The notes under the pieces were generated by a model that worked only from the letters and a program-made list of their open reading frames with translations, was not told where the DNA came from and did not search any database. Positions 1 through 64,000 of a stretch of 64,000 nt of DNA are shown here, piece by piece. The stretch is from assembly GCF_000143415.4 (NCBI RefSeq), contig NW_003314265.1, positions 324,405 to 388,404 of the forward strand. Direction: 5' to 3'. The stretch's first letter is position 1. Every line of letters starts with the position of its first letter. Source of the stretch: Selaginella moellendorffii. Its lineage: Eukaryota; Plantae; Lycopodiophyta. The translations under genes were made by a program, and so were the position numbers.

Positions 1-805
1 GATGGATGTACTGATCTCTCTCTGTCAGCTGCAAGCGATGTATCCGAAACGGATGACATGTTCATCCTCATGGCTCCGCAAAATGCCGTCGGAAATTGCA
101 TCATAGAGGTGAAAGTCGTGTGTTGATTATCTCCTTGTTTGTTCATTTCAAAGAGAGTTTTCTATTGTTACAGGATTTACAAGCAATGGTGCAAGCAGCC
201 GGAGACAGACCAGTTATTCTCGTCAATCCGCAGCTCAAGGTGACGAACTCAAGTTAGAACATTATGGAAACTAAAACTCACAAGTAATCGTTTTCTTTTG
301 TGCTTGCAGGACGTTCCAGGCGCCGGAGGAGTGATGCAGGTAAACTATAGCTTGGAATGTATAAGAAAGTAAGTTCCGTTGTCTTTGATTTTCCTAGGTG
401 ATTGGGAGAGAGCAAAGGATGGAGTTTTCAGACTCTTTCTTCGTTTGCTACTCTTTCAGGCTTCTCTACAGAGCTGGAACGTTCTATCCAATCATGGGAG
501 CGCTCAGGTGAGCGAGAGAGCAAGCTCGAATTCCTCCATTGAAAAAAAATTGTTTGATCTTGCAGGATGAAGTATCCTGGCCCCTACGAAGTCCACAAGC
601 GAATCGACACAGGCTACAGCAGTGAGACATACATCCAGGAAGCAACATTCCCAGGCCGCCCCACCCCGACAGAGCTGCAAGACGTCTTTGCCGGGCGATC
701 GAAGTAAGTTTTCGTTGCTCGTGACTTCTTCCTCACAAGGAATGCTGGTTGTGATCCAGAGAGGCAAGCAAAACCAAAAGCATCTGGTCCTTCTTCGGAA
801 TCTAA
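1..805 (+). CDS. AMK5: Chloroplast adenylate kinase 5-like, C-terminal DUF1995 domain (5' part lies outside the window; multi-exon)
   Basis: Spliced exons read DDMFILMAPQNAVGNCIIE/DLQAMVQAAGDRPVILVNPQLK/DVPGAGGVMQ...YPIMGALR/MKYPGPYEVHKR...RPTPTEL...KSIWSFFGI*, matching the plant AMK5 C-terminus. GT-AG introns at 109-173, 240-310, 340-397 and 508-565. Confidence 0.85.
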
Positions 806-1116
806 CAAGAGCAAGCGTTTCACTGAGAGAGAGAGAGAGTGAGGACGAAGATAAGAAACAAAGCACTTGCTTAATTCCAAGTACCTATCATATTTCTTCC
901 ACTCGTGTCATCCCAAAACGGGGGTGTGGCGGCGCTCTGGAGAATTACTACCGCAAAAAACACGAAGGAAAGAAAGCTTGCTCCTCGTGAGAAACTTGCG
1001 AAGAGAAACTAGAAAATATGCGTACCCGAAGAAAACAACGAATGAATGCCTTGCAGAAGCAATTGGAGGAAGCTCCAGATTTTCAAAACATTAGCAAAAT
1101 TAGACATGTTTACCAG

Positions 1117-3975
1117 CTACCAGGAGACAACCATGGCGTGGCTGCGGTCTTCGTTGGCAGGGACATGCTCTCGAGGAGCAGCTTCAAAGTCAGTAATGGT
1201 CTGCCCATAAAAGCTCGCGTCAGTGTTGTATCTCAAGCGCTTACCGAGCAGCGGACTCATTCCCGGGGTCACGAGTCCTCCGGGCTTGTTGGCCGCTGAC
1301 AGAAACGGAGATCTCAGCGGCGACAACACGGGACTCTTGGCGGGCGTCGTCGGTCGTTGTCTGAAGCCTGGAGTTTCTGGTATTGTGCTGGTGAGGGGCA
1401 TGCTCGAAGGGAGCGTTGGAAGCTGCCGAAAGCTGAATTCCTCTACGCGCGAGGTTGCTTCTGCCGCCTGTGATGGATCAAAGTCCATGTTGTCGAGCCG
1501 GCCGTCCTCCGTAGCGTTCATTAGCTGCTCACGCTCCACTTCCGGGAGAATCTCCAGCGATTTTTCCTGCACAACACAACGCATATTAGAGAGTCAGGAA
1601 CAGAAGTACGACGTACCATCAGTTTTGTTCGCTGCTCACATATCCTTTGCACCACGTCTGTGCTCATGTTCTCCATTATATATTGCCGCTCAAGGCTGAG
1701 CAAGCGCCTATGGACTGCATAGGCTTCTGAGAAACGGCACCGCTGGAAGAAGAAAAAAGCAAAAGAAGTTAGGAAACTCAACAGCTGCATAAAAACGTAC
1801 CTGAAGATAGAAAGCGGCCAGAAGACTTCCAGAGGACGATGATGGATCCTCCATCGCCTGCTCGAGAAGACATTTCCTCAGAACTTTCTCCTCGTCCAGC
1901 TTCCAAGGGAGCTCCAACACCTTTACCATGCAGTTCTTCCTTATGCAGATAAAGCATAACTCCCCTAACAAAACGTCCAATTCCTGTATCCAGTCCCTGG
2001 CAACTACATCTTCGTCTTTCTGCTGCTTGATGTTAGTTCGGATAGCCTTGACATGTGATTGTTGGTAGAGGTAAGCTTCACTTAGCATGCTGCATTCAAG
2101 CAACACTCTGACAACCGTCACCGCCTCGGACAGTGGTAGCGGTGTCAATATTTCCTCGCGTGGCCTAAACCGACCAGTTGATTGTAGAACCGGCAAGGCT
2201 GCATCAGGCCTTCCTCTCTCCAGCAAAACGAGAGAAACTTTTGGATGTAGACTCGGACTAACAATCTCTGGGATCCAGCGACAGGCCTCCTGAAATAAGT
2301 GCATCAATACAAGTATTGTTAACCGCTGCCAAGACCTTACCTGTAATGCCTCATCACTTTTGTTGTCAAGAAGGTAGAAAACGAAGGACTCCAGCATTGA
2401 CTGTCTTGGTATCGAGAAGGTCATGACGTAATCTTCGATGACATGTCTCCATTGAAGCTCGGGACACGTCCAGTGCCGATCAAACAAGTAATAGAGAAAC
2501 TGGCTGTGTTAAGGACAACAGAGAAAACGTAATAAAACAATTGCAGAAGGATACGATTGCCTTTTTGGCGAAGAAGAGATCAGAGCTTCCTTCCAGAAAA
2601 AGAGCGTCAACCGCTGCACGAGTACTTTCTGGAGGATAGTCACTGTCAGGTGCCTGATACGTAGCGACGTTTCCATGCTTCAATGATCCGAGATCAAGCA
2701 TCAAGTTGCTCGAATCGCCGTCGTCCTTTCCAAGACCGACGCTCAAAGCGTCTTCGATGAAGAGTGCGCCCGCAGGTTTTGGTCCCAGCCGTCCAGTGTT
2801 GGCCATGTACTCTGGCCATACTCTATCGTTTGCAGCCCATTTTCGTTCTTGAAAGGCAACCTTCCAGTGAGCAATGCTCGTAAAGCAGCTCGGAACATTA
2901 TCAAGGAACTTTTGCCGTATGCACCATGTCATCAGATCCAAATGCTGGAACAAAGCTTCCAGCAATTAGTAAAACACCAGTAGAGAATATCAGCTCGTAC
3001 CTGGATCACTATCCTAACGCTTTCTAAAAGCTGCTGCAACTCCACTAGAGATGCCGAACTAGCAGTAAGTGGTGCCTCAAGTGCATCCAGTACGTAGCAC
3101 AACCCCTGTAGTCTCTTCCCATGCCTGTCTAAAGCATCGGCTTTGCTTTGTGTTGGCTTGGAATTATCTGAAACGATGACAAGTGAGCTAGTGAGCAGAA
3201 AAGGAGGAAAGAAAACAGTTACATATATCGCGTAGCTTTCTCACTGTCGTGAGGAACGTTCTCTTGCACCACTCCTTCACAACAGATCCATCAAGAAGCA
3301 TAGAGATGACAGGATCACTTGAAATCGCAGCTTCGTCCATGCAAACGTCGGTCACATCTGGCCACTTGTCAAGGAAGAACAAACAAAACGAATCGAAAAA
3401 ACAGCACGTCGAAAAAGGATACAGTGACAAACCAAGGATGCCATGCTGTTCTCCACCGCGATGTCAAAGAAGGAGCAAAGTCTCCAGGCATCCAGCGTCC
3501 AGTAAGGCCCGTCTTCTTCTTTCTCTTGAAACTCTTCCTCCTGGAAGAAAGGGAGGAGCCCAGCATCCACGCATTCGTCGTAGAGGCGGAGCTTGAGGAC
3601 CTCCCCACTTCTCGGAATTGGCATCCGGCAGATCGGGCAAATGTCGCAGCGGTGGCAGCATTCCAGGCACAGGCACGCGTGGCCGCAAGACGTGAGGAGA
3701 TGCTGCACGGTTCTCCCACAGCTCCTCAAATCCCTGGTAGCCCTGCATTTCTCCACCTTGGCCTCGCTACACAGATCCCAGGGCTCCAGCCCCGCCAGCC
3801 GCTCCAGCACAGCCTGCACAACCCACAATCTCCATCACCTCCGGCCACATTCCCTCGCAAAATCTCCCGAAATTTGCCCGCAAGAACACACACAGCACAC
3901 CTGTTTCCGAGAATCGCCGCCGCCCCGCGACGAGGAAGAATCGCCATTGCCGTAGCGCGTGGGCGCGTCCTCCAT
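1117..3975 (-). CDS. HOS1: RING E3 ubiquitin ligase HOS1 (ELYS-like domain); 3' end uncertain
   Basis: Motifs EAKVEKCRATRDLRSCGR..LTSCGHACLCLECCHRCDICPICR, LFIEDAL and AKKAIFLYYLFDRHW. First exon MEDAPTRYG...RKQ splices in frame to AVLERL. Confidence 0.92.
2500..2554 (-). other. U12-type (minor spliceosome) GT-AG intron in HOS1
   Basis: 5' site GTATCCTT and branch site TCCTTAAC 8 nt before the exon. Splicing joins AKKAI to FLYYLFDRHW in frame. Confidence 0.85.
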
Positions 3976-3981
3976 CACCAA

Positions 3982-3990
3982 AAACCCTAG
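3982..3990. promoter_or_regulatory. Telo-box (AAACCCTA) just upstream of the HOS1 ATG; the motif also occurs near 29770, 29803, 57400 and 62215
   Basis: AAACCCTA/TAGGGTTT recurs immediately 5' of many genes in this window. Confidence 0.6.
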
Positions 3991-4157
3991 ACTCTAAAAT
4001 TTCAACCAATCCCAACCGTTGGTATCCGACGGCTGGATACAACACAGTGCCAAACCTATAGACCTTCCGTACACCCCCGTACGGACTTGAGATCTTCACA
4101 TTATCCGTTAGAGCAGTTCCTGTAGAAGAGATAACAAACATCTCTCCACTCTAGCGA

Positions 4158-7100
4158 TCAAAAATCCAGCAAAGAGAACTCGGGCGATTGATCGCCAAAA
4201 TCGCCATCGTCGCTCTCTTCATCATACGAGCTGCGATCGCCATTGTCGTCCGGCTCGGATAGAAACTCGAAGATCCCATTGGCCGAGATATCAGCATCCT
4301 CGTCGCTCAGATCCAGCTCCAGTTGCTCCTCGTCCTCCTCGCCATCTTCCGACGATCCGGGTGAGAGCAGCCGGGGGCCATCGTCGTCATCGTCGTCCTC
4401 CTCGTCATCGTCTCCATCCATCTCGTTCTCCTCGTCCGTGTCCATGCCATCGTCCGGGTCGGAATCATCGTCCGTGGGTCTCCTCCTTCCAACCTCGTAG
4501 AACTTCACGTACGAGTCCATCACCTGGTTGGGCTCCATTGCCACCACCCCGATCACCGACTCGCTGTTCTCGGTGGCCAAGTCGAGCACGCAGCGGTCCA
4601 CCTGCGTCGTGGCGATGTCCGAGTAGTCCACCGCGTCGATGGTCCGGAACGCCGAGAAGAGAGGGTGCCGGGCTCGCTTCGAGTTCAAGGCCATACCCAC
4701 CTCGTCCGTGTTGCGCCGGAGAGTCGCGTAGATCACGTCCCCTCGCGGGTTGAACGTAAGAACTGTCTGGTCCAGCGACGGCACGCTTCTCAGCAGCTTG
4801 AAAGTTCGAAGGTCCCATACTTCCGAGTTGATGATAACCTGGAAAAGATCCAAAACCAAACCTTTAGACTCAGCACGAGCTAGAAACAACACTAAAGGCT
4901 CACCTCGTTTCCAGCCGGATGGAAGCCACCACCGCAGTAGTCCGTGAACTGATCGAACCGGTGGACGGCTCCAGGGATGCGGTGATCCCACAGGACACCA
5001 TTCCAGAGAACCATGATGTCGGAAGGACTGAAGTGGATCTGAGACGGAAACTGGCCGCGGACTGGAGTCGTGATTGAAGCGTCCGTGAGTGTGTGCGATA
5101 ATGTGTAGTTATTTACATCATAGAGCATCACTTCCTTGGCGTGTTGCCCCGATCTCGTGACACCGATCATCGTCCCAGCGTGATTAAACCGAGCCGACTT
5201 GCAGTTGTCAAAGGTGTGAAGCGGGCCTGGTGTCAAGCCTGCCGAGTTCCAAAGCTTGACATCCGAGGTTGACGACGAAAGGAGGAGCTGTCCCGAGCCG
5301 GAGTCACCTGATATCGAATGCGGGGCCGATTGTAGGCTTGTTACTGGGGTCAAGTGGCAGCCGTGTCTCTCGAGCGTGGTTCCGTTGTTTGCATCAAACA
5401 GCACGATGTTTCCGCCGTGACAACCGGCAGCAAAACATCCGGTTTGGCCCAGCACAAACGTTCCGCACGTAAGTATCCTTGCGTCCTCGTCTCGGCTCAC
5501 ACGGACTAGCCGGAACCTGCTGTAGATGAAGTGCCTGTTGTGCCGTCGCCCGTGCATGCCACCGTAAGGTGGGTTGATCTCTCTCGTGCCGAGCCTTGTA
5601 GAAGTGTTATACGAGGCGTAGAGAGTTCTGCTGGCCTCCGGGCAGACGTGAGGATGAAGTAACGAGAGCGGCGGCAACGTGGTTATTGGAGCCGGACACT
5701 GGCGGTGTTGGTGCTTGAGGTACTGCACCACGAGGCTGTCTAGCGTTGCTCGCTCGTTCGCGTTGTGCTCCACGAGTAGATTTGGATGCGAGCCGTGGAC
5801 GGCCGGAGTCGTAAAGCTCGAGGGCTCTGGAAAATCGTCGAGCTTCTCCGAGGCCTTGGCTCCCAAATCTTGAAGAGCTGGAGTTGTCGTTAAGGGAGTC
5901 TCACAAGTGTTGTCGGTGGTCTTAAACCGCACCTGTGGAGTAGTAAGCATTGCCGGAGCAGCGCCGTTAGTGGAGAGGTATGGCCTCTTGTTTGGCGATG
6001 CATCCTTATCGCTTAACTTGCGTTTGAGTGAGCTCTTTGGCAGCACCGGCGTTCTTGACGTGCTGTCCTCGGTAGTATTCAATCTAGTCCCCGTTGCATG
6101 TGTGTCCTGTCCCTCTAATGTAACCCCTTCTTTACCAGCACCTGTTTTTCTAGGAGTCAAGGCTAGCCGCCTCCTCGAACAATCAAAATTTTGTCTGTCG
6201 TCATCGCTGCCCTGCTTGTTGGCCAGAAATGTACCACCGTTTAACCGACCGCTTGGCCATTGCATCTCCACCTTTTGATCAGTGAGAACTTCTTGGGCAG
6301 TGGATGAACTTGGAAGTGATGCCGCTGGCAACAAGGGATTCAAAGGCGCCAGTTGAGCTTCTTTGAGCAGCGTTAAAGCTGTGCTTGTGAACCCAGAAGC
6401 TAGAAGATGCTCGTGGATAAGCTGTAAAAGCTCCCTGTGAACACGAGATATACAGTCAACTGAAATTGGAAATAAGAAGGTGATCACTTACCTGGAGTGA
6501 TAATTTATCGGTGTTGCCGCAGCAATAGCAGCCCTCTCTATTCGTCGCAATGTAGGCGCCGCTGCCTCACTTGCGACAGTGCTAGCTCGACCTGCATTTG
6601 TCACAATCTGCCGTCACCACGAAGTGAGTACAAGCACAACGGAGTTGGAATCTAACTTACCCCTATCAAGTCCAAGGCGGCCTGACTTAATTCAGTTTGC
6701 CATCTGTCTTGTCCTGCACGATTTGCTTGTGATCCATCCCTCAGAAGTTCTGACAAAAGTTTCCCAACCTGCAGCGAATAGAGGTGGTAAGAAACAAAGA
6801 ACTATAGAGAACTTACTTGTAACTTCGTGAGGATTTGAGCAATGGCTTCGTCCCGGGCCAGTCCCAGTAGCACCCGACAGGCAAGGGCACGAATGTGAGC
6901 GGAGGGTGGCAAAACTGTTCGCGGATACAGCAAGTGCAAAAGAACTTTGATGCCGTTATTAGCTCGCACTGCTTCACGAGCAAACCGATAGCCTTGCTCC
7001 ATAGATGCTGCTAGTCCAGGCCCTCCAGATCCTGGTCCTAACGATATCCTCGTGTCACCAACTAGAGGTGAAGACAATGAGAGAGATGTCCCGGCTCCGT

Positions 7101-10100
7101 TATCAGTTCTGTCGTCTCCTCTTTGCCTATCTTTCGTGTCTGAAACTGGCGCAGGTGTTGCACTAGCACCACCAGGCGCGGAGCGACTTGAAAATGCAGG
7201 AGGCGGACATACAAGATTTACCAGAATTAACAAAGCAGTTTGTATAACCTGCATAGGTACGAGCTCGATTAAAAAACAACAGTAGGAATGCATATTACCT
7301 CTGGCTGGTCTACAAAAGCGGCTCCACTAGCTGCATCTAGAAGAACTGACATTCCAGAACGTCCATTGCTCAAGACAGAACCGACCACCACTCTCCGATA
7401 ACCTGGCACTAGAGTCACGATTTGCAAAACCGCAAGAGCATGTAGAGCACTTTCGTGCAGGTATTTTTCCCCTGGCGCAGCCTGAAAGAAACAAAATGAA
7501 ATCATTTTCCACCTACAATACCATGAGTACCTGAGCTAGCTCGAGTAGATATATGTGTCCATTCTGGCTGATAAACTTCTCCAATGCGGGCCATTTGATT
7601 TTAACAAATTGAGCAGCGAGCTTTTTATCACGCCACAGTTGCTGTATGACCGCCTCTGTAGCTTCATTGCTCACGTCAATCGGTTTGTAGGAGTCCCTAC
7701 TGTGATTTGAGTTGCGAGAAGCTCCGCGATGGCTCTTGCAAGGCTTCAAAGAGTCCACCCAGAGCAGAAAGCTAGCTCTGAAGTACTGTCTCAGCGCAAC
7801 ACAAGTGTGATAAGTGATTTGCTTGTCAGTGGAAGTTAGCACTTCCGCAGAAGAACCACGATCGCTACGTAGATTTCCACCAGATCTTATAGCGACCGTA
7901 TCCCGTAAAAGGTTTAAAAACGTTCGGAGGCCGTTTTGGCTTTCAAAAGCATCGATGATAGCTCGAAAAACGAACGATGAACCAAAGAATAGAGCAGCGT
8001 TTCGTCGTGGCGTATCTTTGGGGCATTCTAGCAGCTGAAATGCTAGCGCCACCAAGTCATGTATAACTGTCGGAGACAAAGCACAGACTCTCTCCATAAC
8101 ACCCTGCAATACAGTTAAACGTTAAATGAGAGATGGTGCTAAAAGTTTCCATACCTGTAAAGAAGCAATAGCGAAAAGGCACAAAGAGACACCAGTATAA
8201 TGTTGCGGAACTCGTGGAATCGAGAGAAGCTGCTGTATACCTCCCAAATCAACGAATAGTGTGGCAAACTTTCGATGAGAAGCGAGTGCACAAACCAGCC
8301 TTAAAACATCTGCAGCCATGGCCAGCGCTTCAACACTTTCCCCAGGGCGGGCATATCTCCTCAGCAACTCAAGGCAAACTTCAACACCTCTCTCTTGCAG
8401 TATAGGTCCCAGTATGTCGATATACTCTCCAAGCTTCTCCAAGCATTGCACGCAGTATTGCGCTTTCAAGAAGTTCAAGCTTTTCGGATCCCGAATATGT
8501 TCTGTTTCATCCTTTTCACCTTCCTGGATTTTTGGCTCCATCTCCTTTGGCTTGGCCCTCTCTTTCAAGGAAGATTCCAACCTGGAAATTCCTAACAGAC
8601 ATAAGAGAAAAAAAAAAGGAAACGGAAGAAAACAAACCTGACAACCCCGGCCGCATCTACAACTGTTGCCGCTGCAGCCTCTGCAGCAGCCAACACAGAT
8701 GCTTCGTCTTCAGTTGTAACAAGTACCTGTAAAACAGTCTCTAAGAAAATGTCTTATGAAAGGACGTAAGTTCTACCTCAAGTGCTGCGGCCCTCACAAG
8801 TTCGGCAGCCGCATCTCCGGCGGCCTTGATCGCCTCGTCGGAAGCATTTGCCCCTTTAGCTTCTGCCTGCGCAGCAGAGACCGCTCTCCTGGCAAACACC
8901 GAAACATCTACCTTCCCAGCCATGTATATTTTCACATCTTCATTCGTGCTGACCTGCGTCCTAGCTTTCTCCTTTCTGACATGCTTCTCATCTGTACCAC
9001 TGTCGGACAGCTTCGTTTTCCCCCGACTTTTCCCCCCACCTCGATCACGTACCTCCGGCACTCTTAAACTCTCATCATCGTGGTTGCCTCTGATTTTACC
9101 TTCCGGAAAGTCTTTCTTACGAGGTTTCTCCTCAGGTATACCGTCAACCATATCTTCTACAATCTGTCTCCCTGAACTTTCACCGCTGCCACCTTCAAAA
9201 TTCGTTACTCGTTTGTCGAGTGTAGCAGCATCGACATGTTGCCGAGGCCGTATTCGACCTTCTTTGTGGCCGTTAGCTACACCACCGTTGCCATGGTCAG
9301 GTTTAACCGAGTCACCAAAGGTCCATACTCGTAAGTAACGCATGAATTTCGCAGGAAGGCCAGTGGCAAGAATTTCTTCCGCAACTTCCTGACTGCTGCC
9401 AAAACAGTTTTTTAAGCTCCAAAGTCATATAAGAAAGGAAGAAAAGAAAAAATCTTACCCGGAGAGGGCACATGAAAAAAGCCCAATAGCAAAAGTCCTT
9501 AATATTTCGCCATCACTCGGCTTCTTATTTGTGAACACGCATGGCCTATCTAGTTCTTCCGTCACAAGCTGCTTAATCAAGGAGAGTAGCAAATCTTCGA
9601 AGGAATAGGAATACTGCATAAAAAGGAAAATTTTGTTAGCTTCTATATCTGATGTAGAATAAGAACTCACCATCCAGCAAGACACGCAAATAAGTAGTAG
9701 TCTAGCGGCAGCAGCCCGGAGAGGCAATGGATCATTCTCCCTTAGCAGAATACCCGAAATTGTATCAATGAAATACTCATCTTCCTGGAGATGGAGAAGA
9801 AATGAGCAGGAAAAAAAATAAAAACCATTGAGCTTACTTTGATCATGACCAAAAGCCTCCCTATAGTGTGAGACGATCGCGAGAGTGTAGTTTCCGACGC
9901 CCCAAGCTTGAGCTGGAACCTGGAGAGAAGCCAAAGAAAAACATTACCGATTGAATTTCCTCGATTGCCCTAGAGAGAGCCTGGAACGCTGGAGATTTTC
10001 CCTCCACATACCTCGTCTCCTCCTGCTCGAGGATCGCGGCTAGCTTGCTCACAAGCGCCGCGGGGGGATTGGGCCGGGAGTCTAAGATCCCCCGCATTAG

Positions 10101-10238
10101 CTTGTGCGCCTCCTCCACGACGTGATCCCGCCCGGGGCTGTCGCTCCCGAAGCTCTGCAAGAATGCCTGCCCCACCCCTTCCTCATCCAAGAACAGCATC
10201 CCAGCTCCCGGCCCTAAAACCTCCTCTCCCTCCGCCAT
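4158..10238 (-). CDS. DCAF1: DDB1- and CUL4-associated factor 1 (VPRBP/DCAF1): ARM-like region, LisH, WD40, acidic tail
   Basis: Motifs ELLQLIHEHLLASG (LisH), [89 protein letters not shown], and a D/E-rich tail. Confidence 0.95.
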
Positions 10239-10499
10239 AGCCTAGCTCCGCTCTTACACTTGCTTTCTCCTCCTGGAAGCCCTCGAGCTTTTTAAGTGGA
10301 CTCCGTACTACAGTACGGTACATGTGGACCCTGGATCGATTCCCTTGCCAGACAATCATTCTCCTACCCTAATATTCGAGAATATCCCTCTCGTTTGAAA
10401 TTCGTTTCTTCGGCGTTATCTCTATTCACAACACAGGGATTTCCAAGCAAACCAAGAACAAACAAATCGAGACGATCAATCGGGCACTCTCACTATAAC

Positions 10500-11791
10500 T
10501 CACGGTAGCGTCGCCTCCTCGGCTCCTTTAAGAAACGCTTTGGCGTCCGGAGCTCTCGACGCCGACAGGAACCTCAAACTCATCTCGTAGGCCGAGAAGA
10601 TGGCAGCGTTCACCAGGTACGCTCGAGCCAGCGCGGTCCCCAATCCACGCCACAGCACCCCTCTCCCCTCCTCGCGGACGCTAGTCCTTAAGCAATCCAC
10701 GATGCCCGTGTATCTCATCTCGGCTCCGGGACCCTGGGACTGGAGCCTTGTCTTGATCACGTCGAACGGGTAGCACACGATCCAGCTGAGAGCCCCCGCA
10801 AATCCTCCCGCCGTGAGCAGCGTGAGGATCGACTCACCACCGTTTTTCCGGCAGCTCGGGTGGAGCTTCTCGCGCAAGAACTCGTAGGAGCTGAAGTAGA
10901 CTGCGTGAGCCGGGGCGTCCCTGATGAGCGTGATTCCAAGGCCGCGGTAGAGCCCCCGGAGGCCCTCTGTCTGGGTGATCTTCTGCGCGACTTGGAGCGG
11001 CCCGTGAAGGTTGGCGGACTTGGAGCATCCTTTGAGCGATCGCTGGATTTGCAGCTTGATCTTGACGAGTTCCACAGGTGTCAGTATCAGCGTCTGGAGC
11101 GCACCTGTTCCAAAGCCAGCGACAGCGACTCTTTGCAGAGGAAGCGTCTCGTTTCGTTGATCCGGTGACTGTACTCGACAAAGAGTAGCGTAAGTCTGGA
11201 AGGCGACGGCATTCTGTGCACATTAAAAAATTAGTATTGCGCAAAAGACCAGCTTTAGAAAGAAACCACCACGAGATTTGTGATAAAAAAGACGTGTCAG
11301 AGACAAATTTCTCACTCTCAGGGACACCAAACTCCCAAGTTAAGCAACTCAGAGCACGACACTCACCAACAGGAACAATGGCAGCAATACACTAGCAAGC
11401 AGCATTGTCTACTTTGAAACAATTGTACCTGGCAACCGGCACAAATTTTCTTTCTCAGGTAGCTAAATGCGAAACCTGGCATGAAAATCGATCCAAACAG
11501 GATTCCAACAAGGAGCTCTGAAGTAAAAATCATAAAAATTGGTACCTGGAGGGCAACGGTGGCCAGCGGCGACGACATTCCCTTGTAGAGCGCGCGCACG
11601 CCTTCTGTTCTGAGCAAATGCCTCACCATTCCAGTGGCGGATGACGGCACCGACGAGAGAGCGTGGCGCGGCTGCTGCTGCCGGATCCTGATGGTATCAA
11701 GCGGATGCCCCGAGATCACGCCCGCCATTCCTCCCAGCCCGCCCGCCACGAACTCCCTCCCCCAGGATTTCTTCTGATCATATGCCTCCAT
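10500..11791 (-). CDS. BAC2: Mitochondrial basic amino acid carrier BAC2-like (SLC25), two exons
   Basis: WGREFVAGGLGGMAGVISGHPLDTIRIRQQQ and three Px[DE]xx[KR] carrier signatures (PLDTIR, PVELVK, PFDVIK). Intron 11214-11545. Confidence 0.88.
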
Positions 11792-12399
11792 CGCTGCCAA
11801 GAACCGAAATATTTCGGTGGAAGGGAAGATCAATCGATCGCACCGATCCCCGCCGATTGATCGATATCGCTGGCGCAAATCTAGAGGCGATGCCGCTCCT
11901 CCCTAATCCATCCGCCAGGGCGGGGATTTCCAATGGCGTCGGGGAATAGGCAATGGCTCCGCCGAGGCCACACACTGGGCGCTTGCCCTACAGAGAATAG
12001 CCACATCACCCTTCCTGCCAAATGGGAGCGCCGCCTAGACGCGGGCGGATATTCCGGTGGCGTTTCCAAGGTGTCCCAAGGGAAAGCGAGAGAGCCTTTA
12101 CTTATTCTGGACTAGAATCTCCTCTATAGAAACAAAGCCTTGTCCAGCTTTCAAACCATTCCATGGGAGATTCTTCTTCGTCCATGGAAGATAAAAGGCA
12201 AAATGGCATCAGCAATGAGTTTGTCCGTATGTACGAAAAATAGGCCTAAAATATGTGTCCGTACGTTTTGCGTAACTAAGCCCTAAAATACACAAAACTT
12301 TTGATCGCGGGGATCGAACCGCGACATTTCCCTCGTGCTTATCGAGGCGAATGCACAGGGTTATCGTGGAGGGAGGGAGGAAGGTTTAGCGCAGGCGCT

Positions 12400-14049
12400 A
12401 TGGCGGCAGCGGCTTCGATGCGAGGGCTCGTCCCAGCTCTCGCCTGTGATCGTCGCGGCGGCGGCTTCGATCGCGGCATTCCTACCAGGATCGCGTGTTC
12501 TTCCGAGAATCTGGCAGATGGAGCGCCTGATCTCAGCGTCAGCGTCAATGGATTGAGGCTCCCGAATCCCTTCGTCATCGGATCGGGGCCCCCGGGGACG
12601 AATTACACGGTCATGAAGAAGGCATTCGATGAAGGCTGGGGCGCCGTGATCTCCAAGACGGTAAGTCGCTCGATCCCTTGCTCATCTGGATAAATCTGGA
12701 ATCTTTATTCTCGGGAATGTTGGGCAATATCCACTGTGCGAATTTTTTTTCTTGTTTTGGACAGTTGTCTCTGGATTCCACGAAAGTGATCAATGTAACA
12801 CCAAGGTATGCTCGCATGCGATCGGGGAATGGTCCCAAGGACGTGATCGGGTGGGAGAACATCGAGCTTATCAGTGACAGACCTTTCGAGACAATGCTGG
12901 CCGAGCTGCGGAGATTAAAGCAGGAATACCCCGACCGGATTTTAATCGGCTCGATCATGGAAGAATACGACAAGGATGCGTGGGAAGAAATCATCGAACG
13001 AGTTGAGGCCACTGGTGTTGTAAGTTTGATCACACTTGGTTGCTATTGCTCTAACATAGTTTTTTCTCTTCCAGGATGCTTTGGAGATCAACTTTTCGTG
13101 CCCGCATGGAATGCCCGAGCGAAAAATGGGAGCTGCTGTTGGAAAGGATTGTGATCTTCTCGGCGAGGTTTGCAGCTGGATAAATGCCAAGGCAACAGTT
13201 CCAGTCTGGGCTAAAATGACACCAAATGTCACAGACATCACTCAGGTAGTGGAGCTCTCACACCTTTTTTATTCTTTTTTTTAGTGCGTGATCTTTCTAC
13301 TCATGGTGCATTTTATAGCCTGCGAGAACAGCAATCGAAGCTGGCTGCGAGGGCTTGTCAGCAATCAACACTATCACGAGCATCATGGGTATCAACCTCG
13401 ATACTTTACGACCTGAGCCATGCGTTGAAGGGTAATACCTTTGAGTTCTAAAACTGGGATTTTCACGGTCAAACGTTGTTATCTCAGGTACTCTACACCT
13501 GGCGGATACTCGTCCAGAGCTGTGCGTCCAATCGCTCTTGCAAAAGTGATGGCGATTGCGCAGATGCTCAAGTCCGAGTATCCCGATCGCAACATTTCTC
13601 TCTCTGGCATTGGTGGAGTTGAATCTGGAGACAATGCTGCGGAGTTCATTCTTCTAGGAGCTAATACAGTACAGGTTAGCTTGCTTGCTTGCTTGCTTGC
13701 TTGCTTCTTTCGACTTCTAGGCTTGTTTTCTCAGGTTTGCACAGGTGTGATGATGTATGGCTATCCACTCGTGAAACGACTTTGTAAAGAGCTGCAAGCG
13801 TTCATGGCCAAGCATAACTTCACATCCCTGGACGACTTCAGAGGGTATTCTAAACTCTTTCTCTCTCCTTGACTCGTGAATTTTGGTTCCAGGACATCTT
13901 TGCAGTACATGACTACACACACCGATCTCGTCCAAAGGCAGCAAGAGGCGATTAGGAGCCGACGCGCTGCTCGCAAGGGCCTAGCCTCGGACAAGGACTG
14001 GACAGGCGATGGTTTTGTGAAGGAGACGGAGCTCATGGTTTCCAATTGA
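12400..14049 (+). CDS. PYD1: Dihydropyrimidine dehydrogenase, plastid (PYD1)
   Basis: Transit peptide followed by DLSVSVNGLRLPNPFVIGSGPPGTNY, IGWENIELISDRP, EINFSCPHGMPERKMG, WAKMTPNVTDI and C-terminal DKDWTGDGFVKETELMVSN*. Confidence 0.95.
13678..13706. repeat. (TTGC)n microsatellite in a PYD1 intron
   Basis: Tandem gcttgcttgcttgcttgcttgcttgctt. Confidence 0.9.
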
Positions 14050-14283
14050 AAGTACTTCTGTACAGAACAAGCAAAGTAAGTATTTTTGCAATAATTTCCC
14101 GAAGCTTTGATTAAATCACTGACTTTGCAGCATAAATAAAATGATACATAATAAAAGAAGAATTACGGAAAGAAAGTTCCATATACGAGTGAACCGTTTT
14201 CCCTAACTAGAGAAATAACAAAACCATAGCTATTGATTACTTGATTTGCTACTATATTATTAAAACAACATTCACATTCTTTT

Positions 14284-15583
14284 CTATCCATTCCATCTTT
14301 GCAAGAATGACTTTCCCGCTTCGTAAGTCGCCCAACTGATGGCTGCCGCTGGGGTGTGGAACAAAATCCTGGGCATCATCCCTTTAAACAGTGCCCCTAT
14401 CCCTTCGTGCGACGCGATCGTCCTCGCTACTTCTAGCACCGAGCTGGAGCTGAATCTCTCGGCGCCACAAACTCCCTACACGAGCAAAGCTCCAAAAGAG
14501 AGAAAATTTTAGCCTTCCGAGTGTGCGGAGGGGCGTCCTACAAAACTCCAAAGCTGGACAGTCAATCATGCAGCTCTTGGGAATCTAAAACAAGCCAGGA
14601 AATCTAGAACAACGAGCAAGCAATCTAAGCTACTAAGAGAAATAGAAACATGACAAACCTCATCGAATCTAGAAAACATCTAAACTAAACCGAAGAGCAC
14701 ACAATCAATCTCAAGGCAAAAGAATCGAGCATACCTGGCACTGGAGCCGGGTCTTGACAACATCCAGCGGCGTGGTGACAGCGCTGGCGAGAGCTCCCGC
14801 GGATCCACCAGCGACGACGTGAGTAACGAGGTGTTCCTCACTCATACCACCAACACCACCACCACCACCCTGGAGCTCCCCGAGCGCCTTCTTGGCCGCC
14901 TCGTACGTAGCAAAGTGGACGCCAGTGAACGGGACGTTCATCACCACCGTGGTCCTATACGAGGCATAGAAGCCTCTCAATCCCTCGCTCCTCGCGATCT
15001 TCCTGACGCAATCGCCCAGTCCGGCGTAGGGGCTGTTCTTGAGCTGGAGCCTTTGCTTCACCACGTCCATTGGAGTGGAGACCGCGTCGCTGGCAATGGT
15101 GGCGCAAGCTCCAGCGGACATATGAGCGATTGGATGGTAGCCCCCTCCTCCCCCACCATCCACCTCAAATCTCCTCTTGCATTCTTCGTAGGCTGCGAAG
15201 TAGACCGCGTGAGAAGGCCCGGCTCCCAGAACCATGGCTCCCACGCCCCGGTATAATCCCAGAGGACCCTCATGCTTGAGCAAGCTTACGAGCGATCTGG
15301 AAATCGTGCTGCTCGATCCAACTGTAGCAGCGGCAGTAGCTCCCGACCCTCCGCACGGGCTTGTGATCATTTGGATTCTCGTCTTGAGCGTGTCCACTGG
15401 AAACATCGCGACGTGCTCCACGATCCCGGCCAAGGAGCCGGCTAGCATATGTTGCCGGAAACCGAGCTCGCCTTCTTCTCCATCTTCTTGCTGCTGCTCG
15501 ACTCGGCGATCTTGCACGACCTGTAAGGGATTCTTGTGGAGCGGCACTCTTTCCCGCAATTCCGATGCTGTGTCGGTCGCCAT
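14284..15583 (-). CDS. Mitoferrin-like mitochondrial iron carrier (SLC25), two exons
   Basis: Motifs HMLAGSLAGIVEHVAMFPVDTLKTR, GAGPSHAVYF, ASYRTTVVMNVPFTGVHF, TTPLDVVKTRLQCQ/GVCG and PRILFHTPAAAISWATYE. Intron 14476-14734. Confidence 0.92.
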
Positions 15584-17134
15584 GGCCGGGAATCTGCGAG
15601 GATCCGACGCTCAATCCATCGCAAGAACTGGGAAGAGTCGAAATATTTCCAGAGAGAATGGAAAGGAACAGAGCCTCCCAAGATCTTCTCTCAAATAATT
15701 CAGCCCGGAAGAAAGAAAAGGAGTGGACGACGACGGAAGAGTCTCTCGTCCTAGCGACGTAATCGCTGCATAAGCACGAGGATCAAGCTATGGCGCTGCG
15801 TTGCCGCACATACCCTAAGATGAGAGTCACTAAGAAACGAGGAATTCCCCTTGAGTCGCGATGGGATCGATCTGCCCGCCGTTACGTTGCGCGGATGGTA
15901 CGATCCTCCAAAAGCTGCGCTTGCTGCTACTATGATCCGTGCTAGCGCTAGGATCAAACAAGCGCTCTTCACAGCTCTCTAGGGCTGTACATTTCCGTCG
16001 TGTTCTAGCCCTCCCATTACATTGGCGCGCGAGAAAGAGCTTCCATAGCCCTCTCCATCCATGCCGTCCGTGCGCCAGGCGCATCCACGGTCGCTGTTGC
16101 GCCAAAACAGCAAGCTACGTGGGGCGATCGGGACTGTCCAGGTTTAGCCTGCCGACGGACGCGATGATGACCCCTGACACGTCGGATTTAGGGCTCGCCG
16201 CGTCGCACTACGTGGCGGGGAGCATATCCTGCGGATATTTTGGGGTATATTCTGCGTGAAAGTTTAGTGAAAGAGAGGGTGGACCACATATCCAACTTTG
16301 TTTCTTGTCATTCATATCGTGGGTGGGCCTCCAACAAAGCTGCTCCAAGCTACAATGACAACATTTTGTATGGTTTTAATTGTTTATTCCTTTTGCGATT
16401 TTGACCTAATAGCCCACCGGTGGAGGTTGCAAACGTCTTTCACCATCTTTCCTTTGCATTGTGAACTTTTATGTCCATACAATGAGCTGCTGTGTTGTTT
16501 GTACGCTTGCGTGGGCTCGATTGACGCTTCTTCGAGAAATCTCAGTCGCGGACATTTATCCGAATCGCGTGCCGAGCACAAGCTCCAGTCCCACACGCAA
16601 TAATGCAACCCCACTTTTCTAATGTCCAGCCAATCCCATTTTGCCTATCAAAGGAAACGTATAAAGACTTCTTGTAGTCAAAGTGTCACTTTTGTCAGTG
16701 AGAGACACACAAGTTGTAACAAAGAAAAATGAGAGGAAAAAGCATTAGAATAATTTGCTACATGTAGCATGCTTTGCTTAATAGTAGTATCATTCATAAT
16801 CAAATTGATCAATAATTATAAACATGTTTATAATTTATATATCAAGATTAATATTATTGCATATCAATAGTAGAATAAACAAGAATATACTAGAAAGTGT
16901 TTAGGAAAGTTTATAAATTTAAATGAATACAATAGTAAAATATTCAAGTATATTCCAAGTATCACTGATAAAATTAACTAATATTAGTCAATGAAAGTCA
17001 ACAATAGTTTTGAAGATTTTCCTTAACCCTTGAGAAATAAATTGATGTGTTGAAAGTCCTCTTCAAATCGATCACGCCTTGATCTGTGTGGATAAGAGGT
17101 ACGAGTCACTGTTGTGCTCTCGACCGTAGAGAGA

Positions 17135-18901
17135 ATGGCGAGAGGATCATGGGTACTATGCGTCATGCTGCTCGACATCGCTTTGGCATTTGCAGCAGAT
17201 CCACAACACCTGGTGCAGGACCTTCCAGGGCAGCCAGCAGTGGGATTCAAGCACTACGCAGGCCAAATCCAGATCAATGCCACTGCAGATCGTTCACTCT
17301 TCTATTGGTTTTATGAGGCAGATCATCCAAATGCTTCCTCATTGCCATTGGTGCTATGGCTCAATGGAGGTTTGTAATAAGATACAACCTGTAGATCGAG
17401 TTCTCTTTTCTCTCGCAGGGCCAGGGTGTTCATCCATTGGAGCTGGAGCTCTCGAAGAAATCGGCCCTTTCCGTGTGAATGCTACAGCCACAGGGTTGTT
17501 CCTCAACCCATATTCCTGGAACAAAGGTCTTGCTTGTGATTAGGTCAAAGTTAAATTCAATAGTAATACTAGTTTACAGCTGCAAATTTTATCTTTTTGG
17601 AGGTTCCTTACAACACCGGATTCTCGTTTACAAATTTGCTATCAGATGATGGGTTCTGGACAGACAATCAAACAGGTCAGTAAACTTATGAATTTAAGTA
17701 CTTTTGTATTATGAAGTTTTGACTGTGCAACCACAGCTGTGGATTCGTTGTTGTTTCTCATCGAGTTTCTATCCAAGTTCTCAGAGTATAAGCAGAACGA
17801 ATTTTATATTGCAGGGGAGAGCTTTGCAGGTCCGATATTTTCCATCCTTTATGGTTTTTTTTCATGTCCTTATATAACAGGGCATTTTATTCCAACATTG
17901 GCTTCTAAGATTATTGGGCATAATCAGCAAGGTGACAATCCAATCAAGTTTAAAGGATTTGCAGTAAGTGGTTTTCATGTGCTTGGAGAAATTAAAATCC
18001 ATGGTTTTTTTCCTTTCACTAGATTGGCAATCCTTCTACAGATGACTTATACGACGTCCCTGGTAACAGAGAGACACTCTTCGCCCATGCGGTGATCTCC
18101 GAGGAACTTTATGAAGGAGAGAAGCTCTACTGTAACAAACCAAATGCAACCGAAGAAGAATCCATGAAATGCTCCAACATCTCTTTGCAAATCTTTACCT
18201 TGCAACTCCAAGTCAGTCCTTACAATCTTTACTCAGTGCCGACGTGCAATCCCTGCTTCGATGCTGTGACAAACTATCTCAATCTTCCGGAAGTCCAAGC
18301 TGCATTACACGTTCAGACCAGGCCAGTGCGCTGGACTAGATGCAAGTAAGTACAAATTACTAATAACTTGCTAATATCATTCTTTGCAGCCCAAGTATCG
18401 ACAGGAGCTACTTGCCAATCGACAAGCAGCGGTCAATGCTTCCAGTGTACAGAGATCTGTTTGAGCATAATCTAAGAATATGGATTTACAGGTTGGTACA
18501 TAAATGTTTTGATTATACTGCATTTTGTGAAATATTTCTTTAATTGCAGTGGGGATGTGGATAGCGTGGTTTCCACACTCTCGACTCGACGCTGGCTCAA
18601 AGCACTCAACCTGAGCGTCGTGACCTCATGGTATGGATGGGGGTACCCGGGCGAGGGGGTGAGTGAATCTTTAGAGTATCATTTCAATCATCTAGAGTTT
18701 GATGATGTTTTGCAATTTAAGATTGCCTATCTGGGAGGGCGAGCTGAGGTGTATGATTCATTGACATTTGCGTCGGTGAGAGGTGCTGGGCATCAGGTTC
18801 CAAGAGACAAGCCAGGAGAGGCGCTGTTTCTCTTTAAGCATTTCATTGCAGGGACACAACTTCCACCAGCAAATGATCTACTTCTTGTTAATAGATTGTA
18901 G
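17135..18901 (+). CDS. Serine carboxypeptidase-like protein (peptidase S10), secreted
   Basis: Signal peptide, [21 protein letters not shown] and EEIGPF. Catalytic S (GESFAGH), D (SGDVDSVV) and H (GAGHQVP). The junctions I traced stay in frame. Confidence 0.92.
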
Positions 18902-18938
18902 AGATCTTTGCCTATAGATAAAGGATATATTCGATGGA

Positions 18939-20417
18939 ATGCCTTCCATCGGAGAAGCCCAATGCCGAGACTCGCCCATCTTCGCGTCTCTCTTGCGGAG
19001 CTCCGGATCGGCCGCGGAGGTGGAGCGCGCACATTCGCAGATCGCAAGAAATGGCGGAGATCGCGAGACCTTTCTTGGGAATCTGCTGGTTCAGATGTAT
19101 GGGCGATTTGGGCGCGTCGAGAATGCCGCGGCTGCGTTTGAAAGGATCGCCATCAAGAACGTCTACTCCTGGAATCTCATGCTCGCAGTATTTGCCGACA
19201 ATGGGCATTTGGAACGAGCGATGGAGAGTTTTGAAATGGCGCCGGAGAAGGATGCGTGCTCGTGGACGACAATGCTCGTGGCTTACGCGCGCAATGGTTT
19301 TGTGGATCGAGCGAAGGATCTCTTTGATGCGATGCCGCGGCGAGATCTTGTGGCCTGGAACTCGATGATCGCAACTTATAGCCAGAACGGGCATCCCTGG
19401 CAAGCGATCTCTCTGCACAGGAGGATGAACCTCGAGGGGATCAAGCCCGACGAGCTGACGATCATCAGCCTCCTGGATTCCTGCTCGCTGGGAATTGGCG
19501 ATCGCTCTTTGCTCGACGAGGCAAAGTCGATACACTCGACGATCATCCGGCACAGCAGCGAGCTCTCCACCAGCCTCAAAGTTTGCAACGCTCTCATCCA
19601 CCTCTACGGCCGATCCAAGCTCCTCGAGCAAGCCATGGAGATCTTCCAGGGAATGGTTACCAGGGATTGCATCTCCTGGACATCGATCGTCGCGGCGCTC
19701 AACCAGAGCGGCGACTCCAAGCGCGCGCTTGCCGCCTTTCGATCAATGGAGCTCCACGGGATCAAGCCCAGCAGCGTCACCATGATCGAGGCCCTGGACG
19801 CGTGCGCGATCGCGGGTGCCATAGCCGAGGGCCGGGAGCTCCACGCGAGGACGGTGGCGGCGGGCTCATTCCTGCGAGACCTTAGCGTACGGAACGCGGT
19901 TCTTAGCATGTACGGCAGGTGTGGCAACTTGGTGGAAGCCCGGGTGGTGTTTGAGGAGATGGAGATTCCCGGGCGGGACGTTGTGACTTGGAACGCGATG
20001 GTGGCGGCGTATGCTAGAAACGGCGCTGGATGGGAAGCTTTCGAGCTGTTCCAGCGGATGAAGCTCGAGGGGATTGATCCGGATGGTATCACCGTGGTTT
20101 GCATCGTGTCGGCGTGTAGCCACTCGGGGCTGGCTCGCCATGGTTTGAGCTGCGTCGCGTCGATCTATGGCGACTTTGGAGTGGAGGCGAGGGCGGAGCA
20201 TCTGAATTGCGTGCTGGATTTGCTGGGGCGGATTGGGTCTAGCGTGGAGGAAGCTGGGGATTTGAGCAGCGTGGATGAGGTTGGAGTGAGGACTTTGCTG
20301 GGAGCTTGCCGGGTTCACGGTGGTGGTCGTGGTTTGATTGGCTCGTCGGGAAATTTTGGTGGTGCTTGTTCGACGGAGCGGTATGTGATGATCTCCAACA
20401 TCTGTGCTCAGAAGTAG
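18939..20417 (+). CDS. PLS-class pentatricopeptide repeat protein, single exon, degenerate E domain, no DYW
   Basis: Repeated PPR motifs (NLLVQMYGRFG, SWTTMLVAYARNG, WNAMVAAYARNG, SACSHSG, HLNCVLDLLGRIG). E-like end TLLGACRVHG...YVMISNI*. Confidence 0.9.
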   Translation: MPSIGEAQCRDSPIFASLLRSSGSAAEVERAHSQIARNGGDRETFLGNLLVQMYGRFGRVENAAAAFERIAIKNVYSWNLMLAVFADNGHLERAMESFEMAPEKDACSWTTMLVAYARNGFVDRAKDLFDAMPRRDLVAWNSMIATYSQNGHPWQAISLHRRMNLEGIKPDELTIISLLDSCSLGIGDRSLLDEAKSIHSTIIRHSSELSTSLKVCNALIHLYGRSKLLEQAMEIFQGMVTRDCISWTSIVAALNQSGDSKRALAAFRSMELHGIKPSSVTMIEALDACAIAGAIAEGRELHARTVAAGSFLRDLSVRNAVLSMYGRCGNLVEARVVFEEMEIPGRDVVTWNAMVAAYARNGAGWEAFELFQRMKLEGIDPDGITVVCIVSACSHSGLARHGLSCVASIYGDFGVEARAEHLNCVLDLLGRIGSSVEEAGDLSSVDEVGVRTLLGACRVHGGGRGLIGSSGNFGGACSTERYVMISNICAQK

Positions 20418-22271
20418 CATTTTATTGTTTATCAAAAATGTAAATTCAAAAAAAATCTAATTCCACCAAGTCCATGCAATCTTCTTCATTGCCAATTCTC
20501 CATTTTGTAATTGGAAACCCATGGCTCGAGTTCAGATTTGAAGGGCAATTGGCAGGATCTCAGTCTCACGAAGCTCATGGGCTGCTAGCACCAAAGTCTC
20601 AGATAGGAAAATCAAGAAAAAAATAAAATAAGGCACAAAGTAACAAGCAATAATTGTTCCACACTTTGCAGTTTCACCAGATTGTCAATGCTGTGACATG
20701 GATTTTCACAGCTTAATTTTAATTTCTGTAAATTTGAAGCAGCTAATGTTTTTGTGAATTGGAATCATTCTATCCATTCTCGCTAAAAAAATGCTTGATG
20801 GTTATGCTCCTCCTATGATTAAAACTTTCAGAATTTCATTTATTAAAATAAATTAATTTTTTGGATCAAAATCAAAAATTTTTATTCTGAGAAAAATATA
20901 AACATCACAAAACTAATCACATTTTTTTAGGTATTTTTGGGGTAATTTCAGCTTCTTTTTTTATCACTTATATGTATGTGCAATTGCTCTATAAATTAAT
21001 TTTTTTATTGCAAAAAACTACAATAGCTAATTTAGATTTAAAGTAGTACAACTATATTTAAATAAATTTTTAGCTATAAATTTAGTTTTAATTAGCAGTA
21101 ATAATATATTTGAAAAATAAGATATAATTTACTGAGATAAACTAGTTTTTAATTAATATTAATAACTTCGAACTTTTTTGTTAGAAAATAAGATATAAAA
21201 TTTAGTAAAAAGTTAAGTTAGTAGTAGCAGTAAGGATATAAGTAATAATTCAGTAAAAACTCTCTTATTTGAAAGTAACCCTGTAATGAGTTAAAATTTC
21301 AACCTCAGATTTTATTATAGTTAAGTGTTTACTTTGGCTAGCTTTCATTGCTAACAATATATTTTTGCCATGGATGGCCATGGGTGTATCATTGGTGCTC
21401 ACAGAACATATCTCAAGCAGGTATAAAATGATTTTGGTCAACACTCTTATGTTCACAAGTTTGGGCAGTGGTTAAAACTTTATTGGAATTTGTTACTATG
21501 ATACAAATGATTGGAGAATTTTAAATCTGACATCAATTTAAATGTGTTTTTTAAAAGTTTTTATAGCATTAAACCTTGATTACAAACAAATTAGAGAAAA
21601 ATTTAACAATGAGGAATATCTTAGAATATACTTGGATATTCTAAGTATATTCTTTACACTTCACACAATATCTAATGTAAATTATATCTAGGTTTTCTAA
21701 AGAAAATAAAAAATAGTACTCTCATCTTTCAAGATTAAAATAATTTCTTTGCAATGTGCACAGGGCATTCACCCATCACTGGTGAGTGACAGGTTCGCTC
21801 AGTCTTTTTTCTTTTTTGCTTCTTTTTTTTTCTTTTGCTATTAATGGAGGACTGGCTTTGTGCACAAGAGGTGTACAGCATGGTCTCGAGCTTTGGATCA
21901 ATCTCTCCTGCAAGTTGAAGTTTGTGTTTTCTTTGTTCCATCAGAGTATCAGGATCGACCCAAAGTGAATCTGCACTTCGTGTGAGCTGTGCCTTTGCTT
22001 CCAAAAGCTGGCCAGCCTTCCAGAGTATAAGCGAATTTCCAGTTGAATGGTCACGTCAAGATACATGGTTGGTGGTGCTTGGAGACGGTGTCATGGTGTG
22101 AAACGTGTAGCCATCGCCAGGCAGCCTCTCAACGAGCAACACGGCCCGTTGTCATGAACACGACTACATTATTGCATTTTGAATGGGTGTTAAAGTTATA
22201 AACAAACAATACAAAATAATTTGTCACAGCAAATATTACAATGCAATATCATATTGTGTGAAAGCCAAGAA

Positions 22272-23723
22272 CTACTTTGGGACTCTCCTTAATGCTCTAC
22301 GTATGCGATCTCCAGTCCACAGCATAATCTCTGACGCCGAGAAATAGCGTGTGAAGAGATGGTCTTGTAGCAACACTTCTCTGTCCTGGTGATGCAGCCC
22401 AATGACAATCTCTATTGACTTGGGCCTTGGCGAGGGCAGCATTGCAACAAATGGCATGTGTGGTGGAACTTTGCTGGGCAGAAAGCAAAGTTGGGAAAGT
22501 GCTCCTCCTCGCCACCCAAAATCGAGACCATACATGTGGAAATTGGTCATGGTCGTGGACATGATTCCCCGCCTCCAGTGAAGTTCCTTGTGAAGATGAG
22601 CAGAATTCAGCTCCAACCAGTCCAGCATGCTCTGCACCGACGCTCTATTGCAGGAGATCTTCGCTTTGTGTATGAGATGCGCAGCATACGATAAGTCCGA
22701 AGCAACTATGTCGCCAGCTCGAGACGCATGAACCTGACAATTGGCAACGGCATTGCCGAAATAATTTTGGGGGACGACTGCTAGCTTCTGGCCACGCAGG
22801 TTGATAGAGAACAAGATAGCCGTGTCAAGGTGTTGAGGAACTCCCTGTGCACGTAGCATGGACGACCATAGCAGGGACAACACGGCCTCAAAGCCCGTAG
22901 CTTTTCCACCGTTGTAGGCAAAGGCGCCGGTTTGAGCTTCTCGCTTGCAAGCGTCTATAGCAGCTTGCTCCATTCGAAGTGTCACCAGATTGCAAGGCGT
23001 GATGTTGCTTGGATCAATTTGCTTGTCGCGTGCAGCAGCGTCAATGATGAAAGGCACCGGTGCGTCCACCTTTGGAGGATCCCGAGCCAAGAGCGCCCGT
23101 TCTCTTCCAAAGCTCTCACAAAATAAAGTGCTGCCACGGTGAACTTTAGCCCATGCGTTGAGGAAGTTGTAGAGGCTGGAGCCGTCCAAAACGATGTGCA
23201 AAAAATGGACTGCTATGGCAATGCTCCCACAGTGAAACTGTGTCAATTGGAACTTGATAAGAGGAACATCGCTGGGGTTGACAACTCCGGTGTCGAGTGA
23301 TAAATCTATGTCTAGTGGACACTGGCGTATGTCTTGCCAATCTTGGAAGCTCGAGTCCACCTTTGACTCCACAAAGTGGACACCTTGACCGTTCATGTTT
23401 ACCTCGATCCTTCCACTCTCATTTACCCTGAGCCTTCCAGCGAGAACAGGATAAAATACTAGCACCTTGGAAAGTGAAGACCTGAGGCTGTCTACAAGGC
23501 TCTTGGCTCCTGTGGAAGGCGAGAAGCAATCCTTGAAGAAGAGCACAAGTGTGGAGAATTCTGGCTTGCTGTAGCAAAGATCAATGCTTGAGAGAAAATG
23601 AGGTGAAGGTGGTGGAACTTTCTTAGGCCGAACGACATGGAAGGCATATTGAACAACTTTACTGCTGCTTGATTGATTGCAATCTTGAAGAGATTCAGAA
23701 TTCATCTTACTAATCGCTTCCAT
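22272..23723 (-). CDS. BAHD acyl-CoA acyltransferase, single exon
   Basis: SLSKVLVFYPVLAGRL, QLTQFHCG, HxxxD motif (HIVLDG), NYFGNAV and a DFGW(R)G motif. Confidence 0.93.
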   Translation of the reverse strand: MEAISKMNSESLQDCNQSSSSKVVQYAFHVVRPKKVPPPSPHFLSSIDLCYSKPEFSTLVLFFKDCFSPSTGAKSLVDSLRSSLSKVLVFYPVLAGRLRVNESGRIEVNMNGQGVHFVESKVDSSFQDWQDIRQCPLDIDLSLDTGVVNPSDVPLIKFQLTQFHCGSIAIAVHFLHIVLDGSSLYNFLNAWAKVHRGSTLFCESFGRERALLARDPPKVDAPVPFIIDAAARDKQIDPSNITPCNLVTLRMEQAAIDACKREAQTGAFAYNGGKATGFEAVLSLLWSSMLRAQGVPQHLDTAILFSINLRGQKLAVVPQNYFGNAVANCQVHASRAGDIVASDLSYAAHLIHKAKISCNRASVQSMLDWLELNSAHLHKELHWRRGIMSTTMTNFHMYGLDFGWRGGALSQLCFLPSKVPPHMPFVAMLPSPRPKSIEIVIGLHHQDREVLLQDHLFTRYFSASEIMLWTGDRIRRALRRVPK

Positions 23724-23751
23724 TTCTGGTGCAGCAGTGTGTAAGGCATGA

Positions 23752-23761
23752 TTTTTTATAG
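23752..23761 (-). promoter_or_regulatory. Candidate TATA box of the BAHD gene
   Basis: CTATAAAAAA on the minus strand about 30 nt upstream of the ATG, which would imply a very short 5'UTR. Confidence 0.35.
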
Positions 23762-24167
23762 TAACTGCAAGCTTTCACTTTCCCCAACGTGAAACGGATG
23801 CAACAGCTAGGTGGTGGATTCTGGTTTAAGCATCACTTGTTTAAGCAGAAGTGGAATCTATATAATATAAATTATTGCTTTTCCATAACACGTTAGGGCT
23901 ATATAAACGTCAGTTTTTTGTTTTGATTTCGCTGTGGCGATGTCGTTGTTATGTATTTCTATTTCTTTGTGGCTATGGCATAAACTAATTGGCAGTCAGC
24001 AAAAAAGATGATGTCATATATGGAGTAGGCCTATTATATACTGCTCTCGTGGCCTCGTTTCACATCTGGCGTAAAAATTATTGGTGCAGCATCAAAGACT
24101 TGGCAAATGGTCAACTGGCACCGCTAGACTTGGTCACCTTCCAAACACTGTAATGCATGGGAACGTT

Positions 24168-24203
24168 CGCCGCCCGTGGGGTTCGAACCCAAGGTTAAAA
24201 GCC
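24168..24203 (-). pseudogene. tRNA-Lys(UUU) 3' fragment with internal deletion
   Basis: Minus strand reads GGCTTTTAACCTT-GGGTTCGAACCCCACGGGCGGCG: anticodon loop, T arm and 3' acceptor strand of plant tRNA-Lys. The variable loop and 5' half are missing. Confidence 0.65.
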
Positions 24204-24362
24204 TGGCCGGCTTGGGATTCTTAAGCAAGCTTATTCAATAGCACCGTTTTCGAATCGAGGAAACCTGCCGCGACTAGCAATGCCTGTTTGCAACGATAGT
24301 TTGGTAATAATCTTAACCATTAATTAGCTAACCTTAGAATATGCTACGCTTTTCCTGGTTAA

Positions 24363-24585
24363 CTCGTCACCAAAATGCTGGAGAAGCTCGGGGATCCGGT
24401 AGATTTCCTTGTGTCATGCACTGAATTCTTCTAATCCCCTTTTGGCGCAGGCAGAGCTCCGGGCTAATGTGTTTGAGACGCCAATGCCTTTTCTCTCAGC
24501 GATCGGCAGCTGCAATGATCGAGCAATATCAAGGAAGCGTTTGTGATATGCGAGTGCTCTTATTTGCCGGAATCCAACGTTGTGT
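24363..24585 (+). pseudogene. Degenerate partial duplicate of the adjacent TON1 gene
   Basis: Shares blocks with 25364-25765 (caccaaaa.gctggagaagc, ttggcgc(ac)aggcagagctccgggc.aatgtgtttg, agacgccaatgccttttctctca, gctgcaatgatcgagcaa, gatatgcgagt, ttgccggaatccaac). The blocks are separated by deletions and frameshifts. Confidence 0.85.
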
Positions 24586-25187
24586 ACCACTTTCATTCTG
24601 AAATTTATTATTGTTTTCACAGAAAAAATCGAAATGTTTTTGTTTACAGTTGAGGTTGATGGCTCAGATCTCAGTTTCAAGCTATAACGTGACTGCACGT
24701 GAAATTTGTTTAGAAACTTTCGAGACATGTTTGATGAGTAAGAAACATTGCATCCCAAGACATTTCCAGGACACTTCATTTTCATGGCGAGCCATTTCTT
24801 GGAAAGTTTTTACACAAGCATTGGAAGCGTGAGTGTGAGGAATTTGCAGCCACAGAGTCATCTAATATCAGTCTCCAGGCACCAAGTCCGTATTTTCTCT
24901 GTTTTCATTGTCCCATTTAAACCCAATGGTTCATGCTGTGTAATTATCAGGATCTCAGTTCCGGATGGAGTCCAACAAGATCAAGCCCAAGATAAAACAA
25001 GAAGCAATTTGTGCCATACTTTGCGGCTGTAATATTTTTTCATGTTATTCCCAGGCAAAATCGATCTAACAAGAGGGTTCTTTTTGACATCCATCTTATA
25101 AGGCTTAGAATTTTGGAGAGGGCCGCGCGTAAGCAGAGCCCTCAACTTCCACAAATTACAAAGACCTAACTACGTCGTTATATTAAT

Positions 25188-25259
25188 GTGGCTGTAGTTT
25201 ACTGGTTAGAATTCCACGTTGTAGCCATGGAGACATGGGCTCGAATCCCAGCAGCCACA
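25188..25259 (+). tRNA. tRNA-His-derived gene with a GTA anticodon; probable pseudogene
   Basis: 72 nt GTGGCTG...CAGCCACA, nearly identical to plant tRNA-His(GUG). Anticodon 25221-25223 is GTA, there are mismatches in the anticodon and T stems, and a T-run terminator follows. Confidence 0.8.
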
Positions 25260-25324
25260 TTCTTTTTCGCTCCATGTTAACGCGCATTAATACAGGGCAG
25301 AATATACTAGGGTTTGGGTAAACA

Positions 25325-26107
25325 ATGGACGATGCCGCGCGGGAGCTCATGGAGCTCAAGGCGCTCATCACCAAAACGCTGGAGAAGCGCGGCGTCCTGG
25401 CCAGGATCCGGGTGAGTGCCTGTCGATTTCCCTGTGCCAGATCTGGGCCTGCATTGTGTGAATTCTTCTCATTCTCTTTGGCGCACAGGCAGAGCTCCGG
25501 GCCAATGTGTTTGCTGCCATCGAGGAGCAAGAGCGCGCCGATGGAGACGCCAATGCCTTTTCTCTCATCGGCGGCTGCAATGATCGAGCAAAGGACCTAC
25601 ACTCGTCTCAAGCCGGCAAGTGGAGAAGAAATTCTTTTGTTGTCCAAACTAATCCCCGGGTCCTTTCGATCAGGAAAGCTCTTGAGTGGCTTGATATGCG
25701 AGTATCTGGAGTGGTGCTCTCTCGATCGGACCCTCAAAATCTACTTGCCGGAATCCAACATCGTGAGTGGTTTTAATACCTCTTTCGTTGCTGTCTCACT
25801 GTCCCGATTTGTCCAGCCCAGAGGATTTTCCAGAGCTGAGCTCCAAGACAAGCTTGGATTGAATGGAACCGACGAGTCGTCTCCTCTTCTCCTAAAGATT
25901 CTAGACGAGTACCTAAAGCTCGAGGTAGATCACTGGCAAGTATCATGTCTTGCTAGTATTGTCTCTTGCTCTCGATCAAGCTTTTTGGTTTCTTACTGGA
26001 AATATTTCACGCAGAAACGAGGAGGAAGAGGCCAAGCGCTAAAGCAGCCATCGTCTAGCACTGGAGAATGTATAGAACAATTAAGGGGACTCAACATCGG
26101 CTCTTAG
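25325..26107 (+). CDS. TON1: TONNEAU1/FOP-family LisH protein (short form)
   Basis: MDDAARELMELKALITKTLEKRGVLARIR/AELRANVFAAIEE...GCNDRAKDLH...GKLLSGLICEYLEW...PLLLKILDEYLKLE. Confidence 0.88.
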   Translation: MDDAARELMELKALITKTLEKRGVLARIRVSACRFPCARSGPALCEFFSFSLAHRQSSGPMCLLPSRSKSAPMETPMPFLSSAAAMIEQRTYTRLKPASGEEILLLSKLIPGSFRSGKLLSGLICEYLEWCSLDRTLKIYLPESNIVSGFNTSFVAVSLSRFVQPRGFSRAELQDKLGLNGTDESSPLLLKILDEYLKLEVDHWQVSCLASIVSCSRSSFLVSYWKYFTQKRGGRGQALKQPSSSTGECIEQLRGLNIGS

Positions 26108-26339
26108 AAAGGTACGTAGCTCGATCAAAAACGAATTTTGCTTGACAACTTTCGCTTTTCTTGCAGCCTCTTACCTTTCTATGCTTGTACAATAAAGTGA
26201 GACACAGCCACACACAGCAGCAGCGTACTTATACTTTTCATTCGCTAGCTTGAATGTTTGTTTGTGATTCAATGGAAGGAAATTACAGCTCTCCATGGCA
26301 GTGGGAGGAACGAGACAACGCTGTGCTTGCCTGCCGCTA

Positions 26340-29548
<3,209 letters not shown>

Positions 29549-30298
29549 GCTTGATTCGCCTGGATGCCTGCATTTTCGGCCCGGGCGCCACTGTGAGGTG
29601 CAGCATTGATCGGGATTGCGAGAACCTTACCGAATCTAGGCCGCTGTCATCCGCGCCGAGGAGGAATTCGAAAAATTCCGAGCCGCTGGGGTGGGAGGGG
29701 GAGAGGAGGCGCTCCAGCGACTCGATCCGGGGCGAGCAATCGTTAGGCCGTCGACACTGGCGCGCGGATAAACCCTAGAAGTAGCAAAATGCATCTAGCA
29801 TAAACCCTAGATGGGAGAGAAATTGAAATCCTTGTCGAGGGAGGGACAATGTGGCCGCGATTATTAGGTCACCAATTTGGCTAGATCTCTATCCAGGAGG
29901 TCACCAGGAAAGAAGATCCTGGAGGAATTATTCTCGATCATAGCAGTCACAAATGTTTCCCTAGGACAAGATCTCTGGAAAATGTATATAAGTTTGCTAG
30001 CTAAGCTTGGCTTCATTCCCATTGACTGGTCAACGACTCTAGACTCCCAGTGTCCACTCGAGTTTTGGCGATGGTCATGGTCGGTCAACATCGAGTTTTC
30101 TTGCTAAAAAATCAAGGCCGATAGCGCTCTAGTTCTTGGGCAAACTCCTCTTGGGCGAGAGAATCACCGACAAAATTCCAGTTTCGAAGGTACGAGATAT
30201 CACTCCAACGCTCCCCTGGATTGGATTGGCGGGGCGCCAGTAGAAATGTAGCTCGGGAAGGCCGCCGCGCGGCATCCTCGATCGATTCCTCCACAAAA

Positions 30299-31666
30299 AT
30301 GGGGGCAAACTCTTCCAATCCATGCTGCTGCCGGGGAAGATCCGTGCTCGAGGCCACGGTGCTAGCGCTGTGCGTGGGCCTGGCCGTCCTCCCCTTCGCC
30401 GCCATTGGATTCTTCTCCCGCCCGGCGCTGATCTGGAAAATGGAGCTCGTCTTTGGCAGCGAGAGGATCTGGAGTAGCAGTGGTAGCAGCGGGTGGTATG
30501 GCAGGAACACCCCGCAGCGCTCACGGAACTTGGCGGCCCCGGCATTCGCAGATCTTGCGAGGAGCAGTAACTTCGTAAGTCATTGTCTCCCATCAAGTTC
30601 TAGAATATCTCTTTGTCTCACTCTCTCTCTCTCTCTCTCATGGTGATTTCTTCGTTTTCTCTAGAGTGTCAGGGAGCTCTTGCATCTGGATGCGCTCTTG
30701 AGCAAGGCCGCGTTTCGCAACAACACGGTGATCATCACCACCTCCAACCAGGCCTGGGCCGCCAAGGGAAACATGTTGGATATGTTCTTGGACAGCTTCC
30801 GCAAGGGCGAGGGGATCTCGTCGTTCCTGGATCATCTCCTCATTGTCTCGCTCGACAAGATCGCCCACGACCGCTGCGTCCGGATCCACAAGCTCTGCTT
30901 CGTGCTCAAGACCGACGGCATCGACTTCTCGGCCGAGAAGTTCTTCATGAGCGACGACTACCTGAAGATGATGTGGAGGAGAGTCCATTTCTTGGGCGTG
31001 GTTCTCCAGCTCGGCTACGACTTTGTCTTCTCGGTAAGCACCAAAGTTGCGATCTTTTTCTGGAGTTTTTGTCAAGCTCTCGATGATATTGTCTGGGAGT
31101 TTTTGTCATGCTCTCGATCTTTGTCTCGGAGTTTTTGTTCTTTCTAACACCAGTGGCGATTCCAGGACGCCGACATCTTGTGGTTTCGAGATCCTTTCAA
31201 GCACTTCCATCCGGGAGCCGACTTTGAGATAGCTTGCGATCAGTTCTACGGCAGCGCAGTGGATCTCCGGAACAAACCAAACGGCGGCTACGTCCATGTC
31301 CGATCGAACAACCGGACGGTGGCGTTCTACAAGTTTTGGCACGCTGCGCGGGTGTTGTTCCCGGGGAAGCACGATCAGGACGTGCTCAACGCCGTCAAGT
31401 ATACGGAGGGGTTTTGGAGTTTGGGATTGAAGATGCGGTTCCTGACCACGCAGTTCTTCGGGGGGTTCTGCCAAGTGAGCAGGGACCTGGAGGAGGTGTG
31501 CACCATGCACGCGAATTGCTGCACGGGGCTCCAGCGCAAGATCAATGATCTCAAGCTGGTGGTGGAGGACTGGGACGAGTTTGCGTCCATGACTGCGCAA
31601 GAGAAGCAGTTCAAAAGGATCTACTGGAGAGCCCCGCGGGAGTGCTTGCATTCGTTTGGATCATAG
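30299..31666 (+). CDS. Nucleotide-diphospho-sugar transferase family protein (GT77-like), type II membrane
   Basis: N-terminal TM, TVIITTSNQAWA, LDMFLDSFRKGEG, YLKMMWRR, DxD motif (S/DADILWFRDPF), HDQDVLN and CTMHANCC. Confidence 0.9.
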
Positions 31667-31888
31667 TAGCAATCGGGAAGAAAAAAACAACAAAACTATA
31701 CACTTTTAAAAAGTTGGTGAAAAAGGTAAAGTTTTTTAGGGTTCTTCCGAAAAAGACGGAAGGCCAAATACAAAAATATCAAAGTAGAATATTCTTAAAG
31801 GGTTAACTGGCAAAATTTGCAAGTTGCCCTAAACAAATTCTGGGTTTAAAATTTTTTAGGGCTTTGATGGGAGGACTGGCTAGCGGCA

Positions 31889-32910
31889 ATGGCCGCGGTT
31901 CGACCGACTATTTTGCTGCCGATTAGCCCAGTTCTTTCCTCCAAGAGGCTGCCCCTGCATTCTTCTTCGAAGATCCTCCACGAATTTTCAGTTGGATTGG
32001 CAGTAGCGTCCTCTCAGTCGATTCTCAATTGCAGGAAGGCTATGGCGGCAATGGCCGCAGGAGAGAACCCGGCAGTAATGGCTTCCAACCGGCCATTTGG
32101 AGTGCTCTTCGTGTGCTTGGGTACGATTTTCTCCTAGATTGAGCTGAAGCTTTTCTCGTTTACCAGGGAATATATGCCGCAGTCCATCCGCCGAGGCTGT
32201 GTTTAGATACATTGTTGAGAAAAGGGGATTGAGCTCTCGATTTAATATCGACTCGGCTGGAACTATTGACTATCACGAGGCAAGCTTTTCACGATCGCTC
32301 TGGTTGATTGTTTTTCTTTTGCTTGACGAGATTGTTTCTTCTTGTTGCAGGGCGATCCAGCAGATGCAAGGATGAAGGCAGCAGCTATCAAACGTGGAGT
32401 TTTGCTCACTTCGATTTCCAGGCCGATCAAACCATCCGATTTCGATGAGTTTGATCTCATCCTCGCGATGGACAAGAAGAACAAAGGTAGAGAATGCAAT
32501 TTTTCAGCTCTTCGTTCTTAGAAATCTCTCGTTACAGCCGATATCTTGAAGGCTTATACAATATGGAACAAAAACCAACCTTACGATGTGGACTCTAGAG
32601 ACAAGGTGAGCACGAAAACTTTCATTCGATCATCAACACCAAGGACGCTGGATCTTCGTTCTAAAAACTAAGACTTTTGCAGGTCAAACTCATGTGTTCT
32701 TACTGTCGAAAGAACGAAGCCACCGAGGTTCCCGATCCGTATTACGGTGGTCCTGCTGGTTTCGAAAAGGTTCTCGTTTGATTCATCGTTCCACTCACTG
32801 TTACTACCCTCTGTTTTCTTTTCCTTTTGCGTTGTCGTGATCGACAGGTGCTAGACCTCTTGGAGGATGCCTGCGAAGGCTTGCTAGATTCCATCATGGC
32901 GGCGAGCTAG
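31889..32910 (+). CDS. Low-molecular-weight protein tyrosine phosphatase, probably plastid-targeted
   Basis: P-loop VLFVCLGNICRSPSAE, IDSAGT, FDLILAMD and EVPDPYYGG, with a transit-like N-terminus. Confidence 0.92.
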
Positions 32911-33154
32911 ACGAATAATCTTTCAGAGACGCGAATATCCGGTGACGTCCTGTAGCCGTCGATTGAAGTAAAAGGCATCTCTCCCATCGTTGTCTGATAA
33001 GTTTCCACGATTCTTCTTTGGACTTACACTTTCTCGCTCGGTGGTGTTCCAGGTAGGGGTGTTTAGAGGAAGGCGAAGAGCGCGTAGTAAATAACGGCTT
33101 CTCGATTTCTTCAAATCAGGAAAAAGGAAAGGAAGTTTTACTTGGAACTCTCGA

Positions 33155-33559
33155 ATGGCTGCGACACTGGCTACTGCTGGATCACACAGTCTACTCAAGG
33201 CGAAGCTTGGAAGTTCTCCCTCTCCAGAACTTCTCGGGGTCTTCAAGAGGTTTGATGCTACTGCTGCTGCTAGGCTAGGATCTCGCGGGGCCGCCGTTGC
33301 GAGATCCTCGTCCTCCGAGTCTGTCCAGAGCGTGACGAAGAAGAAGAAGAAGAAGCTCCCCGATGCTGCTTGGCCGGTTCTCTTTTACAGAGACTGGGTG
33401 GAGAAGTACGGGAGCTCCAAGTTCCACGGGGAAGAAGAGGACGAGGACGAGGTAGTGAGAGTTGGAAGCTCCAGCGATGGCGATTCCCCTTCTCGGCAAA
33501 ATCTCAATGGCAGTTCTAGCGGCGATGAGCAGTCAAAGACGACCGGTGGAAAGATCTGA
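33155..33559 (+). CDS. Small hypothetical protein, possible plastid transit peptide
   Basis: 134 aa single ORF with an Ala/Ser-rich N-terminus, a WPVLFYRDWVEKYG core and an acidic/Ser tail. No family recognised. Confidence 0.45.
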   Translation: MAATLATAGSHSLLKAKLGSSPSPELLGVFKRFDATAAARLGSRGAAVARSSSSESVQSVTKKKKKKLPDAAWPVLFYRDWVEKYGSSKFHGEEEDEDEVVRVGSSSDGDSPSRQNLNGSSSGDEQSKTTGGKI

Positions 33560-33780
33560 GGGGTGAGTAACAAGAAAAAGAATAAGTTTTCTACTTCAAC
33601 ACTTTTAATAGCTTCCAGGAATCGTGCAACTCGTTTCAAATAAAAGTTGAAAGAGGGTCCCAAAGAACACGAGCTTCTTGTAAATTAACAAAAATCTATG
33701 ACTATTTGTAACCGTTGACTAGACGTTGACTACTCTTAATCCTCTCTTTGGGCAATTTAGGGTTAGAAGTAGCGCGAGAT

Positions 33781-34049
33781 ATGACGAGGGGGAAGCAGAA
33801 GATCGAGGCGCAGAAGCGCAATGCGGAGCGCAATCAAAAGCCCAAGGGATCACAGATCGAGGCGCGCGCCGCGGCTCTCAAGATAAACTGCCCAATCTGT
33901 AAGGTATAGAAGATAGATCTCGCTCGCTCTATCCACATTTCCACTTGTGGCAGTCGCAATTGGCCAATTACAACCAGCTGCGAGACCACTTCGCGTCAAA
34001 GCACCCTAAAGAGATTCCCCCGCCCGACACCACCCCAGCATCGTCGTGA
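33781..34049 (+). CDS. ZNF706/SERF(4F5)-like small C2H2 zinc-finger protein (two exons; absent from the ORF track)
   Basis: MTRGKQKIEAQKRNAERNQKPKGSQIEARAAALKINCPICK/SQLANYNQLRDHFASKHPKEIPPPDTTPASS*. Intron 33904-33953. Confidence 0.88.
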
Positions 34050-34508
34050 TTTCGCTCGCGCCCCCAAGAGAGATCCAGAGATTGGGACAAAACGCATCAC
34101 TTGGGTAAGTCCAAGCGCACAGGGAATGGAAAGAAGAAATTCTCTTCATTGGTTTTTGGGTGGGCTCATAAAAATTCGATCGGCTCTCTATCTTTCATCG
34201 TCTCCATCCGACCCTTTTTTTTTTTTTCCCACGAAGAACAGGCACGCCATGACAATGCAAAGTGAGAACTGACAAGTACGGGAAGAGTACGGCCGCGAGG
34301 GCAATCAACCCGAGCTTTGGAGATTTGGCAGGAGGAGCTGCAACATGGTTGCGCCGATGCCGTTCCATATGGATTAGGAAAAGCAAACTTCTAAGAATGC
34401 AAAGCGCGGCAATCAAATTAAAATGTGATGGGTTGCGTCGTGAAGGTCGACAGCTTCATCAACCTGATTCATCTTTATTTTTCTCAACCTCTTTACAACA
34501 TCTGGATT

Positions 34509-35702
34509 CTAAAACTTCAACACTTTGCCCGACTTTCCATCAGCTCCAAATTTCCAGTACTCGAAAGAGCCTTCAGCCAAGTTGTAGTAACCACCGTGGA
34601 GTTGGAGCTTGGCACTGCTTACTGCTTCCTTGACGAATGAGAAACGCAGAAGATTTACCAGTGAACCGTTCACAGAAGTCTGCGCATGGAAGTGGAAGGC
34701 GCTGTTTAGAAGACGTCTCTGTACAAGAACATTAACCAATTACCCTCTCGCATGTCCTGCACTTGTGCTGTAATGACGGATTCCTCCGAGTTGCTTCTAA
34801 GACCGCAGCTCGAGCCGGAATACCGATTTTTACCCAGTTATCAATGAACCTGAGGAAATTGCACTTCGGTAAAGCTTAGAAAGCATTCAGAAGTACCTCC
34901 ATCTCTTTGTGTTCTCTTTCAAAGTCATGAGGGCGTCTATACCTCCGCATCTGCTATGCCCAATCACCAGAATGTTCTCAACCTACAACCGAAACGCTGC
35001 TATCGCTCATCTTTCTCCTAGAAATGCTATACCTTGAGAACTCTTACTGCATACTCGAGAGCTGCACTCGTTCCAGGATAACCAGCCTGCAAGGAGGGTA
35101 TTTAACAGGAAGACAGGAAAACTTCGAAGGAATACCTGTTCCGGTGGAGGCACCATGTTGGCAATGTTCCGAACAACAAATGCTTCTCCTGGTCGAAAGT
35201 TCAGAATCGTCGTGGGACACACTCTTGAGTCGGAGCATGCAATAACCATGAACTAGTGAAAATATGACGATTAAAAAGTGAGGCCAGGAAATGTACCTTG
35301 GGATGTTGTCCAGCTGCTAGATTCTGATAGAAGCCTGGATTCCTTCTGAAAATTGTTGCTTGAGCGAGAATGAAAGCGCAGAGATTCGAGATCATACATA
35401 CTGATATACACTTTTGAATGTCTTGAAGCCTTGCTTAATTCTTTCAGCAGGTGTCTTCTTCTTAGTAGACCGTGGTTCCCACACTTTCTGCACACAATCA
35501 AAACCTGAAGCTTGGGAAAGCAACTTACAAATGGGCGCCAACACTTTCTGATGCTGTGCCCAGCTGAAGTGAGCCTCCTCCGCAACAACGATCTTCTCTC
35601 AACCTTTACGTCGACCTCATCACCGTCGGTGAAGGGGACGCAGCAGGAGAGAAGAGACCTCCTCCTGAAGACGACCCACACTTGGTCGCCTGAAGCTGAC
35701 AT
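34509..35702 (-). CDS. Beta-carbonic anhydrase; start uncertain
   Basis: [53 protein letters not shown] and LHGGYYN. Confidence 0.92.
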
Positions 35703-35880
35703 TGAAACGGTGGAACCCTAAACCCCAATTCCTGGAACCGGATAAGACTAGATTTGTTGGCCTGTTAGAGTATTACAATTTAGGTAATTTTACAATTTAT
35801 AAATATAAATAATATAGATTGTTAGGTAAAATTGTAAGAGTAAGGTTATATTTTACCTTAATAAAATATAGAGTTTAAAA

Positions 35881-36022
35881 AGAACATTCAGTGAATCTGG
35901 ACAGGTGGAGACACATTGACCAGGATCACGTGGATTAGAACCCTAAAATTGAAATTTTGTACGTAGAACATTCAGTGAATCTGGACAGGTGGAGATTCAG
36001 GGACCAGGATCACGTGGATTAG
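35881..36022. repeat. Direct repeat of about 58 bp (35881-35938 and 35965-36022), each copy containing a G-box
   Basis: agaacattcagtgaatctggacaggtggaga...gaccaggatCACGTGgattag occurs twice in the beta-CA/GH31 divergent intergenic region. Confidence 0.9.
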
Positions 36023-36319
36023 GGTTTGTGAAGAGGAAGAGATGAAGAAGTGCTGATCGATCGATTAGGCTAGCGTCGCGGCAAAATGGGTCAAAGTGGG
36101 CTTGTCGCGTGTCACAGGGAAGATCCATTATGTCTCGGGATTATCTATGGTCTGCAGATGTGGACTTTGAAGTGGCCAATTTGGCTATTTACTCGGTTTC
36201 TTCCCGTGTTCTTTATCTATTCCTTTCCATCGCGATCCACTCTATAAAAGCCAGCGATCACATTTGTAGCTACCATATAATTTTTCCCTCTCGTGATTGT
36301 TTTGTTTTTCTTGAGGAGA

Positions 36320-39286
36320 ATGGTGAATTCTCCCTTCCCGCGGCAGCCCAAATCGATGGGTTTCGTCCAGGGGAATTTGTTCTTCGATCGCGAGGCTCTT
36401 GGGGAGGTGGTGGTGCTTCCGGTGGGCGATGGATTCCTGGTTTGCTGGAACCCGGACAAGGGGGGATTTTTAAGCGTGGAGCATCGCAGCGAGCCAGGTA
36501 GAAGCCTTTGGTCCACAGCTCCTGGGTTTTCTTTCGTCACCGCGGCTCTGGGAGTGGAAACGGTGGAGGAGTTTCGGGGATCGTTTGGGATCCATGACGA
36601 GATCAAGCTAATTTGTAAGCACCAAAGTGTTGACAAGATCCTCTCTTTGGCGGGCTCAAGCGCTCAAAGTCAGCTAGCGGATGATCACGTTTCGTTGTCA
36701 AACCAAAAAGATGGAGATGGGACCCCGTTGTCCGTGAGTGGGGGCTCGTCAGTGGTGATCACTGGGACTTTGTTCTCGGCAGAAACAGCGTTAAATTCTC
36801 CGCGGCCTTTCTTTCGTAGGAAAGACTGCTCCAACAGTGTTGCTGTCTGCTACACGCTTTGCTTCACAGAGAAGAGGCCTCACCACCTTGGTTTTACGAT
36901 CAAGCTTGATAAGCCGTTCTGGATCGCGCCACCAAAACAAGCGGAGAACTATTATCACGAGCTCCAAGCCGATCTTAAAAGTGATTTTGACGTGCTAGAG
37001 AGGATTTGGTCGGAAGGATCAATTTTTAGACGGAGAAGCTATGGCTCGCTAAGAGTTCGACCGGTTGAGCAAACCAGTATTGACGAAGTTCCGGATTTTA
37101 ACAGGGTCCAGCTGACGTACATCTCTCACAGAAACGAACGATTCTTTGGATTTGGCGAGCAGTTCTCTTGCTTAGATCTGAAAGGACGGAGAGTGCCGAT
37201 CCTCGTTCAGGAGCAAGGCGTCGGAAGAGGTGACCAGCCTATTACCGCTGCAGCAAACATTCTATCTTACAGGTATGTTTCAAAAGTTTCAACTTGTTTC
37301 TGGAATTTCTCTTTCTAGATCTGGAGGAAGCTGGCACACAACTTATGCACCATCGCCATATTACATGACCTCCGATATGCGGTGTTTGTTCCTTGAAAAC
37401 TACGAGTACTCCGTCTTTGATCTGCGTCGTCACGATCGAGTTCAAATACAAGTAAGTTCTGTTTCTGTCTCTCCTTTTCTGAATTGAAGATGAGAGTGAT
37501 TCAGGTGCATTCGGGAACGATGGAAGGCCGGGTCTTACATGGACAGACACCCGCAGAGCTGCTTATGCGCTATACTGAAAGCATTGGAAGAATGCGAGAG
37601 CTTCCGGACTGGATTCATCAAGGGGCTGTCATTGGCATGCAAGGTGGAACGAACGCTGTGAATAAAATACATGCTGAACTTAAGAAGCACGACGTTCCTA
37701 TAGCTGCCTTCTGGTTGCAAGTTCGTATTTCTTTTCTCCATTTTTTTTTCACCTCCGACTTCTGTTAAAGATTTCGTTTTCTTTGTGCACAGGACTGGGT
37801 TGGCCAAAGGAAAACAAGCATAGGATGGCAACTTTGGTGGAACTGGGAAGCAGACACGGATCATTACCAAGGATGGGGGGAGCTTGTGCAAGAGCTCAAA
37901 TCTCAGGGCATTCGAACAATGACGTACTGCAATCCTCTCCTCGCTTGTGTAAGTCTCTTTTCAGAGTTTCCTTTACGATGCCAATGTCTTACCTTGAATG
38001 TAAAGGTTGAGAGCAAGGAAGCGAAACGAAGAAATATGTTGCAAGAAGCTTTAGCTGAGGGTTTCTTGGTGCGTAAGCCTGGTGGAGGCGTCTACATGAT
38101 TAAGAACACGAGTTTTGACGCAGCGGTCATTGATCTTACAAATCCCAAAGCTCGTTCCTGGCTGAAAGAGATACTGAGAGACATGATCAGTACTGGAGTT
38201 TCGGGATGGATGGCGGACTTTGGCGAAGCCTTACCTTTCGACTCGGTCATTCACTCAGGTAGTTTTTGTGGATGCTTTACTGGATGGTGTCTGACAAGCC
38301 TGTATACAACAGACGAGAATCCAGCGCTCCTTCACAATCGATTTCCCGAGCTGTGGGCTCAGCTCAACAGGGAGGTCGTCGAAGAATGGGAGCAAGAGCA
38401 CAAGTTACAAAACGGTGACATCGACAAACTTGTCTTTTTCGTGCGAGCGGGGTTTATGAGAAGTCCGAAGTGGTCGACCCTGTTCTGGGAAGGAGATCAA
38501 ATGGTAAGCTGGCAGAGGAACGATGGCATAAAAAGCGCTGTTGTTGGACTGCTGAGCAGTGGCATCTCCGGATACTCTCTGAATCACAGTGATATTGGCG
38601 GCTACACAACGGTGAATGTTCCATTTCTAAAGTACGTGCGAAGTGAGGAGCTTCTCATGCGCTGGATGGAGCTCAACGCCTTCTCTGTGATTTTCAGAAC
38701 GCACGAGGTACGAGAAAGAGGTTCTTAGAAATGGTTTGCAAAACTTTCCTTTTCCAGGGAAACGATCCTGGAGCGAACTCTCAGTTTTACACGAATGCGC
38801 GAACTTTCCAACACTTTGCTAGGTGCGCAAGGATTTTCAAAGCGTGGAATTTTTACCGCAAGGAACTTGTCAAGGTGCGTATAACTCCTTGCATAGATTC
38901 GCGCTTACGCTTGGAAGGAATGATTTTTTTTTGCAATCTAGGAAGCGGCAAGTCGAGGTATGCCCGTCGTGAGGCACCTCTTCCTTCACTATCCACAGGA
39001 CGAGTTCGTGCAAAGAATCACTTACGAGCAATTTCTAGTTGGCTCGGAGCTTCTCGTCGTTCCAGTGCTCAACAGAGGCAAACGAAAGGTCCGTGCTTAT
39101 TTTCCAGCGGGAGACGTGTGGGTGCACGTCTGGACGAACAGGAACTACGGCTCCGCGGAGCAATCCTCGAGTGCCTGGATCGATGCACCGTTTGGACTTC
39201 CAGCCGTGTTCGTCAAAGCCGGATCGACAGTTGGATCAACCTTTATGTCCAACTTGGCCTCTCTCGATGGTGTCCCGGCCTCGTGA
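36320..39286 (+). CDS. Glycoside hydrolase family 31, YihQ/sulfoquinovosidase-like
   Basis: FFGFGEQFS.LDLKGRRVP, EQGVGRG, GMQGG, WLQ/DW...LWWNW, nucleophile GWMADFGE, acid/base WEGDQ, HSDIGGYT and FRTHE/GN. Confidence 0.9.
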
Positions 39287-39364
39287 CATTGGGAATATGC
39301 TTAACCGGTCGATTACACCGTGGCGCGGAAAGGAACTGTTTCAAACAGTTTTGGCTACAGGGAG

Positions 39365-39946
39365 ATGGAGGAGCGGCTAGACGCGGCGGTGGCGCTCGAG
39401 GATGACGAAGAGAAACTTTGGGAGGAAGAAGAAGGAGAGGAAGACCCGGAGGATGATCCCGGACGAGCACTGGAAGCGGTTGAGGAATTGCTGCGCGAGA
39501 GAGAGGCGTTCATCCGGAAAGTGAGAGCGAACGAGATGAGCTTGGAGGACCTTTGCAAGCACGTCACTGAGGTTGGTTTCTAGTTTTCGCGGTTGCTCTC
39601 TTTAGTTTTTCTCACTAGATCTCGAATTGCTCAGGCAAAATCCAGGGCCGAGAAGGAGAGAGACGAGCTTACGTCTCAGATCGACAAGCTCAAGTTTAAG
39701 ATGGCATCGCAGTCTGTGTTGATCGATCAGCTCAACGAACAGGTAGCAAAAGAAAACCCCTCTCTCGTTCTCTCGTTTTACTTTTTTTCTTGGAGTTTTA
39801 TCGAATCAAAAACTGGAATTTCACAGGTTGGAACTGCGAGGAACAACGTAAAAAACCAGCGCGAGCAGCTGGAGATATATCTCCAAAAGGAGAGGCAAGA
39901 GGAGCTCCAAGAGAACGCTTTGGTGGACGGTGGCGATGGTCGCTAG
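39365..39946 (+). CDS. Small acidic coiled-coil hypothetical protein (three exons)
   Basis: MEERLDAAVALEDDEE...KHVTE/AKSRAEKERDELTSQIDKLK...NEQ/VGTARNNVKNQREQLE...; consistent phase-0 GT-AG introns. Confidence 0.6.
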
Positions 39947-40216
39947 AGAGAATCTTACGGTGGCCGGGGTTTCACGCTCGTATAGGTCGGGACGGCCTAT
40001 ATGAATGGACGTTGATAGGAAATGTAAAAATTTTGGTGCTCGTTTTAAATTCTTACGGCTTTGCCGCTCGCGGCGCTCATATTCTAGGGCTCTGCGTGAT
40101 CGATCGCGATGCCTCTACGAAATCGGTAAATGCAGGTGTACCGATCGATCCTCTTCCAGTTCTAGGCCGATCGCACCTGGGTTCTTGCGGTTCTGGGACG
40201 ATCGTACTTAGCCGCG

Positions 40217-43200
40217 ATGGAGCAAGGTGAATATTCTAGTGATCAGGAGGCGCCGGATGCGATTATCGGCAGAGGGAAGAGCTCCTGCGACTCGGCGCCA
40301 GGGAAATCGCAGCATGTCGAGTGGATGGATCCGAAATCCATCAGGTTCTCACAGCGGCCGGTGTTTGAAAAGAGTGTGGCTTTGCTGAGGAAAGGCGCTG
40401 GGAAGGAAGGATCTTCGCAGTGCTTTGCGCAGGTCGCGGCGGAGGGCAGCCTGGAAGGGCTGCTGGCCAAGCTGAGAGATGGCTCGGTCGGGGTGGAAGA
40501 AGTTCCACCCATTCGCGTCTTCTACCACGAGAATGCGTGGTACACCTTGGACAACCGGAGGCTTTGGGTGTTTAGGGAGCTTGGGAAGCGCATCCCCGTG
40601 GAGGTTGTCGAGGCCTCCAAGGAGTTTCTCAAGAAGCTGGAGCCAAAGTTCGCTGGGAGAGAGGTTTCTTTCCGCAATCCAGGAATGGCCGCGGAGGAGC
40701 AGACTCTTTCACGCCAAGTTCTGGCATGGTCTTTGGACAACATAAACAACGAAAGCTTGCTCGTCAATCAGGTTGGTTTTCTTCTTTTTGCTCTTGGTGA
40801 TTGGCTTCGAATGACTGTCTTGCTCTCGCCAGGTTGACAAAATCCCCTTGGAGTTCCCGGCTTTGAAAAACTATCTGAGTGTATTCCGACCTCTTCTACT
40901 TGAAGAGACCCGCGCCGCCTTGCAGCAAAGTCTTGAGATGATCAACGAGTTGCCTTGCGTTCTTGTCGAGATGGGCAAGGAAGTCCCTGTTCGGGATGGC
41001 GATGACAAGATCAGAAGGTTTAAGATGCAAGTTTCGAAAGACATACTAAAGCCGAAGGATTTGGTTCTCCTGACAACAGCAGAGCCAGACTGCCTGACGA
41101 TTCTGCGAGATAGTGGCGAGTTTTATACTCTTGGTCTTATTATCGCTGGCGACGACATGGACAGTGACGAGCTCAAAGTCGACGTATACGCTCCTATCGA
41201 CAGTTCCGAGTACGACCCCTTCCTTGAAACCAATCGACCGTGGTATGCTGTCTACTTGAGCTCCCTCGCCACTGGAATGCGAGTTTGGGAGTCTCTGAAA
41301 CGTCCTTCTCTGGCTCTAGCATCTCAATATCCTATATTTCAAGAAGTTCTTCAAGCAAACTCGGTAAGAAACTTCATGTTTCGTTTACATATCTAGTTAA
41401 GACGCGTTTTTGTTTTGCAGGGTGAACCGGAGATATATGACGTTGAAGGTATGACAAGCTCCGAGATTAGTTGCGCAAGGTGGTTTAAGCTCAACGATTC
41501 TCAAATGGAAGCTGTCTCGAGGACTGTTATCGCTCTGAAGAGGGAACAGAAGCCTTATGTCAGACTGATCCAAGGACCGCCCGGAACAGGAAAGACATCG
41601 ATGCTTATGGCTCTGATCTCTGTGCTTGCCGGCTCCAGCAAGCGCATACTTATGTCTGCTCCGACAAATGCCGCCATAACTGAGGTTGTGGTGAGGCTTT
41701 TTACGTCGATAACAAAGCAGCCCTCTCCTTTTATCGGGTGTACAAGGACCGTATGTCCTCGTGACGTCGTGTTGGTGGGCAACAAAGAAAATCTTGAAGT
41801 GGATGACAACGAGATCCTTGACGCTGTTTTCCTTCAGAGCAGAGAAGAACGATTAGCGACTGTCCTCGCTACTGCTTGCGGGTGGCAACAGAAAGTTCTT
41901 TCTGTCGTGGACTTTTTGGAGAATGCAGAAGAACGCTATAGGCAGTATAAGCAGGATAAGAAGCCCGACGAGCCTGCCGAGAGCTTCCTGGACTTCTCCA
42001 GGGAGAGAATGACGTTTCTTGGGGATCAGATGCTGAGTAGCATTGACTTAGTGTGCAACGATCTGCCGTCCACCTTTCTCAAGTCTACTGATATCCTTGG
42101 AGCCAGACACCACGTCACCGAGATCAATGCAGCCTTTGGACGATTTCGCGAAGACTCTGAAGTTCTGAACTACGTCAGTTCTACTTCAGGGGCCGCAGCA
42201 GCTCTTCTGAACCTGTTGAAGACAAACATGGATTTTGTGACGTACCCGCCTGGTAAAATTCCTACTGGTGAAGAACTTCTGCGGCACGCGTCTGTAGTCT
42301 GCTGCACGGTCTCCTCTGCAGGCACGAGAATTGTGCAGAATACCTCTCGACATTTTTATACAGCGGTTATCGATGAAGCGGGCCAGCTTGTGGAAGCAGA
42401 GACAGCAATTGTGATGGGTCTACAAAACTTGAAGCAGCTGGTATTAGTTGGGGATCACAAACAATTACCAGCGACTGTTATAAGCAAGGTAACTTTTCTT
42501 GGTCAATAGCCTCCTGGTTTCATCTGAAATTTCGCTTCTCGTGGTTTCCCAGATTGCTCAGGACTACAGCTATGGCAGAAGTCTTTTTGAGAGGCTGCAG
42601 CTCCTCGGACATCCTAGTATAATGCTCAACGTTCAGTACCGTATGCATCCTTCTATCAGTCAGTTTCCAAATTTCCAGTTCTATGAAGGTGCAATCTGCG
42701 ACGGGCCAAATGTTGTGGATGACTTCTATGGCCAGTTATCACAATCGCAGCTCTTTGGTCCTTACACATTTTTAAACGTGCACGGTGTTGAAACGAAAGA
42801 CGAAAAGCACAGCAAGAGCAATGCTGTGGAAGTACTTGTTGTGATGCACCTCCTCAAGATGCTTCACCAATCAGGTGCTCAGACTTTTTATTCTCCTGAA
42901 ACTGACTTTTGTTTCCAGGCGAAAAATTACAAGTAGGCATAATATCTCCATACGCTGCTCAGGTGAAGGCCATCAACGATCGGCTTAAGTCCTGGGACCA
43001 TGGAAGTTTAAGTATCAATTGTCGTTCTGTCGATGGATTTCAAGGACGCGAAAAAGATGTTATTATCTTGTCCACCGTTCGGTCAAATGTTGGTGGTTAC
43101 CTGGGTTTTCTCGAAGATCATCGACGATTGAACGTTGCAATAACTCGTGCAAGGTAGCTTTCGACTTGCCTATCGAGCATCTTACAGCTGAAAAGTTTTG

Positions 43201-46200
43201 TTGTAGGCACGTCCTTTGTATTGTTGGTAACGCCAACACTTTGGAATCCAGTGACGGTGTTTGGAGACAGCTTCTCAACGATGCGCGGCATAGGAAATGT
43301 TATAGAGAAGCTTCACAGGATTCTACCGTAAAGAGAACTATTCAAAGAGCTATGGCGGAAATTCATCAGCTGGAGTCTCTCGTGGATCCCCGGTCAGATT
43401 TTTTTAGCAATAACGTTTGGAAGGTAAGACTCAAGCTGTTTAGAGTCCTGTAATGCTAACAAAGAGCTGGTTGCAGGTGTTTTTCAGCAAAGAGTTCAAA
43501 GCCAGTTTCACGTCCATCTCGTCGGGATCGACAAAGTTGCATGTGCTAAATGCCATTCTCAACCTTGCCAATGGACGTCGTCCGAGACACGCGTTTACGG
43601 CCCCCGTTCCCACGAAGCGAAACTACGTTCAGTTCCATCTTACGATGGAAATGTATCTAGTTTGGACGGTTGACTTGGACGCTGATTGCACAGTTCAAGT
43701 CCTAAAGTTCTGGGATGTTCTAAAGCTTGACGGCCTTCCTAGGATTGTCAGCCGTCTTGAGAACCTGTGTGCTACATACTCGGGCCCTTATTTAAGACGA
43801 TCGAGCGAACGCCTTACGGACGGGTACATATGTCCCAACTTCTCAATATTGAAGGGACTCACACTATCTTTTTGTAGGAAGGTGGCCGTGCCTGCTAGAT
43901 GGAGCTCTGGAGCTGAAATAGAGCGGCATAAGTCCTTGAAAGAGATTGCAAGCTCTGAGGCGAACGGGGAGACCACGACTGGCGAGAACTCAAGCGTGTC
44001 AGAAAGCTTACTGTTGATGAAGTTTTATTCTCTATCAACAGGTATTGCTAGACAGCTCTTAACAGCCACCGACGGTAGCCAAATCGATCCTCCATTCGAG
44101 GTAACAGATCAAGAATCTCAAGTTGTTAAGTTCCCCTGGAGTTCCTTCGTCGTCGGAAGGTCGGGGACAGGAAAGACAACAGTTATAACCATGAAGCTGC
44201 TTAACCGAGAGCAACAGTTTCGTCTATCTCATGGGCTCGCTGAAGGTGAATCTCCGGGTCAAACTGTAGTACGTCAAGCTCTGATAACTGTCAGCTCAAA
44301 ACTATGCGCGGCAATTAAGTTTCACCTTCAAAGGACACGCAGGTAAGAGTTCAGTGCCTTTTTTGTTTGATTTAACTTTTGAAATCATAGATCTCTTCAG
44401 CGAAACAACGCTGTCAACAAAGATGACATGTATGAGAGAGAAGGCTTAATGCTGGACGAGGAAGCAGAAGAAAAGTTGTTCAGCGACATACCTGACAGTT
44501 TCGTCGACATATCCCCGCAAGCATTGCCTCTCGTCATCACGTATCGAAAGTTTTTAACCATGCTCGATGGCAGCGTTCCGAGACCTTTTATCGCCAGGAG
44601 GGACATGGAGACAGCGCAAGGAACTTTTATTAGAGTTGAAGATTGCGACGACAGCGATCGCTTCGATACAAATGACGACATTGATATCTCTTATGAAGCT
44701 CCGAAGACATCTCAACGGATTCAGCGCAGAAAAGAGGTGGATTTTGATTGCTTTGCCGCAAGCTATTGGCCGCATTTGAACTCTAGCTTCACCAAAATGT
44801 TCGATGCCTCAGTCGTCTTCACCGAGATCATGTCATCGATTAAAGGAAGGCCTGAATCTCTACGAAGCCATAAAGGACGGCTATCTCGAAATGACTACGT
44901 TTATATGTCTTCTTATACTTTGGACCAGAGCCAACGAGAAAATATATATGAGCTTTTTCTACAATACGAGAAGCTAAAGTCACAGCGAGACGAGTATGAT
45001 ATATTGGATCACGTCAGATATCTATATCGACAGATCGAGGGTGGGGAACCGTTAGGACCGAAGTTTCAGTTTATATACGTCGACGAGGTCCAAGACCTCA
45101 CTCTGGCTCAGATCAGTCTTCTCAAGTTCGTTTCTGACAACGTTGCAGAAGGATTTGTTTTTGCTGGAGACACGGCACAAACAATCGCTAAAGGCGTAAA
45201 CTTTCGCTTCGAGGATATCAGGAGTTTGTTTTACAAGGAGTTTTTGGAAATTGACGACAGGAGGCAGATCACGAAAGATGGGAAGTTGCGGAAGCAGGCA
45301 CTATGTAATATCCATCAGCTGACGCAGAATTTTAGAACTCACAAAGGGATTGTCGACCTCGCGGACAGCATTATGCAGTTGCTGTTGTTCTTCTTTCCGG
45401 AAACAGTTGACAAGTTGGAACCGGAGCGGAGTTTGATATGTGGTGAGAAGCCCGTTGTTGTGAAGTCCGATGAGAATTACAACCTCATCACCTGCCTATT
45501 TGATCGCAGTGGAAGGTTTGGACGGGAGTCCGACTTTGGAGCCGAGCAGGTGATTCTAGTGCGAGATGGTGAATCCAAGCAGAAACTTTTAAAGCGACTA
45601 CAAAGCTTGGTGCTTACTGTAGAAGAATGCAAAGGTCTCAATTGATAGAAGTTGAGCGATTTAAATAACAGTCTCTTCAGGATGTTCTACTGTACAACTT
45701 TTTTGCGCAGTCGAACTTCGGCTCTAAGTGGAGAACTCTGTACACCTATCTCGACGAGACAAGTCTTGTGAACTGCTGCTGTCAGGGATATCCCAAGTTC
45801 GAGAAAAGACTTCACAACATTCTGTGTAACGAACTGAAGCAGCTATATGTGGCTATTACAAGGTCCAAGCAGCGTCTTTGGATATATGACGAGGACTTTA
45901 CTTTCCAGCAGCCCATGCTAGACTACTGGATCACGAAAAACTTGGTTCAGTCGAGAAGTCTGGACGAATCCCTCGTTTCTTCTTTCCATAGAATCAGCAC
46001 CCGGGAAGAGTGGCTACAACGAGGACGCCAGGTTAGTTTCCAATGCTCCACAAGTCTCTTCATAAACTTACGTGTTCTTATTGACAGATGTTCAACGACC
46101 GCCAGTATGATATGGCTGTCTTGTGCTACCAACGAGCTCATGATTCGTATAGAGCTCAGTGGGCACAAGCTGCTCTGCACCAGCAAAATGGGGAGAAGAA

Positions 46201-49200
46201 TCTCGTCTGGAATCCCACCATAGCGACTCAGCAGCTACAAGACGCAGTGAACCTTTATGAGAGAATTGCGAAGTTCGAAGCTGCGGCAAGATGTTTGACG
46301 AAGATCAAAAACTTTAAGCAAGCTGGTAATTAATTCATGTAATCGTGATACGTAGCGATCGTGAATTACTAACGTTTCTGTCATTTCCAGGTGTATTGTA
46401 CAGGGACAAGTGCAATCCGTCGCGCTGGGAAAACGCTGCTCAATGTTTTGAACAAGCAAAGATTTATGATGAAGCAGCAGAAGCATATGCCATGGTAGAA
46501 GATTTTCAGAGTTGCTTATCCGCATGCCTGGCTGGAAAGCTGTTTGAGAAGGGGCTGAACTTTATCCGGGACCGAGAACAGCAAGATGCTTCATTCCTCA
46601 GCAATAAGTACGTGGTGAATCTCTTGAAGACCTCGGCGGAGCACTATCACAGAAAGAAGGACGTTGACAGGATGATGAAATTTGTTCACGCGTTTCCGGG
46701 CATTTCCATGAAGCGGGACTTTTTGAAGAGGCGTGACTATCTGGAGCAGCTTATGCAAGTGGAGTTCTTCTACATGAACTACGAAGAAGCTTCTCAGGTA
46801 GCCGAAGCGAAAGGAGATCTTATAGCCGCTGCAAAGTTCCTAGAACTAGCTGGACATCGAGCCGAAGGAGCTAGAAAAATCATCAAACACATGCAGCTGA
46901 AACTTCTATGGGCGAACAACAACCTGGGGTGGCCTTTGAGGCCTTTGGAAGATGAAAAGCTCGTCACTGAGGCTCACAGAATGGCAAAAGGGGATCCTCG
47001 AGCAGAAATCCAGCTTCGAGTCCTAAGAGATGACGACGACCTCTCGCTGTCAGATGTTTTCGAGAACTGGAAGCTGGCGAAAGACGACCCGACTATAAAC
47101 ATCATAGTGCTGCGTCAGCTCTTGGAGAAAGGTCTAGAGTTGGCTAAAGGTTCGACTTCGCTCGGGCTTCTTACTCTACAGGTTTTGGACAGGCCGTTGA
47201 GAACAGCTAGTGACATGACCAACACTCTGCAGTTTGTGGTCGCTGTTTGGAACACTTGGTTCCAGAAGATAAGCTCGCTGCTGAAGGCACTGGCAAAGAT
47301 CGAGAAAATTATTCCGCAAGGCGACGCACTTCTGGATTCTTGCTTGGAATTTATGGGCGTTACTCGGCACCATCTTCCCGGGCTGTGCATAGTGGAGGAC
47401 AGCATGGTTGACTGGCTGAAACGGGGTGGAGACTGGACCGTCGGCAGTGGAAAGGCACAGCTGAAAACGGAAAAGTTTCTGTCTCTAGCAACAGATTTTT
47501 GGCGGGGTCAGCTAGAGTCGACGAGCGCAATCTTCTGTGAAGTGCTGGAAAGCCACGCAGGCAATGCTGGTGGAGCCGAGAGCTGCCTGTCAGTGTTGAA
47601 GATTATGGACGTGGTCAGTAGCTTGGGGAAGTCCGAAACTCACGAAAGAAGACTTCGAAGTCTCAGGATGGAGCTTTTCCGGTGTTTATTCGTACGCCGA
47701 GGGAATACTCCCGTTAGCTTACGGGACCATCCCAAAGTTACTCCTCACCTGGACGCGCTTGCCAGAGACATTACAGCAGCGAGTGATTCGGTCGAAGAAA
47801 CAGTTATGCTACAGATTCTGGGACCTTATTTGAGGAATGGTCCCGGGCAGGATTTTATTGCCAACGAGTACTGCTACCACTTTGCGATGCCGATAAGCCA
47901 GTGTGCTCAAGGGCTGCACGACATCTTTAGCATGGAAGGCTTCCAGCATTATATCACTCCGTCGATGTTCATCTACATGCTGGAGCGAATACTTGTTTCT
48001 AGCACTGCGTGCTTATCACACATCGTGGAGGCAACGCTCCCGGAAAGCCTGGCTATGGAGTTTATGACGGGGTCTACGCAGGAAATTCTGTACACGCGGA
48101 TGTTGAGGATGGGCTGCTCCGTGGATAAATTTTGCAAGAGTGTTGGGACAAACTCTCTGGAAGTCATTCAGAAGATTTGCAGTTCTCTGCTACTCGGATA
48201 CCGCCTGGACAAGTGGTTGCTCGATATCCCAAAGTCAGAGGTAGTCTTTCGGATTATTCGAGTGCTCTTAACCATTTTCATGGAGTTTGAGAACCAGGCA
48301 GTGAACAGCCACATATTCCGAGATCTGAGGAGCTTGGTGACCCGGCAGTCTTCTGCGCTGGACCATCTTCTTCCGAGCTTGAGGCAGGGGCTGCAGTGCC
48401 TCTTCGAGACAGGTGCAAACTACAATCACTTCCGGATACTCTTCTGCCGGTTCATGATTGAATGCGGCGATCAGTTTCTGCTTCTGAGGCGGAGAGACAA
48501 ATTCAGGCATGGATTTAAGTCTCGGTTCCAGACTTATGTCAATGTGGAGCCGGAGCCGTGGAAGTTCAGCCTGGCATCACTGCAGCAGCCGGATGATTTG
48601 ATGCTGCAAACTGTGGATGCTGAGGAGGAGGAAGTTGATGAAACAACGGAGCTGAAACCTTCCGAGGTCGAGCTGACATTCGAGTGTCCGGAGCCAGAGA
48701 TGACGGCTCCCGCAAAAGAAGAAGCATTGTCTCCATGGTACCTGAAAGTTGGCGATTCGAAGCTCGGGTTTTTCGTGGTCTGGAGGCTGCTGAAAAAGCT
48801 GCAAGTTGCCAGAGAGAACTTGGTCCAGGATGACGAGTATGTCCGGGAAGCCAAAAACGCGTTTAGCACTATGGCTTGTAAAGACGACGGCTACGTTTCG
48901 TCATTCATCTCCGAAGTGTGTCCTCTAAAGGTCTGCGTACTTTCCTTTCTCTTTTTCCCTCCGGTTCTTTGTAACACTCTCCTGGCAGGCGGACTTGGTG
49001 AGTTTCGTGCTGGACATGGCTTCCGCGATTGAGATTCTGAAAGGCCGAACCTTTGCCGGTCAGGATGGGCAACTCAAGGCCGATCGAGACGACCTCGTGG
49101 AGAAGATGAACGACTTCAAGTGCGAATGCGAGGCTTTGTTGGAGCTTATGGATCCTAGGTGAGTGAAGTGTTTGCTTTGCTTGTATGGATGATCTATAAC

Positions 49201-49468
49201 TTTACAAACTCTCAGGCATGCCGACCATCAGAAGCAGGACTTGGATTGGCTACTTCTATCTGTCACAAATCCAGCAACAGAGAAACTAAGTTATGGCAGA
49301 TCCAAATTCAACCATCGCCTTAAAGACGTGCTCGGTGATGCTCTCCAGCGCAAAGAAACTATCTCCAATGAGCCAGCAAAGCCTTGCTCGTCCGCTACTA
49401 AGCCCGCGCCTAAGAAATCAAACAAGAAGAAAAAGTCCGGGAAGAAAGGGGGAAGAAAGAAGCAGTGA
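40217..49468 (+). CDS. TRANK1-like double SF1 helicase: ParB/Srx-like domain + Upf1/Sen1-like helicase + RelE-like segment + UvrD-like helicase + TPR; apparent lesion near 45640
   Basis: Helicase 1: [53 protein letters not shown]. Helicase 2: [42 protein letters not shown]. Followed by TPR-like helices and a basic C-terminal tail. Confidence 0.9.
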
Positions 49469-49550
49469 CTTAATGTTGATATATACATATTTCGTGTCTG
49501 TATAGGTAGTTTGATCGGAATTATCTATAATATACTTCCAACGAATTTTA

Positions 49551-49586
49551 TCAAACTGGCGCCACCTTGGGAATCACAAACAACTC

Positions 49587-49628
<42 letters not shown>

Positions 49629-51522
49629 GAAGAAGAAGAAGAAGAAGAAAGAATGGCTACCTGGTCGGGAAATTCGAGAGGTCGTTGCTTCCTGGAGAAT
49701 CGCTTGTTCCAGGTATCGACGACGACGCAGGCACAGGCATCACCCCAGATGTTAACGGACGTGCGAAACATCCCCAGCAGCCAGTCCACGGCAAAAAGGA
49801 CCGAAACGTCACCAATAAACTGGGGAAGATTCACAGCCTGGAGAAGAAAAGATCGAGAAAAAAAACCTTTGCATAGTCTTGCTTAAAGCTGGCTTGCCTG
49901 TAAAACTGTGATCATGGTCACCAGAGCGGAGCTGGGAATGGACGCGGAGCCAACAGCGGCGAGAGTGGCAGTGATGGCGATGACGAAGAGGCTGCTCACA
50001 GGGAGATGGATTCCATGAGCCTGGATGGAGGACGAAGAGAAAAAAGTGAGTGAGAGAGAGATGGAGGACGAAGAGAAAAAAGTGAGAGAGAGAGAGAGAG
50101 AGTGAGAGAGAGAAACCTGGCAGATAAAAATTGCTGAGACTGCCTCGTAGAGCGCGGCACCGTCGCGGTTAATGTTGGTTCCTAGAGGAATCACAAACTG
50201 GACGATGCTCTGGTCGCAGCCGTGTTCTCCGCCGCATTGCATTGTCACTGGCATTGTGGCGGCGCTGGAGGAAGTTCCCAGTCCCATGCACAGCGCTGGC
50301 AAAAATGATCTGGTAGATACGCAGCAAATCGCTTTAAACCGGCTTGTGATCTTCAAGAGCTCAAAGAACCGAGCTACTTACTTGAAAACTTTGAGGGGAT
50401 TTTGCCTCGACAGGAGGAAGACTGTGAGTGGCAGCACCAGCGTGGAATGGATGAAGAATCCGCCCAGCACCGTCGCCATGTAAAAGCCGAGAGATTTGAG
50501 AAGATGGACGGCGTTGCATGCCTTGAGAATGGTGCCTGCGATGAGCGACGCAACTCCAACGGGCGTGAACATGACCACTACAAAGATCTGATCGGGAGAA
50601 AAAAACAATGTAAGATTGTGATCAATCGAAGACACGAGAAAGTTACGATTTTTATCAAGATGGTGTTGCAGAGCTCGATGAGATGAACTAGAGGCTCGGC
50701 TCGCTCACCTGGAGGTACACAAAGGAGAGAGTTACGAGCTTTTTTCCTTGACAGGTTTAGAGATTTTCTCACCGAATGTATTGGTGGCGAAAGCGAAGAC
50801 AATGGCGAAAGTCATGACTCCCAAATAGTTTGGCTTCGCAGCGGCCGCGACGATGTTTGTAGGAAGCAAGTCGCGGCCAATCTCGAGCAGGGAATCCACA
50901 GTCCCAGCTGCTGCCTTTGGTGTGCTAGAAAAAAAAAATTTCAAGTAAACAGCATGAAAGTATCACTCTCACTCTGTGGGGGAAGTTCCATTGCGAGTGG
51001 CACACTTTGTGAAACCCGAGTCGTCAAATGGCTTGTCTCTCCCAGGCTTGATCACCGACACCATGACGATTCCCAAAACCACGGCAAGCATCATCGACAG
51101 TAGATAATACAGTAGAGACCACTTGGTGATACGGCCAACTCTACATTTTTGCCAAGAAAGAAATCGAGCTACATCACAGGAAAAATATCATACCCACTGG
51201 TTGTGTGTCTCAAGCTGAACACTCCAGACATCAATGCGAGCATAATCAATGGCAGAACCAGGGCCTGTAAAGCTCGGATGAAAAGCTCTCCAGGATACCC
51301 TTGAAAGCAAAAAGGAAAAGAGATCGAGCTTTTAGGACAAACGACGAGGAGATCTTTTCTCTTATGATACATACCCAGGAGCTCCACTGTTAGAGCAGAG
51401 GGATGCGAATTGTAAAGCCCAGCTCCCAGCGCGATTCCCACAAGCACTCCCAGCAGCGTCCACCACACCAGCATCTCCATCCGGAACGCCTTCTTCTTAA
51501 ACCGCGAGAAGAGCCCCGCCAT
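49551..51522 (-). CDS. Dicarboxylate/amino acid:cation symporter (DAACS/SLC1, GltPh/EAAT family)
   Basis: GYPGELFIRALQALVLPLI, HP1 serine motif LGTSSSAATMP, TM7 PLGTNINRDGAALYE, HP2 AAVGSASIP and TM8 AVDWLLGMFRTSVNIWGD. Confidence 0.92.
49590..49650. repeat. Compound (GA)n(GAA)n microsatellite in the last DAACS intron
   Basis: agagagag... run followed directly by gaagaagaag... Confidence 0.95.
50022..50113. repeat. Short tandem duplication plus (GA)n in a DAACS intron
   Basis: gatggaggacgaagagaaaaaagtgag occurs twice about 36 bp apart and is followed by GA runs. Confidence 0.8.
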
Positions 51523-52557
51523 GGCGGCCAACAAACAAACAAAGAATGGCGCTCTCTTCCCAGAAGTTTGGAGAAGTGTGGAGTTCGCTCCCTCCCTCGC
51601 AGAAGAGATTCTTGGCTGCCCTATGAGCTACTTAAGGAACTCCATAGCCAGACTTCCGTAGACGCATTTGGCGGGCTCGGATTTGGACCCGAGGTGACTG
51701 CAAATCTTTTCTTCGTTTGTGGTTTTTTTTTCTCTTTGCTTTCTGCCACTTTGTTCGGTCCCCAGAGGAGCTCTGACCTCCAGGCCTACTAAGACGAGCA
51801 CAGTGTTGCGAGCTCGACATGATACACAGCATCACGCAAACTTGATGGTTGAGTTCCTGAGGTTTGGAAATGCAATGTTGGCTTTTTGTATGGAAAAACA
51901 ATTCACTGCCTTTTGTCAATGTCGATTTGTAATGCAAACCATGGGAGCATATCACCGACCATGCGTGGTAATTAGCACAGTGGTAATCCGTAGGCGCATA
52001 TCTAGGTCTGATTTATATGGGAAAACTTTAAAGCTTAGAACACTGGTGAAAAGTGATCTTTACATTGACAAGAAACTTAAAATCTCTTGATACCTTGAGA
52101 AAGCTTTTAACATGGTTTGGGGTTTGCCATCCAAAACTACTTTGGCAGCTATTTGACCATTTAGAGCTGTCTTGACTCTCGAACCTTCAAAAAAAAGGGG
52201 AAAAGGGAAGAAAGATCCCCCAGAACCTACATAGTGCTTTCTCAACGCACACACCACTTCACGGCTTTGTTTAAAAATGCTTTAACAAAGATTTTGTTTT
52301 TGAGAAATTTTCCGTTAAGCAGGAATGGCTGTTAGCATACGAGTCCATGCAGGAGGCTCCCCTGGAGCATTTCCCAGAAGTTTGGCTCCGCTGAAACGTT
52401 TACTCCCCCTTAAAAACGTTCCTTCCCACCGTCATTGGTTAGGGCAGTCAAACATAGACACACGAGGAAGCCTTCGTTCGAAGAATTTTGCATGGAAAAG
52501 CCTTCTCGTTACTGGTACTTAAATCCCTGCATCCTTCGTTCCTTCTCGAGAGAAGCG

Positions 52558-54442
52558 ATGGAGCTTTTACTGCTGTCCTGGAATGCTCTTTACCTCCTCG
52601 CGTTTCTACTCTCTTTCTGGCTGATCTACCGTAAGTTCTACAACTCCCAAGGATCATCCACGATCAAACTCCCGGCGGGAAGCCATGGCTGGCCTCTTGT
52701 CGGAGAATCTCTCTCTCTCTTCCAGGGATCCCCTCTAGACTTCCTCACCACTCGACGCAAGAGGTTCTCCCAAGTTGACTTTCGCTTAGATCTTGATTTA
52801 ATGAAGTTTGTGACCGATTTACAGATTTGGAGGAGTTTTCTCGAGTAACTTGCTTGGATCTCCCACCATTGTCACAACAACAGTAGAGGCAGCCAAGTTC
52901 TTCCTCAGCTGTGCTGACTGTGGTCCCTCAGGCTTGTTTGGCCGATTGTTTGGGCCGGACTCTATAAGCCAAGCCGTCGGGAGTGACCATGCGCTCTACC
53001 GGAGAATCATGTTGGGGATGATGGTTCCAGAGGTGCTCAAACACCATGTCGAGAAGATCGATAACTTGGCTCAGGAGATTCTAGAGTCGTGGGGATCGAA
53101 GAAGACGGTATCGGTTATGGAAGAAACTGTCAAGGTCTGATCACATCGTACGCCAGGTTGATCGCTTGATCTGATTATAAACATTTGACTTGCCAGTTTA
53201 GCTATTGTACGGTGATTGGATTCGTGTGCCAGAAACTGCTGCCCACCACTCCGGAGACGATCGATCTCATGCGAGACGTCCAGGCCATAGAGACGGGGCT
53301 GCTCCAGTTTCCAATCGACATACCCTTCTCACCTTATCACAAAGCATTGCAGGTTTGTGGCTGATAAATATAATCTTTCTAGTTCTGGATCTATTGTGAT
53401 TCGATCAGGCCAGGGCAAGGCTCCACACATTCTTGGATGGGCTCATCAACGAGAGGAGGGCACAAGTAGCTGCCAAGGACGAGACACACAAAGATGCATT
53501 GGGCGAGTTTGTCACGCACAAAGATGACAAGGTTGGAACCCTCTCCAATCAACAGGTGGAAGACAATCTCATGGCACTGTTGTTTGGAGGCCACCACACT
53601 ACAGCTCTGGCTCTCCTGTGGCTGATCAAATACTTACATGAGAATCCACAAGCTTTCAAGGAAGTGGAGGTATTATTATTATTATTATTATTATTAAACT
53701 GTTGTTTTGAATTTATCTTGATTTCCAGGAAGAGCAAAGACAAATCGTTCTTGAGAAAGGCTCCACAAAGTATAAATTAACATGGGAAGACACAAAGATG
53801 ATGCCAGCCACTCTAAGGGTTAGACGGAGTTCCACTTATTTTTATATTGAATTTAATTGGAGTGTTTTTGCAGGCTGTCCACGAGACTCTGAGGCTTTCT
53901 AATGTTGTGGGGCTGGTGACACGTAAAATCACCAAGGACATCAGCTACAATGGTTTGATTACATGTGATTGAAGCTAATTCCAATCGTTCTCTTGGTGTT
54001 ATACAGGTTATATTTTGCCCAAAGATTGGATGGTTCATGTCCATATGTCAGCAATCCACTTAGATGAGAGCATTTATCGCAATGCAACAAGATTTGATTC
54101 ATCCAGATTTAAAGTATGGCATTTGTCATGTTTATACTTACCAAAACCTTTTTATATCTTCCATCAGGTCCCAGCTAAAACTGGCACATTTATTCCATTT
54201 GGCTCTGGACAAAGAACATGCCCAGGAAGTGCACTAGCTAAGTTAGAGCTATGCGTTTTCATACACAGGCTTATCACAAAATACAGGTACTTCCTTTTCC
54301 TCCATTTTCTTGCCATTTATACTCAAACATTATTGTAAAACACTGTAGATGGGAGCCAGTGAATCCAAATAGTAAAACAAGCTACTGGCCAATGCCCACA
54401 GTGAATGATGGATACCTCATAGAAGTTATGTCCATCCAGTAA
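52558..54442 (+). CDS. Cytochrome P450, CYP85 clan
   Basis: N-terminal membrane anchor, LPAGSHGWPLVGES, I-helix LLFGGHHTT, ExxR (ETLR) and heme motif PFGSGQRTCPG. The intron-rich structure is typical of the CYP85 clan. Confidence 0.92.
53671..53696. repeat. (TAT)n microsatellite in a P450 intron
   Basis: tattattattattattattattatta. Confidence 0.9.
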
Positions 54443-54530
54443 AGAAACAAGGAGAAAATAAAAGCCCCTGGATTGCCTTTGCTGATATTTAGGGTTAGGT
54501 TTAGGGCTTGTTTTGCCCAGATCTGGCGTG

Positions 54531-56233
54531 ATGGAGGACAAGAAGAACACGGACTGCGTTTACTTCCTCGCATCGCCGCTCACATGCAAGAAGGTGAGAA
54601 ATGTGGAATTCTCCCGCAAGATCGCATGCCGGGGCACGAACATTCACCAAAAAATGTGTTTTTCGTCTTTCTCTCCGCGCCACAGGGAATGCAATGCGAG
54701 TTTAGGCACAGCGAGGTCGCGAGATTAAATCCCCGCGACTGTTGGTACTGGCTCTCTGGGAACTGCCTCAATCCAGACTGCCCGTTTCGTCATCCCGTGA
54801 GGCTTCTTCCTTCTCCTCTTAGGATTTTTCATAGTCTTTCTTTGATAGAGAGTCTTTTTCTTTCTTTGAGGATAATGGTATTTGATTTCTCGCAGCCGCT
54901 GGACGTGTCCGAGGAGGAGAATCCCAGCTCCAATTCTCGAGTCCCCTGTTACTTCTACTCTCAAGGATACTGCGCAAAAGGAGACCAGTGTCCGTTCATG
55001 CACGGCTTTGCTCGTCGCTCCCAACAGGTCCAAACTTTGGCCCAGCAGCAGCAAACTCCATCCCAGCCTCAAGTTCCTGCTGCCTCTACCGTCACGCAAA
55101 ACGGGGGCTCCAAGTTCTCGTCGGCAACGTTCGGCCAGAGAAGCGGCCCGGCCGAGCCTCCACACCAAGTCAAGCTTGAAACTCCGGAAGAACACGAGCA
55201 GCAGCACCAGGTGGAGAGCAGCAGCTCGCCGACACAGGACGACGAGCAGCAGGAGAAATCCGACAGTGGCGACGGAAAGTCCGAAGAACTCTACAGGCTG
55301 CACCACCACGAGTGGCCGATGAGAGGCAGCTCCCCCGACTTCGACGACGTAGATCCCGGAGCCCAGCAGGATTTCTACTCGGACGATGGAGATAACTACG
55401 ACACCGTCCTCGATCCAGTAAATGGCTCCTCCTCGCAGCTGCTTGATCAAATCCAAAGCCAGCAACACCGTCTCCTCGACTCTGCTTCGTACGACTTTGG
55501 AGGCTGCCGCTACGAGCGAGGAGCTTTCCAAAACGGCCCCAGCGCTGGCACACGGAACAGCTTCAACGAGTACAAGCCTTACGATCCACCGTACCAGCCA
55601 TCGCTCCCTTACGACTGCATGATCAGCTCGCGGCAGCCTCTCGTCCAGGAGCAGCGGATTGATCCCGACTTGGAAGCTCTTCTCATGGCCAGGAACTTGG
55701 AGGGACTAAACCGAGGGAGGCTCGAGGACCGGCTGGTGTTTCCGAGAGGGAACCACAGGAGCCTCTTTGCCGCAAACCGCTTAAAGCTTCTCAGCGACAA
55801 CAGTAGTGCTCACAACAGGCTAGTTTACGACGAAACCAATCCTGCTCTTCACCATCGACTGGAAAGCTGGAGGGTGGCGAATGGTGGCAGTCGCAGCGTC
55901 CATAGCAGGCTCGGAAGGCCCAGCGTGAAGACCCGGCTCAAGTATGCTGCTAACCAGAGACTCCACCAGCACCAGTTTCATAACTTCCAGCACCACCACC
56001 AACAGCAGCAACAGCGTCACCACGGCCGGAACTCGAGATACTTGGGAGTGATGCAGCAGCAGCACTGGCGACACAACAAAGTCGCCAAGAAGCCCAAGCT
56101 CGCCGCCGCCGCTGCCGGTGCTGCTCCCAGCAGCACCTCTGCCAGGAACAGCGTCACTTTGAGAGAGTCTCAATTTGACGGGCCAAAGAGCCTGGCGGAG
56201 CTGAAAGCTGCGAAGGACGCTGCTGGAACTTGA
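54531..56233 (+). CDS. Zinc finger CCCH domain protein (three CCCH fingers)
   Basis: TDCVYFLASPLTCKK/GMQCEFRHSE.ARLNPRDCWYWLSGNCLNPDCPFRHP, VPCYFYSQGYCAKGDQCPFMH and C-terminal FDGPKSLAELK. Confidence 0.9.
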
Positions 56234-56266
56234 GGACACGAAACGAAAAGCTTCTCTTTGGGACGC

Positions 56267-57379
56267 TCAGTCTGTCCTTAGAGCTTTGTGCCACAAGACG
56301 GTGGTGACTCCAATCAGCAAGCAACTCACCCCGAGCACCCAATCTCCCTCGTCTCCAGCACCGACCTCGAGCTCACTAGCAGCAGCAGCTTCTCTTTCCT
56401 CTCGTCGAGGCTTGGCTTCTCCTTCGCTGCGGCGTCGATCACTTCGTCGAGTAGGATCGCCAGTGAAGCCACTGTATCCCGACGGGGTGTGCTTGACGTC
56501 CATGACGGATCCAAAGAACTCGGTCACGCGGACCTCGTCCAGCTTCCTCCGGAACAAGTCGTCCCTGAAGCTGGCGTTGGACATGAGCAGCCGGGGATCG
56601 TAGACCCGGAACAAGCTCTCGAGGGTGGCGGCGCTGTCGGTCCTCACGCCCTCGAGAAACTGGAGCGTGTAGTACGTGAAGCGATCGATCACCGAGACGC
56701 CAACGTCCATGTCGAGGTGGTGGGAGTAGGAGTTCTCCCCCTTGTTGCTGCTGCTCGCGGCCAGCACTCCAGGCGAGTAGACTTGCGAGTAGAGCGTCGA
56801 GGCCTGGCAAGTGTCCACCATGAACAAGATCTCCCTGTATCGCCCCTTTTGATGCATCTGCTGGATCGCGTCGGCCAGGTCGTGGCTCTGGATCTCCTCC
56901 GCGTCCTGGAACTTGATGAACTGGTCGCCACCATGGCCGGTCATGTAGAGCAAGACGTTGCTGGACTCGTCGCTGAGGAGGCGCTTGGATCGCGGGACTG
57001 CCGGATCGTGGCGGCCGGTGAGGACGCGCAGGAAATTGTCCACGGTGACCTCGTAGCCGCGGTAATCCACCTCCACATTCTCGCCGTAGAGGTTGAGCTT
57101 GTGATCCTCGTTGTTGAAGACCTGGGCCGGGCGGGAATTCCTGGCGTTGCACGCCATGTCGTCGGCGAGCATGAGGAGGATGTGATCGTCCGGGATGCCC
57201 AGGCGCTTGACGGTGTGGTAGATCGAGAGGGTGTTGGCCATATGCCTGTAGTTGAACCAGTAGCGCGAGGTACATACCAGCACCGCCCAATTGCTCGTGT
57301 GCGCCGGCGCTGCCATGGCGCTCGGCGCGATCGACGAAATCAGCAGTAGCAGTGGCAGCAGCAGCAGCAGTGGCGCCAT
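56267..57379 (-). CDS. GPI8: GPI-anchor transamidase catalytic subunit (GPI8/PIG-K), intronless
   Basis: Signal peptide, [28 protein letters not shown] (His), MVDTCQA (Cys) and a C-terminal TM. Confidence 0.95.
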
Positions 57380-57591
57380 GGCGCTCCTTTCCCCCCCAAA
57401 AACCCTAAAAATGTGCGTGCGATCCTAGCCGTAGGATTTTCGCGGTAAAATTGCTATTAAATACCACCATGGATTGCAAAGACTTTCTTATGATCAAAGT
57501 TGCGACTATGGTACAAACATTCCAGCGAGAGCTTTTCTTCCACCACGATCATCCTCCCGGACGAAAAAAAAGAGATTCTTCGTGGTGGCTC

Positions 57592-59204
57592 CTAAACTCC
57601 CAGGTACTGGAAAATGGAAGGAGCGAGCTCGGCGACTGACCATCCAAGAGCAGCGTATTGCAAAAGCCGGATGCCCGTGTCCACGTCCAAGTGATCTTCA
57701 TCGATCACAGGCAGCAGCCTTAGCCACAAATTTCTCGTCTCTTCGTCGCGGGGAGAGCTCTTCTTGTCGCTGTTCTTCGCCTTTTCTTGCAGCGGCGGGA
57801 CGTAGGAAGAGGAATAGATGGGGACGAAGAAGGCTCGGCATACCCACGGAAGTAGCTGCTTTGCGAGCTCCTTGGACAGCTCCTTGACAGCTAGAACGAC
57901 TGGAAATCCAATCGCGAGTCTGAGGATTAAGTTGAGCGTGTCCTGGAGTGTTGAGATTGAGAGGGCCGTCGTTTGGCCATACGAGTAGAATCTGTGTGAT
58001 CCATATACCTGAGAATGATCGATGAGAATGGAGGATAGAACAGAAGGAGAGCTTACCACTCCCAGTACGACGCCGTTGAAAGCAGTGTGAAACTCAAAGC
58101 TTGGTGTCTTGTATTCTGGCCTTGGATACGCGAAGAGAACGAGAAATGACATGCTTGTCCAGAACGGAAGAACTGCAAAAAGAATGTCTTTTGTTCGTCG
58201 TATCATCTAACTGGATTTTGGCAGCATACCGTTTTCACCCTCCGTGACAAATTGGTCGATATGATCGTCAACGCAGCACCAAAACATCAATAGGCACAAG
58301 CCAATGGGAATCCCCGCATAGACATCGATGGGCGTGTGCATGCCCAAGTAAAGTCTCCCTGGAAAAAGCAAGGAACACGTTACAGCAAAGACAACTTGGC
58401 CGTTCTTACCGTAAGCAACAAGAACAATCACGAGGCAGATGATTCCCAACACAAGCCACCACACGCGAGAATCGCTTGGAAACTGCTGGTGGTTCATGAA
58501 GTAATTAAAGAGATACCTGGAGAAAGACAAACAACGAACAAAGTAAGACAATGGAATGGATCACCTCAGCACGCGAATACCGAAGCTTACAGTGATAAAC
58601 AGATTGTGTTGATAGTGTGAGAAGAGGGGAGTCCAAACTCCATGGCGGACTCCTCCTCGCATTTAATGGCAGTGAGACGCCTGACCGGAGGAGATGCTGG
58701 CCGGGGGGCCGAGACAACGTCCTTGACACAATTCCCAACGTAGATGCAAACAGCCATAAGGATCGTCATTTGCCTCGCAAGCCTCGTCTGGCCACACTGG
58801 AAGAATGAAGAACAAAGAACAAAGAAAGAAAAAATTCAAACCCGGAGGCTACTACTTAGAACAAACGCGAAACTATTTACCCAGAAGAGAAGCGGGAGAA
58901 ACGCAGTGTAGAACTCCACCGATACCACCGAGGATGCGACGGCAAACACGACATCCCAGAATGGATTCTTGGAACGCTGCAAGAAATCTTCGCGGATCAA
59001 TCGATCCAGCTCCGGATTCATGACGAAGAAGCGTACCTGGATGTGAAGGATCGTCTCAGTCCCCTTGAGAACCCGCTGCGTCACCAGCGGCTGGAGAATA
59101 GATCGGGCGCGCAGGGTGAGATTGGTGAAGCTGGAGAATCGCAGCCAAGAGAGGATCGTGACGAGCGTAATCACTTGCCAGACGGGGACGCCGACAGCCT
59201 CCAT
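57592..59204 (-). CDS. Lipid phosphate phosphatase delta / long-chain base phosphate phosphatase (PAP2)
   Basis: SVEFYTAFLPLLFW, KDVVSAPRP (C1), EFGLPSSH (C2), GRLYLGMHTPID (C3) and DVDTGIRLLQYAALGWSV. Confidence 0.92.
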
Positions 59205-59386
59205 CAATCAGAGATTTCCCCACAGCTCCAAGGAGAGAGACGAGCTCGCATTCTCCCGAAGCGTCCAGCGCTCTTTCCCGGAATCGCCCGGCTCAAGAAC
59301 CCTAAGTCAAGAACGCGTGGCCAAGGGATATTCCTGGGATCAATCAGAGCCCTAGAAAAGGCAATTTGCGCTTCGATTCTTTGGCG

Positions 59387-59874
59387 ATGGCGACCGAGAC
59401 GGTGTGTGCGATCACCAGCGTGGAGTTGTGGCAGGCCAAGTTCAAGGAGGCGGAAGAGGGCAAGAAGCTGGTGAGTGGAAATCGGGCGCCATTGCTAGGG
59501 TTTAATCGTTTGATCGATCGATTTCTCCCCTTTCCTTTTGCAGTTAGTGGTGGATTTCACTGCGACGTGGTGCGGCCCTTGCAAGGCCATAGCTCCGATC
59601 TTCCTGGAGTACTCCAAGACGTTCACGGATGCGATCTTCGTCAAGGTGGATGTGGATCAAATGCCTGTGAGTTTAAAAATTACTTTTTTGTGTGTTCTTG
59701 ACTCGATCCTTGCTCTTTCCAGGCGATCACTACCGAGTGGAAGGTCGAGGCGATGCCTACTTTCCTCTTGATCAAGGAAGGCAAAGTGGTGGACAAGATC
59801 GTTGGAGCGGACAAGGACCAGTTGAAAAAGAAGCTCCAGCTCCACACTGGAGCTGGAGTGCACGCCTAGGCTAG
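59387..59874 (+). CDS. Thioredoxin h
   Basis: [21 protein letters not shown] and VEAMPTF. Three-exon structure typical of Trx h. Confidence 0.93.
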
Positions 59875-60046
59875 TCAAGAAAAGAATGGGACGATTTCCA
59901 TACTACTAAGAAGTAAGCATTCGTGCTTTTAAGTTTATAGAAGAAGAAAACCTTTGTCGTTGAATTGGTTTGTATCTCATAGCTTGGCTGATAAACGAGA
60001 GCTCTGGTCCTATTCAATAGCTATAGCGATGGTGTTTCCAAAAACT

Positions 60047-61945
60047 TTAGCTCTTCACCAAGCAATCCATGAAGCCTTGCTTGAGCTCGGCTTCGTTGAG
60101 GTTCTTGCCGATGAACACGAGCTTGTTCTGGCGTTTCTCGTTGGGACCCCATTCTCTGTCCATTGTTCCCTCGTATACCGCGTGAACACCCTGAGTAAAA
60201 GAGAAAACTTTCAGATCTTGCAAACACTTCTAGCATAGTCACCTGGAAAACAAATCGCTCCTTGCAATCCTCGATGGACAGGATGCCTTTCATTCGATAC
60301 AAGTCTTCGCTCCGTTCATCGAGCAGGTCCCCGAGCCATGTATCGATCTGTGCAATAGAATGAGTAAAAGGAAGACGAGGAGAACAGCTTACTTTCTCCA
60401 AATCCAAGTTCCCCTCACACATGATGCTCACGGACGACACTCCAGGGTCGTGGTGATGGTCGTGCTTGTGCTCGTGTTTGTGCTCGTGCTTATGCTCGTG
60501 TTCGTGGTCATGGCCTTTAGTTTGTCGGGTGTAAGACACACTAAAAGAATATAAATTCTTACCGTGTTCATGCTTGTGGTCATCGTGAGCATGAGCATTA
60601 GCTTTCTCTTTCTCTTTCTCGATCTCAACCTCCAGGCCCGCTACTCTGAAGTACAAAACAAACAATTAGCTTAGACGGGTTCCTCCAATGAAGCAAAGGA
60701 AAACTAGAAGGCGTACTTCTCCAGGTCAAAACCACCGACACCGAGAACGTAATCCATGTCGACTTTGCCATACTGTGTTGACTTAACACTCGCCATTGCA
60801 TTGATACGCTGCAAAAGAAGATTTTGAAAAGCTAGAGACACGATCTTCATACCTTTATTCTCTCGGATAGAGTTTGAATGGCCTTCTCGTCAACTAAGTC
60901 CACCTACAAAGAAAGCAAAAAAGAAAGAGAAAGGCCGGTTGGCAAAGATATCGCGTCATGAAAAAGCGAACCTTGTTGAGTATGATACGGTCGGCATAGG
61001 CTACTTGCTCCACGGCTTCATTCACCGCGCCATCTGGCTTCACTTCGTCAAGATGCATAGGAGCGTGCTTGGCGTCCACCATCGTGACAACGCCGTCAAG
61101 TCGATAATGGTGCGCTACTCTGTCTTCCGCGTAAAATGTCTGAATGATCGGAGCAGGATTAGCCAGGCCTGGAACGATGACAAAGATGAAGAAGCTCTCG
61201 AATCAAACTCGACAAATCCAAGAGCCAGTACCCGTAGTCTCGATCAGGACGTGATCATACAAGCCTTTCTTCGTGAGAAAAAGCTCCTTGAGCATGTTGA
61301 CGAGGTCCCCTCGCACCGTGCAGCAAAGACAGCCATTGTTGAGCATCATGATATCTTCCGTGGCAGATTTTCGGCCAACAACGAGGCTGTCATCGATGCC
61401 AACTTCTCCAAACTATGAAATCACAAAACTAAAATGAGAGATAAGAAGAAAAAAGAAAGAGAGAAACAAGTACCTCGTTCTCAATGACAGCGATCCTTTT
61501 CCCATGCTCGCCAGTGAGCACGTAGTTTAGCAGCGTAGTCTGCCATCAAGACATGATAAGTTCATGGTTGAAAAACTTACAAAGAAAACTTTGCATGAAG
61601 AAGAAGAGAAGATTTTACCTTGCCAGCGCCAAGAAATCCAGTGATCACAGTGATAGGAACCCGATTATCGACGCAGACATGGCTCTCGGGAATCTCAGTT
61701 GGAGCAGTCTCCTGCTGGGTGGTCGCATTTGCCAGAGTTCTAACGCTCAGCTTCCTCGTCGCAGACATTCTCCCCTGAGCGCCTATTCCTTTCGCTACCC
61801 TTGGAGCTAATCTCCCATAGAACCTCAATCCACCGCCACTGGCCTTGTTGAAAACCATGACCACCGACGACGCGCTTGCGCGCGTCCCATGCGCCCACGC
61901 CAATCCTCTTCCACACAATGCCATTGCCGCGCTTGCTGCCGCCAT
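60047..61945 (-). CDS. CobW/COG0523 (ZNG1-like) G3E GTPase metallochaperone with transit peptide
   Basis: RVPITVITGFLGAGK, IAVIENE, NNGCLCC, IETTGLA, EQVAYADRIILNK, a His-rich linker, and CobW_C motifs LYRMKGIL and NKLVFIG. Confidence 0.93.
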
Positions 61946-62540
61946 CACTTGCGCGCTTCTTCTTTCCTTGCTAAACCTACGCCGCTAGCCTGGAATTCTG
62001 GCGGTCAAAAAGAATTCTTTCCCTCGATCGCTCCCAGGAATGCGATCGCGCAGAGCTCCAATGCCGCGGCGAGAGAGGAAGAGAGGGAGGGACTGGACCT
62101 TTCCTTCTAGAGCCCTCTTTCCGGATTACCGGAATGTACCACCAGATAAACGATGGACGGACAGGGATTCGCGATCGGACGGCCGCCAAGAAATATCTAT
62201 CTCCTAGAACCCTAAACCCTACCCTCCTACGTAGAAAATTTTGCCTCAAAAAAGAAGCAAAACGTAAATTTATGGATTTTTGTTCTTCAAGTTTTGATGT
62301 TCTTCAACACGGCCAATTCAATCTTCTTGAGCGTGGATTGAGCTGCAACACATTCCAATCGATCCAGAGTGAAAAATCCTTCTCAAACACGAAGCTACAA
62401 ACTAAAATGTCTGATGCAAAACCTGGAGATCTAGGGCAGTATCATATAGAGAGGAGAAAAGAACTGTAGAAAAAGGAAAAAAGAGAGTGTGTGGATTCCA
62501 AGCAAAGGTAAATACCTGAAGAATCCAGCCGCCGCGATGA

Positions 62541-62777
62541 TCAAGGCTTCTTTTTTACAGTCTTCTCCTCGCTGGGAGCAACGCTTTGATAGTATGCAAA
62601 CGTGATCACGCCCGTGACGAGCAAAACTCCAGCAAGAAACGCCGGATACCTCCCCGATTTCTTCAACGTAACCCCGCCCTCCTGGTGTAGAACTTGCCTG
62701 GATTCGTGAGCAAACATCTCCCGGTGCGCCGTATCTTTCGCTGCCCCGTCCACATCCTTGCCGCCGCCGCCAGCCAT
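62541..62777 (-). CDS. Small (78 aa) hypothetical protein with one C-terminal TM helix
   Basis: MAGGGGKDVDG...PAFLAGVLLVTGVITFAYY...KKKP*. Good ATG context (CCATGG). Confidence 0.5.
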   Translation of the reverse strand: MAGGGGKDVDGAAKDTAHREMFAHESRQVLHQEGGVTLKKSGRYPAFLAGVLLVTGVITFAYYQSVAPSEEKTVKKKP

Positions 62778-63190
62778 GGATTTGGAGATCGGATCGCTCG
62801 CGCTAGGGATTCCCCAGGGGAAGAGCACGAGAAAGAGCCCTAAATTTTTTCTACCCCAAATTCTGTGCCCTGGCCTGTTCTTTCTTTCTCGTGGTGTGCT
62901 GTCACCTTGCCAACGGCCTATGCTGCCACGTCGACACACTTTATTAATGCACAGTAAAGGGGTCGGGGGATCGAATCCTGGGAGATGGCCTCGACATGAA
63001 AGTAGAAAGTTTTTGACTTCTCGCGAAAGATTATAGGGTTCTTATTGGATTTGTTGCTCCTAGGTCAGCTGGATCGATTTCCCGGTTCCTCGAGCTGGAT
63101 GACGCATCACAATGGATAATGCGATAGCGCAGGTACGAGAAGGGATAGCGCTGCAGCGAATTCGGCTCGTAGAGTAGAGGAATTTAGGGA

Positions 63191-64000
63191 ATGGCGTGGG
63201 CCGTGAGGAAATCAGGGGTTCGTAGCTTGAATAAGATCTATGCGAATTGGGAGAATGCGAGAGGATTTCAACCGCTTGGTGAGTTGAGGAACAGATTAGA
63301 GAATGGAAGCTCGAGGAACTACTACAGGACGAACTCCTCGAATCAACTCGTAGTCCAGCCATCGTACAATGGGAAAAGAGCGTTTCTTGTGGACACACTC
63401 CAATTGGTATCGTATAGTTTTGTGTGTTGTTTTTTTGGATTGGATGGCTATCTAAGCTGTGGTTCCATTTAAAACAGGTAAGGCGGCTTGAGAAGCAGGG
63501 TCTAACCGATAATCAAGCTGAAGCTATCACCGCTGTGATCACCGAAGTGCTCAATGATAGCTTGGAGAATGTTGCTCAGTCCTTCGTTTCCAAGCCAGAG
63601 ATGCAGCGTGTAAGTGATCGCTTGACGTCTTCGTCACTCACCCGTGCTTTTCGTGTTAGAAAGAGTTGATGCAAGAGGCAGTCCTTTCGAAGTTGAGAGC
63701 AGAGATCGTCAGCCAGCTCGTGAGCTATTTCATTTTCTCGATTTTTTTCAAGTGTCACTTCTGGCTTTTCATCGCAGGAGCATCATGTGTCTACCTCACA
63801 GCGGGAATCAGAACGACTACGGACAGATCTTGACAAGCTGAAAAGCGAGTTGAAGTAAGTCGTAAGTAAAGTCCTGAGTTCCTCCTCAACCACTGTTTTC
63901 CGCTTGTAGATACGAGATCGACAAGGTTACAGCAGGCCAGCGCCTTGATCTCAACCTTGAAAAGGGGTAGGCAAACTCTCCGCGATTTTGGTTTTCTAGA
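63191..64000 (+). CDS. DUF1640 (FMP32/CCDC90/MCUR1-like) mitochondrial coiled-coil protein; 3' part lies outside the window
   Basis: NGKRAFLVDTLQL/VRRLEKQG...QAEAITAVITEVLNDSLENVAQSFVSK and YEIDKVTAGQRLDLNLEKG. Confidence 0.88.

Follow-up and report, generated by a model that had tools for sequence, protein, structure and literature searches.

The first exon of a large helicase gene in the lycophyte Selaginella moellendorffii raised the question of whether a plant helicase carries at its N-terminus a domain of the kind used by bacterial toxins and, if so, what this domain does there. A first-pass annotation had proposed such a fusion and had interpreted it as a candidate sensor-effector immune protein. 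The locus was analysed within a stretch of 64,000 nucleotides of contig NW_003314265.1 (the window). All positions given below are positions in the window, and all features lie on the forward strand.

Structure of the gene and layout of the protein

The gene was identified as SELMODRAFT_438696, which encodes a helicase protein of 2806 amino acids, and the deposited protein EFJ34295.1 (2806 aa) matched the gene in the window at 100%. Exon 1 occupies positions 40217..40771 and is an open frame of 185 codons that ends at a GT donor at 40772 and corresponds with 100% identity to residues 1-185 of the protein (P0012). ATG 40217 is the first in-frame ATG after the TAG at 40163-40165. Intron 1 (40772..40832) is 61 nt long; its GT..AG borders were read from the sequence, and a cDNA contig joins exon 1 to exon 2. 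The AG acceptor of intron 1 has its last letter at 40832, and VDKIPLEF is encoded from 40833, the first position of exon 2.

The last part of exon 1 encodes a junction segment, M157-Q185 (40685..40771), with the conserved VLxWS motif at which the N-terminal region of the helicase begins. The accessory part of this region, including DUF6469, was mapped by tblastn to 40833..41486, with one short intron inside. The DUF6469 model PF20073 scored below threshold in Selaginella (21.9 bits) and above threshold in the Calypogeia and Ceratodon orthologues. An Upf1-like SF1B helicase core interrupted by introns was placed at 41487..43220 by Pfam and tblastn. Both of its parts exceeded the Pfam thresholds in P0012 (AAA_11, PF13086: 3.6e-41, 142 bits; AAA_12, PF13087: 4.5e-62, 209 bits), and the splice joint 43150>43193 within this core was present in a cDNA contig. 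A second helicase, a UvrD-like motor of SF1A type extending from the P-loop to UvrD_C, was mapped by tblastn to 44146..45887, also with introns inside; it was recognised by PF00580 at 8.7e-11, with UvrD_C and UvrD_C_2 near threshold. The C-terminal region of approximately 1100 aa (45888..49465, tblastn map) probably consists of helical repeats. It had no Pfam match above threshold, and only sub-threshold SNAP/TPR scores were obtained for the moss orthologue. The TPR module named in the first-pass annotation thus had sub-threshold Pfam scores only. The in-frame fusion of a ParB-like domain to the N-terminus of the helicase was confirmed by the open frame of exon 1 and its splicing to exon 2.

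Assignment of the N-terminal domain to the Tox-ParBL1 family

Family alignments, an AlphaFold2 (AF2) model, and fold and Atlas matches located a domain of approximately 110 aa within residues 37-156 (40325..40684). All of the peptides previously quoted from exon 1, including PPIRV and LDNRRL, are present, the first of them from 40325. The FSQ motif (40346..40354) includes S45, which corresponds to the conserved N-terminal Ser/Thr of Tox-ParBL1; this position is S or T in 14 of the 14 rows of alignment A4, and F, S and Q are nearly invariant in alignment A1. An insert at residues 50-77 (40364..40447) was delimited by alignment A4 and belongs to the double-helicase plant forms. It bears an S-Y-A-E-A-like motif in orthologues and was modelled with low confidence (pLDDT<50 at model residues 24-46). 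The PPIRV strand (40505..40519; model residues 70-75), in which P, I and R are nearly invariant in alignments A1 and A2, leads into the nucleotide-motif hairpin. LDNRRL (40547..40564) contains N113-R114-R115, the [NT][RT][RT] motif, which appears to be sited where ParB has GxxR. The N, R, R and L of this peptide are invariant in A4, N113-R114-R115 is nearly invariant across 123 sequences, and the AF2 model placed DNRR at a strand-to-helix turn, the position typical of GxxR. Every residue that is invariant or nearly so among the 123 homologues is kept in the Selaginella domain (F, L, G, P, I, D-N-R-R-L, F, G).

A phmmer search against 1.84 billion representatives returned 350 matches at E<=1e-3, 16 of them at E<=1e-10. 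Therefore, the family resemblance is far beyond chance. In Zhang et al. (PMC3482391), Tox-ParBL1 is defined by an N-terminal Ser/Thr that is absent from classical ParB, by [NT][RT][RT], mostly N-R-R, and by the ParB fold; the NRR motif is equated there with DGHHR of Tox-ParB. The Selaginella domain has the Ser/Thr, NRR, a predicted ParB fold and toxin-tip homologues, and it is a Tox-ParBL1 domain as so defined. We regard this assignment, together with the gene anatomy described above, with high confidence.

Scans of the domain and its relatives with Pfam, NCBIfam and PADLOC gave no match; Pfam remained negative for the domain in the window and for 12 members of the family when matches up to E<=10 were admitted, ParB_N (PF02195) included. 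Sequence searches of the PDB with the single sequence and with two profiles also gave no match. The sole curated match was a weak one of the bacterial homologue P0107 to Noc (E 0.02), which spanned the DNRR position. When A2 was compared by hhalign with P1 ParB, no match resulted (probability 0.7%); this outcome carries no weight, as P1 ParB is divergent and only one sequence served as template.

The use of this family as a tip of bacterial polymorphic toxins, as stated in the first-pass annotation, was borne out. RHS and PT-HINT proteins (P0088, P0089) carry ParBL1 at the C-terminus, a Streptomyces RHS protein of 1328 aa consists of an Rhs core followed by a ParBL1 tip, and shape matches in the Atlas fell into PT-HINT, PT-VENN, MafB class 3 and RHS clusters (TM 0.63-0.68). 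The match to the MafB class 3 cluster (TM 0.64, 103 residues) is the only link to the NGK_2271 archetype. No measurement of enzymatic or toxic activity of Tox-ParBL1 was found in the literature. In eukaryotes, standalone forms, which had likewise been anticipated, occur in Mya arenaria and mollusc clusters, and the domain is fused to WW, ubiquitin and like protein-interaction modules in other eukaryotes.

Predicted fold

The AF2 model used was built on the alignment of 123 homologues; a single-sequence AF2 model (pLDDT 35) was set aside. The pLDDT of the model was 77, with a core above 90. When the model was compared with the PDB by Foldseek, all of the top 50 matches were ParB/Srx proteins, the best being Arabidopsis sulfiredoxin (Srx) 6ky4 (E 4.9e-4). 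VIA-align against 48,161 chains gave 13 matches, of which the top 10 were ParB/Srx proteins (Z 7.6 and 7.3). The scores of these fold matches are middling (Z 7.6, TM 0.44-0.61), yet the lists contain essentially only the ParB/Srx fold. Thus, the fold that had been proposed from motifs was upheld by the model, according to which exon 1 encodes an intact, divergent ParB/Srx-fold module of predicted nucleotide-binding type. A complex prediction for the head and residues 157-920 had a score of 0.00, which neither supports nor opposes docking.

Transcription of exon 1 and the start of translation

One cDNA contig covered 40444-40771 and then ran on for 11 letters identical to exon 2 of the other allele, and raw RNA reads were found at 40461-40762. 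By crossing into exon 2, this contig supports the expected splicing of the 40217-40771 exon to the exon at 40833. Expression was very low, and the adjoining gene was well expressed.

It was considered whether the domain is not made in Selaginella at all, translation starting downstream at ATG 40685 and the upstream frame being an annotation carry-over or a decaying remnant. Consistent with this, RefSeq model XP_024524470.1 begins at M157 (ATG 40685), no RNA reads were found in 40159-40309 and almost none before 40444, and the transcript of the upstream gene ends approximately 144 bp before ATG 40217. However, the spliced cDNA contig and the reads start well upstream of 40685, the frame is open with all family-invariant residues intact, and the two haplotypes agree at 100% in the core. 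In addition, the domain is part of the second RefSeq model and of the two JGI models. Orthologues keep the exon, down to the W that precedes M in WMDP; M157 is not conserved. Loss of the domain by a downstream start is therefore regarded as very unlikely, and translation of the ParBL1 domain in vivo as quite probable. A conflict in RefSeq annotation also came to light, since the gene's two models disagree.

Conservation and age of the fusion

A ParBL1-DUF6469-Upf1-like helicase module was also found in Ceratodon (P0177), Calypogeia (P0165, P0016 and P0052), Riccia (P0160) and Closterium (P0093), and five genomic loci (L011-L014 and L016) had the same exon order. One bacterium with Dot/Icm secretion genes encodes ParBL1, DUF6469 and the helicase as a single intronless ORF, and the bacterial protein P0107 was homologous over ParBL1, the junction, DUF6469 and the helicase. 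ParBL1, DUF6469 and the SF1B helicase thus form an old conserved unit that is present in a lycophyte, a moss, liverworts, a zygnematophyte alga and one bacterium. The fusion is ancient because it is common to bryophytes, the zygnematophyte alga and the bacterium; the unit seems to have a single origin common to plants and this bacterium. The maximum likelihood tree of 128 domain sequences (115 columns) contained no supported clade with the plant rows or P0107, and word-indexed searches for further fused orthologues returned nothing beyond Ceratodon and the queries.

The first-pass annotation had suggested that the domain was added in front of an older gene, the event being marked by ATG 40685. 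This suggestion was abandoned: the fusion is widely shared, and the junction directly C-terminal of ParBL1 is kept in plant and bacterial homologues, but M157 is conserved in none of the orthologues. This ATG therefore says nothing on an older start, and it was ruled out as the ancestral one.

Identity between Selaginella and bryophytes was 47-49% in the ParBL1 core, 44-49% in the helicase cores and 26% in the C-terminus. On these values, the ParBL1 core is as constrained as the helicase motors. Between the two haplotypes there were 5 amino-acid differences, all in the tail or the insert (2 of the 5 in the insert). The same head occurs on single- and double-helicase paralogues with uniform conservation, a pattern that does not point to effector swapping.

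The single-helicase paralogue of Riccia has partly degenerate motifs (FSV, PRMSV, KGNRR). Such loss of motif parts, as well as the fusions to WW and ubiquitin modules, would be in keeping with a domain that is translated but catalytically dead and that only caps the N-terminus of the helicase, as a structural element or for protein binding. This seems most improbable for the protein studied here, since all family-defining residues, including S/T and D-N-R-R, are kept in Selaginella and in every double-helicase orthologue. The head would seem somewhat more apt to have retained NTP-binding or catalytic activity than to have lost it.

The head may also be a housekeeping phosphotransferase or NTPase without a role in conflict. 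Its mode of action would be that of sulfiredoxin, serine kinase (SerK) or SbnI, and its substrate, in the ordinary RNA/DNA metabolism of the helicase, would be a protein or the end of an RNA or DNA. The structural neighbours of the model include these three proteins, and the long-term conservation in a single architecture is in keeping with such a role. Zhang et al. (PMC3482391) suggest that toxin-derived domains have been absorbed into core eukaryotic systems. However, expression is very low beside that of a well-expressed neighbour, and the family is scarce, the 16 representatives at E<=1e-10 including no seed plant among their nameable members. A core function is unlikely to be dispensable in seed plants, from which the absence of the family is inferred. 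A housekeeping role is consequently considered improbable.

Possible role of the domain in nucleic-acid surveillance

The preferred, though tentative, reading is that the protein is a machine for nucleic-acid surveillance, of which ParBL1 supplies the enzymatic output. The site formed by S45 and N113-R114-R115 would still allow the domain to bind and turn over NTP. Once the helicases and the C-terminal repeats had engaged a protein cue, or nucleic acid that is aberrant or foreign, a conformational change would free the N-terminal head, which would then hydrolyse nucleotide, or attack the bound nucleic acid, locally. This mechanism as a whole is judged somewhat less probable than its being wrong in some part, and the same caution applies to any effector role in defence or genome conflict, which is possible but doubtful.

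Many conflict proteins have a toxin-type domain at the N-terminus, NTPases after it and a helical region at the C-terminus. The Selaginella protein has the same order of parts, with TPRs scored only below threshold and the head only a putative effector; by analogy, the immune sensor-effector reading fits this architecture. No immunity-like domain or partner was found, and PADLOC gave no match. Uniform strong conservation over >400 million years with no sign of swapping would sooner be expected of a core function than of an effector in an arms race.

The observation that the head evolves as slowly as the motors suits an integrated regulatory part. The head might be an NTP-gated switch or sensor rather than a toxin, comparable to the CTP clamp of ParB or to DUF262 of GmrSD, SspE and Menshen NsnA, and might govern loading, dimerisation or activity of the helicase. 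It would bind nucleotide and perhaps nucleic acid, and the output would be the helicase itself or a recruited partner. The head is welded to the DUF6469-helicase via a conserved junction in plants and a bacterium, and ParB-superfamily sensors and NTPase switches act in defence systems and in chromosome partition (PMC12065111; 10.64898/2026.05.05.722872). In known defence systems, ParB-superfamily domains are sensors at least as often as toxins (PMC12065111). On the other hand, neither DUF262 nor the DNA-binding ParBs are as close to the head, in sequence or in shape, as toxin tips and small standalone proteins, and no ParB-type DNA-binding domain is attached to it. The switch remains a rather doubtful candidate; it is about as likely as the immune sensor-effector role.

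A more far-reaching version of the surveillance reading is that the protein is an ancient, self-contained weapon of streptophytes, seemingly lost in seed plants, in which recognition of foreign or aberrant RNA or DNA by the helicase sets free a toxin-derived head that consumes NTP or attacks nucleic acid. The module would then be the eukaryotic counterpart of prokaryotic helicase-effector defence, and the bacterial copy would have arisen by horizontal transfer; in this intracellular bacterium with Dot/Icm secretion it is possibly a translocated mimic. This scenario is considered unlikely.

The claim that the fusion had not been described in plants held in part. No literature on a ParBL1-helicase fusion was found, the Tiamat preprint and the ZNFX1/TRANK1 literature included, and the available portion of Zhang et al. 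2012 (PMC3482391) does not name one. The domain itself was not new to plants, as the same source already lists Tox-ParBL1 in Viridiplantae and other eukaryotes. Should the head prove to be an active effector, the protein would be a helicase sensor bearing an output domain derived from a bacterial toxin, and non-seed plants would possess a kind of innate-immunity or genome-defence protein that has yet to be studied in plants. Because transformable bryophytes (Ceratodon, liverworts) have orthologues, the idea is testable. In any case, Tox-ParBL1, a family for which no Pfam model or activity measurement was found, gains a defined and conserved partner in eukaryotes.

Comparison with known systems

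ZNFX1, which has Upf1-like AAA_11 and AAA_12 domains, and TRANK1, which has UvrD and repeats, are large eukaryotic SF1 surveillance helicases. The Selaginella protein appears to resemble helicases of this type in its Upf1-like SF1B core, second UvrD-like motor and long helical C-terminus. To our knowledge, neither ZNFX1 nor TRANK1 carries a ParB-like head.

The archetype of Tox-ParBL1 is the MafB toxin NGK_2271 of Neisseria gonorrhoeae, according to Zhang et al. (2012, Biol Direct 7:18; PMC3482391). The N-terminal Ser/Thr, [NT]RR and the predicted ParB fold are shared with the Selaginella domain, homologues of which tip RHS, PT-HINT, VENN and MafB toxins. However, the Selaginella domain is N-terminal, it belongs to a host protein in which it is joined to a DUF6469/Upf1-like helicase, and neither a secretion or pre-toxin module nor an immunity gene accompanies it; the double-helicase plant forms have an insert of 25-30 aa.

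Arabidopsis sulfiredoxin (6ky4) has the same compact single-domain ParB/Srx fold of similar size, with a nucleotide-phosphate motif at the strand-to-helix turn. It differs in its low identity (16-17%) and in the catalytic cysteine of FGGCHR, which is absent from the Selaginella domain. In Zhang et al. (PMC3482391), sulfiredoxin and Tox-ParBL1 are treated as separate eukaryotic acquisitions.

In ToxB, a classical Tox-ParB, the ParB/Srx fold predicted for the Selaginella domain serves as a toxin: it is a C-terminal ATPase toxin of CdiA with the ParB-CTPase fold that kills plant cells too, and its GxxR arginine is needed for ATP binding and hydrolysis (10.64898/2026.05.05.722872). Pfam PF02195 detects ToxB, which has GNHR, but gives no match to the Selaginella domain, which has DNRR and an extra conserved Ser.

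The ParB-DUF262 proteins (GmrSD, SspE, DndB and Menshen NsnA; PMC12065111) likewise combine an N-terminal ParB-superfamily domain with a multidomain protein that acts on nucleic acid. They belong to a separate, prokaryotic family with DGxQR and QRxxxW motifs and are coupled to nucleases or ABC ATPases, not to SF1 helicases. In GmrSD, SspE and Menshen NsnA, DUF262 acts as a sensor or NTP switch and not as a toxin, and these proteins are a precedent for an NTP-dependent regulatory role of a ParB-superfamily domain in immunity (PMC12065111).

Gene structure and transcription of exon 1

The toxin-type domain that the first-pass annotation had placed at the head of a plant double-helicase is encoded by exon 1 of a plus-strand gene, which was located at 40217-49465 by tblastn of the Selaginella moellendorffii helicase protein EFJ34295.1 (SELMODRAFT_438696, 2806 aa). 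The exon-1 peptide of the window matched this protein at 100%, and every exon-1 peptide quoted in the annotation was found in the translated DNA. Exon 1 is an open frame of 185 codons from 40217 to a GT donor at 40772 and is followed by a 61-nt GT..AG intron and by exon 2, which starts at 40833. The ATG at 40217 is the first after an in-frame TAG at 40163-40165 on the same strand, and the frame was unbroken in both Selaginella haplotypes. A short upstream ATG at 40109, also in frame, is closed by the TAG at 40163. The upstream plus-strand gene (38800-40073), encoding a small coiled-coil protein, has three short introns and is well expressed; its cDNA ends near 40073, leaving only ~144 bp to the start codon of the helicase gene.

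The in-frame ATG at 40685 (M157) was confirmed by reading the DNA. RefSeq annotates the two haplotype copies differently at this point: XP_024524470.1, annotated on this scaffold, starts at M157 and leaves out the ParBL1 domain, whereas XP_024528141.1 of the other haplotype and both JGI models start with MEQGEY at 40217. M157 was conserved in no orthologue, and the W preceding 'MDP' was conserved.

Expression of the helicase gene was very low, with a depth of ~1 or less versus 10-30 for the upstream gene. A contig assembled from RNA sequencing run X1 covers exon 1 from 40444 to its 3' end and continues with 11 letters identical to the exon 2 start of the other allele; because the neighbouring gene shows spliced joints in this run, X1 represents cDNA. 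A few raw RNA reads were found at 40461-40762. The proposed splicing of exon 1 to exon 2 was borne out from 40444 onwards, but no RNA reads were found within 40159-40309. The X1 contig and one read of run X22 carry synonymous variants of the other haplotype, namely, V101 GTG (40519), Q162 CAA (40702) and, in exon 2, T instead of C at 40844; therefore, the clearest transcript evidence is that of the allelic copy. One read of run X23 corresponds to the allele of this window. The ParBL1 domain is quite probably translated in Selaginella.

Assignment to the Tox-ParBL1 family

Residues 37-156 gave no match in Pfam, NCBIfam or PADLOC, nor in the PDB by sequence, either as a single sequence or as a profile. 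They nonetheless belong to a well-defined family: a phmmer search of 1.84 billion representatives with the domain returned 350 matches at E<=1e-3 and just 16 representatives at E<=1e-10. The alignment has a nearly invariant signature (IRF-S/T-Q, L..G, PPIRV, LDNRRL, F, K, G), which is fully intact in Selaginella. By its motifs, the domain fits Tox-ParBL1 as it has been defined, 'Predicted ParB fold; [ST], [NT][RT][RT]', the archetype being the Neisseria MafB toxin NGK_2271, with an HHpred link to ParB of 93% (PMC3482391). The family has no Pfam model, and no measured activity was found for it in the literature.

As had been proposed, the family forms the tip of bacterial polymorphic toxins: RHS and RHS + PT-HINT proteins carry homologues C-terminally, and in a 1328-aa Streptomyces RHS protein the Rhs-associated core is followed by ParBL1 at the tip. 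In a Thermoanaerobaculia MAG (L001:3145-4309), an RHS/YD-shell protein gene and a DUF4288 gene are followed by a 244-aa ORF with a ParBL1 end. This arrangement resembles a full RHS toxin and its putative immunity gene with an orphan toxin cassette behind them.

Predicted fold

An AF2 prediction from the single sequence reached a pLDDT of only 35; the model used was built with 123 homologues and had a pLDDT of 77, with the core above 90. The best 50 Foldseek matches in the PDB were all of the ParB/Srx fold (best E 4.9e-4) and included Arabidopsis and human sulfiredoxin, ParB, Noc, KorB, SbnI, serine kinase, PadC and Atu1540. An independent structural search of 48,161 chains gave 13 matches at Z>=2, the top ten all belonging to the ParB/Srx superfamily (best Z, 7.6 for 6ky4 and 7.3 for 2hwj). 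Single scores were middling, but the proposed fold is persuasive because the match lists are homogeneous. A shape search of the ESM Atlas matched PT-HINT, PT-VENN, 'polymorphic toxin MafB class 3', RHS and ParB/RepB/Spo0J clusters.

In the model, D112-N113-R114-R115 form the turn between the second hairpin strand and a helix, a position that would correspond to the ParB GxxR / sulfiredoxin phosphate motif. The equivalence of the Tox-ParBL1 and ParB motifs is stated in the family description (PMC3482391). Alignment of the family with a single P1 ParB sequence by hhalign gave no match; a weak match to Noc, obtained for the ParBL1 domain of the bacterial homologue only, covers the DNRR motif.

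Distribution and conservation of the helicase fusion

The fusion was also found in Ceratodon purpureus (2920 aa), Calypogeia fissa (2620 aa, with a single-helicase paralogue of 1155 aa), Riccia fluitans (1047 aa) and Closterium. In two plant-like genomic loci, a ParBL1 exon is followed by DUF6469, AAA_11, AAA_12 and UvrD exons, and several exon-1 ORFs of other assemblies stop at the same intron position, after a conserved 'VLxWS...LxVN' junction. The continuous frame, orthologues, shared constraint and RNA all indicate that the fusion is real. The first-pass annotation knew of no description of it in plants. No paper on a helicase fusion was found, and none is named in the main text of PMC3482391; however, the presence of the Tox-ParBL1 family in Viridiplantae was published there in 2012. 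No seed plant occurred among the nameable members of the 16 representatives at E<=1e-10, which suggests that ParBL1 may be absent from seed plants.

Between Selaginella and moss or liverwort, the ParBL1 core was 47-49% identical, the DUF6469 region 31-36% and the C-terminus 26%; the helicase cores were 44-49% identical in moss (both cores) and 44% in liverwort (first core). By these identities, constraint on ParBL1 equals that on the helicase motors. The coupling of ParBL1 to the helicase is conserved. The two Selaginella haplotypes differ in 8 codons of exon 1, with 5 amino-acid changes confined to the N-terminal tail and the plant insert; the ParBL1 core is identical. This insert of 25-30 residues (40364-40447), which separates the FSQ strand from the first helix, occurs in double-helicase plant forms, most of which carry an S-Y-A-E-A-like motif there, and model confidence is low in this region. 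It is missing from bacterial members, the bacterial helicase fusion and liverwort single-helicase paralogues. One of these, from Riccia (KAL2629325.1), has partly degenerate motifs (FSV, PRMSV, KGNRR) in residues 20-100, and a loss of head activity may be under way there.

Bacterial and other eukaryotic homologues

A bacterial homologue of 1519 aa is encoded by one intronless ORF (L015:748-5307; JGI metagenome contig Ga0606640_0005158), whose neighbours are OmpA and two genes of Dot/Icm type IVB secretion, dotI/icmL and dotH/icmK. Its alignment to the Selaginella protein extends over ParBL1, the junction and DUF6469 region (2e-17) as well as the helicase (6e-62); the ParBL1 domain of this homologue is complete, without the plant insert, and is preceded by a Pro-rich N-terminus of ~380 aa. 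Since the alignment covers the whole ParBL1, DUF6469 and Upf1-like helicase module, a single origin is indicated: by sequence comparison, streptophytes have the module in common with a bacterium that carries a type IVB secretion system, and it would have arisen once. The ParBL1 domain tree lacked the resolution to give a direction of transfer between them. The bacterial ORF could encode a eukaryote-like effector, or the plant module could derive from it.

The expected standalone occurrence in eukaryotes was found in animals: ParBL1 is standalone or in tandem in Mya arenaria, with two or three ParBL1-like stretches in bivalve proteins, and a tandem array of eight such stretches occurs within 1157 aa in the insect Nezara viridula. 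Mollusc clusters dominated the nearest ESM Atlas neighbours. ParBL1 is also fused to WW or ubiquitin domains in eukaryotes. In the earlier-branching streptophyte alga Klebsormidium nitens, the architecture differs from the helicase fusion: a 555-aa protein without Pfam domains (GAQ79822.1) carries ParBL1 C-terminally, at residues 466-544.

Possible role of the ParBL1 head

Known activities of domains with the ParB/Srx fold are NTP binding and hydrolysis or phosphate transfer. The plant head would keep NTP-dependent chemistry and, together with the helicase, act on a nucleic-acid substrate. Because its nearest relatives are toxin tips, and because a toxin-type head, NTPases and a helical C-terminus are the customary order in conflict proteins, the head is tentatively taken to be an effector. 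Against a classical arms-race effector, conservation was uniform, heads showed no sign of being swapped, and no immunity partner was found. The preference is slight: a role of the head as an NTP switch is almost as probable, and that of a housekeeping enzyme is not far behind. The fusion is a sound observation and an interesting candidate, but the immune sensor-effector function proposed for it goes well beyond the evidence.

Both the tentatively preferred effector and the NTP switch have counterparts among known systems. ToxB, a classical Tox-ParB, acts as an ATPase toxin, depends on the arginine of GxxR and is lethal to plant cells too (10.64898/2026.05.05.722872), and the DUF262 ParB-like domains of GmrSD, SspE and Menshen are NTP-dependent sensors (PMC12065111).

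What the first reader, a model, noticed from the sequence alone, without database searches (positions are those of the whole stretch)
49745..50175. SLC1/DAACS transporter with rewired ion-coupling and substrate sites (NMDG->NRDG; TM8 Asp->Gly)
Seen: TM7 reads INRDGA (Arg codon at 50165-50167) and TM8 reads AVDWLLGMFRTSVNIWGD (Gly codon at 49772-49774). Established: GltPh/EAATs have NMDGT, whose Met (GltPh M311) lies at the Na2/substrate coupling site. TM8 D394 binds the substrate amino group and is replaced by a small residue in DctA dicarboxylate transporters. Equivalents of R397, T398, N401 and D405 are kept here. To my knowledge Arabidopsis has no SLC1 member. Inference: this is a dicarboxylate rather than Glu/Asp transporter, and the Arg may act as a built-in cation that changes stoichiometry. 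It would be an uncharacterised transport system of seed-free plants.
Basis: partly seen in the sequence, partly recalled or inferred. Interest (0 to 1): 0.7.

Follow-up and report, generated by a model that had tools for sequence, protein, structure and literature searches.

The report
Green-lineage SLC1 transporter with rewired site
This is an intact, expressed Selaginella gene for a glutamate-transporter-family (SLC1) carrier whose ion and substrate pocket carries changes (Met to Arg, Asp to Gly and others) conserved from green algae to ferns but not found in seed plants, so it probably moves something other than amino acids, and no paper on it turned up in the library I searched.

Summary
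On the minus strand, codon CGC 50167-50165 is the Arg of I-N-R-D-G-A, and GGG 49774-49772 is the Gly of DWLLGMFRT. HMMER alignments to solved structures place them at GltPh M311 and at EAAT3 D444 (GltPh D394).

The gene has 10 exons (CDS 51522-49551) and encodes 449 aa. Its product is identical to Selaginella moellendorffii SELMODRAFT_438697. Spliced contigs from four studies confirm every intron.

The substitutions are not private. All 63 NRDG sequences fetched belong to the green lineage: trebouxiophytes, Klebsormidium, Mesotaenium, liverworts, mosses, lycophytes and ferns. In the 226-sequence alignment, all 35 NRDG rows that reach TM8 have Gly (32) or Cys/Ala/Ser there. All but one of the 182 NM/NL-type rows that reach it keep Asp.

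The clade is monophyletic (SH-aLRT 100), so this is a single origin. It sits inside an algal SLC1 group that is sister to animal EAAT/ASCT. No seed plant appears among the best 120 hits.

Further invariant clade-specific changes hit the Na2 site (T308N), the Na3 site (S93M) and the EAAT-type TM8 Arg (to Met). N310, D312, R397, T398, N401 and D405 are kept.

Function is inferred only: probably a dicarboxylate-type anion carrier with altered cation coupling. I found no paper on it. The scan noted the same motif on another piece of this genome.

The parts
49444..51908 (-). Transcribed region of the SLC1 gene (SELMODRAFT_438697). The 5' UTR reaches about 51730-51908 and the 3' UTR about 49444.
   Evidence: Spliced contigs of 1646-1671 nt from 4 studies (table 8).
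51375..51522 (-). Exon 1, with ATG at 51522-51520; encodes TM1.
   Evidence: joint 51298|51374, cut +1; Pfam SDF on the ORF.
51194..51299 (-). Exon 2 (TM2, YPGELFIRALQALVLPLI).
50973..51140 (-). Exon 3 (TM3). S100 lies at 51097-51095 and M101 at 51094-51092, equivalent to EAAT3 T101/T102 and GltPh T92/S93 (Na3 site).
50773..50924 (-). Exon 4 (TM4 region).
50647..50708 (-). Exon 5.
   Evidence: joints 50587|50647 and 50703|50768, cut +5.
50382..50587 (-). Exon 6 (TM5-TM6).
50117..50309 (-). Exon 7: HP1 (GTSSSAATMP) and TM7 with GTNINRDGA. T325 is at 50179-50177, N326 at 50176-50174 and R329 at 50167-50165.
50165..50167 (-). Arg codon (CGC) at the Met position of NMDG (GltPh M311).
   Evidence: Arg is invariant in the 35 clade rows of the alignment and in all 63 NRDG sequences fetched. 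The algal locus L004 uses the synonymous codon CGG.
49898..50020 (-). Exon 8 (HP2, ...GSASIPSSALVTM...). It is followed by a GC-AG intron at 49838-49897.
   Evidence: joint 49835|49896, both = 5.
49661..49837 (-). Exon 9 (TM8): DWLLGMFRTSVNIWGD. G408 is at 49774-49772, M409 at 49771-49769, R411 at 49765-49763, N415 at 49753-49751 and D419 at 49741-49739.
49772..49774 (-). Gly codon (GGG) at the position of the amino-group-binding Asp (GltPh D394, EAAT3 D444).
   Evidence: The clade has Gly in 32 of 35 sequences and Cys/Ala/Ser in the other 3.
49551..49565 (-). Exon 10 coding part: the last four codons V-A-P-V plus the stop TGA. It is reached by splicing out 49566-49660.
   Evidence: X5 record 3, pieces 49444-49563 and 49659-49835; loose ends at 49567. 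The resulting protein is identical to P0181.

Best explanation
Shown: window 49551-51522 (minus strand) is an intact, spliced and expressed 10-exon gene of Selaginella moellendorffii. It encodes a complete 449-aa SLC1/DAACS (PF00375) elevator-type transporter. The protein belongs to a monophyletic, green-lineage-specific subfamily found in trebouxiophyte and streptophyte algae, bryophytes, lycophytes and ferns. The subfamily is defined by a fixed set of changes around the ion and substrate pocket (GltPh numbering): S93M at Na3; A307T, T308N and M311R at TM7a and the NMD loop, i.e. at Na2 and the substrate contact; D394 to Gly (rarely Ala/Ser/Cys); and loss of the EAAT-type Arg that follows D394 (to Met). 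N310, D312, Y317, the EAAT proton-carrier Glu, R397, T398, N401 and D405 are retained. Inferred mechanism: the carboxylate that receives the substrate's alpha-amino group is gone, while the residues that bind two carboxylates (R397, N401) remain. The substrate is therefore most likely an organic anion without an alpha-amino group, such as a C4/C5 dicarboxylate (malate, succinate, fumarate or 2-oxoglutarate). The invariant Arg on the NMD loop places a tethered positive charge where the Met normally touches both Na2 and the substrate. The neighbouring T308N change and the Na3 S93M change suggest that cation coupling was remodelled at the same time. That would mean fewer Na+ ions, or H+-coupled or Na+-independent operation, which would suit H+-energised plant and freshwater-algal membranes. 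The short, acidic N-termini show no transit-peptide character, which points to the plasma membrane or an endomembrane.
For: Gene model and expression: with identity to P0181. Family and fold: SDF 1-387/387, E 5e-100; AF2 pLDDT 88.7, TM7 broken at 328-329; EAAT2/3, ASCT2 and GltPh, TMq about 0.8. Site equivalences. Conservation. These give 63 NRDG sequences; every one that reaches TM8 has a small residue there, and 181 of the 182 NM/NL-type sequences that reach it keep Asp. Arg and Gly are encoded by different synonymous codons in an alga. Single origin and position in the family: (clade 100*, nested in an algal SLC1 group at 99*, sister to animals at 95*). DctA control: Ser at the D394 position. 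Literature: D394 binds the amino group and sets amino-acid versus dicarboxylate specificity; M311 contacts the substrate; the NMD loop serves Na1, Na2 and Na3 (PMC12668577). Basic residues act as Na+ surrogates in LaINDY, ApcT and CaiT (PMC11782487).
Against: No transport or binding data exist for any member. All the changes arose on one long stem branch (0.91 substitutions per site), so their co-occurrence is a single event and is no statistical evidence of physical coupling. DctA achieves dicarboxylate specificity without any Arg at position 311, so the Arg is not required for that specificity. D405, D312, N310 and a hydroxyl at position 92 are kept, so Na1 and Na3 may still bind Na+. The bacterial H+ signature (hydrophobic residue at 92, M311L, D405N) is absent. 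The tools did not expose model coordinates, so I could not measure where the Arg side chain points. Localisation is judged by eye from the N-termini only.
Confidence: 0.5

Rival explanations
1. The Arg is a substrate ligand rather than an ion surrogate. The clade would then carry an anion with an extra negative or H-bond-accepting group where amino acids have NH3+. Candidates are a tricarboxylate (citrate, isocitrate), a 2-oxo or 2-hydroxy acid bound through that group, or a sulfo- or phospho-acid. Cation coupling at Na1 and Na3 would be largely conserved.
For: The M311 side chain makes van der Waals contact with the substrate (PMC12668577). The net change in the pocket is +2 (loss of Asp, gain of Arg). 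D405, D312 and N310 are retained (invariant columns).
Against: T308N and S93M are invariant changes at Na2 and Na3 ligand positions, and a pure change of substrate does not explain them. The EAAT-type TM8 Arg was lost at the same time, so the net charge change in the wider pocket is smaller than +2.
Confidence: 0.2
2. It is still an acidic or neutral amino-acid transporter, as the automatic names 'excitatory amino acid transporter 4-like' and 'Amino acid transporter' suggest. The amino group would be held by backbone carbonyls and T398 alone.
For: Overall it is closest to EAAT/ASCT among solved structures. R397, T398, N401 and the EAAT Glu are kept. The database names appear.
Against: In this data set 181 of 182 non-clade sequences keep Asp at position 394; the remaining one has Asn. 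E. coli DctA, added as a control, has Ser there. The literature assigns amino-acid versus dicarboxylate specificity to D394. The database names are automatic transfers.
Confidence: 0.12
3. It is not a concentrative symporter. It would be an obligate exchanger or uniporter, with the tethered Arg letting the empty carrier or gate close without Na+. Alternatively it would act mainly through the family's uncoupled anion conductance, on an endomembrane.
For: Precedents exist in LaINDY (an Na+-independent exchanger with Arg and His at the Na+ sites) and CaiT. The proximal Arg at both known positions (GltPh R276 in HP1, the EAAT TM8 site) is absent, and that residue influences dynamics and K+ coupling.
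Against: No direct evidence. The EAAT proton and K+-linked Glu and D405 are retained.
Confidence: 0.13
4. It is a degenerate or inactive copy whose substitutions destroyed the site.
For: Two residues regarded as hallmark positions are changed.
Against: The ORF is intact and properly spliced mRNA is found in four studies. Arg is invariant and Gly near-invariant across lineages from chlorophytes to ferns, with synonymous codon differences. The AF2 model is confident.
Confidence: 0.03

Closest known systems
Animal EAAT/ASCT transporters (SLC1A1-7)
   Same: They are the best sequence and fold matches among solved structures: 34-37% identity and TMq about 0.8. They share the HP1 SSS motif, the N-x-D-G loop that breaks TM7, the 'LYEA' Glu (EAAT3 E374), the TM8 D-W...R-T..N...G-D frame, and the animal-plus-algal clade in the tree.
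   Different: The Met of NMDG is Arg. D444 (EAAT3) is Gly. The following R445 is Met. T102 (Na3) is Met. The Thr before I-N-M-D is Asn. The protein is shorter (449 aa) and lacks the long TM4 loop.
Bacterial C4-dicarboxylate transporter DctA (DAACS)
   Same: It has a small residue (Ser) in place of the amino-group-binding Asp, and retains the TM8 Arg and Asn. That is the basis for predicting a substrate without an amino group.
   Different: DctA has NLDG and D405N, the H+-type signature. The plant protein has NRDG and keeps D405. It scores 191 bits against the NCBIfam DctA cut-off of 513 and lies far from DctA in the tree.
GltPh/GltTk archaeal Na+/aspartate symporters
   Same: They provide the reference for site numbering. 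N310, D312, Y317, R397, T398, N401 and D405 are shared, and the fold matches with TMq about 0.8.
   Different: The plant protein differs by M311R, D394G, S93M and T308N, and has no R276-type Arg in HP1.
Na+-independent carriers with a basic residue at a Na+ site (LaINDY R159/H392, ApcT K158, CaiT R262)
   Same: They share the concept of a tethered positive charge standing in for a coupling cation. LaINDY is also an elevator-type dicarboxylate carrier (PMC11782487).
   Different: They belong to different families and folds (DASS, APC/LeuT-fold). I am not aware of any such case reported for SLC1, and here the idea is only inferred.
Algal SLC1 relatives with NMNG or NMDG plus Asp-Arg in TM8
   Same: They are the nearest relatives in the tree (99*). 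They share an HP2 of the 'A-I-P-S-A-G-L-V-T-M' type and have similar length.
   Different: They keep the Met and the TM8 Asp-Arg pair. Many have Asn in place of D312.

Membership tests
SLC1 / DAACS (Pfam PF00375, Sodium:dicarboxylate symporter family) | Full-length match to the family HMM above the gathering score | tested here: met
   335.7 bits (cut-off 27.9), residues 18-429 against profile 1-387/387; five exon ORFs match individually.
SLC1 / DAACS | Elevator fold with HP1, a broken TM7, HP2 and TM8 | tested here: met
   AF2 pLDDT 88.7, helices 284-293/300-310 (HP1), 314-327/330-346 (TM7a/b), 353-367/376-387 (HP2), 391-437 (TM8). Foldseek probability 1.00 to EAAT2/3, ASCT2 and GltPh.
SLC1 / DAACS | Conserved N-M-D-G-T loop in TM7 | tested here: not met
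   The loop is N-R-D-G-A. N, D and G are kept, Met is Arg and Thr is Ala. H+-coupled E. coli GltP and DctA have N-L-D-G, so the Met is not absolute in the family.
SLC1 amino-acid transporters (EAAT, ASCT, GltPh, GltP) | Asp in TM8 that binds the substrate alpha-amino group (GltPh D394, EAAT3 D444) | tested here: not met
   Gly408. Among non-clade sequences 181 of 182 have Asp.
EAAT (acidic amino-acid) subfamily | TM8 Arg that binds the side-chain carboxylate (R447), plus T448, N451 and D455 | tested here: met
   R411, T412, N415 and D419.
EAAT subfamily | Proximal Arg next to D444 (EAAT3 R445, GltPh M395 position) and the proton-carrier Glu (E374) | tested here: inconclusive
   The Arg is absent (M409) and the Glu is present (E336). 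So one of the two features is met.
Bacterial DctA C4-dicarboxylate transporters | NCBIfam DctA model above its cut-off | tested here: not met
   191.4 bits against cut-off 513 (NF002461) and 173.4 against 570 (NF009587).
Bacterial DctA C4-dicarboxylate transporters | Non-acidic small residue at the D394 position with R397 retained | tested here: met
   Gly408 and R411 here; E. coli DctA has Ser380 and R383.
H+-coupled bacterial DAACS (GltP/DctA type) | Signature of a hydrophobic residue at T/S92, M311L and D405N (PMC12668577) | tested here: not met
   S100, R329 and D419.
Any SLC1 transport activity (substrate, coupling ion) | Measured transport | not testable with these tools
   No functional data were found in the paper library.

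The most novel reading that the evidence does not exclude
A roughly billion-year-old (my own estimate for the chlorophyte-streptophyte split) green-lineage SLC1 subfamily turned a Na+-coupled amino-acid transporter scaffold into a Na+-independent or H+-coupled dicarboxylate carrier. It would have done so by tethering an Arg into the Na2/substrate junction (M311R with T308N), disabling Na3 (S93M) and deleting the amino-group acceptor (D394G). That would be a route to new coupling and specificity distinct from the bacterial GltP/DctA route, and the carrier was then lost in seed plants.
Probability: 0.3. Interest if true: 0.75.

Novelty: new variant of a known kind. Interest (0 to 1): 0.6.

Why it matters
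SLC1 transporters are the textbook system for ion-coupled elevator transport. The NMD loop and D394 are treated as near-invariant hallmarks. This clade offers a natural, deeply conserved variant in which the Met that links Na2, Na1/Na3 and the substrate is a permanent cation, and the amino-group acceptor is absent. That makes it a ready-made experiment on how coupling stoichiometry and substrate class are set, complementary to the ancestral-reconstruction work on bacterial H+-coupled members.

For plant biology it marks an unstudied organic-anion (or other) transport system. The system is present in algae, bryophytes, lycophytes and ferns, and apparently lost in seed plants. It can be tested directly in Marchantia and Physcomitrium.

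Tried and rejected
1. The ORF reading of the 3' end gives a 28-aa Ser/Leu-rich tail to the stop at 49574. I rejected it because the RNA contigs splice 49661 to 49565, so the protein ends ...FPDQ-VAPV.

2. The idea that the changes are private to this copy or inactivating is rejected by the conservation.

3. A regex hit suggested an NRDG in a planctomycete (Novipirellula). It was an artefact (an upstream 'NRTGS'); the true loop is NMDG.

4. Perfect co-occurrence of Arg with the small TM8 residue looked like evidence of coupling. I rejected that reading because the tree shows a single origin.

5. The JGI automatic name 'TcyP L-cystine uptake' on fragment P0001 is not supported. E. coli TcyP has neither motif, and NCBIfam gives DctA, GltP and SstT as the nearest models, all below their cut-offs.

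6. Literature searches for NRDG, DAACS or EAAT in plants and algae returned nothing relevant.

7. Exons were searched by reference. In a local script I joined the exons only to test identity with the database protein P0181, without printing the sequence. After that, P0181 served as the reference.

8. The geometry of the Arg side chain could not be measured, because the model coordinates are not exposed by the tools.

Full report
OBSERVATION

Reading the minus strand gives att-aac-cgc-gac-ggt-gcc = I-N-R-D-G-A, with the Arg codon at 50167-50165. It also gives ...gac-tgg-ctg-ctg-ggg-atg-ttt-cgc-acg... = DWLLGMFRT, with the Gly codon at 49774-49772.

HMMER against all PDB chains aligns this TM7 stretch to EAAT1 'INMDGTALYEA'. 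It also aligns without gaps to GltPh 268-331, which puts the Arg on M311. The TM8 exon aligns to EAAT3 'AVDWLLDRFRTMVNVLGDA' in native numbering, so Gly corresponds to D444. It aligns to GltTk 389-423 as well, so Gly corresponds to D398, which is GltPh D394.

GENE MODEL AND EXPRESSION

Five minus-strand ORFs between 49574 and 51534 each match Pfam SDF. Splice sites read by hand gave nine exons.

I then laid Logan contigs of four runs from four different studies on 49000-52000. Spliced contigs of 1646-1671 nt confirm every predicted intron. These include a GC-AG intron (49838-49897) and one further 3' intron (49566-49660) that I had left open.

The gene therefore has 10 exons. The CDS runs 51522-49551 and encodes 449 aa ending ...FPDQVAPV. 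No base differs from the window at the Arg or Gly codons in any of the four contig sets (table 3).

In a local script the spliced translation is identical to database protein P0181, 'hypothetical protein SELMODRAFT_438697 [Selaginella moellendorffii]', called 'Amino acid transporter' by UniRef. The window is thus S. moellendorffii, and I used P0181 as the reference from that point.

FAMILY AND FOLD

- P0181 matches PF00375 end to end (18-429 against 1-387/387, E 5e-100).
- An AlphaFold2 model built on a 51-sequence alignment has pLDDT 88.7 and pTM 0.87. It shows HP1, a TM7 broken exactly at N328-R329, HP2 and a long TM8.
- Foldseek finds EAAT2, EAAT3, ASCT2 and GltPh (probability 1.00). TMq is about 0.8 to inward-facing states.
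- Against NCBIfam it stays far below the cut-offs of bacterial DctA (191 against 513 bits) and GltP (180 against 638).

ARE THE SUBSTITUTIONS PRIVATE? NO.

A word search with the TM7-HP2 piece returned 27 fragments that all read N-[IV]-N-R-D-G. Those reaching TM8 read DW..GM.RT. Controls with NMDG had Asp.

The exhaustive representative search and a word search with the full-length Diphasiastrum protein P0033 gave full-length members from:

- lycophytes: Selaginella, Diphasiastrum
- ferns: Adiantum (two species), Ceratopteris
- mosses: Ceratodon, Physcomitrium
- liverworts: Marchantia (two species), Riccia (two species), Calypogeia
- streptophyte algae: Klebsormidium, Mesotaenium
- trebouxiophytes: Coccomyxa, Elliptochloris

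No seed plant is among the best 120 hits. After the green sequences the list drops to animals and bacteria at 38% identity or less.

In a 226-sequence MAFFT alignment:

- All 35 NRDG sequences that reach TM8 have Gly (32) or Cys, Ala or Ser (one each) at the D394 position.
- All but one of the 182 NM/NL-type sequences that reach TM8 have Asp there; the exception has Asn.
- E. coli DctA, added as a control, has Ser.

An uncultured alga from ENA metagenomes has the same pair, encoded by CGG and GGC instead of CGC and GGG. Altogether 63 NRDG sequences were fetched.

PHYLOGENY

I built a 64-sequence IQ-TREE (LG+C20+F+G4 PMSF, quick search).

- The NRDG clade is monophyletic (SH-aLRT 100) on a long stem of 0.91 substitutions per site.
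- It is nested in a group of algal or protist SLC1 proteins that keep NM(D/N)G plus Asp-Arg (99).
- That group is sister to animal EAAT/ASCT (95).
- Prokaryotic relatives and E. coli GltP and DctA lie outside.

The Arg state needs one change on the tree. An apparent second case was a regex artefact. Consequently the perfect Arg/Gly co-occurrence is one historical event, not replicated covariation. What argues for function is the subsequent invariance across the chlorophyte-streptophyte divide.

WHAT ELSE CHANGED

A scan for clade-specific, conserved differences (with segments shown and numbering anchored) gives, in GltPh numbering:

- S93M (M101, 100% in the clade; others Thr or Ser), a Na3 ligand position
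- T92S (conservative)
- A307T and T308N (T325 and N326, 100%; others 89% Ala and 97% Thr), the turn that supplies a Na2 carbonyl
- M311R (R329, 100%)
- D394G (G408)
- the residue after D394, which is Arg in EAATs and in the algal, animal and nearest prokaryotic relatives, is Met (M409)
- L282M in HP1, plus a few scaffold positions

Retained are N310, D312, G313, Y317, the EAAT proton-carrier Glu (E336), R397, T398, N401 and D405. T314 is Ala, Thr or Ser within the clade. HP1 has Ser at the GltPh R276 position. The clade therefore lacks the 'proximal arginine' at both known locations (GltPh HP1 and EAAT TM8; PMC7780239), and its only new Arg is on the NMD loop.

ESTABLISHED KNOWLEDGE USED

PMC12668577 supplies four points:

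- The NMD loop coordinates Na1, Na2, Na3 and the substrate.
- The M311 side chain points into the pocket and touches the substrate.
- R397 binds the side-chain carboxylate, and D394 binds the amino group. [quoted passage not shown]
- H+-coupled bacterial members carry a hydrophobic residue at T/S92, M311L and D405N.

E. coli GltP and DctA, read from the annotated genome, show NLDG and a G-N ending. DctA shows Ser at position 394.

PMC11782487 summarises basic residues that stand in for Na+: LaINDY R159/H392, ApcT K158 and CaiT R262.

INTERPRETATION

Shown:

- The gene is intact, expressed and a complete SLC1.
- It defines a conserved green-lineage subfamily.
- The pocket residues listed above are fixed in that subfamily.

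Inferred:

1. The subfamily lacks D394 but keeps R397 and N401. Its substrate is therefore most likely a carboxylate without an alpha-amino group, of the C4/C5 dicarboxylate type. This follows the DctA logic.
2. The invariant Arg places a tethered cation at the junction of Na2 and the substrate. T308N lies one turn away on the same face, and S93M is at Na3. Together they suggest that cation coupling was remodelled. The Arg could act as a Na2 surrogate, as the charge that replaces the substrate's own NH3+, or as both. Reduced Na+ stoichiometry or H+ coupling would suit plant and freshwater-algal membranes. However, D405, D312 and a hydroxyl at position 92 remain, so Na1 and Na3 may persist.
3. 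N-termini in the clade are short and rich in acidic residues, with no transit-peptide character. That suggests the plasma membrane or an endomembrane.

I put about 0.5 on this composite reading. The rivals are:

- Arg as a ligand for an extra anionic or polar group of the substrate, with coupling conserved (0.2)
- an exchanger, uniporter or channel-like role (0.13)
- still an amino-acid transporter (0.12)
- inactive (0.03)

NOVELTY

Family membership is already annotated automatically ('Amino acid transporter', 'excitatory amino acid transporter 4-like', 'Sodium:dicarboxylate symporter'). Nine full-text searches found no paper that describes SLC1/DAACS members of plants or green algae, the NRDG loop, or the loss of D394 in a eukaryotic member. 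The Selaginella amino-acid transporter inventory does not mention the family.

I class it as a new variant of a known kind. The scan's index shows the same motif noted on another piece of this genome (s1-394819). That piece is probably the paralogue or the second haplotype. The paralogue P0198 (SELMODRAFT_403919) reads NRDGS with Cys-Ala in TM8.

LIMITS

- There are no functional data.
- The tree is a quick search.
- The claim 'absent from seed plants' rests on the best-120 list of one word search.
- The side-chain geometry of the Arg could not be measured.
- Organism names of the RNA runs were coded.

Noticed in passing
window 50021-50116 (minus strand): Intron 7 is in frame and free of stops. 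It consists of a CT-rich unit duplicated in tandem ('ctctctcactcacttttttctcttcgtcctccat...'). A plain ORF reading (49883-50356) therefore runs straight through it and would insert about 32 spurious residues between TM7 and HP2. The RNA contigs splice it out.
   Followed up: yes
window 49838-49897 (minus strand): A GC-AG intron (donor cag|gcaagc) lies between the HP2 and TM8 exons. Spliced contigs of four studies confirm it.
   Followed up: yes
window 49566-49660 (minus strand): The last intron is full of (CTT)n and (CT)n microsatellite. It separates the final four codons (VAPV, stop). Without RNA evidence the ORF would be read on into a false Ser/Leu-rich tail.
   Followed up: yes
window 49037-49492: A separate 402-nt spliced contig (intron 49157-49213, GT..AG on the plus strand) covers the 3' end of the neighbouring plus-strand gene, the large ORF 46345-49032 that other notes of the scan call a helicase. 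It overlaps the SLC1 3' UTR (which reaches about 49444) by about 50 nt, so the two genes look convergent with overlapping 3' ends.
   Followed up: partly
P0034-P0047, P0036, P0038, P0221 and others (algal and protist relatives): The nearest relatives of the clade often read N-M-N-G (35 sequences), and sometimes N-M-T/S/A/G-G. So the Na1/Na3 ligand D312 is replaced by Asn while Met and the TM8 Asp-Arg pair are kept. This is a second, independent rewiring of the ion sites in algal SLC1 proteins.
   Followed up: partly
P0198, P0214, P0217 (Selaginella paralogue, other scaffolds): The paralogue SELMODRAFT_403919 keeps NRDG but has Cys-Ala instead of Gly-Met in TM8. The RefSeq models 'EAAT4 isoform X1' and 'neutral amino acid transporter B(0) isoform X3' of that paralogue diverge after TM7 and lack TM8, so they are probably mis-spliced predictions.
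   Followed up: partly
P0219, P0234 (Selaginella): Two annotated Selaginella proteins combine PF25072 with only the C-terminal part of SDF (DWLLGSIRTSVNIW). They may be chimeric gene models or gene fragments.
   Followed up: no
window 52435-54100 (plus strand): ORF pieces upstream of the SLC1 promoter look by eye like a multi-exon cytochrome P450 (for example '...KLPAGSHGWPLVGESLSLF...'). I did not check this with any tool.
   Followed up: no
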